Positions 1-64,000 of a stretch of DNA of 64,000 nucleotides are shown here, piece after piece (within the stretch, counting starts at the first letter, position 1; every line of letters begins with the position of its first letter). A model generated the notes under the pieces. That model was given only the letters and a program-made list of their open reading frames with translations. It ran no database searches and was not told where the DNA came from. The position numbers were made by a program, and so were the translations under genes. Source of the stretch: an uncultured Pseudomonadales bacterium (GTDB lineage Bacteria; Pseudomonadota; Gammaproteobacteria; Pseudomonadales; JBECKS01); assembly GCA_964557005.1 (NCBI GenBank), contig CAZKYI010000003.1, forward strand, positions 22,378-86,377, read 5' to 3'.

Positions 1-1961
1 AAGGTGGGTACTTCCCCCTAACCGCCTACAACCTGTTATTTCCCACCGAAAAAGTAGGTGCCTTTGCAGCGGGTATGGGGCATTTAAATGCCATTCTCGA
101 TGTCGATGGCTCGGTGCGCAGCGATGCGCTGGTGGTGGATTATTACGGCGATTACTACCCCAGCATGTCGCTGATGCTGGCAGCCAAAACCCTCAATCTC
201 GATTTAAACGAAGTGCTGGTGACTGGTGCGCCTTCGGTCAAAATCGGCAAACTGAGCATCAAGGTCGATGAGCAACTCAAAATGCTGCCCTTCTACTATA
301 AACAGCAAGATGGCAGACCACCCTTTTCGGTCAATTCCTTTTCCGATTTTTATTTCGATGTGATTCCTGTCGAACAATTCAAAGGTAAAACCGTGTTGAT
401 TGGCGCAACCGCTTCGGGGCTGGGCACAACCATGGTGACACCTGTGAGTGCAGCGATGTCGCCTGTGCTTGCGCTGGCGCACACGCTCTCCAGCATTTTG
501 CAGGAAGATTTTTTCATTCAGCCTGCGTGGTCTGCATGGGTACAACTCGCCGCCTTTTTATTTGTTGCACTGTTTCTAACCGCGTTGTTACCGCGTTTAA
601 ATGCGCAAAACGGTGCCCTGATTTCACTCGGAATTGCCGCGCTGTTGCTGATTGCCCATTTTGTACTGATGACCACCCAACGTATGTGGATTCCGTTGAT
701 GACACCGATTCTGATGTTGGTGCTCGGTTACCTGTTACTCACCACCAAGCGTTTCTTTGTCAGTGAAAAAGGCAAGGCCAGCGCCGATCTGGAATCGGCC
801 GAAAGTAATCGCATGTTAGGTCTGGCGTTTCAGGGGCAAGGACAACTCGATATGGCCTTCGAAAAATTCCGCAAATGCCCGAAAGATGAATCACTGGCCG
901 AAGCACTCTACAACCTCGCACTCGACTTCGAGCGCAAGCGCCAGTTTGCCAAATCGGGGAATGTGTATCGTTATATTTATGATTTTGCACCCAAGTTCAA
1001 GGATGTTGCCGAGCGCCTTGATCGCAGCAAAAAAATGGAAGAAACCATCATCATTGGCCCGGGCGGCGGTACCAATGCCACACTGATTATGACAGGCGGT
1101 GATATGGAAAAACCGCAACTGGGACGTTACGAAATTATCAAGGAGCTGGGCAAGGGTGCGATGGGTATGGTGTATCTGGGTCATGACCCGAAAATCGCAC
1201 GCGATGTTGCCATCAAGACCATGGCGCTGAGTCAGGAATTTGAAGGCGATGCCTTGAAAGATGTGAAGGAGCGTTTCTTCCGCGAAGCTGAAACCGCAGG
1301 ACGATTGAATCACCCCAACATCGTCACCATGCTCGATGCGGGTGAAGAACATGACCTCGCCTACATTGCGATGGAGTTTCTCAAAGGCCGTGATCTGGCC
1401 GACCATGTGCGCCCCGACACCTTGTTAGCACCCGCTACGGTGTTTGACATTTTGTTCAAGGCTGCCGATGCACTGGATTATGCACACTCGCTCAATGTGG
1501 TTCACCGCGACATCAAACCCGCCAACATCATGTATGAGCCCAACGCCAAAGAAGTGAAAATTACCGACTTTGGCATTGCGCGTATTACTGATTCCAATAA
1601 AACCAAAACTGGCACGATTCTGGGAACCCCTTCCTACATGTCTCCCGAACAGTTGTCAGGCAAACATGTAGACGGGCGCTCCGATTTGTTTTCCCTGGGA
1701 GTCATGGCTTACCAGATGTTATGTGGTGTCCTGCCTTTTCAGGGCGATTCCATGGCTGCACTGATGTTCCAGATTGCCAATGAGCCGCATCCGAAAATCC
1801 GTACCTTTAATTCCAAACTGCCACCTGAGCTTGAGAAGTTTTTTGACAAGGCTCTGGCGAAAAATCCTGATCAACGCTTCGCAACTGGCAAGGCATTTTC
1901 AACTGGCTTGAAAGCTTGTCTGGCTGCCGCAAAAAAACGACGCGAAGCTAAAGATGCTTAA
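1..1961 (+). CDS. Ser/Thr protein kinase with an N-terminal CHASE2-like periplasmic sensor and TM segments; 5' end lies outside the window
   Basis: The frame is open from base 3 up to the listed ATG at 75, so the gene starts upstream. There are several hydrophobic helices after the sensor part. Hanks kinase motifs are present: GKGAMGMV, VAIK, HRDIKPANIM, DFG, SYMSPE. Confidence 0.85.
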   Translation, partial: GGYFPLTAYNLLFPTEKVGAFAAGMGHLNAILDVDGSVRSDALVVDYYGDYYPSMSLMLAAKTLNLDLNEVLVTGAPSVKIGKLSIKVDEQLKMLPFYYKQQDGRPPFSVNSFSDFYFDVIPVEQFKGKTVLIGATASGLGTTMVTPVSAAMSPVLALAHTLSSILQEDFFIQPAWSAWVQLAAFLFVALFLTALLPRLNAQNGALISLGIAALLLIAHFVLMTTQRMWIPLMTPILMLVLGYLLLTTKRFFVSEKGKASADLESAESNRMLGLAFQGQGQLDMAFEKFRKCPKDESLAEALYNLALDFERKRQFAKSGNVYRYIYDFAPKFKDVAERLDRSKKMEETIIIGPGGGTNATLIMTGGDMEKPQLGRYEIIKELGKGAMGMVYLGHDPKIARDVAIKTMALSQEFEGDALKDVKERFFREAETAGRLNHPNIVTMLDAGEEHDLAYIAMEFLKGRDLADHVRPDTLLAPATVFDILFKAADALDYAHSLNVVHRDIKPANIMYEPNAKEVKITDFGIARITDSNKTKTGTILGTPSYMSPEQLSGKHVDGRSDLFSLGVMAYQMLCGVLPFQGDSMAALMFQIANEPHPKIRTFNSKLPPELEKFFDKALAKNPDQRFATGKAFSTGLKACLAAAKKRREAKDA

Positions 1962-1977
1962 CACATAGGGTATTGAT

Positions 1978-2778
1978 ATGTTTGATTGGCAACTCAGTGG
2001 AAAAACAGACGTAGGGCGTGTACGAGAGCTCAACGAAGATTGCATTCTGTGTAATCAAACCCTCGGTTTTGTAGTGCTGGCAGACGGCATGGGCGGGCAT
2101 CAGGGCGGTGAAATCGCCAGTGCAATGGCGGTATCAAGCATTACTCAGGATCTCGAAGCCGCTGCAAAGAGCCTGAATGCAGGTGACGAACAGTCTCAGA
2201 ATATTGCCATTGGTGATTTACTGGAAAATGCCGTCAAAAAAGCCAATGCTGAAATTTTTGCCACTGCTGAAACCAATGAACACTACAAAGGCATGGGCAC
2301 GACAGTGGTGGTCGCACTTACGCATAACAACAGACTTCACTTTGCCCATGTAGGGGATTCACGCCTGTATCGTTTCAGTAACAAGACTCTGGAACAACTC
2401 ACCAAAGATCACTCACTGGTGAATGAGTTACTCGATCAGGGCTATTACAAATCTTCCGAAGAAGCGGCTCAGGCAGGCCAGAAAAATGTGATTACCCGTG
2501 CGGTGGGTATTGCTGCCGATGTTCGTGTCGATGTCAATTCTGTGAGCGCAAACGATAAAGATGTATTCCTGCTTTGTTCAGATGGCTTGAACGATATGAT
2601 TAGCAATGACGAAATCAGCGAGTTGATTCAAAATCACAGCGAACACGAAGCCTTGCTCAATGCCCTGATTGGCAGCGCCTGTGATGCAGGCGGCAGAGAC
2701 AACGTATCGGTGATATTGATGCAGGCAACAAAAAGCAGTTTGTTAAAAAAATCATTGGGTTGGTTGTTCAAGAGTTAA
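1978..2778 (+). CDS. PP2C-family Ser/Thr protein phosphatase (Stp/PrpC-like)
   Basis: PP2C motifs are present: RELNED, LADGMGGHQGGEIAS, HVGDSRLY, LCSDGL, GGRDNVS. It lies 17 nt downstream of the kinase. Confidence 0.85.
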   Translation: MFDWQLSGKTDVGRVRELNEDCILCNQTLGFVVLADGMGGHQGGEIASAMAVSSITQDLEAAAKSLNAGDEQSQNIAIGDLLENAVKKANAEIFATAETNEHYKGMGTTVVVALTHNNRLHFAHVGDSRLYRFSNKTLEQLTKDHSLVNELLDQGYYKSSEEAAQAGQKNVITRAVGIAADVRVDVNSVSANDKDVFLLCSDGLNDMISNDEISELIQNHSEHEALLNALIGSACDAGGRDNVSVILMQATKSSLLKKSLGWLFKS

Positions 2779-2795
2779 CTACTAGGGAAACAAAC

Positions 2796-3476
2796 ATGGC
2801 GGCAAAACTTATTGTGTCGAAAAATAATCAGGAAGTGACTCAGGTTCATCTGGAAAGGACGGTGTTGACCATTGGCAGAAAACACATCAACGACTTGCAT
2901 CTTGATGATTTAAGCGTCAGTGGTACGCATGCAAAAATCCTTACTGTAGGTAAGGATTCATTTATTGAAGATTTGAACAGTACCAACGGCACTTTCATTA
3001 ACGGTAAAAAAATCCAGAAAACGCCTATCAAGCATCTCGATTTAATCAAGATTGGAGAATACGAATTACGTTATCTCAATGATGTAGCCTCGGTTGATAA
3101 CGACATGGAAAAAACCGTCATTTTACAGGCGGGTTCCATCACCATGGACGACCCTGAAAAACCCAAAGCAGTTTCCGGAAATCCCGTAAAACCCGTTGTT
3201 AGCAGCGACAGCTCTGAAGCAAGGCTGACCGTGATGAATGGCGCTTCCAAAGGCAAGTATCTTACCTTGTCCAAAATCATTACCCGCGTAAAAGGCCCTC
3301 AAGGGCAAAGCAATCTCATCTCCAAAAAAGATGATGGCTACTACATTCTGAATACCCTGCCCGCAGATTTGGCACCTGCCGTGAATGGCAAAGTGGTGGG
3401 GGTCGGCTCCATCAAGCTCAACAATGGCGATGTCATCTCGATGGGTAGCAACCAATTAAAATTTTCATCTGACTAA
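2796..3476 (+). CDS. FHA domain-containing protein, with a second degenerate FHA-like C-terminal half
   Basis: FHA signature TIGRKHINDLHLDDLSVSGTHAKI...NSTNGTFINGKKI. I chose the ATG at 2796, preceded by an AGGGAA Shine-Dalgarno, over the listed TTG at 2760, which overlaps the phosphatase gene. Confidence 0.8.
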   Translation: MAAKLIVSKNNQEVTQVHLERTVLTIGRKHINDLHLDDLSVSGTHAKILTVGKDSFIEDLNSTNGTFINGKKIQKTPIKHLDLIKIGEYELRYLNDVASVDNDMEKTVILQAGSITMDDPEKPKAVSGNPVKPVVSSDSSEARLTVMNGASKGKYLTLSKIITRVKGPQGQSNLISKKDDGYYILNTLPADLAPAVNGKVVGVGSIKLNNGDVISMGSNQLKFSSD

Positions 3477-3488
3477 CGCTACCTCTGT

Positions 3489-4301
3489 ATGAGCGAAATT
3501 GAAGCTCATTATCAGCGTGTCAGTCAGGCGTGGCACATGGTTATGGGGGAGCGCCAGCATTTTGGTCTCTACCGCGATGGCAGGGAATCCATCAATCAGG
3601 CTTCAGCACAACTGGTTGATTTACTGTTTGATAAAATCCACGTAGATGCGCAACACCATGTACTTGAAGTAGGTTGTGGTACAGGTGGCAGCGCACGCTA
3701 CCTTCAACAAACATTCGGCTGCGCGGTCAGCGGTATTGCACTGTGTGAACGTGAAATCACTCAGGCAACTGCACTTGCCCCGCCTCACACGCCCTTGCAA
3801 TTTGTAAAAGCCGATGGTCAGGCCAATCCGTTTGCCGATTGCAGTTTTGACATGGTAATCATGCTCGAGTCTTCACTGCTGGTGCCAAACAAGCTACTAC
3901 TGTTTCAGGAAAACTTTCGCGTGCTCAAATCAGGGGGCTATCTGTTGTTATGCGACCAGATAAAACCCGCAGCACTGAAATTGTCTGACATGTATCGACT
4001 CGGCTCGCAGATTGAATGTTTACGCGAATGCTTTGGTAACACGCAAACCGAAAGTCTGGCGGCTTACCAGCATTATCTGGAACAAGCAGGCTTTAGCGAC
4101 ATTGAAACCGAAGACATTGGCAAACAACTGTTGCTGTCGCCTTCACGCTGGAAACACTCCGCTCAACATCAAAAAGCAGACCTTGAAAAGCTGTTTAACG
4201 AAAAGCAATTCAATAATTTTTTACAGGCCTGCGATATTCTGGAAAGTTTTATGGAAAAAAATATTCTTTCCTATGGTTTGGTGCGCGCAAAAAAGCCTTA
4301 G
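3489..4301 (+). CDS. Class I SAM-dependent methyltransferase
   Basis: Motif I VLEVGCGTGGSARYL and post-I/II acidic residues (FDMVIMLES). Confidence 0.75.
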   Translation: MSEIEAHYQRVSQAWHMVMGERQHFGLYRDGRESINQASAQLVDLLFDKIHVDAQHHVLEVGCGTGGSARYLQQTFGCAVSGIALCEREITQATALAPPHTPLQFVKADGQANPFADCSFDMVIMLESSLLVPNKLLLFQENFRVLKSGGYLLLCDQIKPAALKLSDMYRLGSQIECLRECFGNTQTESLAAYQHYLEQAGFSDIETEDIGKQLLLSPSRWKHSAQHQKADLEKLFNEKQFNNFLQACDILESFMEKNILSYGLVRAKKP

Positions 4302-4302
4302 G

Positions 4303-5319
4303 CTAAAACCAGCCTGCACGATCAAAAATACGCACCGCAGCCGCCTGATTCAAACCCAACTCACTGGCACTGAGGGTATCTTCCTTAAAACTGCCCATGT
4401 CGCGTAATACCTCGGTAAGTTTTGCATCTTTCACCACGGGATATTCATTATTCCCCGCTACGAATATCGCCTGTGCTTGTGCTTCGGTGAGGTATTCAAG
4501 AAAACGTATGGCATTGGCGCGATTGGGTGCATGTTTTACCACACCGGCACCACTGATGTTAACGTGTGTCCCACGGTCTTTTTGGTTAGGAAAAATCAAA
4601 CCCACATTGCTGGCGCGTTCAGGTTGCTCCGCACGATAGCGTGCAAGGTAATAGGTATTCACCAGAGATATTCGGCATTCGCCCATAGCAACATCATTGA
4701 GATTGGACGTATCGTTGCCAGAAGGCGCTTTGTATAAATTGGCAACCACCCCTTTTGCCCATACTTCTGCTGCCTGTTCGCCTTCATGTGCAAGCATCGC
4801 CGCCAGCATTGAGATGTTGTAAATATTATTGGAAGAACGCATGCAGATTTTCCCCTTAAATTCAGGTCTTGCCAAATCTGCATAGCTGTTGAGATTGTCA
4901 GGCTTGCCCTGCTGCTTGTTATAAATAATCACACGCGCGCGTTTTGACAAACCAAACCACAAACCGTCAGGATGTCGCAAATACTCAGGAATACGAGCTT
5001 CGAGTATGGGGGACTTCACCGCAGAAAAAACCGCCTTTTGTTCGGCGCGGTACAAACGCCCTGCATCAACCGTAACCAGAATATCTGCGGGACTATGCTT
5101 GCCTTCGTTGACAATGCGTTCAATCAGGGCATCACTGTCTGCCTCAATGATATTGACACGAATACCCGTTTGCTTTTCAAAGTCTTTGTACAGTGCAATA
5201 TCGGTATCGTAATGTCGTGCGCTATACACATTCACCACTTCTTTTGCATGCAACGTGCCCAATGCAGAAACCCATAAAACCACAGAACTTCCAAAAATAA
5301 CTTTTAATAATTTAAACAT
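4303..5319 (-). CDS. Fe(3+) ABC transporter periplasmic substrate-binding protein (FbpA/AfuA-like)
   Basis: It has a signal peptide. VNVYSARHYDTDIALYKDFEKQTGIRVNIIE is typical of ferric-binding proteins. It is adjacent to the ABC ATPase and permease. Confidence 0.8.
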   Translation of the reverse strand: MFKLLKVIFGSSVVLWVSALGTLHAKEVVNVYSARHYDTDIALYKDFEKQTGIRVNIIEADSDALIERIVNEGKHSPADILVTVDAGRLYRAEQKAVFSAVKSPILEARIPEYLRHPDGLWFGLSKRARVIIYNKQQGKPDNLNSYADLARPEFKGKICMRSSNNIYNISMLAAMLAHEGEQAAEVWAKGVVANLYKAPSGNDTSNLNDVAMGECRISLVNTYYLARYRAEQPERASNVGLIFPNQKDRGTHVNISGAGVVKHAPNRANAIRFLEYLTEAQAQAIFVAGNNEYPVVKDAKLTEVLRDMGSFKEDTLSASELGLNQAAAVRIFDRAGWF

Positions 5320-5353
5320 AATGCGACTCCTGAATTCAGAAATTTATAACCAT

Positions 5354-6403
5354 TTATAACAGGGGAAAAATAAAACTGGCTTTGCGTTTAACCGATAATT
5401 TCACCGTATCTGATTTTTTAAAGTCAGATACGCTGTTCAAACTGACACGCAAGGGTGTCAGTACACCCTTGCTCTGTTTGGGTAATAAAAAAGCAATCCA
5501 GTGCGTGCCCACAAAACGCAAATCGATAATCTGTAATGCGGATGTTGCATCTTTTTCCAGCATTAAACTGTCTGCACGCACCACAAGCCGATAGTGACTT
5601 GCCTTGGGCAGGGCTGCGCTGTCTGCCATAAAAATTTTGCCATACACACTTTCAAAACCCTGCTCGACTAATTGCACCGTGATACTTTGGGCATCGCCAA
5701 ACAAGCTCGCCACTTCCGCAGAAGCAGGCTGTTCATATAACTGGTGAGGATTCGCGGCCTGTATAATTTTGCCTTGATCTAACACAGCTATCAGGTCGCC
5801 CATTTCCATGGCTTCGTTTGGATCATGTGTCACCATGATGGTGGTGGTGCCATTTTGTTTAAGCAGTTGGCGTGATGCTTCGCGTAATGAGCGCCTCAAA
5901 GTGACATCAACACTCGCAAAGGGCTCGTCCATCAACAACACATCGGGTTGCGGTGCAAGCGAGCGTACCAGTGCAACACGTTGTTGTTGCCCACCCGACA
6001 GTTGATGCGGAAAGCGTTTGGCCAGCTCAGACAAGCCCACCATCTCCAGCAATTCGTGCACACGTCCGGATTTTTCCGAAGCAGGCAGGTGCGCCAAACC
6101 AAAAGCCACATTGCGCTCTACCGTGAGATGCGGGAAAAGTGCATTTTCCTGAAACATCAAACCCACCGAGCGCTTTTCAGGTGCAGGGTGAACATTCGCT
6201 GCCGCCAGCACGCTGCCATCAAGTTCAATACTCCCCGACTGAACACGCTCAAGACCGGCCACCAAACGCAACAAGGTACTTTTACCACCACCAGATGGCC
6301 CCAACAGGCAGGTGATTTCCCCTTCAGGAATGTCCAGATTCAGTTCGGATAACACCTGAACCTCATCATAGGCGTGGGAAATGTTACGAAAACAAAGCGT
6401 CAT
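5354..6403 (-). CDS. ABC transporter ATP-binding protein (FbpC-like, iron import)
   Basis: Walker A GPSGGGKST, signature LSGGQQQR, Walker B LLMDEP, H-loop VTHD, plus a C-terminal TOBE-like extension. Confidence 0.85.
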   Translation of the reverse strand: MTLCFRNISHAYDEVQVLSELNLDIPEGEITCLLGPSGGGKSTLLRLVAGLERVQSGSIELDGSVLAAANVHPAPEKRSVGLMFQENALFPHLTVERNVAFGLAHLPASEKSGRVHELLEMVGLSELAKRFPHQLSGGQQQRVALVRSLAPQPDVLLMDEPFASVDVTLRRSLREASRQLLKQNGTTTIMVTHDPNEAMEMGDLIAVLDQGKIIQAANPHQLYEQPASAEVASLFGDAQSITVQLVEQGFESVYGKIFMADSAALPKASHYRLVVRADSLMLEKDATSALQIIDLRFVGTHWIAFLLPKQSKGVLTPLRVSLNSVSDFKKSDTVKLSVKRKASFIFPLL

Positions 6404-6408
6404 GTTTT

Positions 6409-6427
6409 AAGAACGAGTATCATTACC
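6409..6427. promoter_or_regulatory. Candidate Fur box in the 47-bp divergent promoter region of the iron ABC genes
   Basis: AAGAACGAGTATCATTACC matches the 19-bp Fur consensus GATAATGATAATCATTATC at 13 of 19 positions by hand alignment. Its position between iron-uptake genes fits. Confidence 0.3.
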
Positions 6428-6450
6428 ATTTACTAAAGCACGTACCGTAA

Positions 6451-8088
6451 ATGAAATTATCTACCGAGCCAAGGACAAAACTGCTGAAACAGCGCAGAAG
6501 TTTTGTGTGGACGCTGACCAGTTTCATGCTGGCGGCGCTGATTGCCGTGCCCATCGTGTTTATCCTGCTTTCCTTTTTCAGTGCGGACAGCCATGTGTGG
6601 GCGCATATCCGCAGTACGGTTCTGTTTGACTACACCCGCAACAGCTTGCTGCTGGTGCTTCAGGTTGCCCTGTATAGCCTGCTGATTGGTGTGAGCTGTG
6701 CCTGGCTGGTGGCTGCCACAGAATTTCCAGGACGACGCGTGCTGTCATGGGCTTTGATTTTGCCTTTGGCAGCACCCGCCTACATCGTGGCCTATGTCTA
6801 TACCGATTTGCTTGCGTTCAGCGGGCCTGTTCAAAGCAGTCTGCGTGCAGCATTTGGTCTTCAAGCTGGTGCTTATTATTTCCCGCAAATACGCTCGCTG
6901 TCGGGTGCTGCGGTGGTGTTGGCGCTGGTGCTCTATCCTTATGTTTACTTATTAAGTCGCGTTGCCTTCTCCCAGCGCTCAGGCACGCTGTTTGATGCTG
7001 CCCGTACACTTGGCGCATCACCGCGTAGCGCGTTTTTCAGCATTGCATTGCCTGCTGCATGGCCTGCGATTATCGGCGGCCTTGCGCTGGTGATGATGGA
7101 AACACTCGCCGATTTCGGCGTGGTGGATTATTTCGGTGTGCCGACATTTTCCACAGGGATTTTCCGCACATGGTTTGCACTGGGTGACAAAATTGCTGCC
7201 ATGAAACTCGCAGCCGTGATGTTTGTTTTTGTGCTGGTGCTGGTGGCGCTTGAAAAATATCAACGCAATGACCAGAAAACCGCTTTGATGGATAGAAAGC
7301 AGCATCGCATCACGCTCAATCGAAAACAGGCCGTGCTTGCTTTTGTGATATGTGCAAGTCCTGTGATATTGGGTTGTTTGTTGCCTGTATCGATTCTGGC
7401 CTATTACAGTGTCACGACAGGTGATGCCAACTTCGGCGCGGATTTTTTCACCTATCTCGTTAACAGCGTATCGGTCGCAAGTCTCGCCTCTGTGCTGGCC
7501 TTGTGCATTGCCTTGTTTCTGGCCTGTTCGCTGTTGTTTTCTAACAACTTGCTCACACGCGCATCGGTACACATTTCAACGCTCGGTTATGCGCTGCCGG
7601 GCATTATGCTCGCCATTGCCTTGCTCACACCTTTAACCCGTGTGGATCACTGGCTGGTCGACCAACTCAACGCACAAGGCTGGCAAACAGGGCTGATTTT
7701 CAGCGGCTCTCTCGCCATTCTGCTGTATGCCTATGTTATACGCTTTTTAACGGTTTCCTATAATGCCATTGATGGCGGTTTAAGCCAGATACCCGCAACC
7801 TACACCCATGTTGCACGCAGCCTCGGCGCAAGCCCCTTGCGTGTGATTTCGCTGATTCACTTGCCGCTGATGCGACGCTCCATGCTCGCAGCACTGGTGC
7901 TGGTGTTTGTCGATACCATGCGTGAACTTCCCGCCACACTGGTATTACGCCCGTTTAATTTTGAGACGCTGGCAACACGGGTTTATCGGCTTGCAAGTGA
8001 TGAACGTCTGGCTGAGGCATCCACCGCTGCCCTGTGTATTGTGCTGGTGGGTTTGATTCCGGTTTTATTTTTGAATCGCCTTAAATAA
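6451..8088 (+). CDS. Iron ABC transporter permease (FbpB-like, duplicated 6-TM permease)
   Basis: The 545-aa protein is highly hydrophobic. It has two ABC permease EAA-like loops (ARTLGASPRSAFFSIALP and ARSLGASPLRVISLIHLP). Confidence 0.8.
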   Translation: MKLSTEPRTKLLKQRRSFVWTLTSFMLAALIAVPIVFILLSFFSADSHVWAHIRSTVLFDYTRNSLLLVLQVALYSLLIGVSCAWLVAATEFPGRRVLSWALILPLAAPAYIVAYVYTDLLAFSGPVQSSLRAAFGLQAGAYYFPQIRSLSGAAVVLALVLYPYVYLLSRVAFSQRSGTLFDAARTLGASPRSAFFSIALPAAWPAIIGGLALVMMETLADFGVVDYFGVPTFSTGIFRTWFALGDKIAAMKLAAVMFVFVLVLVALEKYQRNDQKTALMDRKQHRITLNRKQAVLAFVICASPVILGCLLPVSILAYYSVTTGDANFGADFFTYLVNSVSVASLASVLALCIALFLACSLLFSNNLLTRASVHISTLGYALPGIMLAIALLTPLTRVDHWLVDQLNAQGWQTGLIFSGSLAILLYAYVIRFLTVSYNAIDGGLSQIPATYTHVARSLGASPLRVISLIHLPLMRRSMLAALVLVFVDTMRELPATLVLRPFNFETLATRVYRLASDERLAEASTAALCIVLVGLIPVLFLNRLK

Positions 8089-8089
8089 C

Positions 8090-8674
8090 TTATTCAATAT
8101 CCGATAAATCAATCACATCAGGATTGGCAAGAATGGATCGTCTTTCAACAACGGGTTTTTCCGGCTCCTTGTAACTGGACAATACTTCCAGCACTTCCTT
8201 GGGCAGGCGACAGGTTTCGCTCACCAGCGTGTAGCCGTTTTTCGGAATAAATTGATAGCGCCCCAGACACCCTTGCCCGACATTTTGTTGCCGGAAAAAA
8301 ATAATATCCGCCATGCTGTGTTTCGACTCCGAAGCGGATGACTGAGGTGGCCAAACCAGCTCGTAAACCTTGTGATGAAAACTGGCCTTGCCAATAAATT
8401 GAACGCGCTTGTTGCTCAAACTTCGGAAAATATAATTTTCACAAAAGCCTTCAACACAGTTGGCACCAATGATGTGTTCCTGCTGGCCATCCAAATCAAA
8501 ATCGTTGAATGCTTCATGCAGGTAATTACTTTGGGTCACTTGCTTGACAATTTGTCTGGGCGTCGAAGTAGAAATCTCGCCAAGGCTCAAGGTATTTTTT
8601 CCTTGCGCCAGCGCATATTGCACCACCAAACTCATCAATAAAAATAACGCTGTATTTTTTATATATCTATTCAT
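8090..8674 (-). CDS. Hypothetical secreted protein
   Basis: N-terminal signal peptide (LFLLMSLVVQYALAQG). I recognise no family motif. Confidence 0.45.
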   Translation of the reverse strand: MNRYIKNTALFLLMSLVVQYALAQGKNTLSLGEISTSTPRQIVKQVTQSNYLHEAFNDFDLDGQQEHIIGANCVEGFCENYIFRSLSNKRVQFIGKASFHHKVYELVWPPQSSASESKHSMADIIFFRQQNVGQGCLGRYQFIPKNGYTLVSETCRLPKEVLEVLSSYKEPEKPVVERRSILANPDVIDLSDIE

Positions 8675-8705
8675 CTTGCTACAGATTCATCGTGTCTGGG
8701 AAAAA

Positions 8706-9230
8706 CTAAAGTTCTGAAAAAGCCGCGTGATAATACACAGTACCTGACGCTTTTTTCAGAAAATCTTTTTTAATCTCGCGCACCATAAAGGCTTCTTCGG
8801 GGCATTCAAATTCCCAACGCAAATCAAAGTCTGCCGCCGTGCTGAATTGAAAACGCCGATAATAGGCAGGCTCTCCCAACAACACCACTGCGTTATAAAA
8901 ATCATCGGCATAGTGTTCAAACCAGAAATGAATCAGGGCACTCCCTATGCCTTTGTTATGAAATTCAGGCAATACCGATAAAGGTGCAAGCCCCAATGCC
9001 TGCCATGAGCGCTGTCCGTTATCAATCGTTACCACGCTTAGTGCCAGATGCGCGAGAATCTGCTGATTTGATTTGTTTTCTGCAATCAGGGAAAAAGTCA
9101 ATGCGCCCTGATTCCTCAGGTTTTCCACCAGCCTTGCTTCGGCATCGGTTTCAAACGCAGCTGTAACCACACGGCTGATTTCAGCAATATCCGATACTTT
9201 TTCTGAACGAATGAGATATTCGAGTGCCAT
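8706..9230 (-). CDS. GNAT family N-acetyltransferase
   Basis: Acetyl-CoA binding motif HNKGIGSALI; size and beta-bulge context are typical of GNAT. Confidence 0.75.
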   Translation of the reverse strand: MALEYLIRSEKVSDIAEISRVVTAAFETDAEARLVENLRNQGALTFSLIAENKSNQQILAHLALSVVTIDNGQRSWQALGLAPLSVLPEFHNKGIGSALIHFWFEHYADDFYNAVVLLGEPAYYRRFQFSTAADFDLRWEFECPEEAFMVREIKKDFLKKASGTVYYHAAFSEL

Positions 9231-9238
9231 GATAAGCC

Positions 9239-9853
9239 TTAGTGCGGAAGGTTATCCGTGCGTGTCATACGCCCCAAATAACCGCCGTGGTGTCGTTTGC
9301 CATATTCCTCGCGTGTGAATTTTTTTTCTTCCATCAAGGCAATCGCCACTGCATCACTGATGGCAAGCATCACCGCTGTACTGTTGGTGGGCGTTAAACC
9401 CAGAATACAGGCTTCGCCAGTTTCCCCCATATCGAGAATACATTCACAATGTTCACGCAGTTGCGAATCAGGATGAGAAGTCACGCCAATTAAATGCACC
9501 ACGCCGAGGTGCCGCGCCATTTCAAGAATTTCGAGCACTTCGCGCGATTTGCCACTGGTTGAAAATGCAACCATCACATCATCCTGGTTCACGATACCCA
9601 AATCACCATGTGCTGCTTCTGCCGCGTGCAGAAAAACTGCGGGGGTGCCAGTTGAACATAAAGTGGCTGCGAATTTATTGGCAATATGCCCCGCCTTGCC
9701 AATGCCAGTTGTAAGCACCTTGCCCTTGCACGCTTTTAATACATGAACGGCCTGTTCAAATGCTTCACCAACATGAACCGACTGAATGGCTTTCGCTTCA
9801 GCATCCAATACAGATTTAATACGGTTTTTAATACTACTCATAACAATATACAC
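9239..9853 (-). CDS. SIS domain protein (KpsF/GutQ-type sugar-phosphate isomerase fold, no CBS domains)
   Basis: TTGIGKAGHIANKFAATLCSTGTPAVFLHAAEAAHGDLG matches the SIS phosphosugar-binding motif. The true start may be the internal Met at 9841. Confidence 0.7.
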   Translation of the reverse strand: MYIVMSSIKNRIKSVLDAEAKAIQSVHVGEAFEQAVHVLKACKGKVLTTGIGKAGHIANKFAATLCSTGTPAVFLHAAEAAHGDLGIVNQDDVMVAFSTSGKSREVLEILEMARHLGVVHLIGVTSHPDSQLREHCECILDMGETGEACILGLTPTNSTAVMLAISDAVAIALMEEKKFTREEYGKRHHGGYLGRMTRTDNLPH

Positions 9854-9887
9854 ACATGGATTTCAATAATTAAATTTCAGAACAGTG

Positions 9888-11474
9888 TTAATTCACACGT
9901 CTTTCCTTGCCCACCCAATACGGTTCACGCAGTTCGCGCTTCAATAATTTACCGCTTGGGTTGCGTGGAAGCACATCAACAAAATCCACTGACTTCGGCA
10001 CCTTGTAACCAGCAATTTTTTCACGCGCAAACGCAATCAATTCTTCTTGCGTAGCTTTTGCATTCGGCTTTAACACCACCACCGCTTTTACCGCTTCACC
10101 CCATTTGTCATCGGGAATGCCAATCACCGCAATATCGGCTATCGCTTCATGGCCAAACAACGCACTTTCGATTTCAGCGGGATAAATGTTTTCACCGCCT
10201 GACACAATCATGTCCTTGATGCGATCATGCACATACACATAACCGTCTTCGTCCATGTAACCTGCATCACCCGATTTCAACCAGCCATTTACAATGGTAG
10301 AGGCAGTGGCTTCGGGCATTTTCCAATAACCCACCATAATCGATTCGGATTTGATGCAAATTTCACCCACTTCACCCAGCGGCAGCACCTTGCCTGCTGC
10401 GTCCTGAATTTGCACTTCGGCACCTGGCCGTGCTTTGCCTGCACTTTTCATGCGTGTATTGCCTTGCGGGTCGTGATCTTCAGCAGGCAAATAAGTACCA
10501 ATAGCAGTGCCTTCGGTCATGCCATACAACTGCACAAAACCACACTTGAATGTTTCCATCGCGCGGCGTAATAAATCCAGAGGAATTGGCGATGCGCCGT
10601 AAATAATATATTTCATCGAAGAAAAATCCGTGCTCGCGCAATCAGGGTGCATCAAAACAAATTGCATCGCCGCAGGCACCATGAAAATTTTGCTGATGCC
10701 ATAATCACGAAAACACCGTAACACTGCACCGGGTTCAAATTCTTTCAGCACCACATTTTTCGCACCTGCATACAAACCCATATACGCCCAACCGGTGCCG
10801 CCAATATGAAAATTCGGCATGGCAACCAGACTGACATCATTCTCCGTCCACACACTCCACGCTTCTTCCGGCTCAGACCGCTCATGAATTTTTCGATAGA
10901 TGGATAAAATATTTCTGTGCGAAAGCATCACACCTTTTGGGTGGCCTGTGGTGCCACTGGTGTACATTTGAATGGCAACATTGCTTTCAGGAATAGCCAG
11001 TTTTGGATCGGTCGCAGAAGCTGCGTCTCGCCACTCAGTGTAACAAGTCAGTGTTTCGGACTTTTCAGCCATCAGAATTACTTTTTTAACGGTGGGTAAA
11101 TCGTTTTTAATTTGCTCATACAGCGCAACAAAATCTTCCCCGACAAACAAAATTTCAGCTTCGGCATTATTGATAACATAGGCAACCTCGGGTGCGGCCA
11201 AACGCCAGTTAATGCCCACCAGTACCATGTCGGCTTTGGCACTTCCCATCACCAGTTCAAAAAACCAGTCGCTGTTTTTATCCATTGCTGCAATGCGTAC
11301 CTGCGCAGGCAAGCCTTCACCTGTCAGCGCGTTGGCAACCTGATTGGTGAGTGCATCGAGTTGCTGATAGGAAGTTTCGCGTTCTCCGCACACCAGCGCG
11401 ATACGCTGCGGATTGTGTTTGGCGTGGAAGCGGGAAATGTCTCCAATGGTAATAATCTCGGGGAAATAGGGCAT
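9888..11474 (-). CDS. AMP-dependent acyl-CoA synthetase/ligase (long-chain fatty acid-CoA ligase-like)
   Basis: AMP-binding motifs YTSGTTGHPKGV, GYWKMPE, GDAGYMDEDGYVYVHDRIKDMI, PRNPSGK. Confidence 0.85.
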   Translation of the reverse strand: MPYFPEIITIGDISRFHAKHNPQRIALVCGERETSYQQLDALTNQVANALTGEGLPAQVRIAAMDKNSDWFFELVMGSAKADMVLVGINWRLAAPEVAYVINNAEAEILFVGEDFVALYEQIKNDLPTVKKVILMAEKSETLTCYTEWRDAASATDPKLAIPESNVAIQMYTSGTTGHPKGVMLSHRNILSIYRKIHERSEPEEAWSVWTENDVSLVAMPNFHIGGTGWAYMGLYAGAKNVVLKEFEPGAVLRCFRDYGISKIFMVPAAMQFVLMHPDCASTDFSSMKYIIYGASPIPLDLLRRAMETFKCGFVQLYGMTEGTAIGTYLPAEDHDPQGNTRMKSAGKARPGAEVQIQDAAGKVLPLGEVGEICIKSESIMVGYWKMPEATASTIVNGWLKSGDAGYMDEDGYVYVHDRIKDMIVSGGENIYPAEIESALFGHEAIADIAVIGIPDDKWGEAVKAVVVLKPNAKATQEELIAFAREKIAGYKVPKSVDFVDVLPRNPSGKLLKRELREPYWVGKERRVN

Positions 11475-11535
11475 GTGTGTTTCCTTTCTGTTGGTTTCTC
11501 TTTTATTTCTATTTAAAACAGGCAGCTAATATACA

Positions 11536-12627
11536 TCATGTATCTTGCCACAGGCTTTGTGTAGGTACCTGATTTTTGTGAATATCAAACAGGTAGTCTC
11601 CACGCAAATAGGCGCACAGTTCATCGAGATACACCTGATTGGTGGTATTTTTAAGCCGTTGATATTTATTCAGCAATGCCTGCCTGTGTACTTCGTCAAT
11701 TTCATGCAAGCCCTGTGTTTCAAACAAGGGCACATCTTCAAGCAGTACCGAAGCGGCGGAGCCAAAATGTTGCTCGGCAAAGTTTTTCCAGACAGCATCA
11801 ACATCTTGCCCGTTGATGTGAGCAGACAAGCTCGCCAGAGGCCATTGCGATAAATACGCTTGATTCATCGGATTCACGGCCATACCTGCGACACAATCAG
11901 CATGGCAATGCTCGCGCCCCTGAAACGGGCTTACATGCAAAAACGGACTCATTCTTGCGCCATCGTTCACAGGGTAATTGTCCCAGATGAAAGGCTTGCG
12001 CTGAAATAATTCACGCACTTCCAGCAAATGCACTTCACTGTAGGCAGGCGAACACACCTGCTCACCCGTCCAGAAAATATCAATGTCTCTGTGCAAGCCC
12101 TTGCCCAAAGTTTGCCAATACTGCTCCGGCATTTGGTCAAATACTTTTTCAAGTACGGGATCAAAACTGTAATAACTCGGACACATGAGCACATGCTCAA
12201 AATCACTGTGCTCACACACAAAATGGCAAATATCGATTTGCGTTTGCGCAAGCTGCGGGAAACTCCCACGCATATCATCAAATAAAATCGCGAGCGTATT
12301 ACAGTGCCAGCCGCTCAGTTGTTTCAGTTTCTGTTTAAGCTGGGTACGCGCTTCACTGTTGAACTGCTGGTGTAACTCAAAGGGGCTTAGCCCCACACCC
12401 CAATCAATCCCTGCTGCGCGGAAATCTTCCCCCAGACTGGTGAGTTTTTTTGCAAGTGGCTCAGGTGTTTCGCTTTGCCATGCTTCGCGCAGCCAGGTAT
12501 CGGCCTTCGGCGCATAAATGAAAAAGTCATAAGCGTGCGCCTGCATAAATGGAACGTAGGCTCTGCGCGCTTCAAAACTCCAGGGCTTTCCATAAAAGCC
12601 TTCGATAATGCCTCGCTTGTAAGTCAT
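11536..12627 (-). CDS. GH84-like beta-N-acetylglucosaminidase (O-GlcNAcase catalytic domain only)
   Basis: GIIEGFYGKPWS...FIYAPKAD and the catalytic Asp pair in LAILFDDM resemble the GH84 family. There is no signal peptide. Confidence 0.65.
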   Translation of the reverse strand: MTYKRGIIEGFYGKPWSFEARRAYVPFMQAHAYDFFIYAPKADTWLREAWQSETPEPLAKKLTSLGEDFRAAGIDWGVGLSPFELHQQFNSEARTQLKQKLKQLSGWHCNTLAILFDDMRGSFPQLAQTQIDICHFVCEHSDFEHVLMCPSYYSFDPVLEKVFDQMPEQYWQTLGKGLHRDIDIFWTGEQVCSPAYSEVHLLEVRELFQRKPFIWDNYPVNDGARMSPFLHVSPFQGREHCHADCVAGMAVNPMNQAYLSQWPLASLSAHINGQDVDAVWKNFAEQHFGSAASVLLEDVPLFETQGLHEIDEVHRQALLNKYQRLKNTTNQVYLDELCAYLRGDYLFDIHKNQVPTQSLWQDT

Positions 12628-12721
12628 AGCGCCTTTGGCTCCCCAATTTGTTTGGCAAGGGGTATACTGCGCGACCCCGCTTCAAGCGGCTCAATTTAAA
12701 TCAAAAGAGTGAACTTTCAAA

Positions 12722-13246
12722 ATGAGCTTAAACGACGTACCCGCAGGGAAAGACCTGCCCAATGACATTTATGTAGTCATCGAAATTCCTGCCAACCATA
12801 ACCCCATCAAATACGAAATCGATAAAGATTCAGGCGAAGTGTTTGTTGACCGCTTTATGGCCACTCCCATGTTCTACCCCTGTAACTATGGTTACATTCC
12901 CAACACCTTGTCGGAAGACGGTGATCCTCTGGATGTATTGGTGGTGACTCCTTACCCTTTGATTCCTGGCTGTGTGATCCGTTGCCGTCCCGTGGGCATT
13001 TTGAATATGTCTGACGAAGCCGGACAAGACGCAAAGCTGGTTGCCGTGCCGCACGACAAATTGTCTGTGCTGTATCGCAATGTGAAGGAAATTTCAGATT
13101 TGCCTGCGCTGCTGGTTAAACAAATCCAGCACTTCTTTGAAAACTACAAAGGTCTTGAAGAAGGTAAATGGGTGAAAGTCGATGGCTGGGATAACGCTGC
13201 CGCTGCCCGCGCTGAAATTGAAAAGGCTGCTGCCGCTGCGAAGTAA
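12722..13246 (+). CDS. ppa: Inorganic pyrophosphatase (family I)
   Basis: The sequence is typical of Ppa: [22 protein letters not shown]...DGDPLDVLV...[13 protein letters not shown]. Confidence 0.92.
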
Positions 13247-13267
13247 AAACACACTTGGTCAAGCCTG

Positions 13268-13298
13268 AAAAAAAGCCCACCGTTGTGGGCTTTTTTTT
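13268..13298. terminator. Bidirectional rho-independent terminator between convergent ppa and the GST-family gene
   Basis: Stem AGCCCAC / GTGGGCT with loop CGTT, an A-run upstream and a T-run downstream. Confidence 0.75.
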
Positions 13299-13305
13299 AT
13301 CAAGA

Positions 13306-14235
13306 TTACGATAAAACCCTCAGTTGATAATTATTTCTGGGAAAGTGCACATGCACGGTACCTGTCTCGCTGGTTTCCCTTTCAATAATCCAGCGGTTTG
13401 GCATCTGCGCCTTTAATACACCTGAACTAAATACCAGACGATAATCACTCGGGGCAATGGCGACTTGTTTATTCAGGGGTGCCGATTTATCGCTTTGTTC
13501 ATTTTTGTGCACGCTGGCAGGCTGGGCATTTTTTGCTACGGCAATGGACTGTTGCGCGGAAATTTCTTCCATCTTGTTGTTATTGTTAAACGCCTTGATG
13601 CGATCCATCCACGCCATTACTTTTGGATATTTCACCATATAAGGCTTTTCACCCACATCACGGATAAACCACAAACTGTGATAGGCAGCAAAATCACCGA
13701 TATTGGGTTGATTTCCAAATAAAAAGTCCTGTTCCAGCATGGCTTCAACACGCTGCAAATGTTCACGCACCACAGTGGAAGCAGAGAACAAACCTGGAAC
13801 CTTAACCGTAGCCTTGTGCCCCAGATTGATACGATCAACTGCAAAACGGGCAATATCCCACCAGCCCATACTGGCGCGCACTTTTTTGCGTAATTGCGCA
13901 CTGCCGCCAGACAACACACAGGCAAAAAAGATTTGGCCTTCTACCTCGGCAACAAAATCCTGTACCTGTTTATCAACGCGGTTGATATCCAGTTCAACCT
14001 TGCCAGAAAGCGCAGCAATTTCAGCGGCAATCATATTGGAATCACAAAAAATATCGGCGCCGATTTGTGCCACAGGCACACGCGCATAACCACCCGTCAG
14101 GGTGTCCATCAAAGGTCTGGGGGGCATTTCCCTGACAATCACCGACTGCCAGTCAACCCCTGCATAGGCAAGTATGGCACGCACTTTTTCTGAAAAAGGT
14201 GAGAGTGGATAATGATGCAAAATCAATGAAGGCAT
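13306..14235 (-). CDS. Glutathione S-transferase family protein with a C-terminal extension of about 90 aa
   Basis: Thioredoxin-like GST N-domain (LHHYPLSPFSEKVRAIL) and a helical C-domain, plus an extra tail of unknown fold. Confidence 0.6.
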   Translation of the reverse strand: MPSLILHHYPLSPFSEKVRAILAYAGVDWQSVIVREMPPRPLMDTLTGGYARVPVAQIGADIFCDSNMIAAEIAALSGKVELDINRVDKQVQDFVAEVEGQIFFACVLSGGSAQLRKKVRASMGWWDIARFAVDRINLGHKATVKVPGLFSASTVVREHLQRVEAMLEQDFLFGNQPNIGDFAAYHSLWFIRDVGEKPYMVKYPKVMAWMDRIKAFNNNNKMEEISAQQSIAVAKNAQPASVHKNEQSDKSAPLNKQVAIAPSDYRLVFSSGVLKAQMPNRWIIERETSETGTVHVHFPRNNYQLRVLS

Positions 14236-14280
14236 AAGGTTCTCCTGAACAAATTGATTAATGCTGAATCAGCTTCGTGA

Positions 14281-15300
14281 TTACCCTTCCTGCAACAAGC
14301 GTCTTAAATCAATCAAACCAGCATTGGCGCGTGAAATATAGTTGGCCATCACCAGTGAATGATTCGCCCACAAACCGAAGCCTGAACCATTGAGAATCAT
14401 CGGGCTCCATACCGGCCTTTGCGTGGCTTCCAGTTCACGAATAATTTGCTGCAAGCTGGCGAGGGCATTTTTCTTTTGCAGAACATCGTGAAAATCCACT
14501 TCAATGGCTTTCAACAAATGCAACAGCGCCCAGCAAGAGCCTCTGGCTTCGTAAAACACATCATCGAGTTCAAAGAAGGAAGTTTTGACATGAATATTGT
14601 CCTGTGTGCGGGTGGATTGCACAGCAGCGCTGTCACCAGCCAAATCAGTATTGACGCGCACATCGGCAACACTGGCACTGAGACGTTGCGACAAGCTGCC
14701 CAGTCGGGTTGAAGAATTTGTTAAAAAATTATTCAGGTTGTCGGCACGCGCATAAAACTGTGCGTTATGCACATCGGCATCAGCCAGTCGTTCCTGATAA
14801 TTGCGCAGGTGCTTGATACCCTCTTTCAGTTTGTCTTCATAGGCGGGAAACAAAAAACTCTGGTGATCGGTATTGAATGCCGGTTCTGCCCTTGCGAGGC
14901 TGGCATCTTCAATGGATTGCGATTGCGAGCGGCTGATGTCCTGACGCAAGGCTCGGCTCATGTCGCGCACCTGTACTACCACACCAAATTCCCACGCAGG
15001 AATGTTATCGAGAAAAATACTTGGCGGAGTCATGTCGTTGCTTAAATAGCCACCTGGTTTTTTAATCAGGGTTTCGGCAACTTGTATCAAAGTTTGCACG
15101 GTGGTTTCACCGACATTGGCTGAAGAGCCTTTGCGCACCTGAAACGTATCGCGCTCCTGACTCCACCAAACACCCAAAACGATATTGATAACAAGCAGCA
15201 CAAGCAAAGCAGGGATGGCTGCCCTGAACCAACGATTGCCCCCTGGCGTTGTTTTCACACCTGCCAGATTATCTTTAATGCGCTCACTCAAACTTCCCAT
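14281..15300 (-). CDS. Conserved membrane-anchored protein (DUF2333-like)
   Basis: Single N-terminal TM (AAIPALLVLLVINIVLGVWW) and a large soluble domain. The family assignment is from memory of similar proteins only. Confidence 0.4.
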   Translation of the reverse strand: MGSLSERIKDNLAGVKTTPGGNRWFRAAIPALLVLLVINIVLGVWWSQERDTFQVRKGSSANVGETTVQTLIQVAETLIKKPGGYLSNDMTPPSIFLDNIPAWEFGVVVQVRDMSRALRQDISRSQSQSIEDASLARAEPAFNTDHQSFLFPAYEDKLKEGIKHLRNYQERLADADVHNAQFYARADNLNNFLTNSSTRLGSLSQRLSASVADVRVNTDLAGDSAAVQSTRTQDNIHVKTSFFELDDVFYEARGSCWALLHLLKAIEVDFHDVLQKKNALASLQQIIRELEATQRPVWSPMILNGSGFGLWANHSLVMANYISRANAGLIDLRRLLQEG

Positions 15301-15409
15301 ACCGCTGCCTCACTTTACACTGCCCGCTTGCATGCTCGGCAAGATATTACTTCAATAGACTTTGCGCAACACAGACCCTAGGATAAGCACTGTTTTTACT
15401 GATAGATTT

Positions 15410-15853
15410 ATGACCATGACAAATATTCTTGTAATCAACGGCCCGAATCTGAATTTGCTAGGCGAACGTGAACCTGAGCAATATGGCTTTGAAACGCTGG
15501 CTTCGATTGTGCAGTCTCTGGAACAGGCGGCTGCGAAACTGGGGCACGGGCTTCAACATTTTCAGAGCAATTCGGAAGCCGAACTCATCAATCGTATTCA
15601 TCAGGCCAAACAGGATCAGGTTGCTTTTATCATCATCAATCCTGCGGCTTACACACACACCAGTGTGGCGCTTAGAGATGCGCTGGCGGGTGTCCACATT
15701 CCATTTATTGAAGTGCATTTGTCCAACGTACATGCGCGTGAAGCCTTTCGTAAGGAATCCTATTTTTCTGACTTGGCTATCGGTGTGATTACCGGCCTTG
15801 GCAGTCAGGGTTATCACTTCGCCTTACAGGCAGCGCATAAACATCTTTCCTGA
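15410..15853 (+). CDS. aroQ: 3-dehydroquinate dehydratase, type II
   Basis: [51 protein letters not shown]. The listed TTG start at 15362 is probably too far upstream; ATGs occur at 15410 and 15416. Confidence 0.9.
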
Positions 15854-15863
15854 AACCCTGCTG

Positions 15864-16793
15864 ATGAGCTGGATAGAATTTTCAGTGCATTGCTCAGCCG
15901 GGCAAGCGGAGCCTTTTGAGGATTTTTTACTCACGCAAGGTGCGCTGGCGGTGACCTTTCAGGATTTAAAAGACGATGCCATTTTTGAACCTGCTTTGGG
16001 TACCACGCCGTTGTGGCAACACACCAAACTCACCGCTTTATTCGACACGCAAGTAAACCCTGAAGCACTGTTCGCACGCTTTCAGGCACAATTTAAAGAT
16101 GCACCGAAAAACTTCCACGCACAGGCGCTGGAAGACCGTGACTGGGAACGCGAATGGCTCAAACATTACCGCAGCATGTGCTTTGGTGAACGCCTGTGGG
16201 TAATCCCCAATCTACCTGAATACACGCAAACACTACCGCCTGAAATCAAAGCAGACCATCAGGTACTTCTCATGGATCCCGGACTCGCCTTTGGCACTGG
16301 CACCCATGAAACCACCGCATTGTGTCTGGAATGGCTCGCTCAACATTCATTGCAAGAGAAGTATGTAATCGATTATGGGTGCGGTTCAGGCATTCTGGCG
16401 GTGGCTGCAAAACTGCTTGGCGCTGCGAATGTTGCCGGTTGTGATCTTGATCCACAAGCACTGCTAGCTTCGCGTGAAAACGCTGCGCGTAATTCCGTGA
16501 ATGAGCACTGCCTGTTTGAATCGGTGAGCGAATTTCGCACGCGTTTTCAAAATACGCCTGCTGTCAAAGCCGATATTGTGCTTGCCAACATTCTTGCAGG
16601 TACGCTGGAAATTCTCTGTGAAGAGCTTGCCAACTTGTTGGATGCCGATGGTATGATTGTGCTCTCTGGTATTCTGGATACTCAGGCAGAGCATCTTATT
16701 GAGGTTTACCAGAAATATTTCCATGCTTTCGAGCAAGTTAACAAAAATAACTGGGTAAGAATAAGCGCCCGTAAAAAACCAGGCATCAATTGA
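15864..16793 (+). CDS. prmA: Ribosomal protein L11 methyltransferase
   Basis: The start MSWIEFSV is typical of PrmA. Motifs: LDPGLAFGTGTHETT, DYGCGSGILA. The ATG at 15864 avoids overlap with aroQ. Confidence 0.9.
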   Translation: MSWIEFSVHCSAGQAEPFEDFLLTQGALAVTFQDLKDDAIFEPALGTTPLWQHTKLTALFDTQVNPEALFARFQAQFKDAPKNFHAQALEDRDWEREWLKHYRSMCFGERLWVIPNLPEYTQTLPPEIKADHQVLLMDPGLAFGTGTHETTALCLEWLAQHSLQEKYVIDYGCGSGILAVAAKLLGAANVAGCDLDPQALLASRENAARNSVNEHCLFESVSEFRTRFQNTPAVKADIVLANILAGTLEILCEELANLLDADGMIVLSGILDTQAEHLIEVYQKYFHAFEQVNKNNWVRISARKKPGIN

Positions 16794-16799
16794 AACAGC

Positions 16800-17942
16800 A
16801 TGAGCCAGATTGAAACCCATTGCCCGCACTGTGGCACTTCCTTTTCCGTTTCCAGCGAACAATTACAAATTGCACAAGGCCATGTGCGTTGTGGCGTGTG
16901 TATGAAGGTGTTTAAAGCAGGCGCAGCACCTGCACCCAAAGTAGCAGAAACCAAAAGCCAGATTGTTGAAGCCAAAGGTGATCTCAATCTTGACGATGAC
17001 AGCAGCATTGAAGCGTGGATTAAAAAGAACCAGAAAGCAGCCAATAAGAATATTCAAAGCGGCCCCGTTGAAGCGCCCACAGGAGATATTTCGGTTGACT
17101 CCTTACGCTTTGATGATGAGCTTTCCGATGCGTTTGAAAATCTGAAACCCGCACCTCAACCTGGCAGCAAAGATTTCACGCTTGAGAAGCTCGAGAAAGA
17201 AGAAGATTTGTTTCTGGAACTGGAAAAGAAAGAAAAAGAAAAAGTGCTTTCCAAAATCGGCGACCCCAAATCCAGAGTGCGCGAAATCAGGCAGCCTGCG
17301 CAGGAACCTGTCGAGCATTTCCACGCGGAGGAAAACAGTTTTGGCAATACCGATTTCGCCAGTGATTTTGATGATGACCCCTTTGCTCTGGGCGATGATG
17401 AACCGATTGTCCACGTCACGCTTGGCAGTACCGAAATTGAAGAACCCATCACCTTCGAAGAGAGGCTCAAACCCAGAATCCTTTGGCCGTCTCTGGCAAC
17501 AAGCTTTGCACTGATTTTGTTTGCGCAGGTACTTATCAGCAACTTTACTCAATGGTCAGAAGATAATCGTTATCGTGGCTTCTATTCAGTCTTTTGCTCC
17601 ATCGGCCTGTGTGAGCTTCCGCCTTTGAGAGATGTGAATCGCATTCGTGGCAGCAACCTGATTGTGCGCCCTCACCCGCACATCGATAATGCCTTGATTG
17701 TCGATGCCATCATCAATAATCAGGCACCGTTTGCCCAAGCCTTTCCCAAACTGTTCCTGAGCTTTTCCGATGTGCATGGCAAGGTCATTGCCTCACGTAT
17801 ATTTGAGCCTCGTGAATACCTCACTGGCGAATTGAAGGGCTTGACGGCGCTTCCGTCACGCTCGCCCTTGCATCTGTCTCTGGAAATTCTTGACCCGGGC
17901 ACACAAGCCGTCAATTACCAGATAGATTTTATCGATTCCTGA
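16800..17942 (+). CDS. Zinc-ribbon (MJ0042-type) / DUF3426-like protein
   Basis: N-terminal CPHCGTSF...VRCGVCMKVF zinc ribbon, an acidic low-complexity linker, one TM and a C-terminal beta domain. It sits between prmA and dusB, where I recall this gene sitting in Pseudomonas. Confidence 0.6.
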   Translation: MSQIETHCPHCGTSFSVSSEQLQIAQGHVRCGVCMKVFKAGAAPAPKVAETKSQIVEAKGDLNLDDDSSIEAWIKKNQKAANKNIQSGPVEAPTGDISVDSLRFDDELSDAFENLKPAPQPGSKDFTLEKLEKEEDLFLELEKKEKEKVLSKIGDPKSRVREIRQPAQEPVEHFHAEENSFGNTDFASDFDDDPFALGDDEPIVHVTLGSTEIEEPITFEERLKPRILWPSLATSFALILFAQVLISNFTQWSEDNRYRGFYSVFCSIGLCELPPLRDVNRIRGSNLIVRPHPHIDNALIVDAIINNQAPFAQAFPKLFLSFSDVHGKVIASRIFEPREYLTGELKGLTALPSRSPLHLSLEILDPGTQAVNYQIDFIDS

Positions 17943-17950
17943 CTCCACCG

Positions 17951-18964
17951 ATGAACATCGGATCGTATCAATTCGCAAGCCCGCTGATTCTTGCACCGAT
18001 GGCGGGTGTCACCGATTTGCCCTATCGCAACCTGTGTCGCCAACTTGGGGCAGGCGCTGCCGTTGGCGAAATGCTCACCTCCAAACAGGAACTGTGGAAC
18101 TCACCCAAATCCAGCTTCCGCCAAATCCAGCCGAGCGAGCAAGGCATACGCTGGATTCAGATTCTTGGCAACGATCCACAACAAATGGCGCTTGCTGCCT
18201 TACAGTGCGAACAAGATGGCGCACACATTATCGACATCAACATGGGTTGCCCTGCCAAAAAAGTGTGTAAAAAACTGGCGGGGTCTGCACTGTTGCAAGA
18301 TGAAAAACTGGTTGCACAAATTCTTGAAGCTGTCGTCAAAACAGTTGACGTTCCTGTCACATTAAAAATTCGTACGGGTGCATTTAAACAGCAAAAAAAT
18401 TTTTTAAACATTGGTGTTATTGCAGAACAGTGCGGTGTAAGCGCAGTGAGCATTCACGGTCGCACACGCCAATGCAAATATACTGAACAGGCCGAGTATG
18501 AAAGTGCTGCATATCTGAAACAAAAACTTGAAATTCCTGTGATTGTCAACGGTGATATTGTGTCGGCAGAAAAAGCAAAAACAGTGCTAGACCATACAAA
18601 CGCAGATGGTATTATGGTCGGCCGCGCGGCCTTGGGTAACCCTTGGTTGTTTCGCGAGATAGGCGCATATCTTGATTCGACAAACCAGCGCACAAGTTAT
18701 GCACCTTCCCTTGAAGAATTACATCAAACCATAAGCACCCACATTAAATCGCTTCACGATTTTTACGGCACTTCTCTTGGTGTAAGAATTTCAAGAAAAC
18801 ATTTAAGCTGGTACGAAGAAAAGTTTCCGCACATCATTTTTCTGAAAAAACAATTCAATCAGTTAAATGAAAGTCAGGCACAACTGGATTTAATTGACGA
18901 ATATTTTGGAACAGGATTTGGCATCAATGAACAAAGCAACATCACACGCCGCCTACTTGAGTGA
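17951..18964 (+). CDS. dusB: tRNA-dihydrouridine synthase B
   Basis: LAPMAGVTDLPYR, DINMGCPAKKV, HGRTR motifs; it is followed by fis. Confidence 0.9.
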   Translation: MNIGSYQFASPLILAPMAGVTDLPYRNLCRQLGAGAAVGEMLTSKQELWNSPKSSFRQIQPSEQGIRWIQILGNDPQQMALAALQCEQDGAHIIDINMGCPAKKVCKKLAGSALLQDEKLVAQILEAVVKTVDVPVTLKIRTGAFKQQKNFLNIGVIAEQCGVSAVSIHGRTRQCKYTEQAEYESAAYLKQKLEIPVIVNGDIVSAEKAKTVLDHTNADGIMVGRAALGNPWLFREIGAYLDSTNQRTSYAPSLEELHQTISTHIKSLHDFYGTSLGVRISRKHLSWYEEKFPHIIFLKKQFNQLNESQAQLDLIDEYFGTGFGINEQSNITRRLLE

Positions 18965-19247
18965 GGACACCAGTAACATCATCGAACTGTCACCGAAAAC
19001 CGATGCACCATTCAACGCACCTTGTATTCATGAAAGTGTTACACAGAATGTGCGTGATTATTTCAAACAACTGGGTGATCAGGACGCACACGAACTTTAC
19101 CAGTTAGTGCTTGGTCAGGTAGAACCTGCCCTGTTAAGCGAAGTGCTCAAACATACGCGCGGCAATCAATCGAAAGCGGCTGAACTGCTCGGCCTGAATC
19201 GCGGTACCCTGCGCAAGAAACTCCAGCAATACGGCCTTGATGCCTAG
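18927..19247 (+). CDS. fis: DNA-binding protein Fis
   Basis: The C-terminal HTH GNQSKAAELLGLNRGTLRKKLQQYGL is diagnostic. The ATG at 18927 gives a typical protein of about 106 aa that overlaps the dusB end. Confidence 0.88.
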   Translation: MNKATSHAAYLSEDTSNIIELSPKTDAPFNAPCIHESVTQNVRDYFKQLGDQDAHELYQLVLGQVEPALLSEVLKHTRGNQSKAAELLGLNRGTLRKKLQQYGLDA

Positions 19248-19256
19248 AGGTTTTTC

Positions 19257-20837
19257 ATGAGCCAAGCGGCTGCTTTTCCCGTCAAACGAGCGCTTTTGAG
19301 CGTATCTGACAAAACCGCACTGATTGAATTTGCCAAAGGGCTGGCAGAACTGGGCATAGAAATTCTTTCTACTGGCGGCACCTACAAACAACTCGTCAAT
19401 CACCGTATTCCTGTTAAAGAAGTATCTGAACATACCGGCTTTCCCGAAATCATGGATGGCCGCGTAAAAACCCTGCATCCCAAAATTCACGGCGGCATTC
19501 TCGCTCGCCGTGACATCGATCAGGCGGTGATGCTTGAAAACCGGATTGAAGCCATCGATTTGGTGGTGGTAAATCTCTACCCTTTTCAGGAAACCGTCGC
19601 CAAACCCGATTGCAATCTTGGCGATGCCATTGAGAACATTGATATTGGCGGCCCGACGATGGTGAGAGCAGCCGCCAAGAACCACGCCTTTGTTGGCATC
19701 GTGGTTGACCACAATGATTACAACAACATTCTCGCAGAGCTTAAAACGCAACAGCGCGTATTGAGTGCAGCGACCCGTTACAAACTCGCCGTCAAGGCGT
19801 TTAGCCACACAGCGCAATACGATGCTGCGATTTCCAACTACTTGATTGGCATGAACGAAAAAGCAGAAAAAGCCGAATTTGCCGATGTATTGAATTTGCA
19901 ATTTGAAAAAGTGGCTGACATGCGTTACGGCGAAAATCCTCATCAAAAAGCCGCTTTTTACCGTGAAGCCAAACTGAAAGAAAACAGTATTTCGAGCGCC
20001 ATACAAATTCAGGGCAAGGAACTTTCCTATAACAACATCGCCGATACGGACGCAGCGCTGGAATGCGTGCGCAGTTTTAGCGAATGTGCGTGCGTGATTG
20101 TCAAACATGCCAATCCTTGCGGGGTTGCGATTGGCAAGGATTGTCTCGACGCTTATCAAAAAGCATTTCAAACCGACCCCACTTCTGCCTTTGGCGGCAT
20201 CATCGCGTTTAACCGTGTGTTAGATGAACACTGCGCACAAGCAATGATTGACCAGCAATTTATTGAAGTGGTGATTGCGCCGAAAATTTCAGAGGCTGCG
20301 CGAATCGTGTTCCAACAAAAACACAATGTGCGCGTGCTGGAAACGGGTGATTTAAAACTGCTCGATACGCACCCGATGGATTACAAACGTGTGAACGGCG
20401 GCATTCTGGTTCAAGACCGTGATATGGGAAACATGACAGCCAGCGCTTTGAAAGTGGTGAGCAAACGCACGCCCACTGAAAACGAAATACGTGATTTGCT
20501 GTTCACATGGACGGTTGCCAAATTCACCAAATCCAACGCCATTGTGTATGCCAGAAATTTGCAAACCATTGGTGTCGGTGCAGGCCAAATGAGCCGTGTT
20601 TACAGTGCCAAAATTGCAGGTATCAAAGCAGCCGATGAAGGCTTGCAGGTACAAGGCGCAGTGATGGCCTCTGATGCCTTCTTCCCGTTCAGAGACGGAA
20701 TTGACGCAGCAGCGCAAGCAGGCATTCGTGCCATTATTCAACCAGGTGGCTCCATTCGTGACGAAGAAGTGATTGCTGCTGCCGATGAAGCCGACATCGC
20801 GATGGTGTTTACAGGCATGCGCCATTTCAGGCACTAA
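19257..20837 (+). CDS. purH: Bifunctional AICAR transformylase / IMP cyclohydrolase
   Basis: The sequence is colinear with PurH along its full length ([10 protein letters not shown]..., [22 protein letters not shown]-terminus). Confidence 0.95.
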
Positions 20838-20870
20838 ACGTCTGAACAAATCCCAATAGAGTAACTTGTT

Positions 20871-22160
20871 ATGAAAATTCTCATCATAGGTAACGGTGGC
20901 AGAGAACATGCTCTGGCATGGAAATGCGCACAATCCGCATCGGTCAGCGAAGTGTTTGTAGCGCCCGGCAATGCCGGAACAGCGGGAGAAAACAAAACCC
21001 GCAATGTCGCGATTGATGTACTTGATAATGAACAACTGATTCGCTTTGCACAACAGCAGTACATCGATTTGTGTATTGTTGGCCCCGAAGCACCTTTGGT
21101 GAATGCGCTGGTGGATGATTTTCAAAAAGCGGGGCTTAACTGTTTTGGCCCCACTCAAAACGCTGCACAACTGGAAGGCTCGAAAGCCTTCACCAAGGAT
21201 TTTCTGGCGCGTCACAAAATTCCTACGGCGACTTACCAGAATTTTACCGATGTCGATGCAGCGATTGCCTACATCAAACAACAAGGTGCACCAATTGTTG
21301 TGAAAGCTGATGGCTTGGCAGCGGGTAAAGGCGTAATTGTGGCGCAAACCGAACAGCAAGCGATTGATGCCGTGCGCGATATGCTTGCAGACAACCGCTT
21401 TGGTAATGCAGGCAGTCGCGTGGTGATTGAAGAATTTCTGACAGGCGAAGAAGCCAGTTTTATTTGCATGGTCGATGGTAAAAACATTCTGCCGATGGCC
21501 AGTTCACAGGATCACAAAGCGCGTGACAATGGTGACCAGGGGCCTAACACGGGCGGCATGGGTGCTTATTCCCCTGCACCTGTTGTGACTACTGAAATTC
21601 ACCAGAAAATCATGGAACAAGTGATGCAACCCACTGTGGCAGGCATGGCCGCAGAAGGAAATCGCTATCTCGGTTTTCTCTATGCAGGTGTGATGATTGA
21701 TGCGGCAGGTAATGTCAAGGTACTGGAATTCAACTGCCGTTTTGGCGACCCCGAAACCCAACCGATTATGATGCGCCTGCAATCTGATTTGCCTGCACTG
21801 TGTCTGGCTGCACTGGATGGCAAGCTCGACCAACAAGTTGTTCACTGGGATGAACGGCCCTGCCTGGGCGTTGTGATGGCCTCTGGCGGTTATCCCGACA
21901 GTTATCAAAAAGGCTTCCCAATTTCAGGTCTGGATGCTGCTCAACAAGATGAAAAAATTTTTATTGCGGGTGCTGAACAGCAAGCAGGTGAAGTGGTCAA
22001 CACGGGAGGGCGCGTCCTGTGCGTGTGCGCCCTGGACAACTCGGTGAGTGAGGCACAACAAAAAGCCTACGCACTGGTCAACAAAGTCCACTGGCAAGAT
22101 GCCTATTTCCGCACCGATATTGGCTATCGCGCAGTTGCCAGAGAAAAGCACACAGACTAA
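20871..22160 (+). CDS. purD: Phosphoribosylamine-glycine ligase
   Basis: MKILIIGNGGREHALAWK, ATP-grasp motifs, GPNTGGMGAYSPAP. Confidence 0.95.
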   Translation: MKILIIGNGGREHALAWKCAQSASVSEVFVAPGNAGTAGENKTRNVAIDVLDNEQLIRFAQQQYIDLCIVGPEAPLVNALVDDFQKAGLNCFGPTQNAAQLEGSKAFTKDFLARHKIPTATYQNFTDVDAAIAYIKQQGAPIVVKADGLAAGKGVIVAQTEQQAIDAVRDMLADNRFGNAGSRVVIEEFLTGEEASFICMVDGKNILPMASSQDHKARDNGDQGPNTGGMGAYSPAPVVTTEIHQKIMEQVMQPTVAGMAAEGNRYLGFLYAGVMIDAAGNVKVLEFNCRFGDPETQPIMMRLQSDLPALCLAALDGKLDQQVVHWDERPCLGVVMASGGYPDSYQKGFPISGLDAAQQDEKIFIAGAEQQAGEVVNTGGRVLCVCALDNSVSEAQQKAYALVNKVHWQDAYFRTDIGYRAVAREKHTD

Positions 22161-22197
22161 AGTTAGCTCACATTAAAAAGAACAAACAAGGTGAATT

Positions 22198-22539
22198 ATG
22201 AATTGTTTTTTTTGCAAAATGGCAAACAAGGAAGTCCCTAGTGAATTTCTCTATGAAGATAAAGATGTAGTGGCATTCAAAGACATCAATCCTCAAGCTC
22301 CCGTCCATATTCTCGTTATTCCAAAAAAACATATTGCCACTTTAAATGACGCAGAAAGCAGCGATGCCTTGCTGCTTGGCAAGCTACAACTGGTTGCCAG
22401 AAAAATTGCCCGTGAACTGGGTTTTGCAGACGATGGTTACCGCGTTGTTATGAACTGCAAAGGTCATGGGGGGCAAACCGTATTCCACATTCACCTGCAT
22501 TTGCTCGGTGGTCGCCAGATGGGTTGGCCGCCAGGTTAA
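22198..22539 (+). CDS. HIT family (histidine triad nucleotide-binding) protein
   Basis: CFFCKM N-terminus and histidine triad HIHLHLLGG. Confidence 0.85.
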   Translation: MNCFFCKMANKEVPSEFLYEDKDVVAFKDINPQAPVHILVIPKKHIATLNDAESSDALLLGKLQLVARKIARELGFADDGYRVVMNCKGHGGQTVFHIHLHLLGGRQMGWPPG

Positions 22540-22543
22540 ATTT

Positions 22544-23185
22544 ATGCGTCGCCTGTCAAAACTCGATTTGCTGCTTAAAAACGGAGATCAGATTCTTCGA
22601 ACTGTGAGTGGCAACGCTCAGCATTCCGAACGTCCTTCTCCTGCACACCACACCAAAAACACTGCCGAACTTAGCGAACAAAAACGAAAACACATTGCAG
22701 GTTTAATGCGCATCAATCACACGGGCGAAGTGTGTGCGCAAGCGCTCTATCAAGGTCAGGCTTTAACCGCGCGTAGTGAAAAGGTAAAACAAAACATGCA
22801 GGTTGCTGCCAACGAAGAAATTGATCATCTGGTTTGGTGTGAACAACGGCTTGCAGACTTGAATGATCATGTCAGTTATCTCAACCCGCTTTGGTATGCA
22901 CTGTCTTTTTCTTTGGGCGCGATTGCAGGTTTGGCAGGCGATGAATGGAGTCTGGGCTTTGTAAAAGAAACCGAAGATCAGGTGGTGAAGCACCTCGAAT
23001 CACATCTTGATCAAATTCCTGTGAGCGACCAGGCCACTCGCTCTGTGCTTTTGCAAATGAAAACCGATGAAGCCAAACATGCGCACATGGCACAACAAGA
23101 AGGCGCTCACGAATTACCTGTACCAGTTAAGAAAGCCATGAGCCTGATGTCCAAGGCCATGACAGGTTCTTGTTATTATATTTAG
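22544..23185 (+). CDS. coq7: Demethoxyubiquinone hydroxylase (2-nonaprenyl-3-methyl-6-methoxy-1,4-benzoquinol hydroxylase)
   Basis: Di-iron motifs MRINHTGEVCAQALYQGQ, NEEIDHL, ETEDQVVKHL, DEAKHAH. The ATG at 22544 avoids the listed 78-nt overlap with the HIT gene. Confidence 0.85.
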   Translation: MRRLSKLDLLLKNGDQILRTVSGNAQHSERPSPAHHTKNTAELSEQKRKHIAGLMRINHTGEVCAQALYQGQALTARSEKVKQNMQVAANEEIDHLVWCEQRLADLNDHVSYLNPLWYALSFSLGAIAGLAGDEWSLGFVKETEDQVVKHLESHLDQIPVSDQATRSVLLQMKTDEAKHAHMAQQEGAHELPVPVKKAMSLMSKAMTGSCYYI

Positions 23186-23215
23186 AAAACCAGATTCGTT
23201 ATTGTTCTGCTCACA

Positions 23216-23284
23216 GTCATCTTGAGCGAACGCAGTGAGTCGAAAGATCTCCAAATGAGATCCCTCGACTTCGCTCGGGATGAC
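23216..23284. repeat. 69-bp bulged imperfect palindrome (two inverted copies of repeat module Y)
   Basis: The left arm GTCATCTTGAGCGAACGCAGTGAGTCGAAAGATCTC pairs with the right arm GAGATCCCTCGACTTCGCTCGGGATGAC in four 6-bp blocks. It has an 8-nt left-arm bulge and a 5-nt loop. Confidence 0.8.
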
Positions 23285-23300
23285 CTTGAATGAGGTTATC

Positions 23301-23346
23301 GAACATGAATAAACAAACAAAATGTTGCAAGTGCAGCAGAAGAAAC
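23301..23346 (+). repeat. Repeat module Z, copy 1 (conserved box of about 45 bp upstream of a cassette ORF)
   Basis: GAACATGAATAAACAAACAAAATGTTGCAAGTGCAGCAGAAGAAAC is near-identical to 24072-24116. Confidence 0.8.
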
Positions 23347-23362
23347 AATTGGGTGATCATCA

Positions 23363-24013
23363 ATGACAGGGCAAGTATCTCATACCGTTCAATTCCACGA
23401 TGAGGAATATAAGGTTTTAGCAGTATATCCAGATGAGCCGTTCACACCAGAACACATAGGATTAACAACAAGATGGGTGAGTACCTCCTGCTTTGGAGGG
23501 TATCTTTGTAAGTTTGAAGTTGCAGACAAACAGTTTCGATTAAGATCATTGGAATTGTCACTGAGAGCAGAAGATGGGGAAGCCGAATTTCTTGAAAAAA
23601 TGCCGCAGTTATTCGGGAAAAGTGCAACACTCCCAGAACCTTACGCAAGCAATGTTGGCGAATATTTGAATTTAAACTACCAATTACCTTTTTCTGGTGA
23701 AATTTTATTTGGTCGATTCGATGAAGACTTACGAGCTTCTTGGCATGGTTACACACGAGCTTGGGAGTGTGAAGAAGTGTGGCATCTGGTATCGTCAAAC
23801 GGTTGCATTACAAAAGTTAAGGAAGTTTCAGACATTTTCGAGCGCTTCCGAGAGCTTTATGTGATTCAATTTTGTGACATTGGTAATTCAGAATATGCAA
23901 AAGGCAAATCAGCATCAGATGAATATACAATACATTGGTGCTTGCCAGAAAACAGGAAAAAATATCGGGCATTTTTAAAACGTCGCTTTGGTCATAGGTT
24001 TGATATTTATTAA
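23363..24013 (+). CDS. Hypothetical protein (orphan cassette ORF, 216 aa)
   Basis: A long ORF in the co-oriented array with no overlapping alternative. I recognise no family motif, signal peptide or TM. Confidence 0.5.
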   Translation: MTGQVSHTVQFHDEEYKVLAVYPDEPFTPEHIGLTTRWVSTSCFGGYLCKFEVADKQFRLRSLELSLRAEDGEAEFLEKMPQLFGKSATLPEPYASNVGEYLNLNYQLPFSGEILFGRFDEDLRASWHGYTRAWECEEVWHLVSSNGCITKVKEVSDIFERFRELYVIQFCDIGNSEYAKGKSASDEYTIHWCLPENRKKYRAFLKRRFGHRFDIY

Positions 24014-24022
24014 TGAATTTCC

Positions 24023-24116
24023 GCCTAACAAACGAACACTTACTTCAAGATAGCCCCTAAGCAAGGCCATTGAACATGAATAAACAAACAAAATGTTACA
24101 AGCGCAACAAAAGAAC
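24023..24116 (+). repeat. Complete inter-cassette boundary unit (modules X-Y-Z); attC-like candidate
   Basis: It starts GCCTAACAAACGAACACTTACT; the 15-mer AAACGAACACTTACT is identical to 25973-25987. A degenerate Y module follows, then Z (24072-24116) ending in ATGTTACAAG. A possible -35 TTACAA (24096) and -10 TATTAT (24118), 16 nt apart, precede hicB. Confidence 0.6.
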
Positions 24117-24162
24117 CTATTATGCTCTATGCAGTGTCTTCAACTTTGGGTAAAGTTTGACC

Positions 24163-24375
24163 ATGAATACTCAATATACAGCAATCGTAAAAAAAGAAGG
24201 TAACTGGTGGATCGGCTGGATCGAAGAAGTTCCAGGGGTTAATTGTCAGGAATCTACCAAAGATGCTCTTGTGGAATCTTTGAGAATAACGCTTGGAGAG
24301 GCTTTGGAACTCAATCGCAGTGATGCCATTACTGCGGCAGGCGAAGGATTTGAGGAGCTCAGAGTGGCTTTATGA
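24163..24375 (+). CDS. hicB: HicB-family antitoxin (short form, no obvious DNA-binding domain)
   Basis: YTAIVKKEGNWWIGWIEEVPGVNCQESTKDALVESL matches the HicB/UPF0150 fold. The stop overlaps the hicA start in ATGA (24372-24375). Confidence 0.75.
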   Translation: MNTQYTAIVKKEGNWWIGWIEEVPGVNCQESTKDALVESLRITLGEALELNRSDAITAAGEGFEELRVAL

Positions 24376-24557
24376 AACGACGCGACCTGATTCGGCATCT
24401 CGAATCTCATGGTTGCGAACTGCTCAGGGAAGGCGGCAGACATTCTTGGTGGCACAACCCTTCTCAAAACAAGCGTTCAGCAGTTCCGCGACATCAAGAG
24501 ATAGACAAGCACTTGGCACGCAAGATTTGCACCGATCTTGGAATTCCCAAGCCGTGA
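24372..24557 (+). CDS. hicA: HicA mRNA interferase toxin
   Basis: MKRRDLIRHLESHGCELLREGGRHSWWHNP...VPRHQEI is the HicA/YcfA signature. Confidence 0.85.
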   Translation: MKRRDLIRHLESHGCELLREGGRHSWWHNPSQNKRSAVPRHQEIDKHLARKICTDLGIPKP

Positions 24558-24561
24558 ACTC

Positions 24562-24653
24562 ACATAACAATAAAGTAAGTTAGACAGCAATCCAGAAGCA
24601 AAAAACCAGATGCGAGATATATGTTGTTTCTGTAATAAAAGAAACTGTTAGAT
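24562..24653 (+). repeat. attC-like candidate site downstream of hicA
   Basis: It begins ACATAACAA 8 nt after the stop. It ends in GTTAGAT (24647-24653), a perfect GTTRRRY core site, 22 nt before the next start codon. It contains an internal GTTTCT/AGAAAC stem. Confidence 0.4.
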
Positions 24654-24674
24654 TTTTTGATGAGAAAAAAATAA

Positions 24675-25073
24675 ATGCGTAAGCCTGTAATCATTGCCAC
24701 TTTTTCTTTCCCTCATGAGGCACAAATAGCTCGTTCCAGTTTAGAAAGTGCTGGCATACCAGCGACAGTGGCAGATGAACACACAATTAATATGCAATGG
24801 TTGTATTCTCATGCCTTAGGTGGCGTGAAGGTTCTAGTGCCGCAAGAGTATGCAGATGAAGCACTTGGTATCTTAAGTAGTGATTTTTCTCAAGAAATAG
24901 AAGAGCCCTTTAAAAAAGAGTTATATTGTCCTTCTTGTAAAAGTTTTAATCTTGAGCCTTATACCAAAAGCAAAAAGTCGGCTTTTCTGATTTTTATTTT
25001 TCTGGGATTTCCATTGTTTTTCTATAAGCATGGATTAAAGTGTAATGATTGCGGTTTTTTCTGGAAAAAATAA
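24675..25073 (+). CDS. DUF2007-like (putative signal-transducing) domain protein with a C-terminal zinc ribbon split by a TM helix
   Basis: The N-terminal part IATFSFPHEAQIARSSLESAGIPATVADEH...GGVKVLVPQEYADEA is DUF2007-like. This is followed by CPSC, a hydrophobic stretch FLIFIFLGFPLFF, and CNDC. Confidence 0.6.
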   Translation: MRKPVIIATFSFPHEAQIARSSLESAGIPATVADEHTINMQWLYSHALGGVKVLVPQEYADEALGILSSDFSQEIEEPFKKELYCPSCKSFNLEPYTKSKKSAFLIFIFLGFPLFFYKHGLKCNDCGFFWKK

Positions 25074-25212
25074 CAATCAACTCAAGAGCGATATAGGTGC
25101 TATCGCGCCTCGGCCACCTATTTGAGCGTTGAGAGCTATGAACTACAAAGCCCCCCATCTAGATATGGTGGCTTCTGGCGTTCAGCTTGGTAGCCTGACC
25201 AACGGGCATGTA

Positions 25213-25257
25213 CTGATGAGACCAAACATGCACACATCGCAAAACAAGAAGACGCAT
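25213..25257 (+). pseudogene. coq7: Displaced, diverged fragment of the coq7 3' end
   Basis: 25213-25255 aligns with coq7 23064-23106 at 36 of 43 nt by hand. It encodes TDETKHAHIAKQEDA* where coq7 has TDEAKHAHMAQQEGAHE. A possible extension back to CATCTAGAT (25156) matches coq7 CATCTTGAT (23003), with a 4-nt length difference that causes a frameshift. Confidence 0.65.
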
Positions 25258-25294
25258 GAGATCCCTCGACTGCGCTGGGAATAACCTTGTGGTG
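25258..25294 (+). repeat. Repeat module Y copy fused directly to the coq7 remnant
   Basis: GAGATCCCTCGACTGCGCTGGGAATAACCTTGTGGTG is the counterpart of 23257-23296 (GAGATCCCTCGACTTCGCTCGGGATGACCTTGAATGAGG). Confidence 0.75.
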
Positions 25295-25320
25295 TTATGT
25301 GCTAATCAGCACTAGCTCTC

Positions 25321-25365
25321 TTGCGAGATATAACAAATATGTTACTATCCGTCCATGACATGGAC
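25321..25365 (+). promoter_or_regulatory. Putative higBA promoter plus a 15-bp perfect palindrome (operator candidate) over the start codon
   Basis: -35 TTGCGA (25321-25326), 16-nt spacer, -10 TACTAT (25343-25348). The palindrome GTCCATGACATGGAC (25351-25365) contains the ATG at 25355. There is no Shine-Dalgarno, so the mRNA may be leaderless. Confidence 0.45.
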
Positions 25366-25684
25366 GATTGAATATAGATACAAGGATGTGGAGCAGTTTG
25401 TATTGATGCTGCCCACTGGCTTGTCAGCAAAGTATTTCCATTTAACAGATTTGATGTTGGAGTTTGGGGCAGATTTGGGTATGCCTCATACAAAACCCAT
25501 GTCCAATGGTCTATTTGAACTACGGGTGAAAGGTAAGGAAGGTATTGCCAGAGTCTTTTACTGCACCAAAGTGGGTAAGCAGATCATCATGTTGCATGCT
25601 TTCATAAAGAAAACTCCAAAGACACCACCGAAAGAATTACGTAAAGCTCAACAACGCTTGAGTGAGGTAAAAAATGAACCATAG
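25355..25684 (+). CDS. higB: RelE/ParE-superfamily toxin (HigB / phage Gp49-like)
   Basis: LFELRVKGKEGIARVFYCTKVGKQIIMLHAFIKKTPKTPPKEL is the Gp49/HigB signature. The toxin-first order and the 11-nt overlap with the antitoxin are typical of higBA. Confidence 0.8.
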   Translation: MTWTIEYRYKDVEQFVLMLPTGLSAKYFHLTDLMLEFGADLGMPHTKPMSNGLFELRVKGKEGIARVFYCTKVGKQIIMLHAFIKKTPKTPPKELRKAQQRLSEVKNEP

Positions 25685-25961
25685 TGAATTAAAAGCAAAA
25701 GCACTTTCCAATCCCAAGGTGAAAGCTGCTTACGATAAAATGGCTCCAGAATTTGCGCTTCTGAGACAAATGCTCAAAGCAAGGCAGGCAGCAGGGCTTA
25801 GTCAGGCTGATGTCGCAGAACTTATGGGTACAAAACCACCTGCAGTAACACGACTTGAATCTTCCCTGAGTAACGGCAAACATTCTCCTTCATTGGCTAC
25901 ACTGCAAAAATATGCTCATGCAGTCGGATACGAGCTACAAGTTAAACTGGTACGCCCATAA
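25674..25961 (+). CDS. higA: XRE-family HTH antitoxin (HigA-like)
   Basis: HTH LSQADVAELMGTKPPAVTRLE; the size and position downstream of higB fit. Confidence 0.8.
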   Translation: MNHSELKAKALSNPKVKAAYDKMAPEFALLRQMLKARQAAGLSQADVAELMGTKPPAVTRLESSLSNGKHSPSLATLQKYAHAVGYELQVKLVRP

Positions 25962-26012
25962 CAAGCTGAAGCAAACGAACACTTACTGCGTTCGGGATGA
26001 CCCTGCATAAGG
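25959..26012 (+). repeat. Terminal boundary unit (modules X-Y, no Z) abutting the yhfA stop
   Basis: TAACAAGCTGAAGCAAACGAACACTTACTGCGTTCGGGATGACCCTGCATAAGG shares the X 15-mer with 24030-24044 and the Y core with 23269-23296 and 25269-25294. Confidence 0.7.
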
Positions 26013-26020
26013 CTCCTTAA

Positions 26021-26437
26021 CTACCCCACAACTTCATAACTGTGGGTGATATTCACGCCCGCCTTGCCCAACATAATCGAAGCCGAACAATATTTTTCTG
26101 CCGATAATTCCACCGCTCGTTTTACCTGGGTTTCTTTTAAATTATTCCCTTTCACCACAAAGTGAATGTGAATACTTTCGAACACAGCAGGTACCGCATC
26201 TACCCGTTTTGCCTTGAGCTGCGCCTCACAATCCGTTACATCCTGTCGTGCTTTTTTGAGAATGTGCACCACATCAAAAGCAGAACAACCACCAACGCCC
26301 AATAACAACATTTCCATCGGTCTTGGCCCCTGATTTTTACCGCCGTGATCTTCGGGGCCGTCCATGGTTATGCGATGCCCTGTTCCAGACAGTGCATCGA
26401 AACGCGCTTCACCTTGCCACGAAATTTTACATTCCAT
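26021..26437 (-). CDS. yhfA: OsmC/Ohr family protein (YhfA-like)
   Basis: It has the OsmC fold size and the motif LLGVGGCSAFDVVHILKK...CSASIML. It is divergent from crp, where I recall yhfA lying in E. coli. Confidence 0.75.
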   Translation of the reverse strand: MECKISWQGEARFDALSGTGHRITMDGPEDHGGKNQGPRPMEMLLLGVGGCSAFDVVHILKKARQDVTDCEAQLKAKRVDAVPAVFESIHIHFVVKGNNLKETQVKRAVELSAEKYCSASIMLGKAGVNITHSYEVVG

Positions 26438-26593
26438 ATTACCTACCCTGATGATTTTTTTGAGATGTTAAGAAGCGCACATTCTACTGCATTACATCGC
26501 GAAAAACCGTTATTTGGTACCTGCGCGGCTGGCTATACTTGCACGTAAACTGCATACTTCATTCAACACTCAGGGATTGGAAATACGACAAAA

Positions 26594-27223
26594 ATGAACC
26601 CTTCAAATCATCACAACGCCATTGATATTTTTCTAAGCCGTTGCCATCGGCACAAATATCCTGCCAAAAGCACCATCATTTTTGCAGGGGATCAGGCAGA
26701 TGCCATTTACCTCATTATTAAAGGCTCGGTCACCGTGATTCTGGAAGACCATGAAGGTCACGAAATGATTATTTCCTACCTGAACAAGGGTGACTTTTTT
26801 GGCGAGTTGGGTCTGTTTAGTGAAGGCGATGATCGCTCTGCGCTGATTAAAGTGAAATCAGAATGCGAAGTGGGCGAAATGAGTTACACCGCGTTTCGGG
26901 AACTTGCTCATCAACACCCTGAACTCATGTATTTATTGAGTGCGCAAATGGCCAAGCGTTTGAGAGACACCACCCGAAAAGTGGGCGACCTTGCTTTTGT
27001 AGATGTAACGGGGCGTGTTGCACGCACTCTGCTCGACTTGAGCAAGCAACCCAGTGCCATTACCCACCCCGATGGCATGCAAATCAAAATCACACGTCAG
27101 GAAATTGCACGCATTGTCGGCTGTTCAAGGGAAATGGCAGGACGTGTTTTGAAAACGCTGGAAGATCAGGGCTTGCTAAGCGCCAAAGGCAAAACGATGG
27201 TGATTTTTGGAACACGAAATTAA
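26594..27223 (+). CDS. crp: cAMP receptor protein (CRP/Vfr global regulator)
   Basis: cNMP-binding domain ([21 protein letters not shown]) and recognition helix [29 protein letters not shown]. Confidence 0.9.
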
Positions 27224-28011
27224 TGCGCGAATAATTGAGTGAGCGCTTCCCCCGGATGCTCCGCACGCATAAATGCCTCGCCCACCAAAAATGCTCTTAC
27301 TTCATGTTGCTTCATTAAGGCCACATCTTCCGGTGTATGAATGCCGCTTTCAGTGACTACAGTTTTATCTGTGGGAATATACTGCAACAAATCGAGCGTG
27401 GTATGCAGGCTGGTTTCGAAGGTCTTGAGGTTGCGATTGTTAATGCCAATCAAAGATGTATTAAGCGTAAGCGCGCGTTCGAGTTCTTCGCGATTGTGCA
27501 CTTCCACCAGCACATCCAAATCATAAGCAAGTGCTGTTTTATAAAGCTGTTCAAGTCTGGTTTGATTCAAGGCAGCAACAATTAACAAAATGCAATCTGC
27601 GCCTATGGCACGTGATTCAGCCAGTTGATATTCATCAACCATAAAATCCTTACGCAAAACGGGTAATTCACACGCACTTCTTGCTGCTTGTAAATACGCA
27701 TCACTGCCTTGAAAAAAATCGACATCAGTAAGCACTGAAAGGCAAGTTGCGCCGTGTGCTGCATAAGCACGCGCAATCAATTCAGGATTAAAATTTTCAC
27801 GAATCACACCCTTACTGGGCGAGGCTTTTTTGATTTCGGCAATCACCGCACAGGGCTGTTGCGACATTGTATTTTTGATGGCCTGAACAAAGCCTCTCGC
27901 AGCATCCTGCTGTGCAATGTGTTGTTCCAGAGCTGCTAAAGATTGAAGCTGTTTTCGCTGTGCAACTTCTTCATGTTTTCTTGCGATGATTTTTTCAAGA
28001 ATGTCAGGCAT
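27220..28011 (-). CDS. trpC: Indole-3-glycerol phosphate synthase
   Basis: [46 protein letters not shown]. Confidence 0.9.
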
Positions 28012-28015
28012 GGTA

Positions 28016-29035
28016 TTAACCTGCTGCCTGTGAGAACTCGACCAGTTCTTTTAATTTTTCTCTTGCCTGCCCTGTGCTGAGTACATCGCTCGCCAAATCC
28101 ACACCTGCGTGCAAGGAATCTGTGACACCTGCTGCATAAATGGCTGCCGCTGCATTGAGTTTTACAATATCTGCTGCTGCACTGTCTTCACCCGATAACA
28201 CCGAGTGAATAATCGCGAGACTTTGCTGTGCATTGTTCACTTGCAGGCTATTGAGGCTGGCACGTACCAAACCAAAATCTTCGGGCGCTATGGTGTATTC
28301 TCGAATTTCACCTTTATTTAATTCAGCAACGTGGGTTTCGCTGCCGATACTGATTTCATCAAGACCATCAGCCGCGTGCACCAACAGCACATGCTCACTG
28401 CCCAATTTTCGAAGCACCTCGGCCAGTGGCACTAACAAATGCCTGCCAAAGACACCCATCACCTGATTCGGTGCACCCGCAGGATTGGTTAATGGCCCCA
28501 ACACATTAAACAGGGTGCGTGTCGCCATTTCCTTTCTTGCACGAATCACATGTTTCATGGCTGCATGATGCGCAGGTGCAAACATAAAACCCACACCCAC
28601 TTCTTCAATCGCGCGTGCAAGCTGTTGCGGCGTTAAATTCAAATTCACGCCAGCCGCTTCAAGCACATCTGCACTGCCGCATGCGCTGGAAACCGAACGA
28701 TTACCATGCTTGGCGACATGCGCGCCTGCTGCGGCTGTTACAAAAGCTGCACAGGTAGAGATGTTGAAAGTATTTTTACCATCACCCCCTGTACCGCAGG
28801 TATCGACCAGATGCTTGCAGGAAACTTCAACCTTGCTTGAAAGTTCACGCATCACTGTCGCAGCACCAGTTATTTCATCAACCGTTTCACCTTTCATACG
28901 CAAGGCAATCAAAATGGCGGCGATTTGCGCATCGCTTGCTTCGCCTGTCATTAGCGTGCGCATCACCGCCTGCATTTGCGCTTGCGATAAATCCTGCCGA
29001 TTGATGAGTTGATTCAGGGCTTGAGTAATCTCCAT
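28016..29035 (-). CDS. trpD: Anthranilate phosphoribosyltransferase
   Basis: [36 protein letters not shown]. The ATG at 29035 (MEITQAL) avoids overlap with trpG. Confidence 0.9.
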
Positions 29036-29042
29036 GATTAGC

Positions 29043-29624
29043 CTACACAATATCGAGAAAGTTTTTTAACAAGTGGTGACCGTGGTCAGTCAAAATCGAT
29101 TCAGGATGAAACTGCACGCCATGCACTTCAAACTCTTTATGGCGCACGCCCATAATTTCATCAACTTCCCCTGCTACGTTTTGAGTCCATGCAGTGATTT
29201 CCAGACAAGCAGGCATGCTGGCTTTTTCGATAACCAGCGAATGATAACGGGTTGCCGTATATGCGTTAGGCAAACCTGCAAACACGCTTTTACCTTCATG
29301 AAAAATTTCAGAAGTTTTTCCGTGCATCACTTGTCTGGCACGAACAATTTTTCCGCCAAAAGCCTGACCGATACCTTGATGCCCCAAACAGATTCCCAAA
29401 ATGGGCAACTTGCCTGAGAAATGTTTTATCGCAGCCAATGAAACGCCCGCTTTATCAGGATTACATGGCCCGGGTGAAATCACCAAATGGGTAGGCTTGT
29501 GTTCTGCAATTTCTTCCACACCAATTTCATCATTGCGAAATACTTTTACATCAGCACCCAGCTCACCCAGATATTGCACCACGTTGTAGGTGAAGGAGTC
29601 GTAATTATCAATCATCAATAGCAT
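29043..29624 (-). CDS. trpG: Anthranilate synthase component II (glutamine amidotransferase)
   Basis: [23 protein letters not shown] catalytic Cys, GVQFHPES. Confidence 0.9.
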
Positions 29625-29636
29625 GGGTTTATCCTG

Positions 29637-31112
29637 TTAAAGTTCCAAACCTTTCAAAGCCAATTCGACCGCTTTGAAAATCGCTCGCCCCTTGTTCATG
29701 GTTTCCTTCCATTCCAGTTTGGGAATGGAATCGGCCACCAAACCACCGCCCGCTTGTATGTATAACTTTTTGTTTTTTATCACGGCTGTGCGAATGGCAA
29801 TGGCGGTATCCATATTGCCCTGCCATGAAATGTAACCCACTGCGCCACCATAAATACCGCGTTTAACGGGTTCCAGTTCTTCAATAATTTCCATGGCACG
29901 CACTTTTGGCGCACCACTTAAAGTACCTGCGGGCAAGCTCGCTCGCAGCACATCCATCGCGCTTTTGCCTTTCTTTAACTTGCCCGTCACATTGGACACA
30001 ATGTGCATAACATGAGAATAACGTTCGACAATCATTTTATCGCTGAGTACCACACTGCCTGTTTCGGCGACACGACCGACATCATTTCTGCCCAAGTCAA
30101 TCAGCATCAAATGCTCGGCTCTTTCTTTTGGATCGGATAACAACTCCATCTCCAGCGCCTTATCTTCTTCTTCAGTGTGGCCGCGCCTGCGTGTTCCCGC
30201 AATCGGTCGCAAACTCACTTCCCCTTTTTCAAGCCGCGCGAGAATTTCAGGTGAAGAACCGACAATATGAAATTCATCGAGATTCAAATAATACAAATAC
30301 GGCGAAGGATTCAAATAGCGTAAAGCGCGATACAAACTTAAAGGGCTGGCTTCAAAATCAATTTCCATGCGCTGCGATAACACCACCTGCATCACATCGC
30401 CATCAAGAATATATTCCTTAACCCGCTCAACGGCTCTCGCATGTTCAGGTTCCTTAAACCCTGAAACGAAATCCTGTTCTGAAGGCACGGGATATTTGTG
30501 TATCGCTTGCGTATGCGCAGTTTCATTTAATCTCGCTTCCAACTTATCCAAACGTGCTTGAGCATGCTCGAAGCTGCCGCCTTGTTGAGGATTTTCATGC
30601 ACGATAATAAACAATGCGCCGCGCAAATTATCGAACACCACCAGCTCATCAGACACCATCAATAAAATATCGGGTGTACCAATCGGATCAGGCAAATCAC
30701 ACTTCGCCAAAGACTTTTCAATATAGCGAATGGTGTCGTAAGCAAAGTAACCGACCAACCCGCCATTAAACAAGGGCAAGCCTGCGACTTCAGGCACGCG
30801 ATAACGACTTTGAAAACTTTCAACAAAAGCGAGGGGATCTTGCGCTTCAATTTGCTCAACTACTTTGCCTTGCTCGAATACTTGCACCTGATGGCCACAC
30901 ACCTTCAACACCGTTTTACAAGGCAAACCGATAATGGAATAACGCCCCCATTTTTCGCCGCCACGCACCGACTCCAGCAAATAACTGTAAGGTGCATCGG
31001 CCAGTTTTTGATAGGTGCTTAAAGGCGTATCGGAATCTGCAAGCACTTCGCGCACCACAGGAATACGATTGAATTGCTGTTGGGCAAAGCTGGAAAATTG
31101 TTCTGGTGTCAT
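29637..31112 (-). CDS. trpE: Anthranilate synthase component I
   Basis: LLESV...[32 protein letters not shown]. The ATG at 31112 avoids overlap with rpe; the listed GTG at 31133 overlaps it. Confidence 0.9.
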
Positions 31113-31122
31113 GGAAATCTCT

Positions 31123-31800
31123 TTAGCAAGCACTCAAGGCACTGCGCAAAGCTGCAATCGCTTTGGCGTAATCATCTTTACCAAAAATGGCTGAACCTGC
31201 CACAAAAGTATCGGCACCAGCTTTGGCAATGTCAGCAATATTCGCTGCACTCACACCACCATCAACTTCCAAACGAATGTTTTTGCCGCTCGCCTGAATG
31301 CGCTGCTTCGCTTCAACCAGTTTTGGCAAAGTAGAAGGAATAAATTTTTGCCCGCCAAACCCTGGATTGACAGACATCAATAAAATCATGTCCAGCTCAT
31401 CGATGATGTGATCAAGATAATGCAAGGGCGTTGCAGGATTAAACACCAAACCCGCTTTTTTACCTGCGTCTTTAATCAGCTTCACACTGCGATCAATGTG
31501 CTCGGACGCTTCGGGGTGGAAAGTAATATAATCCGCACCCGCCTGAATAAATTCACCAATCAAACTGTCGACAGGTTTCACCATCAGGTGCACATCAATC
31601 GGCGCAGTAATGCCGTAACTACGCAGCGCCTTGCACACCATCGGCCCGAAAGTCAGATTAGGCACGTAGTGATTATCCATCACATCAAAGTGAACGATGT
31701 CGGCACCTGCTGCCAACACCTTGGCAACGTCATCGCCCAGCCGCGCCAAATCGGCAGAAAGAATGGAAGGCGCAATTAAATAATCGTTTTTTGTGCTCAT
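31123..31800 (-). CDS. rpe: Ribulose-phosphate 3-epimerase
   Basis: [43 protein letters not shown]. Confidence 0.92.
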
Positions 31801-32021
31801 GGTGTTTCAGGCAAGAGGTGAAGATGTGGGCATTGTAGCCAAGCAAAGCTGTATTTCACAGTACTGCAAACAGACTCAGAGAGTCGCCCCATACAAGCAA
31901 TTATCAGGCTGTATTGAAGGAAGGGTTAGCTGGTAAACTTCGTGCTCATTGAAAAAATATTAAAAGGAATTCAATAGTTGATTACCGATTCGCTAAGCGG
32001 TGATTTACTAGGGGAAGATAA

Positions 32022-33251
32022 ATGGACAAAACACTCACATCAAAAAGTAACATAACTTTGTTTGGCCGCATTCGCGATATTCTGGATTCGGCGAGAAGCA
32101 ACATCACACGCACAGTCAATACCACTCAGGTGATAGCCAACTGGCTGATTGGCCGCGAAATTGTAGAAGCTGAGCAAGGTGGAAAACAGCGAGCCGACTA
32201 CGGCAGCAAAGCCCTTGCCGAGTTATCTGCTCGATTAGGTGAAGCATATGGGCGTGGTTTTTCCGTTGATAATCTGGAAGCTTTCAGGCAGTTCTATCTG
32301 GAATACCCACAGCTAATTTCCGAGACACTGTCGCGGAATTTGAGCCTGCCCTACATTTCCGAGACACCGTCTCGGAAATCTGCCAAAACACCAACTACTG
32401 TTGTCTGGCAACCTGGAGTTTTGAGCCAGCAACTTTCATGGAGCCACTATCGCGCCCTACTCAAAGTGAGTCGCTCTGAGGCACGGGCATTCTATGAAAT
32501 TGAAGCCATTAACAATGCTTGGTCAGTGCGCGAGCTGGAACGGCAAATTAACAGTTTGCTATTTGATCGCTTGGCAAAAAGTCGGGATAAAAAAGGGCTG
32601 ATGCGTTTGGCTACACATGGGCAAGAAGTGGTACAGCCTTTAGATGTGTTGAAAGACCCTGTCGTACTGGAATTTTTGAATCTGCCCGAATCACCTCGTT
32701 TGGTGGAATCGCAGTTAGAGCAGGCTTTAATCAATAATCTGCAAACCTTTTTACAGGAGCTGGGCAAGGGCTTTGCGTTTGTCTCGCGGCAAGAACGTAT
32801 TACGCTTGATGGTGATCATTTTTATATTGATCTGGTTTTCTATCACACGGTTCTGAAATGTTATGTGTTGGTGGATCTGAAGGTGGGCAAGTTGACACTT
32901 GGCGATCTTGGACAAATTCAATTCTATGTAAACTATTATGACCGTGAGCGACGCACTCAGGGTGATAACCCAACGCTTGGCTTAGTTTTGTGCCCGAATA
33001 AAAATAATGCCGTAGTAAAATACACGCTGGGCGATCAATTAAAAAAGAATATTTTTACCAGTCACTACCAATTGTATTTACCAACCGAAAAAGAATTAGA
33101 GCAAGAATTAAAACGGGAGTTGCGTTTTCTTTCACCCAAACAAACTGAAATCGAAAAAAGAACAACTACTAAAAAAACAATTAAGAAAAAATCAAAAAGC
33201 AAAAAACCGATTGAAAAAAATAAAAATAATAAACGGAAACCCAAAGCATGA
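32022..33251 (+). CDS. yhcG: YhcG-family PD-(D/E)xK nuclease (DUF1016) with a Lys-rich C-terminal tail
   Basis: LSWSHYRALLKV, FYEIEAINNAWSVRELERQI, and nuclease core GDHFYIDLVFYH...YVLVDLKVGK. The last ~40 aa are K/N/T-rich low complexity. Confidence 0.85.
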   Translation: MDKTLTSKSNITLFGRIRDILDSARSNITRTVNTTQVIANWLIGREIVEAEQGGKQRADYGSKALAELSARLGEAYGRGFSVDNLEAFRQFYLEYPQLISETLSRNLSLPYISETPSRKSAKTPTTVVWQPGVLSQQLSWSHYRALLKVSRSEARAFYEIEAINNAWSVRELERQINSLLFDRLAKSRDKKGLMRLATHGQEVVQPLDVLKDPVVLEFLNLPESPRLVESQLEQALINNLQTFLQELGKGFAFVSRQERITLDGDHFYIDLVFYHTVLKCYVLVDLKVGKLTLGDLGQIQFYVNYYDRERRTQGDNPTLGLVLCPNKNNAVVKYTLGDQLKKNIFTSHYQLYLPTEKELEQELKRELRFLSPKQTEIEKRTTTKKTIKKKSKSKKPIEKNKNNKRKPKA

Positions 33252-33340
33252 GCATGCAGATATTAAATGCCATTAGTGGTCGTTTGAGTTTACGTTCGCC
33301 ACAGGGTTGCATGGCGGAAGAACAGTCAAGGGCTGAAAAC

Positions 33341-34111
33341 CTACCACCCTTCGGTTTTATGCACATGCTTCCAGATTTGTTTTGGCATCCAGCGGCGCAC
33401 TCGATAACCCCACACCGTGTCTTTACCAGGGAACACCCAGAACTCGCCTTTATCCAAACAGCGCTCAATTTCATCAATCACTTGCGCAGGTTCAATGTGC
33501 GGTTGGTCGTCCATGATTTTTGGCCATACGGTATCTCGCCCCTGTTGCAACAAGGGGGTTTTCACCACTGGGGGGCACACGCAGGCAAAACGCACATTGG
33601 CATTCTGGTTTTCGTGGGCGAGGATTTCGGTATAAGCCGAGGTGGCAAATTTGCTCGCACAATATGCCCCTGCTAACAACACAGGCATCTGGCCGAGCAT
33701 GGAAGAAAACACCACACAGTCACCACCACCACTTTCAATCAAATTAGGTAGCGCAGCCTTGGTGACATTCACGGTGCCACCGTAGTTAATGTCCATCACC
33801 AGTTTGATGTTAGCAGCATCGTGCTCAAGGATTTTTCCGAAAGGCATAATTGCAGCGCAGATAAAAATACGGTCGAGATTCCCCAGTTCCTGAATCGCCT
33901 GCGCCACCACCTGTTTGACTTGATCGTTATTGGTCACATCGACGGGGTAAATATGGATATTATCGTGGCCTTCCGCCGTTTCCTTAAGCCCCGCTGCATT
34001 CACGTCCAAAGCAGCGACTTTTGCACCCGCCTTGCTGAAACGCTGTGCCGCCAGACGACCCATGCCGCTGCCTGCACCTGAAATCAAACATACCTTACCT
34101 GCCAAACTCAT
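33341..34111 (-). CDS. SDR family oxidoreductase
   Basis: Cofactor motif ISGAGSGMG and catalytic YCASK. The ATG at 34111 is preceded by a GGAGG Shine-Dalgarno. Confidence 0.8.
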   Translation of the reverse strand: MSLAGKVCLISGAGSGMGRLAAQRFSKAGAKVAALDVNAAGLKETAEGHDNIHIYPVDVTNNDQVKQVVAQAIQELGNLDRIFICAAIMPFGKILEHDAANIKLVMDINYGGTVNVTKAALPNLIESGGGDCVVFSSMLGQMPVLLAGAYCASKFATSAYTEILAHENQNANVRFACVCPPVVKTPLLQQGRDTVWPKIMDDQPHIEPAQVIDEIERCLDKGEFWVFPGKDTVWGYRVRRWMPKQIWKHVHKTEGW

Positions 34112-34292
34112 ACCGCCTCCATCATTGTTGTTCTGACTGATGGAAAACATGATATGTGAAGCCTGTTTAAAACGCCTCCCCCAATTAAGTGACCGGCCTC
34201 TTGATTAGCAAGCACGAATCATGCACCTTGTGCCTGCAATCTTTTTACACCTTTCACACCGTCATCTTTGTACAACTGCATCAGGAGTTCAT

Positions 34293-34793
34293 ATGAAAAA
34301 AATAAAAATAATCGGCACCCTTGGTTTAACTGCCCTGTTAGGCATCAACAACATCGCTCATGCGGAAGCGCCAGGCGGCCCTGATTGCGGCTGGGGAAAT
34401 ATGATTTTTCAGGGTGACAATGGTGTGGTGAGCCACACAGCCGCCTATGTCACCAATGGCCTTTCTTCATTTAATGCGTTCTTCGGCATTGTATTTGGCA
34501 CCAACGGCTGTGACACACGAGGTGTGCTGACTTACGGTGGCGAACCCATGCTCGGCCTCAATCATATGCTCGACGAACTGGCACAGGATATTGCGCAAGG
34601 CCAAGGTGAAGCTTTAAGTGCGCTGAATGTTGCCTTGAAAATCCAGCCTGAGGATCGCGCTTATTTCAACGAAACGCTGCACCACCGCTTCAATGACATT
34701 TTCAAACACGAAAATATTGAAGCAGCCGAGGTCTATCAAAACATTCAGGCACTTATGCGCGAAGATGAACGCTTGAAGCCCTACCTTGGCTAA
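34293..34793 (+). CDS. DUF3015-like periplasmic protein
   Basis: It has a signal peptide, then GPDCGWGNM...TNGC motifs recalled from DUF3015. The ATG at 34293 has an AGGAG Shine-Dalgarno. Confidence 0.55.
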   Translation: MKKIKIIGTLGLTALLGINNIAHAEAPGGPDCGWGNMIFQGDNGVVSHTAAYVTNGLSSFNAFFGIVFGTNGCDTRGVLTYGGEPMLGLNHMLDELAQDIAQGQGEALSALNVALKIQPEDRAYFNETLHHRFNDIFKHENIEAAEVYQNIQALMREDERLKPYLG

Positions 34794-34815
34794 GGCGTGT
34801 GCTTGTTAGCGGCTT

Positions 34816-36738
34816 ATGCGTTTTATCGTTGTTTTATGTGTCGGCCTGATTCTGTATTTGCCGCATACGTGGGTAAACGCAAACCCAGCTCCCACCTTCC
34901 CCAACCTCACTCATGCCGAGCTGGAAACACTGGCTCGGCATCCACAATGGCTGGCTTTATTACACTTTAATCAGGGCGGCACGCTGCACAAGCGAAATAA
35001 AAGTTATGTGAGCAGCGAGCATTTCTTTTTAAGTGAAGCAGGCAAGCAAAATCCGCGTGCAGAATTACAAAAAAATATTGAATACTTTTTTTCTGACGAT
35101 GCAGAAAAACTTCAATATCGCTGTCAGTTTCCTGCACGTTTCAGATGGATTTCCGAACAGCTCGAACTTGCGCCTTATCAGCAGGGCTTGAAACACTGCG
35201 ACACTTTTCTTGCCATGCACAGCAAGGTCGCAGCAAAAAAAATCACCCTGATTTTTCCCTCTGCCTACATGAACAGCGCTTCTTCTATTTTTGGCCACAC
35301 GCTGTTTCGCATCGATAACAGCCTTGAAGATGAAAGCGTGATTCTGAATTGGGCAGTGAACTACGGTGCAAAATTAAATCCTGACGACAATGCAATTGAA
35401 TATGCTTTAAAAGGTTTGGGTGGCGCATATAAAGGCCAATACTTCGTAGTGCCCTATGCACAAAAAATAAAAGAATACGGGCAAATGGAAAACCGCGACA
35501 TTTGGGAATTTCCTCTCGCGCTCACACAAAGTGAAGTGGACTTTTTAATCGAGCATTTGTGGGAATTGCAGAATATTGAATTTGATTATTATTTTTTTGA
35601 TGAAAACTGTGCTTATCGTCTGCTCGAAATACTCGATGTGATAAAACCCGAACTACAATTAACCCGAAAATTTCGTTTTGCAGAAATTCCCATGAACACG
35701 GTGAAAACGGTGCAGGACTCAGGCCTGATTGAAAACGAAGTTTTTCGCCCTTCCAAAGAAAGGATTTTAAAACATCAGCTTGCACAACTTTCCAAAAAAG
35801 AAATCCAGCTGGTAAAACAACTGGCTGATGCCGACGTGAATTTACAAAGCACACTCGAACACGATGACTTCAAAAAACATGATGTACAGAAGCAATTACT
35901 CATCACCCAGACTGCTTACGAATTGCTGCGGTTTGAACAATCACAAATCGAAAGGCAGGCAGCAATGGCGAAACGCAGCCTCGAATTGCTCGGCCAAATC
36001 AATCAACTCAGCCAGCTCACAGGCACCAGCAAAGCTGTTTTATACACATCAACGACGCTTCCCACCGAAGCCAGAGTTTTGCAAAGTCATGACAGTCGCC
36101 GTCTGGCATTCACCACAGGAAAACAGCAGGAAGGTGATGGTTTTTCAGAAATCCAGCTTCGCATGGCGTATCACGATTTTCTCGATAACAACGCAGGCTA
36201 TCTGAACGGTGCGCACATTGAAGGGCCTGCACTTGCGCTCAAACATCAAGATGCTGAAACCTATGTGGATAGTTTTTCGCTGATGAATGTGATGTCGCTT
36301 AATCCCGTTAATCACATACGCAGCGATTTTTCATGGCGTTTAGCGCTGCAAGGAAAAAGAAATGCGCTGGGGCAAAATACACTCAGCACCCAATTAAAAA
36401 TCGGCGGCGGACTTGCATGGCAACACGGCAACTGGATGCACTACCAAATGCTAAGCCCCTTAATCGAACACAATCCCGATTTCTCTCACCACTTCAAGGC
36501 AGGCATACATTACGAATTGGGTGTGGCATTGAAAGCACAGCGCTACAACAGCTTTGCAGGGTTTGAAGTTGAAAAACTTGAACAACAGCCTGCACGACTC
36601 ACAGGAAATTTGATTCAGCACATAGAACTGCAAAGAAATCACGCGCTACGCTTGGGCGTGCGTTATTTTGAACAGGAAAACAATGTGTTGTTTGAAGAAA
36701 GCAAAATCGCTTACGTGAGTTATCTTTTTTATTTCTAA
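34816..36738 (+). CDS. DUF4105 (Lnb N-terminal periplasmic domain) family protein
   Basis: It has a signal peptide, and SIFGHTLFRIDN...YFFDENCAYRLLE is typical of DUF4105. The long C-terminal region is probably beta-rich. Confidence 0.6.
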   Translation: MRFIVVLCVGLILYLPHTWVNANPAPTFPNLTHAELETLARHPQWLALLHFNQGGTLHKRNKSYVSSEHFFLSEAGKQNPRAELQKNIEYFFSDDAEKLQYRCQFPARFRWISEQLELAPYQQGLKHCDTFLAMHSKVAAKKITLIFPSAYMNSASSIFGHTLFRIDNSLEDESVILNWAVNYGAKLNPDDNAIEYALKGLGGAYKGQYFVVPYAQKIKEYGQMENRDIWEFPLALTQSEVDFLIEHLWELQNIEFDYYFFDENCAYRLLEILDVIKPELQLTRKFRFAEIPMNTVKTVQDSGLIENEVFRPSKERILKHQLAQLSKKEIQLVKQLADADVNLQSTLEHDDFKKHDVQKQLLITQTAYELLRFEQSQIERQAAMAKRSLELLGQINQLSQLTGTSKAVLYTSTTLPTEARVLQSHDSRRLAFTTGKQQEGDGFSEIQLRMAYHDFLDNNAGYLNGAHIEGPALALKHQDAETYVDSFSLMNVMSLNPVNHIRSDFSWRLALQGKRNALGQNTLSTQLKIGGGLAWQHGNWMHYQMLSPLIEHNPDFSHHFKAGIHYELGVALKAQRYNSFAGFEVEKLEQQPARLTGNLIQHIELQRNHALRLGVRYFEQENNVLFEESKIAYVSYLFYF

Positions 36739-37640
36739 TCTCTTTTCCACTCAGGTGGTGCCCAAAGATGTTTCAATCTTTGCGTGAGTGAGCCTGGCTG
36801 TTTCATATCCCTGAACATATCAATCCATTCGTGAAAATTGATTTTCAAAATATTATAAGTATGAATCTGTTTGGGAATGCCGTAATCCACAGGATTATTT
36901 TGTGCATCTTCTTCTACAAAAGTACCAAATAATCTATCGAAAATAATTACCACGCCGCCGTAGTTTTTATCAATATATTCAGGATTTCTCCCATGATGCG
37001 CACGATGATGTGAAGGCGTTACAAAAATATATTCAATCCACGGATGTAATTTTCCCACTGCTTGCGTGTGCACAAAATATTGATAAAACAAATCCAGTGC
37101 ATACATTGATAACACCACCTCAGGGGGAAAACCCAATAACATCAAAGGACAAAAGAAAATCACCACACCACCACTGATGGCGTAAGTCATACTTTGCCGT
37201 GTCGCCGTACTGAGATTCATGCCTTCTGATGAATGATGTACCACATGAGAACACCACAAATAACGAATGCGATGGTTGGCGCGGTGATACCAGTAATACA
37301 GAAATTCCACGCCTAAAAATCCGAGCAACAGATTGACGGCATTAAGTTCGATGTCAAACAAGCGAAAACCATAAAGCCAGTGCATCAAGGCACCCAGAAT
37401 CAGAAAATGTAAAATCACTTCCATGATCTGATAACTGAAGCCCAAACCAAAATTGCTCAGAATTTCCTTCAATTTGAAAATTTCAGGGCGGTGGCGCAGC
37501 ACATACATTTCTACCAGTAAAGCGCTAATAAAAATAGGCGTTGCCAGGCCCAGAATCAGCTCCTTCCAATCAAAGCGATAGCCCAGCGCATCAATATGCG
37601 CCAGGGCGAATTCAACAAAACTGTAGATAGATTCCTGCAT
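36735..37640 (-). CDS. Sterol desaturase / fatty acid hydroxylase superfamily membrane protein
   Basis: Histidine boxes HRANH, HVVHH, HHRAHH. The ATG at 37640 has a GGGGA Shine-Dalgarno. Confidence 0.75.
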   Translation of the reverse strand: MQESIYSFVEFALAHIDALGYRFDWKELILGLATPIFISALLVEMYVLRHRPEIFKLKEILSNFGLGFSYQIMEVILHFLILGALMHWLYGFRLFDIELNAVNLLLGFLGVEFLYYWYHRANHRIRYLWCSHVVHHSSEGMNLSTATRQSMTYAISGGVVIFFCPLMLLGFPPEVVLSMYALDLFYQYFVHTQAVGKLHPWIEYIFVTPSHHRAHHGRNPEYIDKNYGGVVIIFDRLFGTFVEEDAQNNPVDYGIPKQIHTYNILKINFHEWIDMFRDMKQPGSLTQRLKHLWAPPEWKRD

Positions 37641-37782
37641 CAATAAAGTCCCCGTTTCAAAATTTCTCAGGCAAGCCATTATTCAGGTTTTAACGGATGG
37701 GTGATAGTATAAACGCCATTCCGAAACAGCGGTCTACGGAATAACACACTAACTGGTTTCACATTTATTGCAGGGGAAAATT

Positions 37783-38436
37783 ATGGACATGAAAGACATT
37801 CAACTTCTGGTTGATTACTTGTTTCGCTGGGGTCATTTTCTATTCGGTATTACCTGGATAGGCATGCTCTACTACTTTAACTTTGTACAAGGTGAATACT
37901 TCAAGGAAGCAGAGCCTTCCGCAAAAGGTGATGCGGTTAAAAAACTGGCGCCCCGTGCACTTTGGTGGTTTCGCTGGGGCGCAATGGGTACTTTCCTGAC
38001 AGGCGTTTTGCTGTTCGCCCACATGATGCCCAGAGCCAATATCCATATTTATGCTGGCATGTTGCTCGGTACCCTGATGTTCCTCAATGTCTGGTTGATT
38101 ATCTGGCCTAATCAGAAAATCGTATGCGGTATTGTCGAAGGCGATGCGGCCAAAGCAGGCCCCAAAGCCTTGCTCGCTTCACGCACCAATGTGCTGTTTT
38201 CTGCACCCATGTTATTTTTTATGGGCGCATCAACGCATCTGGGCGGCGGTTTAGCCCAAGCTCCCATCAGCGCGACTGGCTTCACCATCGGCCTGGCTGC
38301 CATACTGGTGGTGATTGCTGCACTGGAAGCCAATGCCATTTTTGGCAAACTGGTCGGTGCAATCACTTCCGTCAAAGCCGTGATTCATAGCAGCATCGCA
38401 TTGACGGTTGTGTTATTCGGTTTGAGCTTTATCTAG
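37783..38436 (+). CDS. Integral membrane protein resembling the N-terminal membrane domain of urate hydroxylase PuuD
   Basis: The pattern LFRWGHFLFGITWIGMLYYFNF and about 5 TM helices. There is no cytochrome c domain. The assignment is from memory. Confidence 0.45.
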   Translation: MDMKDIQLLVDYLFRWGHFLFGITWIGMLYYFNFVQGEYFKEAEPSAKGDAVKKLAPRALWWFRWGAMGTFLTGVLLFAHMMPRANIHIYAGMLLGTLMFLNVWLIIWPNQKIVCGIVEGDAAKAGPKALLASRTNVLFSAPMLFFMGASTHLGGGLAQAPISATGFTIGLAAILVVIAALEANAIFGKLVGAITSVKAVIHSSIALTVVLFGLSFI

Positions 38437-38446
38437 ATTCAAAACC

Positions 38447-38484
38447 AACCCCATCCTGACCCTCCCCTTTTTTAAGGGGAGGGA
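38447..38484. repeat. GC-rich hairpin repeat, left copy flanking vapBC (also terminator-like)
   Basis: AACCCCATCCTGA-CCCTCCCCTT-TTTT-AAGGGGAGGG: a 10-bp stem followed by GTTTT. It matches 39204-39241 at 32 of 38 nt by hand alignment. Confidence 0.8.
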
Positions 38485-38511
38485 GTTTTGATAGCTATCC
38501 CGTTTTCGCAT

Positions 38512-38907
38512 TCACTCAAACCAGTTTTCAATTTGCAGTTTTTGAATTCTGGAAAACTCTTTAGTGTTATTCGTGACAAGCACCGCATTATTGGCAATAG
38601 CCGTACCTGCGATAAGCAAATCATAAGGACCAATGGGTGTACCCTTCGCCTCCAGCTTTGTACGGACATTGGCTGCCAGTTTCGATTCTGCCCTGCCAAA
38701 GGGTAATACATTCACAATCGAACAAATTTCCTCCAACTGTTGCTGCCGCTTTTTTGGAGCGCTTGATTTGGCTATACCATATTCCAGCTCATAGATAACG
38801 ATAGCGGGTATTCCTATATCCTTGGGTGATACAGCCAACAAGCGTTGGGGAACCTTTCCCAAACCTTTAAAAAAATAAATCAGGGTATTGGTATCAAGCA
38901 CATACAT
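38512..38907 (-). CDS. vapC: PIN-domain ribonuclease toxin VapC
   Basis: MYVLDTNTLIYFF, conserved acidic residues, VTNNTKEF near the C-terminus. The start overlaps the vapB stop by 1 nt (TGATG). Confidence 0.85.
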   Translation of the reverse strand: MYVLDTNTLIYFFKGLGKVPQRLLAVSPKDIGIPAIVIYELEYGIAKSSAPKKRQQQLEEICSIVNVLPFGRAESKLAANVRTKLEAKGTPIGPYDLLIAGTAIANNAVLVTNNTKEFSRIQKLQIENWFE

Positions 38908-39137
38908 CAGAGTGGCTCTCTTTGAATGTCAGTGCTGTAAACCGCACGAACATCTTCCAGTGAAGGAAAATCACCCCAACTGCCCGCCATACCCACCACA
39001 GATTGCGGCCATTCATTTGCGACCTTCTCCTGCACAATACTGGCAATCCACTTGCTTTTGGATATCTTGGCCGCACGCACAGCCGCATTCATTTTTTGTT
39101 CAATTTCATCATCCAGATAAATGGTTACCTGACCCAT
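38907..39137 (-). CDS. vapB: Ribbon-helix-helix antitoxin (VapB-like)
   Basis: The N-terminus MGQVTIYLDDEIEQKMNAAVRAAKISKSKWI is RHH-like. The ATG at 39137 has a GAGGTGA Shine-Dalgarno. Confidence 0.7.
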   Translation of the reverse strand: MGQVTIYLDDEIEQKMNAAVRAAKISKSKWIASIVQEKVANEWPQSVVGMAGSWGDFPSLEDVRAVYSTDIQREPL

Positions 39138-39203
39138 ATCATCACCTCTCAAATATATGTGTCATTATATGTGTTGGTAACGAATTATCAACGAGTTTTA
39201 CTA

Positions 39204-39272
39204 AACCCCACCCTAACCCTCCCCTTACAAAAGGGGAGGGAACTTTAGCTCCTCCCCCTGTCAAGGGGGAGG
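39204..39272. repeat. GC-rich hairpin repeats, right flank of vapBC (two hairpins)
   Basis: Hairpin A is CCCTCCCCTT-ACAA-AAGGGGAGGG (39217-39240), with the same 5' leader as the left copy. Hairpin B is CCTCCCCCT-GTCA-AGGGGGAGG (39251-39272). Confidence 0.8.
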
Positions 39273-39373
39273 CTGGAAGGGGGTGATACCTATTCCATTG
39301 CACCTACAAAAATACTTGAATGACTGTCTGGTTTTTACTAGCTGCACTGCTCCGCTTGCTGATAACAACCAGA

Positions 39374-40039
39374 CTAATACGCCCGACCTGTTACCTGAAC
39401 AAAACGTAACAAGGGTGCATCACTTCTTGGCATCATTTGCAAACGCCGTTTGTTCACCACCAGATTGCTCGCATCAAAACATGCCAACCACCCGGAACGG
39501 GTTTGCAAGCATTCACCATCACCATGTATTTCAGCACTATCTGAAAATAAATGTTCCACCTGTGCATAGGTCACACCTATCTTCATACCCTTCACACCAT
39601 CAAATTTTGGATCACGGGTTTGTATAAACCTGACATACACGGGTTTGCCTTTGAACTGGTTATGAGGCGTGGTACTGCAATCATCAAAACCCGTTGGTGC
39701 TTCACAATTCACCGCAATTTCATAGCGAATATCACGATAATCTGCCTGATAGGCAGGGTGCGCAAAACTCTTTAACAAATAGGGAATCACTTTCAGGTTC
39801 GGTGCCCTGCCAGGAATAATATCTTCATTCAGTGAAGGCAAACGATTCAACTGTAGCGGTGGTTGCGGTTCGGTTTCGCGAATCAAATCCGCATAAGTTC
39901 TTGCCTGAATCAGCGGTTTATATTGCTCAAGAATTTTTTGCTGTTTTTGAATTTCAGTTTCTGCAAGGCTTGCGCTGCAAAAACCAAACATCGCCAATAA
40001 CATTAAAAATGTTTGTGTGTGTGAACTGATTTTTGTCAT
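39374..40039 (-). CDS. Hypothetical exported protein
   Basis: Signal peptide (FLMLLAMFGFCSASLA) from the ATG at 40039, which has a GGGAG Shine-Dalgarno. I recognise no family. It lies immediately downstream of the M48/LemA genes. Confidence 0.45.
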   Translation of the reverse strand: MTKISSHTQTFLMLLAMFGFCSASLAETEIQKQQKILEQYKPLIQARTYADLIRETEPQPPLQLNRLPSLNEDIIPGRAPNLKVIPYLLKSFAHPAYQADYRDIRYEIAVNCEAPTGFDDCSTTPHNQFKGKPVYVRFIQTRDPKFDGVKGMKIGVTYAQVEHLFSDSAEIHGDGECLQTRSGWLACFDASNLVVNKRRLQMMPRSDAPLLRFVQVTGRAY

Positions 40040-40058
40040 TTTCAAACTCCCTGATTGA

Positions 40059-42017
40059 TTATTCATCAGACACCTCATACTTCAACATCGGCATCGGGCA
40101 ATCGAGCAAAATCGCCAAGGCTCTGAGCAATTCATATTCTGCGTAGGCAACCTGCCCATCGACTTCAATGCAACAGATGCAGGCTTTTAACAAGGCGGGT
40201 TTTTGCAAGGGAAATAAATGCGAGAAATGTACCACCGCTTTATTCAACTCGTTCAGGTTAAGCGCCTGCTTGCCGAGTATCGGAAGTTCACGTAGAGAAA
40301 GCATTGCACAGGCTTGCTGCATCGCCTGTTTTTTTAACTTTTGTTCATGCGTCATATCCAGCATGTAGGACAATACCATCTGAACTTCTTTTTCAAGCCT
40401 GGCAAAACTGCGGTATTTTGGATTGATGGCTCTAACAACCTGAAACTGCGGTTTGAGATATTGCACCAGAATACTGTGCAGTATCCATTCGAATAAATCG
40501 ATTTGACCATCTGCTTTAATCAGTTCAACCAGTGCTTTCAAAAAAATCTGATATTCCTCAAAGCTCATTTGCTTCAATGCAGCGACAGATAACTCCAGCA
40601 AACTCATCAGTTCTCTTCTGCTACAAGCAGATACAGCAGCCAACAATTCAGAAAACTGCTGGTAATCCAATGCAAAATGGCTGTTTAAATTCTCTAATTG
40701 TTTTGCTTGTAGCTGATGATTGTCTGACACCAACATCGCAAGCACCAAGTGTTGTGCATCACTCTTTCGATGCGCCAGTTCGTGCAATTTAATATCAATC
40801 TTCGCAACACTGTGTTCTGCGGCCTGCACACTTTCATCATTTTGTTCACCCTGCTCAACAACACGCGCAAGTATTGCGCCTGCAACAACAGCACCTGCTA
40901 CGGCTGTTTTTGTTGCACTGTGTTTTTCAGCGGTGGTTTTCTTTTCAGCTACCCTGTCTTCATTTGCCATTTTAAGATACAGGCCATTCCAGTTTGGCTC
41001 GATTCTTCTGATGCGTTCTTCCAATGCGGGGTGTGTGGAAAACCAGCTATTCCATGTGTTTGAAAATTTCTGTGACAAGGCATTGCTAAAAAACAGGTGG
41101 CTCATTTCATGCGCATGCGCAGCATGTACAAGCGAACCAAAACGCGAACCGCCAATCAGTTTCAGTGCACCACTAATGCCTTCAGGATTACGTGTAAATT
41201 GAACCGCGCTGGCATCTGCAAGAAATTCCCGCTGACGACTCACAGCTGCTTTAATCAGGGAACCAAAAAAAGTACCAACATAACCCACTGCCACCAATGC
41301 AAAACCCACCAGGGCGATCGCACTGCCAGAATCCTTGCTTGAGCGCCGACTTCGCGTGCTGCCAAAACTGCGCACAATAAACCAGCCACTCTGGCCAATG
41401 AACAAAATGCCCGACAACACCGCAATCAGGTTAATGTTCAAACGCATATCGCCATTCAAAATGTGGCTGAACTCATGTGCTACCACACCTTGTAATTGAT
41501 CGCGCGTTAAATTCTGTACTGCACCTTTTGAAAGGCCAATCACAGCATCACTGGTATTAAACCCTGCCGCAAACGCATTGATGCTCATTTCTGGTAACAA
41601 ATAAACATTGGGGACAGGCATACCTGAAGCAATCGCCATTTCTTCCACCACATTGAGCGCCATTTTTTCGCGATGATCCTGAGTATCGGTAGCGAGTAAT
41701 TTTCCACCCAAACGCTCGGCGATGACTTTTCCACCCCCGCTTAATTCCATGCGTTTGAAAAAAATAACCATCGCAATTAAAGACACGACCGTCACACTGA
41801 TTTTTGCAATCAATGCTACATTGAAGTGCTGTGTAAAATCCTCAAAACTTTGCACAGGGAGTTGCTGTTTCTGCACCAGCGAAGCGTCGAACAGCCAAAG
41901 ACTGCCTATGAACACCAGATTGGTAATTAACACCAATAAAAAAACAGCCAGACTAAATAGAAACACCAAACGCTTCGTGCTTTTTCGCGCTTGTTCCTGC
42001 TGTTCAAAAAAATTCAT
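40059..42017 (-). CDS. M48 family zinc metallopeptidase (HtpX-like) with C-terminal TerB-like repeats
   Basis: It has N-terminal TM helices, the zinc site VAHEFSHILNGD and a downstream glutamate. The C-terminal half has ADGQIDLFE and VDGQVAYAEYE motifs resembling TerB domains. Confidence 0.8.
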   Translation of the reverse strand: MNFFEQQEQARKSTKRLVFLFSLAVFLLVLITNLVFIGSLWLFDASLVQKQQLPVQSFEDFTQHFNVALIAKISVTVVSLIAMVIFFKRMELSGGGKVIAERLGGKLLATDTQDHREKMALNVVEEMAIASGMPVPNVYLLPEMSINAFAAGFNTSDAVIGLSKGAVQNLTRDQLQGVVAHEFSHILNGDMRLNINLIAVLSGILFIGQSGWFIVRSFGSTRSRRSSKDSGSAIALVGFALVAVGYVGTFFGSLIKAAVSRQREFLADASAVQFTRNPEGISGALKLIGGSRFGSLVHAAHAHEMSHLFFSNALSQKFSNTWNSWFSTHPALEERIRRIEPNWNGLYLKMANEDRVAEKKTTAEKHSATKTAVAGAVVAGAILARVVEQGEQNDESVQAAEHSVAKIDIKLHELAHRKSDAQHLVLAMLVSDNHQLQAKQLENLNSHFALDYQQFSELLAAVSACSRRELMSLLELSVAALKQMSFEEYQIFLKALVELIKADGQIDLFEWILHSILVQYLKPQFQVVRAINPKYRSFARLEKEVQMVLSYMLDMTHEQKLKKQAMQQACAMLSLRELPILGKQALNLNELNKAVVHFSHLFPLQKPALLKACICCIEVDGQVAYAEYELLRALAILLDCPMPMLKYEVSDE

Positions 42018-42037
42018 CCTTCAACACAGATGCGCAA

Positions 42038-42634
42038 TTAAAAGCTGACTTTGGGTGCTATTTTTATTTGTGCGCTGTCTTCAAATTCTAACAATGCGGC
42101 ATCTTGCACATGCCCCAAAAAGCCTGCAAAAAATACTGGCGGGAAACTTTGTTTATAGGTGTTGTATGCGGTCACTGCATCGTTAAAAGCCTGTCTTGAA
42201 AACGCCACCTTGTTTTCGGTTGATTTCAGCTCTTCGCTTAACTGCATCATGTTTGCACTGGCTTTTAAATCAGGATAAGCCTCCATCACCACATTCAAAC
42301 GCCCCAAGGCACTTTGCAATTGCCCTTCTGCACCTTGCAGCTTGCGCATGGCTTTTGCATCGGTCTGATTGTGTGCAACAGCGGCCAGACCATTGGCGGC
42401 TTCGTTTCTGGCTTTGATGACCGCTTCAAGTGTTTCTTTTTCATGCTTGAGATAAGCGCGTGCTGTTTCCACCAGATTGGGAATCAGGTCGTAGCGTCGT
42501 TTGAGTTGAACTTCAATTTGTGAAAAGGCATTTTCAAAACGATTTTTCAAGGCGACCAAACGGTTAAACACAGACACCACATAAACCACCAAGCCAATGA
42601 GTGCACCCCAGAAAATAATGGTTGAAATACTCAT
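42038..42634 (-). CDS. lemA: LemA family protein
   Basis: It has an N-terminal TM, then NRLVALKNRFENAFSQIEVQLKRRYDLIPNLVE, a typical LemA sequence. Confidence 0.85.
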   Translation of the reverse strand: MSISTIIFWGALIGLVVYVVSVFNRLVALKNRFENAFSQIEVQLKRRYDLIPNLVETARAYLKHEKETLEAVIKARNEAANGLAAVAHNQTDAKAMRKLQGAEGQLQSALGRLNVVMEAYPDLKASANMMQLSEELKSTENKVAFSRQAFNDAVTAYNTYKQSFPPVFFAGFLGHVQDAALLEFEDSAQIKIAPKVSF

Positions 42635-42701
42635 AACTCGCTCCTGAATTCAGAATATAAAGCCCGAATAATGCCATTGGGCGATGGAAAAGCAAGAGCG
42701 T

Positions 42702-43721
42702 CTAAATGCGCGGCTGCCTGCAAAGGAAATTCAGATAAAACAAGGCGGCCATTAACAAAGCGCCAACACCATTATGGGCAGTGGCAATAGCTATCGGTAA
42801 ATTGAAAATAACATTACTCAGACCGAGCGCCACCTGTAACACAAGCAAGCCCAAGACCAGCCAGACAATCTTGCGGCTATAACTCTGAATCTGCGCACGT
42901 AACATGTTCACCAGCAAAACCAGTAACAAGCCTGTCACTAACAAGGCGAACACGCGGTGCAACACATGAATGGTTACGCGTGCATCATGGCTCAACAAGC
43001 CAAATTCATAATCCTTGCCGTGGTGATAAGGCGCACTGAAAGCCTCGATGAAATCGATTTTTCCAATCCAGCCTGCTTCACATACAGGTAACTGTGTACA
43101 CACCAGCGCTGCATAGTTGGCGCTCATCCAGCCACCCAGACCAATCTGAATCAGCAACACCACAAAACACAGCGCAGCCAGTTTGCCAAATGGTTTCAGT
43201 GCTTCGTCCGCCCTCAAGGGTTGAAGATTGAATACTCTGGCCGCGAGAATGCTTAACAGGGCAAAGGTAAAAAAGCCGCCGAACAAATGCCCAACCACAG
43301 TCGGTGGATACAGTTTCATGGTGACTGTCCACATGCCCAAGGCACCCTGAAAACACACCAGAATGAACAAAATCCACGGAAGATGCCCCCATTTCGCGGC
43401 AAGCTGTGCATCTTTGCGGCTCACCCACAGTGCGCCCATCGCCATCAACATAATCAGCAAACCCAGTTTCGATGCGAAATAACGATGCACCATCTCCGGC
43501 CAGGTTTTGTGTGCTTCTCTCAAGCTGCCAGGGCTTTCAGTATTGATGCGCTCGACATGCTCCATCGCGTTACGAAAATCAAGATAACCATAACAGCCCG
43601 GCCAGTCCGGACAGCCCAGACCTGCATCACTCAGACGGGTAAAAGCACCCAGAGGAATCACCGCTGTGATAATCAATAGAGCCAATATCAGCAGGATTTT
43701 CAGCACAGTATTCATAGGCAT
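42702..43721 (-). CDS. ctaA: Heme A synthase (COX15/CtaA)
   Basis: TRLSDAGLGCPDWPGCYG, conserved His residues in TM helices (HRYFA, HRVFA), about 8 TM. Confidence 0.8.
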   Translation of the reverse strand: MPMNTVLKILLILALLIITAVIPLGAFTRLSDAGLGCPDWPGCYGYLDFRNAMEHVERINTESPGSLREAHKTWPEMVHRYFASKLGLLIMLMAMGALWVSRKDAQLAAKWGHLPWILFILVCFQGALGMWTVTMKLYPPTVVGHLFGGFFTFALLSILAARVFNLQPLRADEALKPFGKLAALCFVVLLIQIGLGGWMSANYAALVCTQLPVCEAGWIGKIDFIEAFSAPYHHGKDYEFGLLSHDARVTIHVLHRVFALLVTGLLLVLLVNMLRAQIQSYSRKIVWLVLGLLVLQVALGLSNVIFNLPIAIATAHNGVGALLMAALFYLNFLCRQPRI

Positions 43722-43871
43722 TCACAACAGCAGCAAAATTTGGCGGCAAGCCTACCCTTGCGGTTTGGGAGCGTCAACTTCACCGCTGGCACTGAAAATC
43801 AGTGCGTGTTGAGGGTGCCTACCTTTTCAGGTAAAGTCCGCCTCCCTTCTGTTTGCTCAAAATTTAAGCAC

Positions 43872-44618
43872 ATGCCTGAAGCCACGCCCTGGCGCTTCCA
43901 ATTCAAACTGATCAATACTCTGGTGATGCTTGTCGGTGTGAGTGTGTGTTTGTATCTGGCCTATTGGCAGGCAGGCAGAGTGGCAGAGAAAACCCTGCTG
44001 CAAGCCAGACATGACGCTTTACTCCATGCCACGCCCTGGCGCTTGAATGACATAGATGAGGCAAGCCTCGCCAATCTAACCGAACATGCCTGGCAGCCTG
44101 TCAGTGTGGAAGGCGTTTTTCTTCCCCAATATGCTTTCTTTCTCGATTCACAGGTCTATCAAGGCAAGGCGGGCTATCACTACATTGTTCCCTTGCATAT
44201 ACCTGATAACAACACGGTGATTCTGGTTAATCTTGGCTGGATTTCAGCAGGTGCAGATCGCCAGCAACTGCCTGAGTTTCCTGAAATCACAACACCTCAA
44301 CCGATTACAGGACAACTGGCCAAACCCAGAGCTGCGATGGCAAGGTTTCAGCAACACAGTGATGCTGCCTTGCAACTGTTTATTAATTTTGAGGCGCTTT
44401 CTGCTAGAATCGCCGCCGCTGAAAAGAGCACGTTTGTAATACTTCCCATGATTTTGCAACTCGATGAACAGGCCTCAGGCGGTTTGCCGAGAGCATGGCC
44501 AAAATTTGATGCCAATATCGCAATGCACGAATTCTATGTAGCGCATTGGCTGATTGCCGCCTTATTGATTGTGCTGCTGTATGTTTATTTTGCGCGCAAG
44601 AAACCACCACAGGATTAA
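43872..44618 (+). CDS. SURF1 family cytochrome oxidase assembly protein
   Basis: N-terminal TM then YWQAGRVAEK, NLGWI, and a C-terminal TM. I chose the ATG at 43872 over the listed upstream TTG-type start. Confidence 0.7.
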   Translation: MPEATPWRFQFKLINTLVMLVGVSVCLYLAYWQAGRVAEKTLLQARHDALLHATPWRLNDIDEASLANLTEHAWQPVSVEGVFLPQYAFFLDSQVYQGKAGYHYIVPLHIPDNNTVILVNLGWISAGADRQQLPEFPEITTPQPITGQLAKPRAAMARFQQHSDAALQLFINFEALSARIAAAEKSTFVILPMILQLDEQASGGLPRAWPKFDANIAMHEFYVAHWLIAALLIVLLYVYFARKKPPQD

Positions 44619-44624
44619 TGACCA

Positions 44625-45266
44625 ATGACCGAAAATAGTGCTCCTGCCCCTTCAAAAACCATCAGTCAAACCAAAGCCATAATTGTGGTAGGGCTGATGT
44701 TTGCGATGTTTTTTGTCCCCTACCTCTACATTATGTATGTGTTTAAAACAGGCGAACTACCCGACACAGGCACCAATGAAAAAGGCATCTTCTTCAAACC
44801 GTTCATTTCCATGCACGAACACAGCTTCAAGGCGCTCGATGAAAAACATTGGCAAGCCGATGTTATAAAAAATCAGGGCACATGGGTGATTATGAGTTTC
44901 GCTGATGAGCAGTGTGAACAAGCCTGCTTCGACAGCATTTTCAATGCGCAACAAGGCATCAGTGCGCTGACGCGATACAAAGGCAGGGTTGAACACATTA
45001 TTCTGGCAGACAAAACTCTCTCGGCATCTGCGGAACTGCAAAGCATCAGCCATCTCAAACATTTTTCCTATTTGCTGGAAGATCAAACCCTGATGCCTGC
45101 AATCAAGACGCAAATCAAACTCGATAATCTGAATAACAGTCAGGTCATTATGGACCCAGAATCACAGTTATTATTGTTCTATTCAGCCGAGCATTCCATT
45201 CAGGAAGTCTTGCGTGATATTCAGCGCCTGTTACAAAGTTCCGTTAACCACTACAGCAGCCATTAG
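44625..45266 (+). CDS. Membrane-anchored protein of the oxidase-assembly cluster (CxxxC motif, SCO/thioredoxin-like?)
   Basis: One N-terminal TM and the motif FADEQCEQAC. It sits between SURF1 and ctaB, where I recall an uncharacterised gene sitting in Pseudomonas cox clusters. Confidence 0.4.
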   Translation: MTENSAPAPSKTISQTKAIIVVGLMFAMFFVPYLYIMYVFKTGELPDTGTNEKGIFFKPFISMHEHSFKALDEKHWQADVIKNQGTWVIMSFADEQCEQACFDSIFNAQQGISALTRYKGRVEHIILADKTLSASAELQSISHLKHFSYLLEDQTLMPAIKTQIKLDNLNNSQVIMDPESQLLLFYSAEHSIQEVLRDIQRLLQSSVNHYSSH

Positions 45267-45268
45267 CC

Positions 45269-46186
45269 ATGAGCGAACCTCTCAACATGCCTCTTCATAA
45301 CAGCGCACCGCTATGGAAGCGCTATCTGGAACTCACCAAGCCTGGCGTGGTGTTGCTCATCGTGTTCACTGCGATTGTGGGCATGCTGCTTTCGACACCA
45401 GGTGCTATTCCTCTGGATGTATTTATTTTTGGAAACCTGGGCATTGCACTGGCAGCAGGTTCAGGCGCTGCGGTGAATCATTATGTTGACCAGCACATTG
45501 ATCAGCAAATGGACAGAACCAAAGACAGACCACTTGTTGAAGGTGACATCAGTAGTCGCTCAGCCCTGATTTTTGCCTTGCTGATTGGTGCACTCGGTCT
45601 GGTATTACTGCAAATATTCACCAATACCCTCACCACTATTTTGACGTTTCTTTCTGCGATTGGTTATGCGGTGATTTACACCATCTACCTGAAACGCTCT
45701 ACGCCCCACAACATTGTTTGGGGAGGTGCTGCGGGCGCTGCGCCACCCATTCTTGGCTGGGCGGCGGTTACTGGTGAAGTGCCTGCTGAAGCACTGCTGT
45801 TGTTTTTGATTATTTTTATCTGGACTCCCCCGCACTTCTGGGCTTTGGCGATCAAGCGCGCCGACGAATATGCGAAGGTCGATGTGCCGATGTTGCCAGT
45901 AACCCATGGTATTCCTTTCACCAAACAGCATGTTTTTCTCTATACCCTGATGCTGTTTGCTGTCACCCTGCTGCCCTTTGTCATTCACATGAGCGGTTTG
46001 ATTTATCTGTGTGGTGCCATCGCGCTGGGCATTGGATTCATTGTCAGCGCATGGCGCTTGCTGACACGCGAAGATGAAGCGCAACCGATGAAAACCTTTG
46101 CCTATTCGATTATTTATTTATCCGCACTGTTTGCTTTTTTACTGGCCGACCACTACGCACGTATTTTTATTCGCGGCCTGATGTAA
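45269..46186 (+). CDS. ctaB: Protoheme IX farnesyltransferase (heme O synthase)
   Basis: UbiA-type motifs NHYVDQHIDQQMDRTKDRPL and WTPPHFWALA. Confidence 0.9.
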   Translation: MSEPLNMPLHNSAPLWKRYLELTKPGVVLLIVFTAIVGMLLSTPGAIPLDVFIFGNLGIALAAGSGAAVNHYVDQHIDQQMDRTKDRPLVEGDISSRSALIFALLIGALGLVLLQIFTNTLTTILTFLSAIGYAVIYTIYLKRSTPHNIVWGGAAGAAPPILGWAAVTGEVPAEALLLFLIIFIWTPPHFWALAIKRADEYAKVDVPMLPVTHGIPFTKQHVFLYTLMLFAVTLLPFVIHMSGLIYLCGAIALGIGFIVSAWRLLTREDEAQPMKTFAYSIIYLSALFAFLLADHYARIFIRGLM

Positions 46187-46334
46187 GCCACTTTACAGGC
46201 AATTCAGATTGGGTTCAGCCAAAATGGCTATAACACGCCAACGCGCCCTGTATTTGTCGCTTCACGAAATAATTGTTACTGGCACCCTGTGCTTAAATCC
46301 ATACTTTCACTTTCTACCCTAAAGGTTAGTCCCC

Positions 46335-47672
46335 ATGAGTAATTCAGGTACAGCATTCGACGAAAAGACCAATCAGGATTTTGAAACCAATATCAAACCG
46401 CTTGGCTTATTGAAGTTCCTTCAATCTGAACGCGGAAAAAAATATTTGAAATATCGCTTTTTTCGCGAACCTTACTGGCTGGGTTATATGTCAATCCTTT
46501 CAGTCACGTTTTATGCGCTGATTGCCGTCGCCTTCTCTTTTTTACCTTACCCTTTTTCCTTGCTGGCGATTCCTGTGATTGTTTTCCTTGCCTATAAACA
46601 AATCAGGGGCATTTATGATTTTGTCAAAAGCTACGTTGATACGCAGGAAGCAAAGCTTCAACAAAATCCTGATCACGTCTATGAAGCCGAACAATACCAA
46701 TCGTATATCATCGGCAGTTTTACCAAGGAGCAGGAACGAAAACGCTCGGAAAATCTTTATTTCGACACACTCGTTTATGTGTATCACTTTCTCTATTTCT
46801 CAACCGCCCTGCTGTGCATGTATGCCGCCTATGTTACGCAGTCATTTATTATCGCTGTCTCATTAGCTGTTCTGTGGGGTTTTCTCACTTCACTGGTCGC
46901 TGAAAGCTGGAGCCATGAATTTATTCATCGCCGTTCGCTGTTTCAACAAATGCTCGGCGGCAGTCTGTGGGCAACTTTTTGTTATGGAACTTTTTTACCT
47001 GAACATACCATGGGACACCATGTTCATGTTTCTACACCCGAAGACCCCTCGTCTGCCCCCAAAGGCATGACACTGTATCAATTCCTGCCAACTGCGATTA
47101 TGAAAAATCCCGTGAACGGATTTAAGCTGGAAGCCAAACGCCTAAGAGACAGAGGCCTGCCCGTGATACACCCCAGAAATCGTTTGTTATGGTTAAGTGC
47201 ATTCTCCGTGCTTTGGGCATGGGCTTCCTACGCCATTGGTGGTGTTTACGGGTTTACTTTCTGGGCAGTGTCCACCGTTGGCAGCATTATCACCATCGAA
47301 CTGGCCAACTACGTGATGCACTATGGTTTAAGTCGCAAGAAATTACCCAATGGTCGCTATGAACGGGTTTCTCCTCTGCATTCATGGAATGTGGAAGGCC
47401 CCTTGCATATGGTGGTTATCAATCTCACCCGCCATTCTGATCACCATGCTTTTCCGCGCAGACCTTATCAAATCCTGAGATATTTCCCCGAAGCACCACA
47501 ATTACCTTTAAGTTATGAACGACTGATTTTTCTGGCGTGGGTGCCCAAATATTTTTTCAAGGTGATGGATCCCAGAGTCGATGAGCACATGGCAAAGCTG
47601 GAAGAATGGCGTAACAATAACATCGATGACTACATGAAAGTGATGGATATTGACGGCAGCCGCGTACAATAG
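46335..47672 (+). CDS. alkB: AlkB-type integral-membrane di-iron alkane/fatty-acid hydroxylase with an N-terminal extension
   Basis: Histidine boxes HEFIHR, EHTMGHHVHV, NYVMHYGL, LTRHSDHHAF match the four AlkB motifs. Confidence 0.7.
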   Translation: MSNSGTAFDEKTNQDFETNIKPLGLLKFLQSERGKKYLKYRFFREPYWLGYMSILSVTFYALIAVAFSFLPYPFSLLAIPVIVFLAYKQIRGIYDFVKSYVDTQEAKLQQNPDHVYEAEQYQSYIIGSFTKEQERKRSENLYFDTLVYVYHFLYFSTALLCMYAAYVTQSFIIAVSLAVLWGFLTSLVAESWSHEFIHRRSLFQQMLGGSLWATFCYGTFLPEHTMGHHVHVSTPEDPSSAPKGMTLYQFLPTAIMKNPVNGFKLEAKRLRDRGLPVIHPRNRLLWLSAFSVLWAWASYAIGGVYGFTFWAVSTVGSIITIELANYVMHYGLSRKKLPNGRYERVSPLHSWNVEGPLHMVVINLTRHSDHHAFPRRPYQILRYFPEAPQLPLSYERLIFLAWVPKYFFKVMDPRVDEHMAKLEEWRNNNIDDYMKVMDIDGSRVQ

Positions 47673-47685
47673 TCAGAAGTCAACG

Positions 47686-49410
47686 CTATTTTGTAATCCA
47701 GCGTAATGCAGTTGTTTTTGCCTGTTTCATGGTACGACAGTAGGTAAGATGTTCAGGAATTTTTTCAATGCCTGCCCGTTTCAACTTGATGATGATACGT
47801 GCAGGTAGCCCTGTAAAAATCAGCGCAATATTCTGCCCCAGTATTTCCTTAATCAAACTGTGCAGTGCCACAATGCCAGTGGCATCCATGCTGGGTACAT
47901 CACTCATATCGACAATCAGCACCTTCACGGTGTTATCTATCGTGTGCATTGAGGAAAGTGCTTTTTCTGCTGCACCAAAAAACAGAGGGCCATTGACATC
48001 ATAAATGGCAACTTCTTCAGGAAGATCAGGATGGCTGTCACGGTGGGTCTGGTGCGTTTCAGTAATATTGGCCATGTGCCGAATAAACAGACCCGCTGCC
48101 AATGCCATGCCGACGGCAACGGCAATCACCATGTCAAAAATAACCGTCAGGAAAAAGCAGGTAACCAGCACGGCAACATCTCCTGCAGGTGCTGACTTGA
48201 GCGTGCGTACAAACAAACGTGCTTCACTCATGTTCCATGCAACAATAAACAATAATGCCGCCAGTGATGCCATAGGCACCATGCCCAAAAGCTCGGCAAG
48301 GCCAATCACTGCAACTAACACAACCAGCGCATGGACAAGCGCTGCCACAGGTGAGCGTGCGCCACTGCGAATACTGGTGGCGGTTCTGGCAAGCGCGGCG
48401 GTTGCGGTAATGCCCCCCAGAAAAGGTGCGATAACATTGCCAAGTCCCTGCCCAATCAGTTCGGCATTGGGGTTGTGTTTGGTGTGGGTCATGCCATCTG
48501 CAATAACCGCACATAACAGGGACTCAATCGCACCGAGCATGGCAATGGCAAATGCAGCACCGAGAAGCGATTGTATCAGCGTAAAATCAATATGAAGCGG
48601 TTCACCGTTGGCACCAGGCAAATGCCAGGGGAGAAAAAATTCTGGTGGCAGTGGTGGAATACCAACGCCACTTTGTCCTTTGGTTTCCCAAACAAATCGT
48701 GATGCGATGGTGGCCACTTCGGGAATCGTGTCGGGTGCCATGCCATGCAGCCAGTGATTGATAATCCATGTAATGATAGCTCCGGCAATCAAACCTACCA
48801 GCGGCGCAGGTATCGGTAATTTCAGGCGTGGCCACCACAATAGAATCGCCAGCGTAAACAAGCCAACCGCAAATTCGACAACACGGATATCTGGCAACGA
48901 CACAATAATTTTTCCGATATTTTCGACGAAATGCTGGCTCGGTTTACCAATATCGAGACCCAAAAAATCGGGAATTTGTAACACCGCAATCACAACGGCA
49001 ATTCCGGCAGTGAAACCCAGCACCACCGGATGAGGAATGTAGCGTATCAGTACACCCATACGACTGATGCCAAGTGCTATCAGAATCAACCCCGCCATGA
49101 TGGTCGCAATCAGCAAGCCGCCCAGACCGTGTTGTTGCACAATGGGAAAAAGAATCACCACAAACGCAGCTGTAGGGCCGGAAATATTGAATCGTGAACC
49201 GCCAGTGAGGGCAATTACCGCACCGGCAATAATCGCGGTATACAGACCATGCTGGGGAGGAACACCCGTTGCAATGGCGAGCGCCATCGCCAAAGGTACT
49301 GCTACAATACCTACTGTCAGCCCCGCCAGAATATCCTGACGTAAATCGTGAATACCATAACCAGACCGTAATGCGGAAATCATTCCAGTGGAAATATCAG
49401 GAAATTTCAT
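47686..49410 (-). CDS. SulP family anion transporter with a C-terminal STAS domain
   Basis: The multi-TM core has a typical SulP N-terminus (LRQDILAGLTVGIVAVPLAMA). The STAS domain is at the C-terminus (VLIVDMSDVPSMDATGIVAL). Confidence 0.85.
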   Translation of the reverse strand: MKFPDISTGMISALRSGYGIHDLRQDILAGLTVGIVAVPLAMALAIATGVPPQHGLYTAIIAGAVIALTGGSRFNISGPTAAFVVILFPIVQQHGLGGLLIATIMAGLILIALGISRMGVLIRYIPHPVVLGFTAGIAVVIAVLQIPDFLGLDIGKPSQHFVENIGKIIVSLPDIRVVEFAVGLFTLAILLWWPRLKLPIPAPLVGLIAGAIITWIINHWLHGMAPDTIPEVATIASRFVWETKGQSGVGIPPLPPEFFLPWHLPGANGEPLHIDFTLIQSLLGAAFAIAMLGAIESLLCAVIADGMTHTKHNPNAELIGQGLGNVIAPFLGGITATAALARTATSIRSGARSPVAALVHALVVLVAVIGLAELLGMVPMASLAALLFIVAWNMSEARLFVRTLKSAPAGDVAVLVTCFFLTVIFDMVIAVAVGMALAAGLFIRHMANITETHQTHRDSHPDLPEEVAIYDVNGPLFFGAAEKALSSMHTIDNTVKVLIVDMSDVPSMDATGIVALHSLIKEILGQNIALIFTGLPARIIIKLKRAGIEKIPEHLTYCRTMKQAKTTALRWITK

Positions 49411-49528
49411 TACTTGCTCGCTGCATCAAAATAAAACAAAAAGGGAACTTTACTGCCAATAGTCGCTCTGTATCGGTTTAGTTGTCATAATATGGCAATT
49501 ATATGCTGAACAAGGTCACAAACACGCT

Positions 49529-50935
49529 ATGAAAAGATGGTTCCCGCTTATCAGTTTGCTGGCTGTCATCTTTGGCGGTTGTGCTGCACACAAAATTGAT
49601 CGCGATGCAGCCCCTTCTGTGAGTGCGCCTGACAGTTATTCACCCGCTTCGTCACCCGATAGCCTCGATAACAATGGCGAAACGGGAACCCTGTGGTGGT
49701 ACAGTTTTGAGCGCCCTACGCTCACAAGCCTGATTGAACAAAGCCTGCAAGACAATCTTGATATTGCGCAGGCAATGGCGCGCATCGAGCAGTCACAAGC
49801 CTTCCGCCGTACTGCGGCTTCCGGTTTATATCCACAGCTTTCTCTGGAAGCACGCGCCAGTGAAAGTCGCCGAGGCAGCAGCAAAACTTCTTCCGAGGAA
49901 ACAGGCGCTGTGTTGAGCTGGGAAATCGATGTATTTAAACGCATTGCATCCTCTGCCAAAGGCGAACAACTGCGAACGCTTGCGCGCGTGGAAGATTTGA
50001 ATGCACTCAAGCTGAGCCTGAGTGCCGAATTGGCGAATGCCTATTTTGGTGCGGTAGCAGCACACCAGAATCTGCAACTGCTCAATGAACAGTTACAAAT
50101 GGATAACAATTTGCTCAGCTTGACCAAGCTGCGTTTGCAAACGGGTGTGGGCACACAGGTGGAAGTGTTGCAACAGGCAAGCAGGGTGGCCGAGAGTGAA
50201 AGCCTGATACCAATTGCCGAATCACGACTGCGCGTTTTTGAAAACCGTATTGATATTTTGTCAGGTATTTCACCTGATGGCATTGATCGCGTTGATGATT
50301 CAGATTCATTGAATTTTGCAAGCCAACTGCCACGCATTGGCGTGCCTGCGGATTTGTTATTGAGACGCCCTGACCTGCGTGCTGCACAGGCAGAACTGAT
50401 TGCTGCTGATGCCGATATTGCTGCGGCGATTGCCGAGCGTTTACCACGCCTCACACTGGAAGGCCGCTATTTTGATGATAACCATGCTTCATCTGATCCA
50501 CTTGGCATCATCAGCGCAAGCTTCATACAGCCCTTGCTGGATTGGGGTTACCGCAGAGCGATGGTAAAACGTAACAAAGCGGTTTACCGTGAAAAACTCG
50601 CCGCTTTCAGCCAGCGTTTTCTCATAGCGGTTGAAGAAGTTGAAAATACCCTCTATCAGGAACACAAACAACGCGAGTATGTTGTACTGCTTGAAGCGCG
50701 TCGCCAGATTTTACAAAACACCGTTGAAGAAACTGAAGCGCTCTATACGCAAGGCGTGAGTGATTATCTGCCTGTATTAAGTGCCTTGCAGGAACTGCGC
50801 GATATTGAGCGTGATTTGGTCAGCGAACAGTTAAGGTTAATCAGTTTACGCATTCAACTCCACCGTGCACTCGGCGGTGCTGTTTATCAGCCAGCCAGTC
50901 CCGATAACCATTCACTTAATCAGGAACAATCATAA
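49529..50935 (+). CDS. Efflux outer-membrane factor lipoprotein (NodT/OprM family)
   Basis: Lipobox IFGGC, a duplicated TolC-like repeat structure, RPDLRAAQ motif. Confidence 0.8.
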   Translation: MKRWFPLISLLAVIFGGCAAHKIDRDAAPSVSAPDSYSPASSPDSLDNNGETGTLWWYSFERPTLTSLIEQSLQDNLDIAQAMARIEQSQAFRRTAASGLYPQLSLEARASESRRGSSKTSSEETGAVLSWEIDVFKRIASSAKGEQLRTLARVEDLNALKLSLSAELANAYFGAVAAHQNLQLLNEQLQMDNNLLSLTKLRLQTGVGTQVEVLQQASRVAESESLIPIAESRLRVFENRIDILSGISPDGIDRVDDSDSLNFASQLPRIGVPADLLLRRPDLRAAQAELIAADADIAAAIAERLPRLTLEGRYFDDNHASSDPLGIISASFIQPLLDWGYRRAMVKRNKAVYREKLAAFSQRFLIAVEEVENTLYQEHKQREYVVLLEARRQILQNTVEETEALYTQGVSDYLPVLSALQELRDIERDLVSEQLRLISLRIQLHRALGGAVYQPASPDNHSLNQEQS

Positions 50936-50938
50936 ACC

Positions 50939-51955
50939 ATGAAACTGCATGTTTTTTTTGTTGCGCTGCTGCTGTTGCCGCTACTTGCCCAGGCAGACAC
51001 CCCCGTTTTTGTTACCAAGGTACAACAAAGCGCATTTGTCGATGAAATCGAAGCGCTAGGCACACTGCGCGCCAATGAACAGGTTAATTTGAGCGCTACG
51101 GTGACTGAACGCATCAGTGCCATTCATTTCGACAGCGGGCAGCGTGTTAAAAAAGGCACACTGTTGCTGGAAATGAACACTGCTGAACAAGTTGCCTTGT
51201 TGAATCAGGAAAAGTCAGTGCTCGGTGAAGCACAGCGGCAAATTGAACGCCTGCAACCGTTAATGGAACGTGGTGCAGCGTCACAAGCTGCAATGGATAC
51301 CGCTGTGCTGAATCTGGAAACATCCAGAGCACGAATCGCTGCGATTGAATCACGCATTCAGGAACGCCGTATTGTTGCGCCCTTTGACGGCAAACTCGGC
51401 TTGCGTAACATCAGCATCGGCACGATGGCTCAGCCGGGCACGATGATTAGCACGATCGATGATGACCGTATTATGAAACTGGATTTTGCCATTCCAGAAT
51501 TGTACCTCACCAGCATCAGTGAAGGCGGCAACATCCGTGCAGAAACGCGCACTTTTCCAGATCGCAGTTTTATCGGCACCGTTGCCAGCATTGACAGTCG
51601 TGTTGATCCTGTCACACGCGCTGTTACGGTTCGCGCCCTGCTCAATAACGAAGACCATCAGTTGCGTCCAGGCATGTTGATGATTGTGCGACTGGAACGT
51701 AACCCGCGACAGGCATTATTGATTCCTGAGGAAAGTATTGTACCCAGAGGCAATAAAAATTTTGTGTTTGTAGTTAACAATAACGAAAAGCCGACTGTTA
51801 CGCTCACCGAAGTCACGCTTGGTTCACGACGCAAGGGAGAAGTGGAAATCGTCGCAGGGCTTGAAGCGGGCATGCAGGTAGTGACACATGGCACCTTGCG
51901 TTTGCAAAACGGTTCAGCCGTGCTCATCAAATCCAATATAGAAGGCACGCCATGA
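50939..51955 (+). CDS. Efflux RND periplasmic adaptor (membrane fusion protein)
   Basis: It has a signal sequence, coiled-coil hairpin region, and APFDGKLGLRNISIG barrel motif. It overlaps the RND gene by 4 nt. Confidence 0.8.
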   Translation: MKLHVFFVALLLLPLLAQADTPVFVTKVQQSAFVDEIEALGTLRANEQVNLSATVTERISAIHFDSGQRVKKGTLLLEMNTAEQVALLNQEKSVLGEAQRQIERLQPLMERGAASQAAMDTAVLNLETSRARIAAIESRIQERRIVAPFDGKLGLRNISIGTMAQPGTMISTIDDDRIMKLDFAIPELYLTSISEGGNIRAETRTFPDRSFIGTVASIDSRVDPVTRAVTVRALLNNEDHQLRPGMLMIVRLERNPRQALLIPEESIVPRGNKNFVFVVNNNEKPTVTLTEVTLGSRRKGEVEIVAGLEAGMQVVTHGTLRLQNGSAVLIKSNIEGTP

Positions 51956-54900
51956 TTCTTTCCGATATTTCGGTCAAGCGTCCGGTTTTTGCCAGCGTAC
52001 TGTCGCTGTTGCTCATCGCCTTTGGTTTGGTGTCGTGGCAGCGCCTGTCACTCAGGGAATATCCCGATATTGATCCACCCATCATCACAGTTGAAGTGAA
52101 TTATCCGGGTGCACCCGCCAACATTATTGAAACGCGTATTACGCGCATTGTTGAAGAGCGGATTGCGGGAATCGAAGGCATTGAGTTCATAGAATCCGCT
52201 TCAACCGATGGCCGCTCTACCGTCACCATTCGTTTCTCCATCGATCGTGATATTGATTCTGCCGCCAATGATGTGCGTGATCGTATTTCAGTCATCTCCA
52301 GAGATTTGCCGCTTGAAGCAGAACCCGCCTCGGTACAAAAAACAGACAGCAATGAGGACGTGATTATCTGGCAAAACCTTGCCAGTGAAACCATGAGCGT
52401 GCCGGAACTGAGTGATTACGCCAGACGTTATCTGGTGGATCAGTATTCCACGCTCGATGGTGTTGCGCGTGTGCGTGTCGGTGGTGCACAGGAATATGCC
52501 ATGCGTATCTGGCTCGACAGACAGGCATTGGCGGCGCGCAATTTGAGCGTTCCCGATATTGAAGCGGCACTGCGTGCAGAAAATATTGAACTGCCTGCGG
52601 GTTCTGTTGAGTCGAGTACACGGGTGTTCAAGGCGCGTATCGATCGCAAATTCAAACAACCTGAGGATTTCAAATCGCTGGTGGTTGGTGAAGGCGATGA
52701 TGGCTATCTGATACGTCTTGGCGATGTCGCACGTGTGGAACTGGGACTGGTAGAAAATCGGCTGATGTTTCGCGGCAATCAGGTTCCGATGGTGGGCATT
52801 GGTATCATCAAACAATCCACGGCCAACACCATCGACGTTGCCAAGGCCACCGTTGCGCTGACCGAACGCCTTAACAAAAATTTGCCGTCGGGCACCAGTA
52901 TTCACCAGAGCTACAACTCGGCCATCTTTATTGAAGCTTCCATTCGTGAAGTATTCAGTACCCTGCTGATTGCGGTTATTTGTGTGGTACTGGTGATTTA
53001 TCTGTTCCTCGGCAATGTACGCGCCATGTTGATTCCGGCAGTGACCGTGCCTGTTTCGCTCATTTCCACTTTTATTGTGATGTCTGCCTTCGGATTTTCG
53101 ATCAACCTGATTACGCTGCTGGCACTGGTGCTGGCGATTGGTCTGGTGATCGATGATGCCATTGTCATGCTTGAAAATATTGTTAGACGTATTCACGAAT
53201 ACGGTGAAACACCGCTGGTTGCCTCCTACCGAGGTGCACGCGAAGTGAGTTTCGCCATTATTGCCACCACACTGGTATTGATAGCAGTATTTGTGCCCAT
53301 CACTTTTCTTGAAGGTGACATTGGTCGCCTGTTCACCGAATTCTCAATCACCATTGCCGCTGCGGTGAGTTTTTCCTCACTGGTGGCGCTGACACTGTGC
53401 CCGATGCTTGCGTCAAAATTGTTGCAGAATCAAACGCAAACCATGAATCCCATCGTGCAGCCTTTTGACACGCGCCTGAAACAGGCACGCAAACTGTATT
53501 TGTCCTGGCTGGTGAAAATGTTAAAAATTCCAAAAAAGGTTTTTATTGCCTTTCTGGCCATGCTTGCACTGGTTGCGCTGATGTACAAATTATTGCCTTC
53601 CGAATTTGTGCCACAGGAAGATAGAGGCACTTTTTTTGTGATGGTGAACGGGCCTGAAGGTTCCAGTTATGAATACATGGAAGCCTACATGAATGAAATT
53701 GAAAAACGCCTGATGCGTTATGTAGACAGTGGTGAAGCGAGTCGGTTGATGGTGCGTGCGCCGCGTGGTTTCGGGCGAGTCGAATCTTTCAACAGTGGCT
53801 TTGTGATTGTGATTCTCAACGACTGGTCGCAGCGACGTTCCGCGTTTACGATTATGGATGAAATTCGTAAGGATTTTTCCGATTTACCCGGTGTTCGTGC
53901 ATTCCCCATGATGCGACAAGGGCTTGGCGGCGGTGCCAGAAAACCTGTGCAGTTTGTATTAAGCGGTTCCACGTATGAGGAACTGGCCGAATGGCGCGAC
54001 ATGCTGGTTGAAAAAATCAATCAGGATAATCCTGGTATTACCGGACTGGACAGCGATTACAAGGAAACACGTCCACAAATAGATTTTGTGGTGGATTATG
54101 ATCGCGCAGCCGATCTGGGTGTGCGCATTGGCGACATTGGCAGCACCCTGCAAACCATGATGGGCGGCAAAAATGTCACTGCTTTTTTGAGCGATGGCGA
54201 GGAATACGATGTAATTGTGGAAGGTGAGCGCAACGAACAGCGTTCCTTTAATGATGTGTCTAACATTTATGTACGCTCCGACCGCAGCAAGCAGCTTATT
54301 CCCATTTCCAATCTGGTAGAAATTCGCGAATACGGCAGCGCTCAAACACTGTCGCGCTTCAATCGTAACCGCTCCATCACACTGGATGCCAATCTTGCAC
54401 GGGGCTTCACGCTTGGGCAGGCACTTGCGCATCTGGAAAATGTGGTGCGTACCCATTTGCCACCAGAAGTGATTATCGACTACAAAGGCCAAAGCCGTGA
54501 TTTCATCAATTCGGGCGGCTCCATCATGTTTGTATTTTTACTCGGTTTGGTAGTGGTTTTTCTGGTGCTGGCCGCGCAGTTTGAAAGCTGGGTACACCCT
54601 GTTGTTATTATGTCTACCGTTCCACTTGCCATTGGTGGCGGCTTGCTCGGTTTGCTTATCAGTGGCGGCTCACTCAACATCTATTCACAAATCGGGCTGA
54701 TTATGCTGGTGGGCTTGGCAGCCAAAAACGGTATTCTAATTGTGGAATTTGCCAATCAGTTACGCGACAGGGGCATGAGTTTCAATCGCGCGCTGATGGA
54801 AGCCTCTGAAAAACGCTTTCGCCCGATTCTGATGACAGGACTGACCACCGTAGCCGGTGCACTGCCGCTGGTGTTTGCATCGGGTGCCGGTTCCGAAACA

Positions 54901-55053
54901 CGCATTACCATTGGCGTAGTGGTGTTAATGGGCGTGCTGCTGGCCACCCTGTTTACCATTTTCATGGTGCCTGCTGCTTACAGTTTGATTGCGCGAGGCA
55001 CGGGTTCACCAAGTGAAATGGCAAGGCAACTGGAACGTGAGCAGCAGGAGTAA
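51952..55053 (+). CDS. RND efflux permease (AcrB/HAE1-like)
   Basis: 1033 aa with 12-TM duplicated architecture, N-terminus SDISVKRPVFASVLSLLL, and VIDDAIVMLENI. Confidence 0.9.
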   Translation: MILSDISVKRPVFASVLSLLLIAFGLVSWQRLSLREYPDIDPPIITVEVNYPGAPANIIETRITRIVEERIAGIEGIEFIESASTDGRSTVTIRFSIDRDIDSAANDVRDRISVISRDLPLEAEPASVQKTDSNEDVIIWQNLASETMSVPELSDYARRYLVDQYSTLDGVARVRVGGAQEYAMRIWLDRQALAARNLSVPDIEAALRAENIELPAGSVESSTRVFKARIDRKFKQPEDFKSLVVGEGDDGYLIRLGDVARVELGLVENRLMFRGNQVPMVGIGIIKQSTANTIDVAKATVALTERLNKNLPSGTSIHQSYNSAIFIEASIREVFSTLLIAVICVVLVIYLFLGNVRAMLIPAVTVPVSLISTFIVMSAFGFSINLITLLALVLAIGLVIDDAIVMLENIVRRIHEYGETPLVASYRGAREVSFAIIATTLVLIAVFVPITFLEGDIGRLFTEFSITIAAAVSFSSLVALTLCPMLASKLLQNQTQTMNPIVQPFDTRLKQARKLYLSWLVKMLKIPKKVFIAFLAMLALVALMYKLLPSEFVPQEDRGTFFVMVNGPEGSSYEYMEAYMNEIEKRLMRYVDSGEASRLMVRAPRGFGRVESFNSGFVIVILNDWSQRRSAFTIMDEIRKDFSDLPGVRAFPMMRQGLGGGARKPVQFVLSGSTYEELAEWRDMLVEKINQDNPGITGLDSDYKETRPQIDFVVDYDRAADLGVRIGDIGSTLQTMMGGKNVTAFLSDGEEYDVIVEGERNEQRSFNDVSNIYVRSDRSKQLIPISNLVEIREYGSAQTLSRFNRNRSITLDANLARGFTLGQALAHLENVVRTHLPPEVIIDYKGQSRDFINSGGSIMFVFLLGLVVVFLVLAAQFESWVHPVVIMSTVPLAIGGGLLGLLISGGSLNIYSQIGLIMLVGLAAKNGILIVEFANQLRDRGMSFNRALMEASEKRFRPILMTGLTTVAGALPLVFASGAGSETRITIGVVVLMGVLLATLFTIFMVPAAYSLIARGTGSPSEMARQLEREQQE

Positions 55054-55063
55054 TCACAGTCCA

Positions 55064-55990
55064 TCAAAAAGCAAGCCCTGTTAATTGCTCGGATACTTCC
55101 CATAATTGCTTTGCGACATTTTTATCACGGGAGTAGCGCGTGGACTGCACCCGTTTTGGATAACCGCGTACTTCACCAGGACCTGACGGGCCATAATAAT
55201 CGCCACCTTTCACATCACTGCCTGTCGCTGCATACAGTTGTGGCAAAGCGCCCATCGCAGGCGTATTGGTAATCAGGGCGAAAGCGGGTTTAACCCAGCT
55301 AAAGTATTTCAAACGCGCTTCAATATGCCTGCCAAGTTCAGTGAGTGCAGCGCCCGGGTGTGCCACCACCGCAATCGCGTTAATGCCCTGCTGTTCAAAT
55401 TTTCTTTGCAGTTCATAAGTAAATAACAGATTGCTCAACTTGGAACGCTTGTACGCCTTCATAGGAGTATATTTGCTTTCGTTCTCAAAATTGAGATTGT
55501 CGAAATCCAGTTTGCAACGCAAATGTGCCAGGCTGCTGACATTCACCACTCTCGCATAAGGTGTCTTTTTAATCAGCGGCATCAGTTGCAGGGTGAGTGC
55601 AAAATGGCCAAAGTGATTGGTGCCTATTTGCCCTTCAAAACCGTCTTTGGTTCTGAAAAATGGCGTGGTCATAATCCCTGCGTTATTTAACAGGATGTCG
55701 AGGTGTGAATAATTTTTCAGAAACTGTTCAGAGAAACTTTTTATGCTGGCCAGATCGGATACATCCAGTTGCATCACTTTAACGTGTGCTGTCGCGTGGC
55801 TTTTCAGAATACTTTGTCTGGCCTGCTCACCTTTTTCAACATCTCTACACGCCATAATCACTTCAGCATCACGGGCAGCCAAAGCCTTGGCCGATTCAAA
55901 TCCAAGGCCGCAGTTAGCCCCTGTAATCAAAACTATTTTGCCGTGTTGATCTTTAATGTCTTTTGCTTTCCACTTTGTTTTTTCAACCAT
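55064..55990 (-). CDS. SDR family oxidoreductase (retinol dehydrogenase-like)
   Basis: ITGANCGLGFE cofactor motif, NNAG, YKRSK catalytic motif. The ATG at 55990 has a GGAG Shine-Dalgarno. Confidence 0.8.
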   Translation of the reverse strand: MVEKTKWKAKDIKDQHGKIVLITGANCGLGFESAKALAARDAEVIMACRDVEKGEQARQSILKSHATAHVKVMQLDVSDLASIKSFSEQFLKNYSHLDILLNNAGIMTTPFFRTKDGFEGQIGTNHFGHFALTLQLMPLIKKTPYARVVNVSSLAHLRCKLDFDNLNFENESKYTPMKAYKRSKLSNLLFTYELQRKFEQQGINAIAVVAHPGAALTELGRHIEARLKYFSWVKPAFALITNTPAMGALPQLYAATGSDVKGGDYYGPSGPGEVRGYPKRVQSTRYSRDKNVAKQLWEVSEQLTGLAF

Positions 55991-56017
55991 GATGTTTCTC
56001 CGTTTGTTTTTTTCCAA

Positions 56018-57223
56018 TTAAACCGCTACACAATTTCGACCTTTTTCCTTGGCTCTGTACAGCGCCTTGTCTGCTCCTTTAATCACTTGTTCAGGCGTTT
56101 TCAAATCACCACCTTTACTGGCAAGCCCGATACTGATGGTACAACTGAGTGTTTGCGCATGACCTGATTGCTTTTTCCCGTGTTTCGGTTTCTCGCTCGG
56201 TCTGTCTTTTGCGCGCACCACCAAAGGATAACCTTCAATCGATTCGCGCAGATTTTCAAGATGCGCTATCACCTCATCGATACTTTTACGCGGGAACACC
56301 ACCGTAAATTCTTCACCGCCATAACGAAAAGGTGTACCGCCACCTTTTACGCGCGCAATTTTACTGGCGACCAGTTTCAGCATTTGATCACCAACATCAT
56401 GTCCGTGGTTATCATTGAATTTCTTGAAATGGTCAATATCCATCATGGCAATGGTGTACTTTCTACCAAGGCCGGTGAGAAATTGATTAAGTGCACGACG
56501 TGAGCGCAACCCTGTGAGTTCATCGCGATAGGCCATCTGGTGGGAATCAAAAATAATCGCAATAAAGGCGATGATGCCTGCACTCACACTCAGCGCAATC
56601 ACCAGCGCTTGCGGTACCGCCTGACTCAAAAAAGCAAACAGCATCAATACCCACGCCAGCATCGCAGCAGAAATGGGGCTGGTATCGAGCATGATTTTGA
56701 TGCTCACAGATAACAAGGCAAACCCTGCGACAATCGCCAGCGTGAAAGAAAAGTTCATCCACTCAGGCGGCACGCCCAGCCAACTGCCATAGAAAAAATC
56801 TTCTGCCCACAAAAAACGAAAACTCAACACGTACCAGCTCAACAGGTATTCAATGCCCAAACCTGCCAGCTTCACCAAAGTGTGTGAAGACAACACACTG
56901 CGTTCAGGCAACCACACCAGCACACCCAGATTGAGCAAAGCCCAGAACAGCAATACAAATTCATACAGCCGAATCACTGAAAATTCAGTCGCATGTAACA
57001 AGGCATACACCAGAAAAAGATTGAGCAACGCGAATAACACGCGGCTTTGATTAAATTGCACGGCAAGCAAGGCGCTGATGCCAAACAGCAAATAGGGTAG
57101 ATAAGCCAGAAGAAACAGCGCGTTGTCAGGCACACGGGCAAACACATCATTCAACCAGAAGCCCGCTACCAACAATACGGTGGGCGCAAATAACTGGCGT
57201 ATGAAATTCAGACTAAGCGGCAT
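56018..57223 (-). CDS. Diguanylate cyclase (GGDEF) with a multi-TM N-terminal sensor
   Basis: DELTGLRSRRAL, DIDHFKKFNDNHGHDVGD, RYGGEEF active site. The ATG at 57223 is followed directly by TM helices. Confidence 0.8.
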   Translation of the reverse strand: MPLSLNFIRQLFAPTVLLVAGFWLNDVFARVPDNALFLLAYLPYLLFGISALLAVQFNQSRVLFALLNLFLVYALLHATEFSVIRLYEFVLLFWALLNLGVLVWLPERSVLSSHTLVKLAGLGIEYLLSWYVLSFRFLWAEDFFYGSWLGVPPEWMNFSFTLAIVAGFALLSVSIKIMLDTSPISAAMLAWVLMLFAFLSQAVPQALVIALSVSAGIIAFIAIIFDSHQMAYRDELTGLRSRRALNQFLTGLGRKYTIAMMDIDHFKKFNDNHGHDVGDQMLKLVASKIARVKGGGTPFRYGGEEFTVVFPRKSIDEVIAHLENLRESIEGYPLVVRAKDRPSEKPKHGKKQSGHAQTLSCTISIGLASKGGDLKTPEQVIKGADKALYRAKEKGRNCVAV

Positions 57224-57381
57224 GGTGTGTCCATAAATACAGGCTTGCGCGACCTTGATAAAGCAGCTAGCTTTCCAAACCTCACGCACAAAAACAAGCC
57301 GTTTCCCCTTTTTGGACGATGGCAAATTTATCTGGTGCTCTAGTATCACGCTCTGGCTTATTCAACTCATGAGATACCCCT

Positions 57382-58344
57382 ATGAAAGTTCTACTCACTG
57401 GCAGTTTTGGCAACATTGGCGAAAAAGTGGTCAGGCAGTTATTGGCACAAAATCATCAGGTCACTTGTCTTGATCTGAAAAATGACATCAACCAGAAAGT
57501 GGCCGCGCAGTTTGGCAAGTCCATCACTGTGGTATGGGGCAACATCTGTGATGCCGAACAAATCGCTGCCGAGGTGGGCAAGGTAGAAGTAGTGATTCAT
57601 ATGGCAGCGATGCTGCCGCACACGGTAAAACTCAACCCCGAACTTGGCCGCAAAGTGAATGTTGGCGGCACCGAAAATGTGGTGAATGCCATTCTTGCAA
57701 GCGGTAACGACAAGCAGTTGATTTTCTGCTCGTCCATCAGCGTGCATGGCAATAACGCACCCGACGGCCCCCACCCCAGAAAGATTGACGACCCTTTCAA
57801 GGCAGAAGATGACTACGCCGGTCACAAAATTGCGTGCGAACAAATGATTGATGCCAGCGGCCTGAAAAATACTACTGTTGTGCGTATCGGTGCCTGTATG
57901 GATGCTGATTCCGATATTGGTGGTGACCCACGCGATTCGCTGCAACTGTTATACGCTACCCATCCTGATTGCCGTATTGAATATGTGCACCCGAAAGATG
58001 TAGCACTGGCGATTGTGAATGCAGTAGGCAATGAACAGGCTTATAACAAGAAATTCTTTTTGGGCGCAGGCGCGGGCGGACAAGCCACCTGGTACAACTT
58101 CACGCATATTATTTTCAAGGCCTTGGGGCTTAAACCGGCACCCCGTGAGGTATTTGGTAACAATACTTTCTATACGGAGTGGATGGATACCGAAGAAGCA
58201 CAAAGGGTACTGCAATACCAACGCCATACACTGGATGATTACCAGAAAGAAATGAGCCATAAATTACGCTGGGCGCGTCGCGGCACTTTCGCCATTCGTC
58301 CATTGATTCGCTACATTTTACTGGCACAATCCCCCTACAAATAA
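57382..58344 (+). CDS. NAD-dependent epimerase/dehydratase family protein (extended SDR)
   Basis: Rossmann motif MKVLLTGSFGNIG; YAGHK catalytic pair. Confidence 0.7.
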   Translation: MKVLLTGSFGNIGEKVVRQLLAQNHQVTCLDLKNDINQKVAAQFGKSITVVWGNICDAEQIAAEVGKVEVVIHMAAMLPHTVKLNPELGRKVNVGGTENVVNAILASGNDKQLIFCSSISVHGNNAPDGPHPRKIDDPFKAEDDYAGHKIACEQMIDASGLKNTTVVRIGACMDADSDIGGDPRDSLQLLYATHPDCRIEYVHPKDVALAIVNAVGNEQAYNKKFFLGAGAGGQATWYNFTHIIFKALGLKPAPREVFGNNTFYTEWMDTEEAQRVLQYQRHTLDDYQKEMSHKLRWARRGTFAIRPLIRYILLAQSPYK

Positions 58345-58366
58345 CCATCTATTCCCAGGGGGAACC

Positions 58367-59338
58367 ATGAGTCTTGATCCGGTAAAAATGCTTGAGCGTT
58401 GTAAGGCCGGACAGTGGAATGTCAACGATTTTGATTGGAGCAAAACACCTGAAGTCGAGCTGAGCAAAGAAGATGAAATTCGCGTTGTTCAGCTTTACCT
58501 GAATATGTCTTACATCGAATTGCTGGCGGGAAATTTATTTCAGGCGCTAAGAGATCGCATGGAAGACCCTGTGCTCAAGGAAATCTACCACTGGTGTTAT
58601 ATCGACGAATTGCGCCACAGCGAAGCAGCAGCAAAATTGTCACGCTATTTTGATCAACACCAATACCAACTCTATACACCTAACATTGCCATGTTGCGGT
58701 TTTTCCCGCATTTTTCAGGTGCGGTGCGCACACTCAATCCCGCCATCGCCAATATGTTTATTTTAACCGGCGAACTGATTCTCGATATTGCCCTGCTGCG
58801 TGGCTTGAACAACTATGTTGATGATCCGCAAAGCCGTGCCGTGGTTGAGCGAATCAATTCCGATGAAAGTCGCCATCTGGCGATGGATTTTTTCATGGCG
58901 GAATACTGTTCTGAAAACAATATGTCGATTAAAACCGGCAAGCACAAAAAAGGCATTTTCAATGCCAACCTTCGCGGTATGGCACTATGGGGGCCTTCGT
59001 TCTTTAACGAAGTTTTTTTCCGCCCGATGAACATTCTCGATCCGGAAAATGTACAAATGGAATCTGTGGCTCGACGTTTGCGCCGTTTTTATTTGCGTGA
59101 GGAAGTACAAAAAAATCCGACGGTAAAACCGTTCAACACCGCTGCGAGTTTTTTTGAAAGCAGTTTTGGCAGCGGTGTGGGCTGGCTGATGCGTCAATCC
59201 GCCAAACGCTTTGCCAATGTCGACTTTGATTTTGTGTTAGCTGGCCATTCCAGCAACATTGGTATAAACCAAAGCAAAGGTGGCATTGAACTCGCCGAAG
59301 AAATTCTGCGCGAGGAACAAAAAGACAAGGCGGCGTAA
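58367..59338 (+). CDS. Ferritin-like di-iron protein (AurF-like oxygenase family candidate)
   Basis: Two ExxH motifs in predicted helices (IDELRHSE and SDESRHLA), plus an upstream E in YIELLAG. Confidence 0.5.
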   Translation: MSLDPVKMLERCKAGQWNVNDFDWSKTPEVELSKEDEIRVVQLYLNMSYIELLAGNLFQALRDRMEDPVLKEIYHWCYIDELRHSEAAAKLSRYFDQHQYQLYTPNIAMLRFFPHFSGAVRTLNPAIANMFILTGELILDIALLRGLNNYVDDPQSRAVVERINSDESRHLAMDFFMAEYCSENNMSIKTGKHKKGIFNANLRGMALWGPSFFNEVFFRPMNILDPENVQMESVARRLRRFYLREEVQKNPTVKPFNTAASFFESSFGSGVGWLMRQSAKRFANVDFDFVLAGHSSNIGINQSKGGIELAEEILREEQKDKAA

Positions 59339-59339
59339 C

Positions 59340-60191
59340 ATGGAGCCAATGAATAGCGCAAAAGTGGTTCATGTTATCCCCGCGCGCGCCACTTCCGATG
59401 GCGCGGGTGTGCGAATCCTGCGCAGCCTTGGCCAACATCAAAACGCAAGGCTTGATCCTTTTTTAATGCTTGATCAGTTTGCTTCTGAAAATCCTGATGA
59501 CTACATCGCAGGTTTTCCTTCTCACCCGCATCGCGGTTTTCAAACCCTCACCTACATGCTTGAAGGCCACATGCTCCATGAAGATCACATGGGCAATAAA
59601 GGCCATTTGAAATCCGGTGATGTGCAATGGATGAAAGCGGGTAGAGGTATTATTCATTCCGAAATGCCCCAGCAACAGGCGGGTGCGATGCGTGGTTTTC
59701 AGTTATGGATCAATCTGCCTGCGGCAGAAAAAATGCAGCCTGCCGATTACAGGGATATTCCCTCAAGCAGCATGCCGTGGCACACGGTGAACGAACATTG
59801 CGCGATAAAAGTGATTGCAGGTGAACTGAATATCAATCACAAGCACTACGCAGGTGCTCTGCCAAAACTGAGCATGGAACCTTGCATTGTTGATATAAAA
59901 CTGGAGCAGGGCAGCATCACTTTTCCCCTGAATCCACAACACAATACCATGCTTTACTTGTACGAAGGTGAAATCAGCGTTGCCAGTCAGATATTACCCG
60001 TCAACTGTGCTGCTGTGTTAGGTGAAGGCAGCGAAGTGACCATAGCAGCAACAGCGTCCAGCCGTTTATTGTTGTTAAGCGGTTTGCCGATTGAGGAACC
60101 CATTACACAATATGGCCCTTTTGTGATGAACACCGTGGAAGAAGTAGAGCAGGCTTTACAGGATTACAGGAACGGCAAACTCACCGCCTGA
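59340..60191 (+). CDS. Pirin family protein
   Basis: Cupin metal site GFPSHPHRGFQTLTYMLEG...HED; QLWINLP; C-terminal GPFVMNT...A..D. Confidence 0.85.
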   Translation: MEPMNSAKVVHVIPARATSDGAGVRILRSLGQHQNARLDPFLMLDQFASENPDDYIAGFPSHPHRGFQTLTYMLEGHMLHEDHMGNKGHLKSGDVQWMKAGRGIIHSEMPQQQAGAMRGFQLWINLPAAEKMQPADYRDIPSSSMPWHTVNEHCAIKVIAGELNINHKHYAGALPKLSMEPCIVDIKLEQGSITFPLNPQHNTMLYLYEGEISVASQILPVNCAAVLGEGSEVTIAATASSRLLLLSGLPIEEPITQYGPFVMNTVEEVEQALQDYRNGKLTA

Positions 60192-60208
60192 TTCAGCGCA
60201 CACAACGA

Positions 60209-61255
60209 TTACTGCTGCACGAAATGCTTATAGTAGTATTTCAAGGCGAGCGAGCGACCACGGCCATAACTTTCCACACCATCCTTGTGGCCTGAAGCTT
60301 TCAGATAAAAATCATTTGCGCGCGTGAACAGAAAATCAAATTCAAAGCGTTCAACCTTGTCCCAATCTTCCTGCCAACACTGCAAATCTCTGGCAACCTG
60401 TTCATTGATGCCTTCCGGTGCATTACTGCGCCACAAATCCAGACGCGCCAGATACTGCAAACGTGCATCCGTGGAATGCAATAAAGTCTGATAAGCGAGC
60501 AAATTTGCACCGACTTCGCTGGCAAAACCATTCAGATGTCCACGCTCATGCGCCATCACAAATGGTTTCGAGTACACGGGAATTTCTCTGGCAATGTTCG
60601 GCTGACCTGCCAAAGGTTGATACTGCCCCGACACGCTCATACCTGCCCAAATCCAGCTAAACAAAAAATATCGCGTCTTTGCGCCTTGAACAGCAGGCAA
60701 ATCCTGAGTGCGCAAAAATGCACTTTGTTGCTGTTCTATCAAAACATCGAAGGCATTTAATTCAAACCCGATGTCAGTACATTCCCTGTCATTCTGATGA
60801 AACTGTTTACTCAGCACGTTGGCTTCGATAACACTTTGCTCCACCAGACGCTGATATTCCTGCTTGCCAAATTCAAATTCCAGTTCGAATAATTTTTCTT
60901 CCGTGAATCGATGGTGGTTATACAAAAAACTGGCGCAAGTCAGAAAAAGTAAAATGCTGCCAAAGGCAATCAAATCGGCCGCCGAATAAAACAGTTTTCC
61001 CTGCCATGTTTTTTCGCGAAACCAGGGCGCAACTGCCCAATAAACCAGACCAAAGGCTGCACCTGCAAAAATCAAATCGGTCACAGCAAAAGGAAGCAAC
61101 GCACCTGCAAATGCAAGCACAGTCGCAATGGCAGGATAAATTTCACGCGCGTAAATACTTTCAGCAACATTGGGTGAACTGGCCAACATCACCCAGAAGC
61201 CAAATGACAACAAACCGAGCAATACACCCACGAAATGAAATTTACTTAACTTCAT
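60209..61255 (-). CDS. DUF3810-like membrane-anchored putative zinc peptidase
   Basis: N-terminal TM helices and the metal motif MAHERGHLNGFASE. Confidence 0.55.
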   Translation of the reverse strand: MKLSKFHFVGVLLGLLSFGFWVMLASSPNVAESIYAREIYPAIATVLAFAGALLPFAVTDLIFAGAAFGLVYWAVAPWFREKTWQGKLFYSAADLIAFGSILLFLTCASFLYNHHRFTEEKLFELEFEFGKQEYQRLVEQSVIEANVLSKQFHQNDRECTDIGFELNAFDVLIEQQQSAFLRTQDLPAVQGAKTRYFLFSWIWAGMSVSGQYQPLAGQPNIAREIPVYSKPFVMAHERGHLNGFASEVGANLLAYQTLLHSTDARLQYLARLDLWRSNAPEGINEQVARDLQCWQEDWDKVERFEFDFLFTRANDFYLKASGHKDGVESYGRGRSLALKYYYKHFVQQ

Positions 61256-61290
61256 ACTTCTCCAGCCACCACAAACCCAATCACAACAAA

Positions 61291-62115
61291 CTAGTCACAA
61301 TACAGGCGTATTGTTTTTGCCTGTCTGGATTTTTTATCAAACTCAATCAACATCACACCTGAACGCTGTTGTGATTGATAGGTGCAAGAAAAACTTGCAC
61401 TCACATAATAACCGGCAACCAGACGTTTTTGCCCAGGCACAATCTGCAAATCACTTTTCAATACATCTTCAAGTGCAAGTTTGTCTCCGGCAATTTCAAC
61501 ACAGGCGACCTGTTTCAGAAAATCCTGCAAACGGTGCTCGTGCTTTGCATTGATAAAATCACAAAAATTTTCCAACTGCTGTTTACCATACGCACCCACC
61601 GTAAACGCCGCCTTGCAAAAACCCAATGCACCCGACACCCCCTGATTGCGCAGCATTCTGAAACTTAACTTGCCCAACACGGGCAAACAGGCAAGGCCAC
61701 CGGAAAATACCTGCTTCATCATCGGCATGAGTTCCCAATGCGCAGCCAGACGCTTGATGCGCCAGATACCGTCCTGCTCTTCCAGCTCATATAACAAGTG
61801 CATTGGCACCACCAGTTTGAGACTGGGCGACATGGTGGTATGCACATTTAAATCACGCACCACATGCGTACCATTCACCGTGTCCTTGAATACTTCAAAT
61901 ACGATGTCATTGGGTGCAATAAAAGTGTCATAAAACTGCTCAAGTGCTTTATTCCCTTGTTCGGCATTGCCAACATGTGCAGGCGAACCTACAGGGTCTT
62001 CCACCTGATGTTGCACTGCAAAAATGGCCAGCCACGCAGCTTTATTATGTACAGCGACCGCTTGCGGTGATTGATTTACAACACGAATGGCATTTTCTTT
62101 AGTCAGATTTTTCAT
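61291..62115 (-). CDS. Hypothetical protein with an NTF2/SnoaL-like N-terminal domain
   Basis: The pattern AWLAIFA...EDPVG...FYDTFI...VRDL is reminiscent of ketosteroid-isomerase-like folds. The start is uncertain (62115 or 62130). Confidence 0.35.
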   Translation of the reverse strand: MKNLTKENAIRVVNQSPQAVAVHNKAAWLAIFAVQHQVEDPVGSPAHVGNAEQGNKALEQFYDTFIAPNDIVFEVFKDTVNGTHVVRDLNVHTTMSPSLKLVVPMHLLYELEEQDGIWRIKRLAAHWELMPMMKQVFSGGLACLPVLGKLSFRMLRNQGVSGALGFCKAAFTVGAYGKQQLENFCDFINAKHEHRLQDFLKQVACVEIAGDKLALEDVLKSDLQIVPGQKRLVAGYYVSASFSCTYQSQQRSGVMLIEFDKKSRQAKTIRLYCD

Positions 62116-62220
62116 CGGCAATCTCTTCATTGGAAATCAATTCAGGAAATCCTGCTTAACCTTGATTCGGGAGTGGTGCATAATCAGGCTTCTCCTGAAT
62201 AACAAAATAACAACACCATC

Positions 62221-63048
62221 ATGGAAACCCCGCTCATTAAAGAATTCGATCAACTGCAATCCATCACTCAACTGGCGATTGAGTTTCTGGTGAATTATAG
62301 CTTTCAGGTGCTTGGAGCGCTAATTATCCTGACGCTGGGATTCATTCTTTCGCGCAAACTCTCGAATATTCTGGTTTCCCAGCTTGAAAAGCGTAATGTC
62401 GATATTACCCTGAGAACTTACTCAGGCTATGTGGTGTATTTGCTGGTTTTATTTTGTTTTATTGTGATTGCGCTGGGGAAATTCGGCATCACCATCGCGC
62501 CTTTTGTTGCTGCCCTCGGTGCACTCACGGTGGTTGCAGGCTTGGCCTTGCAAGGTCTGGTTTCAAACTACGCAGCAGGCATAGCCATCATTGCAACTCG
62601 CCCTTTCAAAGTCGGTGACACCATCACCGTGATTGGTGTTTCAGGCGTGGTCAAGGAAATTCGTCTCACCCTCACGCTGATTGATACTGAAGACGATGAG
62701 CAAATCATGATTCCCAACAAGCACATCGTAGGTGAGGTATTGTTAAATACTTTCAACCATCGTCTGGTAGAAAGTTCGATTCGCATTGCCTATAACAATG
62801 ACCCTCACCTTGCCATTAGCAGTATTCAGGCCGCGCTGGCAAAACTGGATTATGTAACACAGAAGCCCTGCCCGCAGGTGGGTATTGGCAAGTTTTCAGA
62901 TTCAGCCATGGAAATCGTCGTTCGCGCCTGGGTACCCACCAAAAGTTATATGGAAAACCGCTTCAAATTAAATGCTGAAATTTTTCGGGCAATTAAAAGT
63001 GCGGGACTGACCATTCCGTATCCGCAAGTGGACATTCATCAGAAATAG
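62221..63048 (+). CDS. Small-conductance mechanosensitive channel (MscS family)
   Basis: Three TM helices then NYAAGIAIIATRPFKVGDTITV...G.V.EI, the MscS beta-domain signature. Confidence 0.8.
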   Translation: METPLIKEFDQLQSITQLAIEFLVNYSFQVLGALIILTLGFILSRKLSNILVSQLEKRNVDITLRTYSGYVVYLLVLFCFIVIALGKFGITIAPFVAALGALTVVAGLALQGLVSNYAAGIAIIATRPFKVGDTITVIGVSGVVKEIRLTLTLIDTEDDEQIMIPNKHIVGEVLLNTFNHRLVESSIRIAYNNDPHLAISSIQAALAKLDYVTQKPCPQVGIGKFSDSAMEIVVRAWVPTKSYMENRFKLNAEIFRAIKSAGLTIPYPQVDIHQK

Positions 63049-63075
63049 ACACCGGAAATAATTCGTCGCGAAAAA

Positions 63076-64000
63076 CTATTCAGTAAGCTCCACCAGCTTG
63101 AAAATATTTCCGCTACCACTGGCAAAATACAGCTCACCTTCTTCATCTTCGGCAAAAGTATAAATCCCCTGCTCCGTCTCCAGTATCTGGATCGGAGAAT
63201 CCTGAGGGTTTTCAGCATACACATCACTCGCCCAGATTGAACGGTAAATACAATCACCACTCAGGTATTTACCTTGTAACGATGTCATCAGGTTCCCGCG
63301 ATACACATAACCACCAATGATGCAGCGGGTATCTTTTCGCGCAAACGCCACCAAAGGATTACTGAAATCATGTTCGGCGCAGTAAACATCATCATAACAA
63401 TGGTTACCCTCCATAGCTGGCCAGCCATAATTATGCCCTGCGATTATTTTGTTAATTTCTTCTGCACCAATACGCCCGACATCAGCCAGGAAAATATGTT
63501 GTGTTTGTCTGTCGAAAGAAAACTTCCACGGATTTCGCAAACCCGCAGCAAACACTTCCGGTGCACCTGAAACACCATCCGCAAAGGGATTTGAAGGAGG
63601 AATGCTGTAAGCACTACCGCCTGCAATATCCAGTCGCAACAGTTTTCCTTTGAGCGAAAATAAATCCTGAGCAGGATTATCAACATTCCAGTTGCTGTTT
63701 TCGGTGTCATCGCCAGTGCCGATATAAAGATAGCCATCTTCGCCAATCTCAAGCGTCCCTCCATGATGATAGGCTGCGTTTTTATCGTAGCTCAAAATAA
63801 TTTGTTCACTGTCCGGATCAAGCACATCATCCATCTGTGTGAATCTCGATAAACGCACCTCAGCCCCTGACAGTGCTGTTTCACTTTCTGCGGTGTAATA
63901 AACAAAGACTTGGGGGAATTGCGCAAAATCCGGATGAAATGCAAAACCGGCAAGCCCCTGCTCACTACCCGCAGTGACTACCCGATCCTGAATGTCCAGA
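63076..64000 (-). CDS. PQQ-dependent sugar dehydrogenase (soluble glucose/sorbosone dehydrogenase family); N-terminus outside the window
   Basis: The minus-strand frame stays open from 63858 to the window edge and reads GLAGFAFHPDF. Further motifs are HHGGTLEIGEDGYLYIGTGD and GLRNPWKFSFD. Confidence 0.8.
   Translation of the reverse strand, partial: LDIQDRVVTAGSEQGLAGFAFHPDFAQFPQVFVYYTAESETALSGAEVRLSRFTQMDDVLDPDSEQIILSYDKNAAYHHGGTLEIGEDGYLYIGTGDDTENSNWNVDNPAQDLFSLKGKLLRLDIAGGSAYSIPPSNPFADGVSGAPEVFAAGLRNPWKFSFDRQTQHIFLADVGRIGAEEINKIIAGHNYGWPAMEGNHCYDDVYCAEHDFSNPLVAFARKDTRCIIGGYVYRGNLMTSLQGKYLSGDCIYRSIWASDVYAENPQDSPIQILETEQGIYTFAEDEEGELYFASGSGNIFKLVELTE

Follow-up and report, generated by a model that had tools for sequence, protein, structure and literature searches.

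By definition, a CALIN has two or more attC sites that a covariance model recognises and no integron integrase; most hold fewer than six such sites, and in half of them the genome encodes IntI elsewhere (Cury et al. 2016, PMC4889954). Loss of intI, rearrangement and secondary-site insertion have been proposed as their origins (PMC4889954). SALINs and small CALINs result from IntI-mediated insertion at genomic attG sites, with 5'-GWT-3' as the target, and the cassettes so inserted keep their attC sites and are reported to be excisable (Loot et al., 10.1101/2022.09.11.507474). A further point of comparison is provided by the toxin-antitoxin (TA) cassettes of sedentary chromosomal integrons (Richard et al. 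2024, PMC13108822; PMC11023631).

The window analysed here, a 64 kb stretch of DNA, contains a locus that partly resembles each of these systems. As in a CALIN, it consists of small co-oriented apparent cassettes of mostly unknown or TA function with no integrase nearby; its size lies in the range of most CALINs (fewer than six sites), and the origins proposed for CALINs would fit it also. Unlike a CALIN, it has no attC site that a model can detect. Its cassettes resemble those of a SALIN in lying outside an integron platform at an intergenic chromosomal site, in beginning at G/TT, which matches the 5'-GWT-3' target, and in their likely expression from local or own promoters, which for this locus are predicted signals. 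However, its attC sites are gone, it has a duplicated flank fragment, and the attG route is one that we infer for it. Like the TA cassettes of sedentary integrons, its two type II TA pairs appear to have their own promoter/operator and sit among promoter-less cassettes, although they have neither an integrase nor a large array to police and could only stabilise a 2.8 kb islet. The locus is probably a cluster of fossil integron cassettes whose attC sites have decayed. It would represent a stage past CALIN, and attC-based tools would miss such clusters.

Insertion between coq7 and yhfA

Positions 23186-26020 of the window are an insertion of 2835 nt between coq7 and yhfA (Table 1). This is established by the closest relatives found, L003 and L004 (72-87% amino acid identity), where coq7 and yhfA are adjacent and tail-to-tail with a gap of ~20-40 nt, as they also are in L041 and L043, together with a GC content that is lower in the insert (0.37-0.44) than in the flanks (0.46-0.50). 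An earlier note on this DNA had placed an insert between two conserved housekeeping loci, and the comparison bears this out. The insert consists of four co-oriented units, ORF216, hicBA, DUF2007 and higBA, and all six reading frames are intact.

Table 1. Features of the insert and its flanks (window positions; / within a motif marks the cut site).
Feature	Position	Strand	Remarks
coq7, left flank	22544..23185	+	PF03232, E 6.5e-42; contains segment C (23063-23106), duplicated within insert
Palindrome P: GTCATCTTGAGCGAACGCAGTGAGTCGAAAGATCTC / GAGATCCCTCGACTTCGCTCGGGATGAC	23216..23284	.	69 nt; 3' arm opens repeat R
Repeat R copy 1	23255..23299	+	82% identical to 25256-25298 and 25985-26012; then G/TTATCG at 23295-23301
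Repeat Y copy 1, upstream of ORF216	23293..23350	+	58 nt; 84% identical to 24064-24121, 26-nt identical core
ORF216, orphan protein, putative former integron cassette	23363..24013	+	homology to L046 cassette
GCCTAAC, retained R'' (inverse core) box of ORF216 cassette	24023..24029	+	end of homology to L046
Repeat X copy 1 (CAAACGAACACTTACT)	24029..24044	+	16/16 identical to 25972-25987
Repeat Y copy 2, upstream of hicB	24064..24121	+	carries sigma-70-like site
Putative HicB antitoxin, 70 aa	24163..24375	+	assigned by position; 4-nt overlap with hicA
HicA toxin	24372..24557	+	PF07927, E 4e-13
Collapsed attC-like remnant: ACATAAC, 10 nt, GTTAGAC	24562..24585	+	best attC-model match of insert
GTTAGAT, R' core	24647..24653	+	seen in sequence; 21 nt before DUF2007 start codon
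DUF2007 / Cys-rich protein, putative former cassette	24675..25073	+	PF09413; weak zinc ribbon
Putative decayed attC of DUF2007 cassette	25068..25134	+	AAATAAC overlapping stop codon, to GTTGAGA
coq7 3' fragment (TDETKHAHIAKQEDA)	25212..25255	+	44 nt, 84% identical to 23063-23106; abuts R copy 2
Repeat R copy 2	25256..25300	+	ends in GTTATGT
higBA operator/promoter palindrome ATATAACAAATATGTTACTAT	25326..25346	.	conserved ahead of HigB in all homologues read (L074-L079)
HigB, Gp49/RelE-type toxin	25355..25684	+	PF05973, E 5e-27
HigA, HTH antitoxin	25674..25961	+	PF01381
CCATAAC, R''-like box	25956..25962	+	overlaps higA stop codon; seen in sequence
Repeat X copy 2 + repeat R copy 3	25972..26012	+	joint short hairpin CGAACAC-TTACT-GCGTTCG abutting yhfA stop codon
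yhfA, OsmC-like, right flank	26021..26437	-	PF02566; synteny in relatives

The hicBA unit had been read as hicB-hicA. The toxin gene is secured by its Pfam match, while the 70-aa ORF ahead of it has no family match in Pfam or NCBIfam and is named hicB only for its place before hicA and for its weak similarity to TTHA1013 (1wv8, E 0.31). No link of hicBA to any cassette array was seen, and a search for plasmid homologues returned none. A single relative on a viral contig is 61% identical and without attC. Transcription of the six frames presumably relies on signals of their own, predicted as the higBA operator palindrome and a sigma-70-like GTTACA-17-TATTAT before hicB, within repeat Y copy 2. 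Loss of the islet is probably hindered by its two TA pairs.

Cassette homologues and unit boundaries

By sequence comparison, ORF216, DUF2007 and higBA are homologues of integron cassettes with matching boundaries. ORF216 has no match in Pfam or NCBIfam, and a search of 5.8 billion proteins yielded just two homologues; its AF2 model has a mean pLDDT of 44.6. Its closer homologue, L046, lies between two canonical attC sites of 47.1 and 27.7 bits, both unseen by the attC model used (R1, below). Window 23349-24031 shows 70% nucleotide identity to the L046 cassette, and this homology passes the ORF216 stop codon and stops after CCGCCTAACAA, the R'' box, of which L046 has an exact copy equally far from its own stop. 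The GCCTAAC reported at 24023 is correct. A full-length attC alignment of 24023-24101 reaches only 1.8 bits.

A DUF2007 homologue, P0014 (67% identical), resides within an array with five attC matches (L084-L086). The L084 cassette has G/TTACGT 20 nt before its ATG, the same layout as the GTTAGAT correctly noted earlier at 24647 ahead of the ATG at 24675, and in both cassettes the R'' box encloses the stop codon. Downstream of the window gene, 25074-25130 aligns to the L084 attC (1296-1365) with a score of 13, against 7.1 +/- 1.5 for shuffled sequences, and 7 of 2000 shuffles equal or beat it. The attC models list no match there up to E 10 with filters off, and the fold z is -0.4 to -0.8. The site still has the hairpin CTCAA.ATAGGTG / CACCTAT.TTGAG, and its R'' and R' boxes remain complementary over ~5 bp.

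The higBA unit is a member of a very widespread, highly conserved cassette family. HigB has many homologues of 85-93% identity on short metagenome contigs, and HigA belongs to a 90%-identity cluster of 119 members (Pseudohongiella, Acinetobacter and marine metagenomes). In the L075 cassette, which has attC matches on both sides, the counterpart of HigB is 90% identical, and the L079 locus of another homologue has an attC of 38.5 bits. Homology to L075 begins at the first bases of the cassette, after the G/TTATG before higB (score 31, shuffles 7.2 +/- 1.4), with none upstream of TTATG; GTTATGT at 25294-25300 is the R' box where the cassette begins. An R''-like box follows 0-20 nt past the stop in the higBA homologues.

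The earlier note also claimed TAACAA at every unit end, and all four positions (24026, 24565, 25071, 25959) are exact, at or near the stop of each unit. Among the ~139 other open frames of the 64 kb window that reach 100 aa or more, only 1 has TAACAA between -3 and +16 of its stop codon, which puts the four-of-four placement at the unit ends far beyond chance. Among 10 reference attC sites, of which class 1 integrons supplied eight and L046 two, 8 open with xxxTAACAA. An ordinary accessory islet of TA and orphan genes, with coincidental TAACAA and GTT motifs and no integron history, would be in keeping with small chromosomal islets as a common setting of TA modules, with TAACAA being over-represented window-wide (73 observed, 41 expected) and with the lack of attC-model matches in the insert. 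This is very improbable, as it conflicts with the four-of-four placement and is contradicted by homologues of three units in confirmed attC arrays with breakpoints at cassette edges. The same three observations (homologues, breakpoints and TAACAA at every unit end) also count in favour of cassette ancestry.

attC models, integrase search and probable decay

Canonical attC sites are absent from the insert, and IntI is absent from the 64 kb window. Two covariance models (R1, R2) were home-made from 10, then 23, real attC sites and are distinct from that of IntegronFinder. Unseen attC sites, including those beside homologous cassettes, scored 17-48 bits and real sites overall 17-70; long sites scored low (~17 bits), and an attC in L052 that looks plausible by eye received no match. 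With filters off, nowhere in the insert exceeded 10 bits in either model. The best match is the 24562..24585 remnant (10 bits, E 0.21), built from R'' and R' boxes alone; boundaries B0 and B1 scanned separately gave at most 1.9 bits, and B0 was at -0.2 bits or lower throughout. A tblastn search with IntI1 over the window found no homologue (best E 7.9), in line with the reported absence of intI.

A functional CALIN, with divergent but recombinogenic attC boundaries usable by an integron integrase from another part of the genome, as in half of CALINs (PMC4889954), would explain the R''-like boxes at all four unit ends, GTTAGAT and GTTATGT at expected cassette starts, and the hairpin with partial R''/R' complementarity after DUF2007. 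It is unlikely given the gap between the insert scores and those of unseen attC sites, the B0 and B1 scores, and bottom-strand folds of the boundaries, which in an insensitive test did not surpass shuffled sequences (z 0.3 to -1.05). By eye, no boundary has L''/L' pairing with an extrahelical base. As no attC is found at model level, the insert is not a CALIN by operational definition. The integron reading is therefore partly supported, being right on origin and wrong on present state: of the two options proposed earlier, a CALIN or a system with an unidentified recombinase, cassette descent stands, the CALIN label fails on the models, and nothing favours another recombinase, the shared modules being confined to the insert.

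What survives of the attC sites are R''-like boxes (xxxTAAC then AA) at or just past each stop, two or three R' boxes (G/TTAGAT, G/TTATGT and possibly GTTGAGA), one attC alignable by sequence and two collapsed R''/R' stubs. Under the fossil-cluster reading, the units would have begun as TTRRRY-ORF-attC cassettes that an integron integrase moved, and would have come to sit downstream of coq7 in this lineage, the order of events being conjecture. They may have arrived by IntI-mediated insertion at a chromosomal G/TT (attG-type), or as the remnant of a larger array. Their attC sites would then have decayed because no integrase acted on them, and the cluster is now probably immobile.

Local repeats and the duplicated coq7 end

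Simple decay would not be expected to give rise to repeats X, R and Y or to palindrome P. Repeat X had been described at two boundaries and is indeed identical at both. Five copies of Y and two of Z were also described, both left undefined; found instead were a 58-nt repeat in two copies and repeat R, of 28-45 nt, in three clear copies (23255, 25256, 25985; 82%) and one weak copy near 24040. Palindrome P folds as DNA at -21.7 kcal/mol (z -4.7).

These elements could mark a new cassette-like system, in which an X-R-Y module with palindrome P is a recombinase site or a small element targeting attC or a chromosomal hotspot. All copies of R, X and Y lie at unit boundaries only, both X copies come after an R''-like box, G/TTAT follows R in two copies, one being an exact cassette start, and the hairpin of P is strong. 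Nevertheless such a system is quite improbable. The insert has no recombinase gene and the window no IntI-like gene; X, R and Y have no further copy elsewhere in the 64 kb window or across 0.9 Mb of related loci, and a metagenome scan with the core of Y, the most conserved module, gave only a chance match to one unrelated AT-rich sequence. By eye, B1 minus the module is still not an attC. The coq7 fragment is joined to one R copy, which suggests that R belongs to the native flank and was duplicated by recombination.

Recombination between attC and attG would not be expected to yield a duplicated flank fragment. Homology-facilitated illegitimate recombination, reportedly described by de Vries and Wackernagel in 2002 in transformable bacteria, would by analogy account for a foreign block beside a duplicated, truncated coq7 end. 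In the fossil cluster, the duplicated segment of coq7 3' end, palindrome and R (82-84% between copies) may represent two diverged alleles carrying different cassettes, which such recombination could have joined. The coq7 duplication was missed in the earlier note; the fragment also matches coq7 of L003 and L004. A Logan contig from the same genome starts inside palindrome P, at window 23222.

A lineage-specific insert between coq7 and yhfA

The interval between coq7 and yhfA in the window (23186–26020) carries six intact, co-oriented ORFs grouped as four units: ORF216, hicBA, DUF2007, and higBA. Beyond yhfA the window continues with crp and then trpC. A Coq7 scan covering one genome per species recovered 43 loci, of which L003 and L004 are the closest, with 72–87% amino acid identity over purD, hinT, coq7, yhfA, and crp. 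In both of these, and in the related loci L041 and L043, coq7 and yhfA adjoin tail to tail ~20–40 nt apart, identifying the 2.8 kb as a lineage-specific insert. Its GC content is 0.37–0.44 compared with 0.46–0.50 in the flanks, and blastn of the whole insert against plasmids returned no match. The 0.9–2 kb coq7-yhfA gaps of more distant relatives (L019, L023, L028, L029, L036, L040, L044) were considered as further cassette sites and rejected; when translated, their ORFs resemble genes for housekeeping enzymes (speD-, bioA-, and glyoxalase-like). Elsewhere in the window a YhcG/DUF1016 nuclease-like gene (PF17761, PF06250) stands alone at 32022–33251, with the rpe-trpEGDC block on one side and a short-chain dehydrogenase gene on the other, and may be another small accessory insertion.

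Genes of the insert and its flanks, with positions in the window
Feature	Position	Domain or match	Remark
coq7	22544-23185	PF03232	left flank
ORF216	23363-24013	no Pfam or NCBIfam match	
70-aa ORF, putative HicB	24163-24375	weak 1wv8 match (E 0.31); no Pfam or NCBIfam match	overlaps HicA; named from position and the 1wv8 match
HicA	24372-24557	PF07927, E 4e-13	
DUF2007/Cys-rich protein	24675-25073		
HigB, Gp49-type (Gp49/RelE toxin)	25355-25684	PF05973, E 5e-27	
HigA, HTH antitoxin	25674-25961	PF01381, E 5.5e-11	
yhfA, OsmC-like	26021-26437	PF02566	right flank, convergent to coq7

All ORFs of the insert are full-length compared with their homologues. The higBA pair shows the features of a type II toxin-antitoxin (TA) system, namely the family domains, an 11-nt gene overlap, and a conserved operator palindrome upstream. 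This palindrome, ATATAACAAATATGTTACTAT at 25326–25346 just upstream of higB, is kept in every homologue context read (L074–L079) and probably represents an operator for HigA that overlaps the -10 region; it also explains an extra TAACAA at 25331. The hicBA assignment draws on the HicA domain, its partner being putative. A profile search of ORF216 against the PDB gave nothing meaningful, and its AF2 model, built on a three-sequence alignment, was unusable (mean pLDDT 44.6). Expression of the insert probably relies on signals that it carries itself, namely the conserved operator of higBA and a sigma-70-like site ahead of hicB.

Integron cassettes homologous to the units

Homology to cassettes of arrays with confirmed attC sites, with shared cassette boundaries, was found for three of the four units (ORF216, higBA, and DUF2007). 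The observation in the earlier note is confirmed and its interpretation supported in part. The integron origin stands, whereas its two specific forms, a CALIN (attC cluster lacking an integrase) or a cassette system with a different recombinase, do not.

A search of 5.8 billion proteins recovered only two homologues of ORF216. The closer one, on contig L046 (70% identity), is a textbook cassette whose upstream edge reads ...CTCAAACG|TTAGGC, 8 nt before the ATG, and whose downstream edge reads GCCTAAC-AAGTA-...-GCTAGGCG|TTATAT. Nucleotide homology to this contig covers 23349–24031 and stops right after CCGCCTAACAA, which is the same in both sequences and lies at an equal offset from the stop. 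The other homologue, on contig L047, has ATCTAAC 5 nt past its stop and no attC-model match. The repeat AAAAATAGTCCCTCCGGCAC flanks it in several copies (about 148–170, 1436–1490, and 1568–1585).

HigB has dozens of homologues of 85–93% identity on short metagenome contigs, and HigA belongs to a cluster (90% identity) whose 119 sequences come from Pseudohongiella, Acinetobacter, and marine samples. The array with the closest boundary-informative higBA homologue, L075 (HigB 90% identical), holds the pair with attC sites on both sides. The window aligns with it from TTATG, where the cassette begins at G|TT, across the operator palindrome and up to the ATG (score 31 vs. 7.2 ± 1.4 for shuffles), with no similarity upstream of TTATG. 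A further higBA homologue, on L079, has an attC site nearby (38.5 bits). Of the attC sites in the L075 array itself, three are near-identical and 105 nt long, and one, of 61 nt, is unrelated to them (1–57, 729–835, 1575–1676, and 1974–2034). Homogeneity of this kind is typical of sedentary chromosomal integrons.

P0014, a DUF2007 homologue of 67% identity, comes from an array in which five attC sites were matched at 17–34 bits (L084–L086). In both cassettes the stop codon falls within the R'' box, ACGTAAC for P0014 and AAATAAC in the window, and the R' box 20 nt before the ATG of P0014 has a similarly placed counterpart in GTTAGAT. Window positions 25074–25130 align to an attC site of the P0014 array (score 13 vs. 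7.1 ± 1.5; 7 of 2000 shuffles as good), so that 25068–25134 is a sequence-level attC relic which no longer fits the structural model. Upstream of the DUF2007 homologue on L052 (501–979), an intact HigB-like toxin accompanies an HTH antitoxin; in L048–L051 (about 5521–5895 of L048) the antitoxin remains and the toxin gene has largely been lost, a case of TA erosion.

For the fourth unit, HicB had no match among plasmids. A single relative in viral contigs (61% identical) was set aside; it has no attC.

Judged by these alignments, three of the four units are former integron cassettes with edges still visible.

Probably eroded attC sites at the unit boundaries

Each unit ends with TAACAA at or near its stop, and the positions first reported (24026, 24565, 25071, and 25959) were confirmed. 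Of ~139 other open frames in the window that reach 100 aa or more, only one has the motif within -3 to +16 of its stop. Eight of ten reference attC sites start with xxxTAACAA, and the motif is accordingly read as a putative R'' box running into the first bases of the spacer. GCCTAAC at 24023 is, as the earlier note had it, a perfect R'' (RYYYAAC); the remaining R''-type boxes (ACATAAC, AAATAAC, and CCATAAC) depart from the consensus at one or two positions, and AA comes directly after all four. Likewise, GTTAGAT at 24647 is a perfect R' core (G|TTRRRY), while GTTATGT at 25294 has one mismatch to this core yet is homologous to an R' box of L075. No convincing R' box was found upstream of ORF216 or hicB. 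Across the window TAACAA is over-represented (73 observed vs. 41 ± 6 expected) and strand-biased (48 plus vs. 25 minus), and RYYYAAC (64/34) and GTTRRRY (34/64) show mirror-image strand bias.

As an Rfam scan of 22900–26300 at E up to 1 gave no match, a dedicated attC test was built. Class 1 integrons were collected from plasmids with an IntI1 query 100% identical to annotated intI1 genes. Ten aligned attC sites yielded covariance model R1, whose structure is their shared layout, R''(7)-5 nt-L''(3 bp + 1 extrahelical + at least 6 bp)...L'-5/6 nt-R'(7); a second home-made model from 23 sites, R2, behaved the same. The models detect unseen attC sites at 17–48 bits. R1 scored 47.1 and 27.7 bits for the two sites flanking the ORF216 homologue on L046, 24.5 bits for the estX attC, 48 bits on L064, and 33 bits on L061, and found three sites on L075, the 105-nt ones at 16.9 bits.

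The insert itself reaches at most 10 bits with filters off, at ACATAAC-10 nt-GTTAGAC (24562–24585), where the R'' and R' boxes alone score. Second is GAATAAC-8 nt-GTTATGT (25279–25300) at 6.6 bits; boundaries B0 and B1, searched singly, gave no more than 1.9 bits. At default filters neither model matched anywhere in the window. The expected covariance-model attC sites at unit 3' ends were thus not recovered with R1 or R2. A weak attC-like stretch of ~6 bits, GAACTACAAAGC-CCCCCATC-TAGATAT-GGTGG...GGCGTTCAGC (25140–25183), lies between the DUF2007 attC relic and a coq7 fragment and may be what is left of a cassette since lost.

The stable bottom-strand hairpins anticipated at the boundaries were also lacking, with fold z-scores of 0.3 to -1.05 that do not exceed shuffles, although this is a weak test, in which a genuine L046 attC scored only -0.98; the DNA-fold z-score was discarded as insensitive.

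The reported lack of an integron integrase near the insert was borne out by IntI1 tblastn over the 64 kb window (best E 7.9). A complete integron (intI with adjacent attI and Pc) is not present, there being no IntI homologue in the window and coq7 lying directly upstream of the array. A CALIN is defined by covariance-model detection of two or more attC sites inside 4 kb, with no integron integrase within 4 kb (PMC4889954). With fewer than two attC sites by the home-made models, the insert falls outside this operational definition.

The attC bodies seem to have eroded, one being alignable, two collapsed to R''/R' stubs, and the others replaced by local repeats. Full-length ORFs beside eroded sites fit selection on the genes and not on the sites, which in turn fits the expectation where no integrase acts. 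The term that suits the insert best is fossil cassette array, one step past a CALIN. The cluster is probably immobile. TA cassettes stabilise chromosomal integrons (PMC13108822, PMC11023631) and, by analogy, the two TA pairs probably stabilise this islet. It may have arrived by IntI-mediated insertion at a genomic attG site, IntI being able to insert cassettes at such G|WT sites (10.1101/2022.09.11.507474), or could derive from a larger array since lost.

The fossil array belongs to an already known kind of system and reveals no new mechanism. It indicates that integron cassettes can outlast every detectable attC site in chromosomes. Surveys relying on attC models would miss such clusters, and integron-derived genes are probably under-counted. 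The locus also offers a worked example for spotting fossils, through R'' boxes that merge with stop codons and homology that breaks off at cassette edges, and it shows a higBA cassette family of very wide distribution fixed between housekeeping genes.

Boundary repeats and the coq7 fragment

Several local repeats occupy the boundaries. The previously noted repeat X (CAAACGAACACTTACT) is identical at 16 of 16 positions between its copies at 24029 and 25972. Repeat R (GCTCGGGATGACCTTGAATGAGG, 28–45 nt) occurs at 23255, 25256, and 25985 (82% identical), with a weak fourth copy near 24040, and the 58-nt unit Y occurs at 23293 and 24064 (84% identical). Next to coq7 lies P, a 69-nt palindrome (23216–23284, fold z -4.7) whose 3' arm is R copy 1; X plus R copy 3 resemble P minus its tip. 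Absent from the earlier note is a 44-nt coq7 3'-end fragment, TDETKHAHIAKQEDA at 25212–25255, which is 84% identical to 23063–23106 and directly abuts R copy 2. The series of coq7 3' end, P, and R is present twice at 82–84% identity, the second copy having a 148-nt internal deletion. G|TTAT follows R in both, in the second case as the start of the higBA cassette.

This layout fits the fusion of two diverged alleles of the locus carrying different cassettes at the same point, for example through homology-facilitated illegitimate recombination. Alternatively, it fits an eroded, array-specific attC family. Alignment of P and R to the L075 attC sites was unconvincing, and taking the X-R-Y module out of boundary B1 reconstituted no attC by eye.

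A third reading takes the module at the boundaries (R''-X-R-G|TTAT, present beside coq7 as the full palindrome P) as a distinct, still-used site and not attC debris. It would then be either a chromosomal hairpin-adjacent hotspot, loaded repeatedly with cassettes by an integrase in trans, or a site belonging to an undescribed small element or recombinase by which attC sites are replaced. Such a new kind of site, and with it the different recombinase system envisaged in the earlier note, lacks positive support because no recombinase was found in the insert, no further module copies exist in the sequences searched, and metagenome matches arise by chance; we consider it very improbable. X, R, Y, and P have no other copy in the 64 kb or in 0.9 Mb of related loci, and the idea that P belongs to a palindromic repeat family spread through the genome was rejected, there being no other copy in the window. 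A metagenome scan with the 22-nt Y core gave five matches, all to one unrelated AT-rich sequence, with similarity only over a 22–23-mer.

Logan SRR16797981_11458, the sole other contig publicly available for this genome, begins inside P (window 23222; position 1 of L001), and the hairpin of P probably broke its assembly.

Follow-up and report, generated by a model that had tools for sequence, protein, structure and literature searches.

The convergent genes coq7 and osmC are separated in the 64-kb window (the whole stretch of DNA analysed here) by a 2.8-kb islet. Inside this islet a short segment from the 3'-proximal part of coq7 occurs a second time, fused to one arm of a palindrome that also follows the intact gene. 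On balance, we read this remnant as a non-functional, decaying duplicate of the islet's left boundary, comprising the coq7 3'-proximal piece together with its downstream palindrome. It would have entered the locus when two cargo-bearing versions of the coq7-osmC region underwent general recombination, and would then have been shortened by a deletion ending at the palindrome apex and left to decay; we rate this account, taken whole, a little above even. The feature itself spans 25212-25255 plus a repeat arm reaching to about 25298, rather than the 25156-25257 given in a preliminary description of this DNA. It is a dead recombination scar, a new instance of a well-known phenomenon, and identifies no new attachment site or mobile element. 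Its value is that of a historical marker, pointing to at least two recombination events at a palindrome in the building of a small toxin-antitoxin islet between two housekeeping genes. The features of the locus, in window coordinates, are:

22544-23185, plus strand: intact coq7, 213 aa (Pfam COQ7, E = 6.5e-42; 72-76% identical to relatives)
23063-23106, plus strand: source segment of the duplication within coq7, codons TDEAKHAHMAQQEGA (alignment, blastn)
23107-23254, plus strand: 148-nt stretch missing from the remnant copy (alignment gap)
23216-23284, unstranded: palindrome Y, imperfect, 69 nt, directly after coq7 (DNA fold -24.2 kcal/mol, z = -3.6)
23298-23350, plus strand: repeat X, copy 1, upstream of ORF216 (86.8% identical to 24069-24121, E = 2e-12)
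23363-24013, plus strand: ORF216, of no known family (2 homologues among 5.8e9 proteins)
24020-24066, plus strand: junction B, with ccGCCTAAC (an R''-like box), the 16-mer CAAACGAACACTTACT and a degenerate stretch resembling the Y right arm (sequence comparison)
24069-24121, plus strand: repeat X, copy 2, upstream of hicB (overlaps the promoter-like GTTACA-17-TATTAT at 24095-24123)
24163-24557, plus strand: hicB-like ORF (24163-24375, named from its position only) and hicA (24372-24557; HicA_toxin, E = 4e-13)
24675-25073, plus strand: DUF2007 protein gene (Pfam DUF2007; homologues widespread, patchy)
25075-25186, plus strand: two tandem hairpins with AAC...GTT feet (25075-25134 and 25137-25186), the second with CCATCTAGATATGG at its apex
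25212-25255, plus strand: coq7 remnant (37/44 to coq7, E = 1.6e-7; HMM positions 173-189; pattern of decay)
25256-25298, plus strand: two loop nucleotides and a copy of the Y right arm (30/34, E = 2e-6; similarity to junction A ends at GTTAT)
25355-25961, plus strand: higB (Gp49/RelE-like, 25355-25684) and higA (HTH_3, 25674-25961), from domain matches
25972-26012, plus strand: junction E, with the same 16-mer and a stretch resembling the Y right arm (the minus strand reads as a terminator-like hairpin after osmC)
26021-26437, minus strand: osmC, the right-hand native neighbour, convergent with coq7 (Pfam OsmC; adjoins coq7 in relatives)

The islet is an insertion. Genes in this part of the window run HIT, coq7, ORF216, the hicB-like ORF, hicA, the DUF2007 gene, the remnant, higB, higA, osmC, crp, trpC and trpD. 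Coq7 and osmC are adjacent in all five close relatives, so that 23186-26020 represents 2.8 kb of inserted DNA; the two stop codons lie 7-35 nt apart in four of these relatives (L001, L002, L079 and L080) and 117 nt apart in the fifth (L077). The GC content of the islet (about 0.36-0.44) is below that of its flanks (about 0.46-0.50). Compared with plasmids and phages by BLAST, islet sequence gave no plasmid match and, from phages, only a weak match to RelE-like coding sequence; an exact search for the shared repeat in viral contigs returned no matches. Repeat X is 53 nt long, and the GTTACA-17-TATTAT overlapped by its second copy is the islet's only sigma-70-like promoter match. On the other side of coq7, the relatives L001, L002, L077, L079 and L080 carry a minus-strand ORF of 112-125 aa that separates the HIT gene from coq7. 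In the window only 4 nt lie between the two (22539-22544), and that ORF is absent. The closest relatives share 72-76% Coq7 identity, and searches of genomes, metagenomes and proteins found none above 76% except the same strain.

Similarity between the remnant and coq7 is robust. Both a repeat finder and a MAFFT alignment gave 37 of 44 identical nucleotides, ungapped, between 25212-25255 and coq7 23063-23106, in good agreement with the 36 of 43 that had been counted by hand from 25213. In a blastn search of the 64-kb window, with coq7 and its downstream region as a query that was itself masked out of the target, this pair reached E = 1.6e-7 and ranked second, only repeat X scoring above it. Directly 3' of the remnant and collinear with it, 25256-25289 matches 23255-23288 at 30 of 34 positions (blastn, E = 2e-6); this is the Y right-arm copy to which the remnant had rightly been described as fused. 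The remnant frame translates as TDETKHAHIAKQEDA* with a TGA stop at 25257-25259, and an HMM of the Coq7 family, made from 21 proteins, places it at profile positions 173-189, which bears out the earlier reading of a coq7-like frame running into a stop. A match no better than chance had been named as the result that would overturn the preliminary description, and we consider chance or an assembly chimera a vanishingly improbable origin. The segment is only 44 nt long and lies in a part of coq7 that is about 80% conserved even between genera, but its window-wide E value is joined by that of the neighbouring collinear match, and its local alignment score exceeds those of all 500 shuffles. Furthermore, an independent Logan assembly of SRR16797981 (L091) agrees with the window from 23222 onward with 0 mismatches over 8792 nt, so the structure is not an assembly artefact, and we rejected both origins on these grounds. 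Upstream of 25212 the picture differs from that first proposed. Neither BLAST nor the HMM in all six frames detected coq7 similarity in 25156-25211, and the six-frame HMM search of the islet found none beyond the remnant. The CATCTAGAT at 25156, formerly read as a further match to coq7, is the apex of a local hairpin (25137-25186).

We compared the 44-mer with the same coq7 segment of the window and of five relatives, and most of its 16% divergence appears to reflect loss of constraint. Four of the seven differences (positions 9, 10, 27 and 41) are unique to the remnant. Three of these four replace A177, M182 and G187, residues with 90-100% conservation across 21 Coq7 sequences, and unique changes at conserved residues argue for the decay of a pseudogene rather than for a foreign functional end. 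Two further differences are not assignable to either side. Position 31 carries the Lys codon of most relatives, which could hint at a slightly different source lineage. The remnant and the window's coq7 also share a derived Thr codon (AC-), absent at that site from all five relatives, pointing to a source in the same or a very near lineage. Even different genera agree here at 35-36 of 44 nucleotides, or about 80%, so that an identity of 84% says little about lineage, and the proposal that the two ends come from different lineages is not supported. The remnant has the marks of a Coq7 pseudogene fragment: similarity at E = 1.6e-7 confined to positions 173-189, replacements at the three conserved residues and a premature stop.

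What the remnant copy lacks is as telling as what it retains. Palindrome Y consists of a left arm (23216-23251), the loop CAAAT (23252-23256) and a right arm (23257-23284), of which the copy retains no more than the right arm and the two loop bases next to it. Missing from it are the last 79 nt of coq7, a 30-nt spacer, the whole left arm and three of the five loop nucleotides, 148 nt in all; with those 79 nt gone, the fragment is not the gene's true 3' end. The right-hand edge of the gap falls within the five-nucleotide loop, two nucleotides short of the right arm, at the hairpin apex. Deletions ending at a hairpin apex are a typical outcome of palindrome-stimulated deletion, and the gap resembles them in removing one arm and ending at the apex. 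Stretches resembling the Y right arm are also found beside osmC (25985-26012) and, in degenerate form, at about 24045-24066. Y half-palindromes of about 30-40 nt occur as four direct copies and one inverted copy, all of them at boundaries between gene modules, and every Y-type sequence of the 64-kb window sits inside the islet. Two Logan contigs from the same sample end and start within the Y left arm (23222-23245) with a 24-nt overlap, indicating that the palindrome disrupts short-read assembly. A 12 of 13 match of AAAACCAGATGCG (24602) to the sequence directly after the coq7 stop was not significant (p = 0.14) and was set aside.

As an imperfect palindrome of about 70 nt in a convergent intergenic region with solitary half-copies nearby, Y recalls REP, REPIN and MITE elements, and a different palindromic element occupies the same coq7-osmC position in L077. 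Unlike such elements, Y has copies confined to the islet within the 64 kb, and no RAYT or transposase was found among the window ORFs tested. The L077 element (3985-4094; 110 nt, -33 kcal/mol, z = -8) lies exactly between coq7 and osmC and has 16-nt terminal inverted repeats, GGAAGCTCTGAATAAC, and arms of the form GTCAT...ATGAC, like those of Y. Several more distant relatives also have repeats just 3' of coq7. In L007, a Cocleimonas MAG, 20 kb contain at least 8 copies of a repeat of about 34 nt, distributed over both strands, and one copy, around 10645-10680, overlaps the last codons of coq7.

The left and right boundaries of the islet each appear to have one internal copy. Junction A, where coq7 meets Y, and junction D, the remnant, share the coq7 piece and the arm; junctions B and E share the 16-mer and the arm. 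The 16-mer occurs exactly at 24029 and at 25972, each time followed by a Y-arm-like stretch, and it is mainly this 16-nt exact match that identifies the internal copy of the right boundary. The junctions run in the order A, B, D, E, which can be written L, R', L', R. The preliminary view that a displaced copy of the coq7 3'-proximal segment marks a boundary within the inserted islet is upheld. Junction E itself may be imported rather than native. On the minus strand, which is that of osmC, its 16-mer forms part of a hairpin with a T-rich tail (25976-25994), and the junction may act as the osmC terminator. L043 and L024 contain short stretches that match the junction sequences; these fell inside coding sequence and were discarded as chance.

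Junction duplications are known from homology-facilitated illegitimate recombination and from tandem duplication, and the islet resembles both in carrying a partial duplicate of recipient sequence where acquired DNA joins. On our preferred reading, the islet between the convergent coq7 and osmC would have been assembled in at least two steps. DNA carrying or copying a junction between the coq7 3' region and the palindrome would have joined the locus by general recombination, homologous or illegitimate, without an integrase encoded in the islet. In its most likely form, this would be recombination between two differently loaded versions of the coq7-osmC region from the same or a very close lineage, giving the order left boundary, first cargo, right-boundary copy, middle, left-boundary copy, second cargo, right boundary. 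The redundant copy would later have lost the 148 nt, in a deletion ending at the palindrome apex, and accrued random substitutions. Candidate routes are one crossover with a fragment that is circular or has circularised, illegitimate recombination in which homology anchors the incoming DNA, and in-situ duplication followed by cargo turnover, none of which requires an integrase. In-situ tandem duplication, or a long target duplication with cargo turnover, yields the identical final order. We infer the type of recombination, the order of events (including the arrival of higBA and the other genes) and the later deletion with its timing, since no related genome in the collections searched exceeds 76% Coq7 identity and the intermediates are unseen. 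At least two successive acquisitions, as proposed earlier, are plausible and offer the simplest reading of the internal boundary copies. The order of arrival proposed with them can be put less firmly, and it is possible that higBA was acquired first.

Several other origins of the scar deserve weighing. Genomic islands inserted at the 3' ends of genes, whether for tRNA, tmRNA or proteins, are flanked by direct repeats termed attL and attR. The preliminary description took the coq7 3' end for such an attachment site; an element bringing its own coq7 3' end would have integrated there through a tyrosine or serine recombinase, leaving the remnant as the displaced native end (attR). The locus resembles these islands in that a partial, same-orientation copy of the target's 3'-proximal segment lies beyond the inserted DNA, the intact coq7 retains its complete reading frame, and direct repeats, imperfect here, flank the insert (23063-23106 and 25212-25255); the resulting L-cargo-L' topology is the product of Campbell integration. 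Site-specific integration is unlikely, as four things belonging to it are missing here: a recombinase, the gene end, an identical core and recurrence. The six islet ORFs tested included no integrase or transposase and matched only HicA, DUF2007, Gp49 and HTH_3, with ORF216 and the hicB-like ORF matching no family (the latter, upstream of hicA, no Pfam or NCBIfam model). Another 20 recombinase-sized ORFs of the window were housekeeping genes or unassigned, with no recombinase among them. The copy stops 79 nt before the coq7 stop codon and then jumps into the palindrome, whose arm forms part of the duplicated unit; the longest identical run between remnant and coq7 is 10 nt; and the divergence is mostly decay at conserved codons. 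No same-strand copy of the internal coq7 3' segment was found downstream of the gene in any of 65 relatives' loci, a set in which near relatives are poorly sampled. The earlier suggestion to look in relatives for recombinase-bearing islands at coq7 led instead to an empty site, coq7 and osmC being adjacent in 5 of 5 close relatives. We therefore do not retain the attachment site.

The integron offers a different source for the cargo and, potentially, for the junctions. ORF216 belongs to a very rare family of three proteins among 5.8 billion, itself included, and its nearest homologue, P0122 (70% identity), is flanked in L081 by two attC sites of textbook architecture (754-813 and 1479-1537). 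We used two covariance models, R1, which includes the L081 attC sites, and R2, which avoids this circularity by drawing on seven class 1 integron attC sites from plasmid records. R2 scored the L081 sites at 47.5 bits (E = 3e-10) and 32.2 bits (E = 5e-6) and recovered held-out attC sites in L094 at 34-38 bits. A ccGCCTAACaa box follows the ORF216 stop at the same distance in the window as in L081, and nnnTAAC/CAAC boxes lie 0-9 nt beyond four stop codons, those of ORF216, hicA, the DUF2007 gene and higA. These comparisons suggest that at least one cargo gene, ORF216, is of cassette origin. It could further be that the islet as a whole is a degraded cassette array, its Y halves and AAC...GTT hairpins being degenerate attC sites, and that an integrase acting in trans moved a unit made of the coq7 end and attC. 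Small same-strand ORFs with toxin-antitoxin pairs would suit such an array, as would the end of the A/D similarity at GTTAT and a collapsed ACATAAC-10 nt-GTTAGAC at 24562-24585, which lies five nt after the hicA stop and has canonical-looking attC foot boxes, as though the middle of an attC had been lost; its covariance score is only 10 bits (E about 3) and may be chance. We nevertheless judge this origin improbable. R1 and R2, small models with limited sensitivity to divergent attC, found no attC in the window (best E = 1.2-2.6, adjacent foot boxes only), although R2 detects the held-out L094 sites, and we rejected the junction repeats as attC sites on this basis. Junctions B, D and E showed no hairpin folding, and no intI was found among the window ORFs tested. 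A scan for AAC..GTT hairpins was unspecific, giving 33 hits against a shuffle mean of 26, and ranking by energy placed ordinary hairpins first. Neither of the hairpins at 25075-25134 and 25137-25186 was recognised by the attC models; the second has an attC-like 7+5...6+7 spacing and is only 50 nt long. DUF2007 homologues lay outside detectable cassettes, their contexts (L083-L086 and L096-L098) being free of Y-like repeats and of significant attC matches. The name CALIN has been given to attC clusters without an integrase (Cury et al. 2016, PMC4889954), and by the definition used in that work the islet is not recognisable as a cassette array. It shares with integrons and CALIN its compact same-strand ORFs with toxin-antitoxin pairs, the R''-like boxes after stops and, in ORF216, a family that is a true attC-flanked cassette in L081, and differs from them in having no detectable attC, no intI found and a Y repeat without attC architecture. 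More speculative still, and in our estimate a long shot, the Y halves might serve as recombination sites for an undescribed system of cassette shuffling distinct from integrons. Such a system would load palindromes lying where convergent genes end with toxin-antitoxin and orphan genes, and the coq7 fragment would be a by-product of a crossover or break at the apex. Retention of the fragment for a function, such as a regulatory RNA or leader of higBA or a small peptide, strikes us as very improbable. The remnant does lie about 100 nt upstream of higB, a 51-aa ORF (25129-25284) crosses it in another frame, and base pairing is possible between the 3' end of the remnant and the beginning of the repeat arm. 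The substitutions, however, look random, the fold energy of 25200-25310 is no better than that of shuffles (z = -0.7), and, since remnant and gene share one orientation, a sense transcript would be unable to pair with the coq7 mRNA. Searches against Rfam likewise found no family at the gathering threshold, with only noise at E < 5.

Beyond the scar, ORF216 represents a very rare family that circulates as an integron cassette, and its presence here is a small concrete case of cassette genes occurring outside integrons. In the window, the R''-like box ccGCCTAAC is the only part of an attC site surviving after its stop. Another small toxin-antitoxin locus lies 12 kb from the islet, with a gene for a PIN-domain (VapC-like) toxin on the minus strand (38512-38907). 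Beside it is a strong 53-nt hairpin (38439-38491), and no Y-type repeat occurs at that locus.
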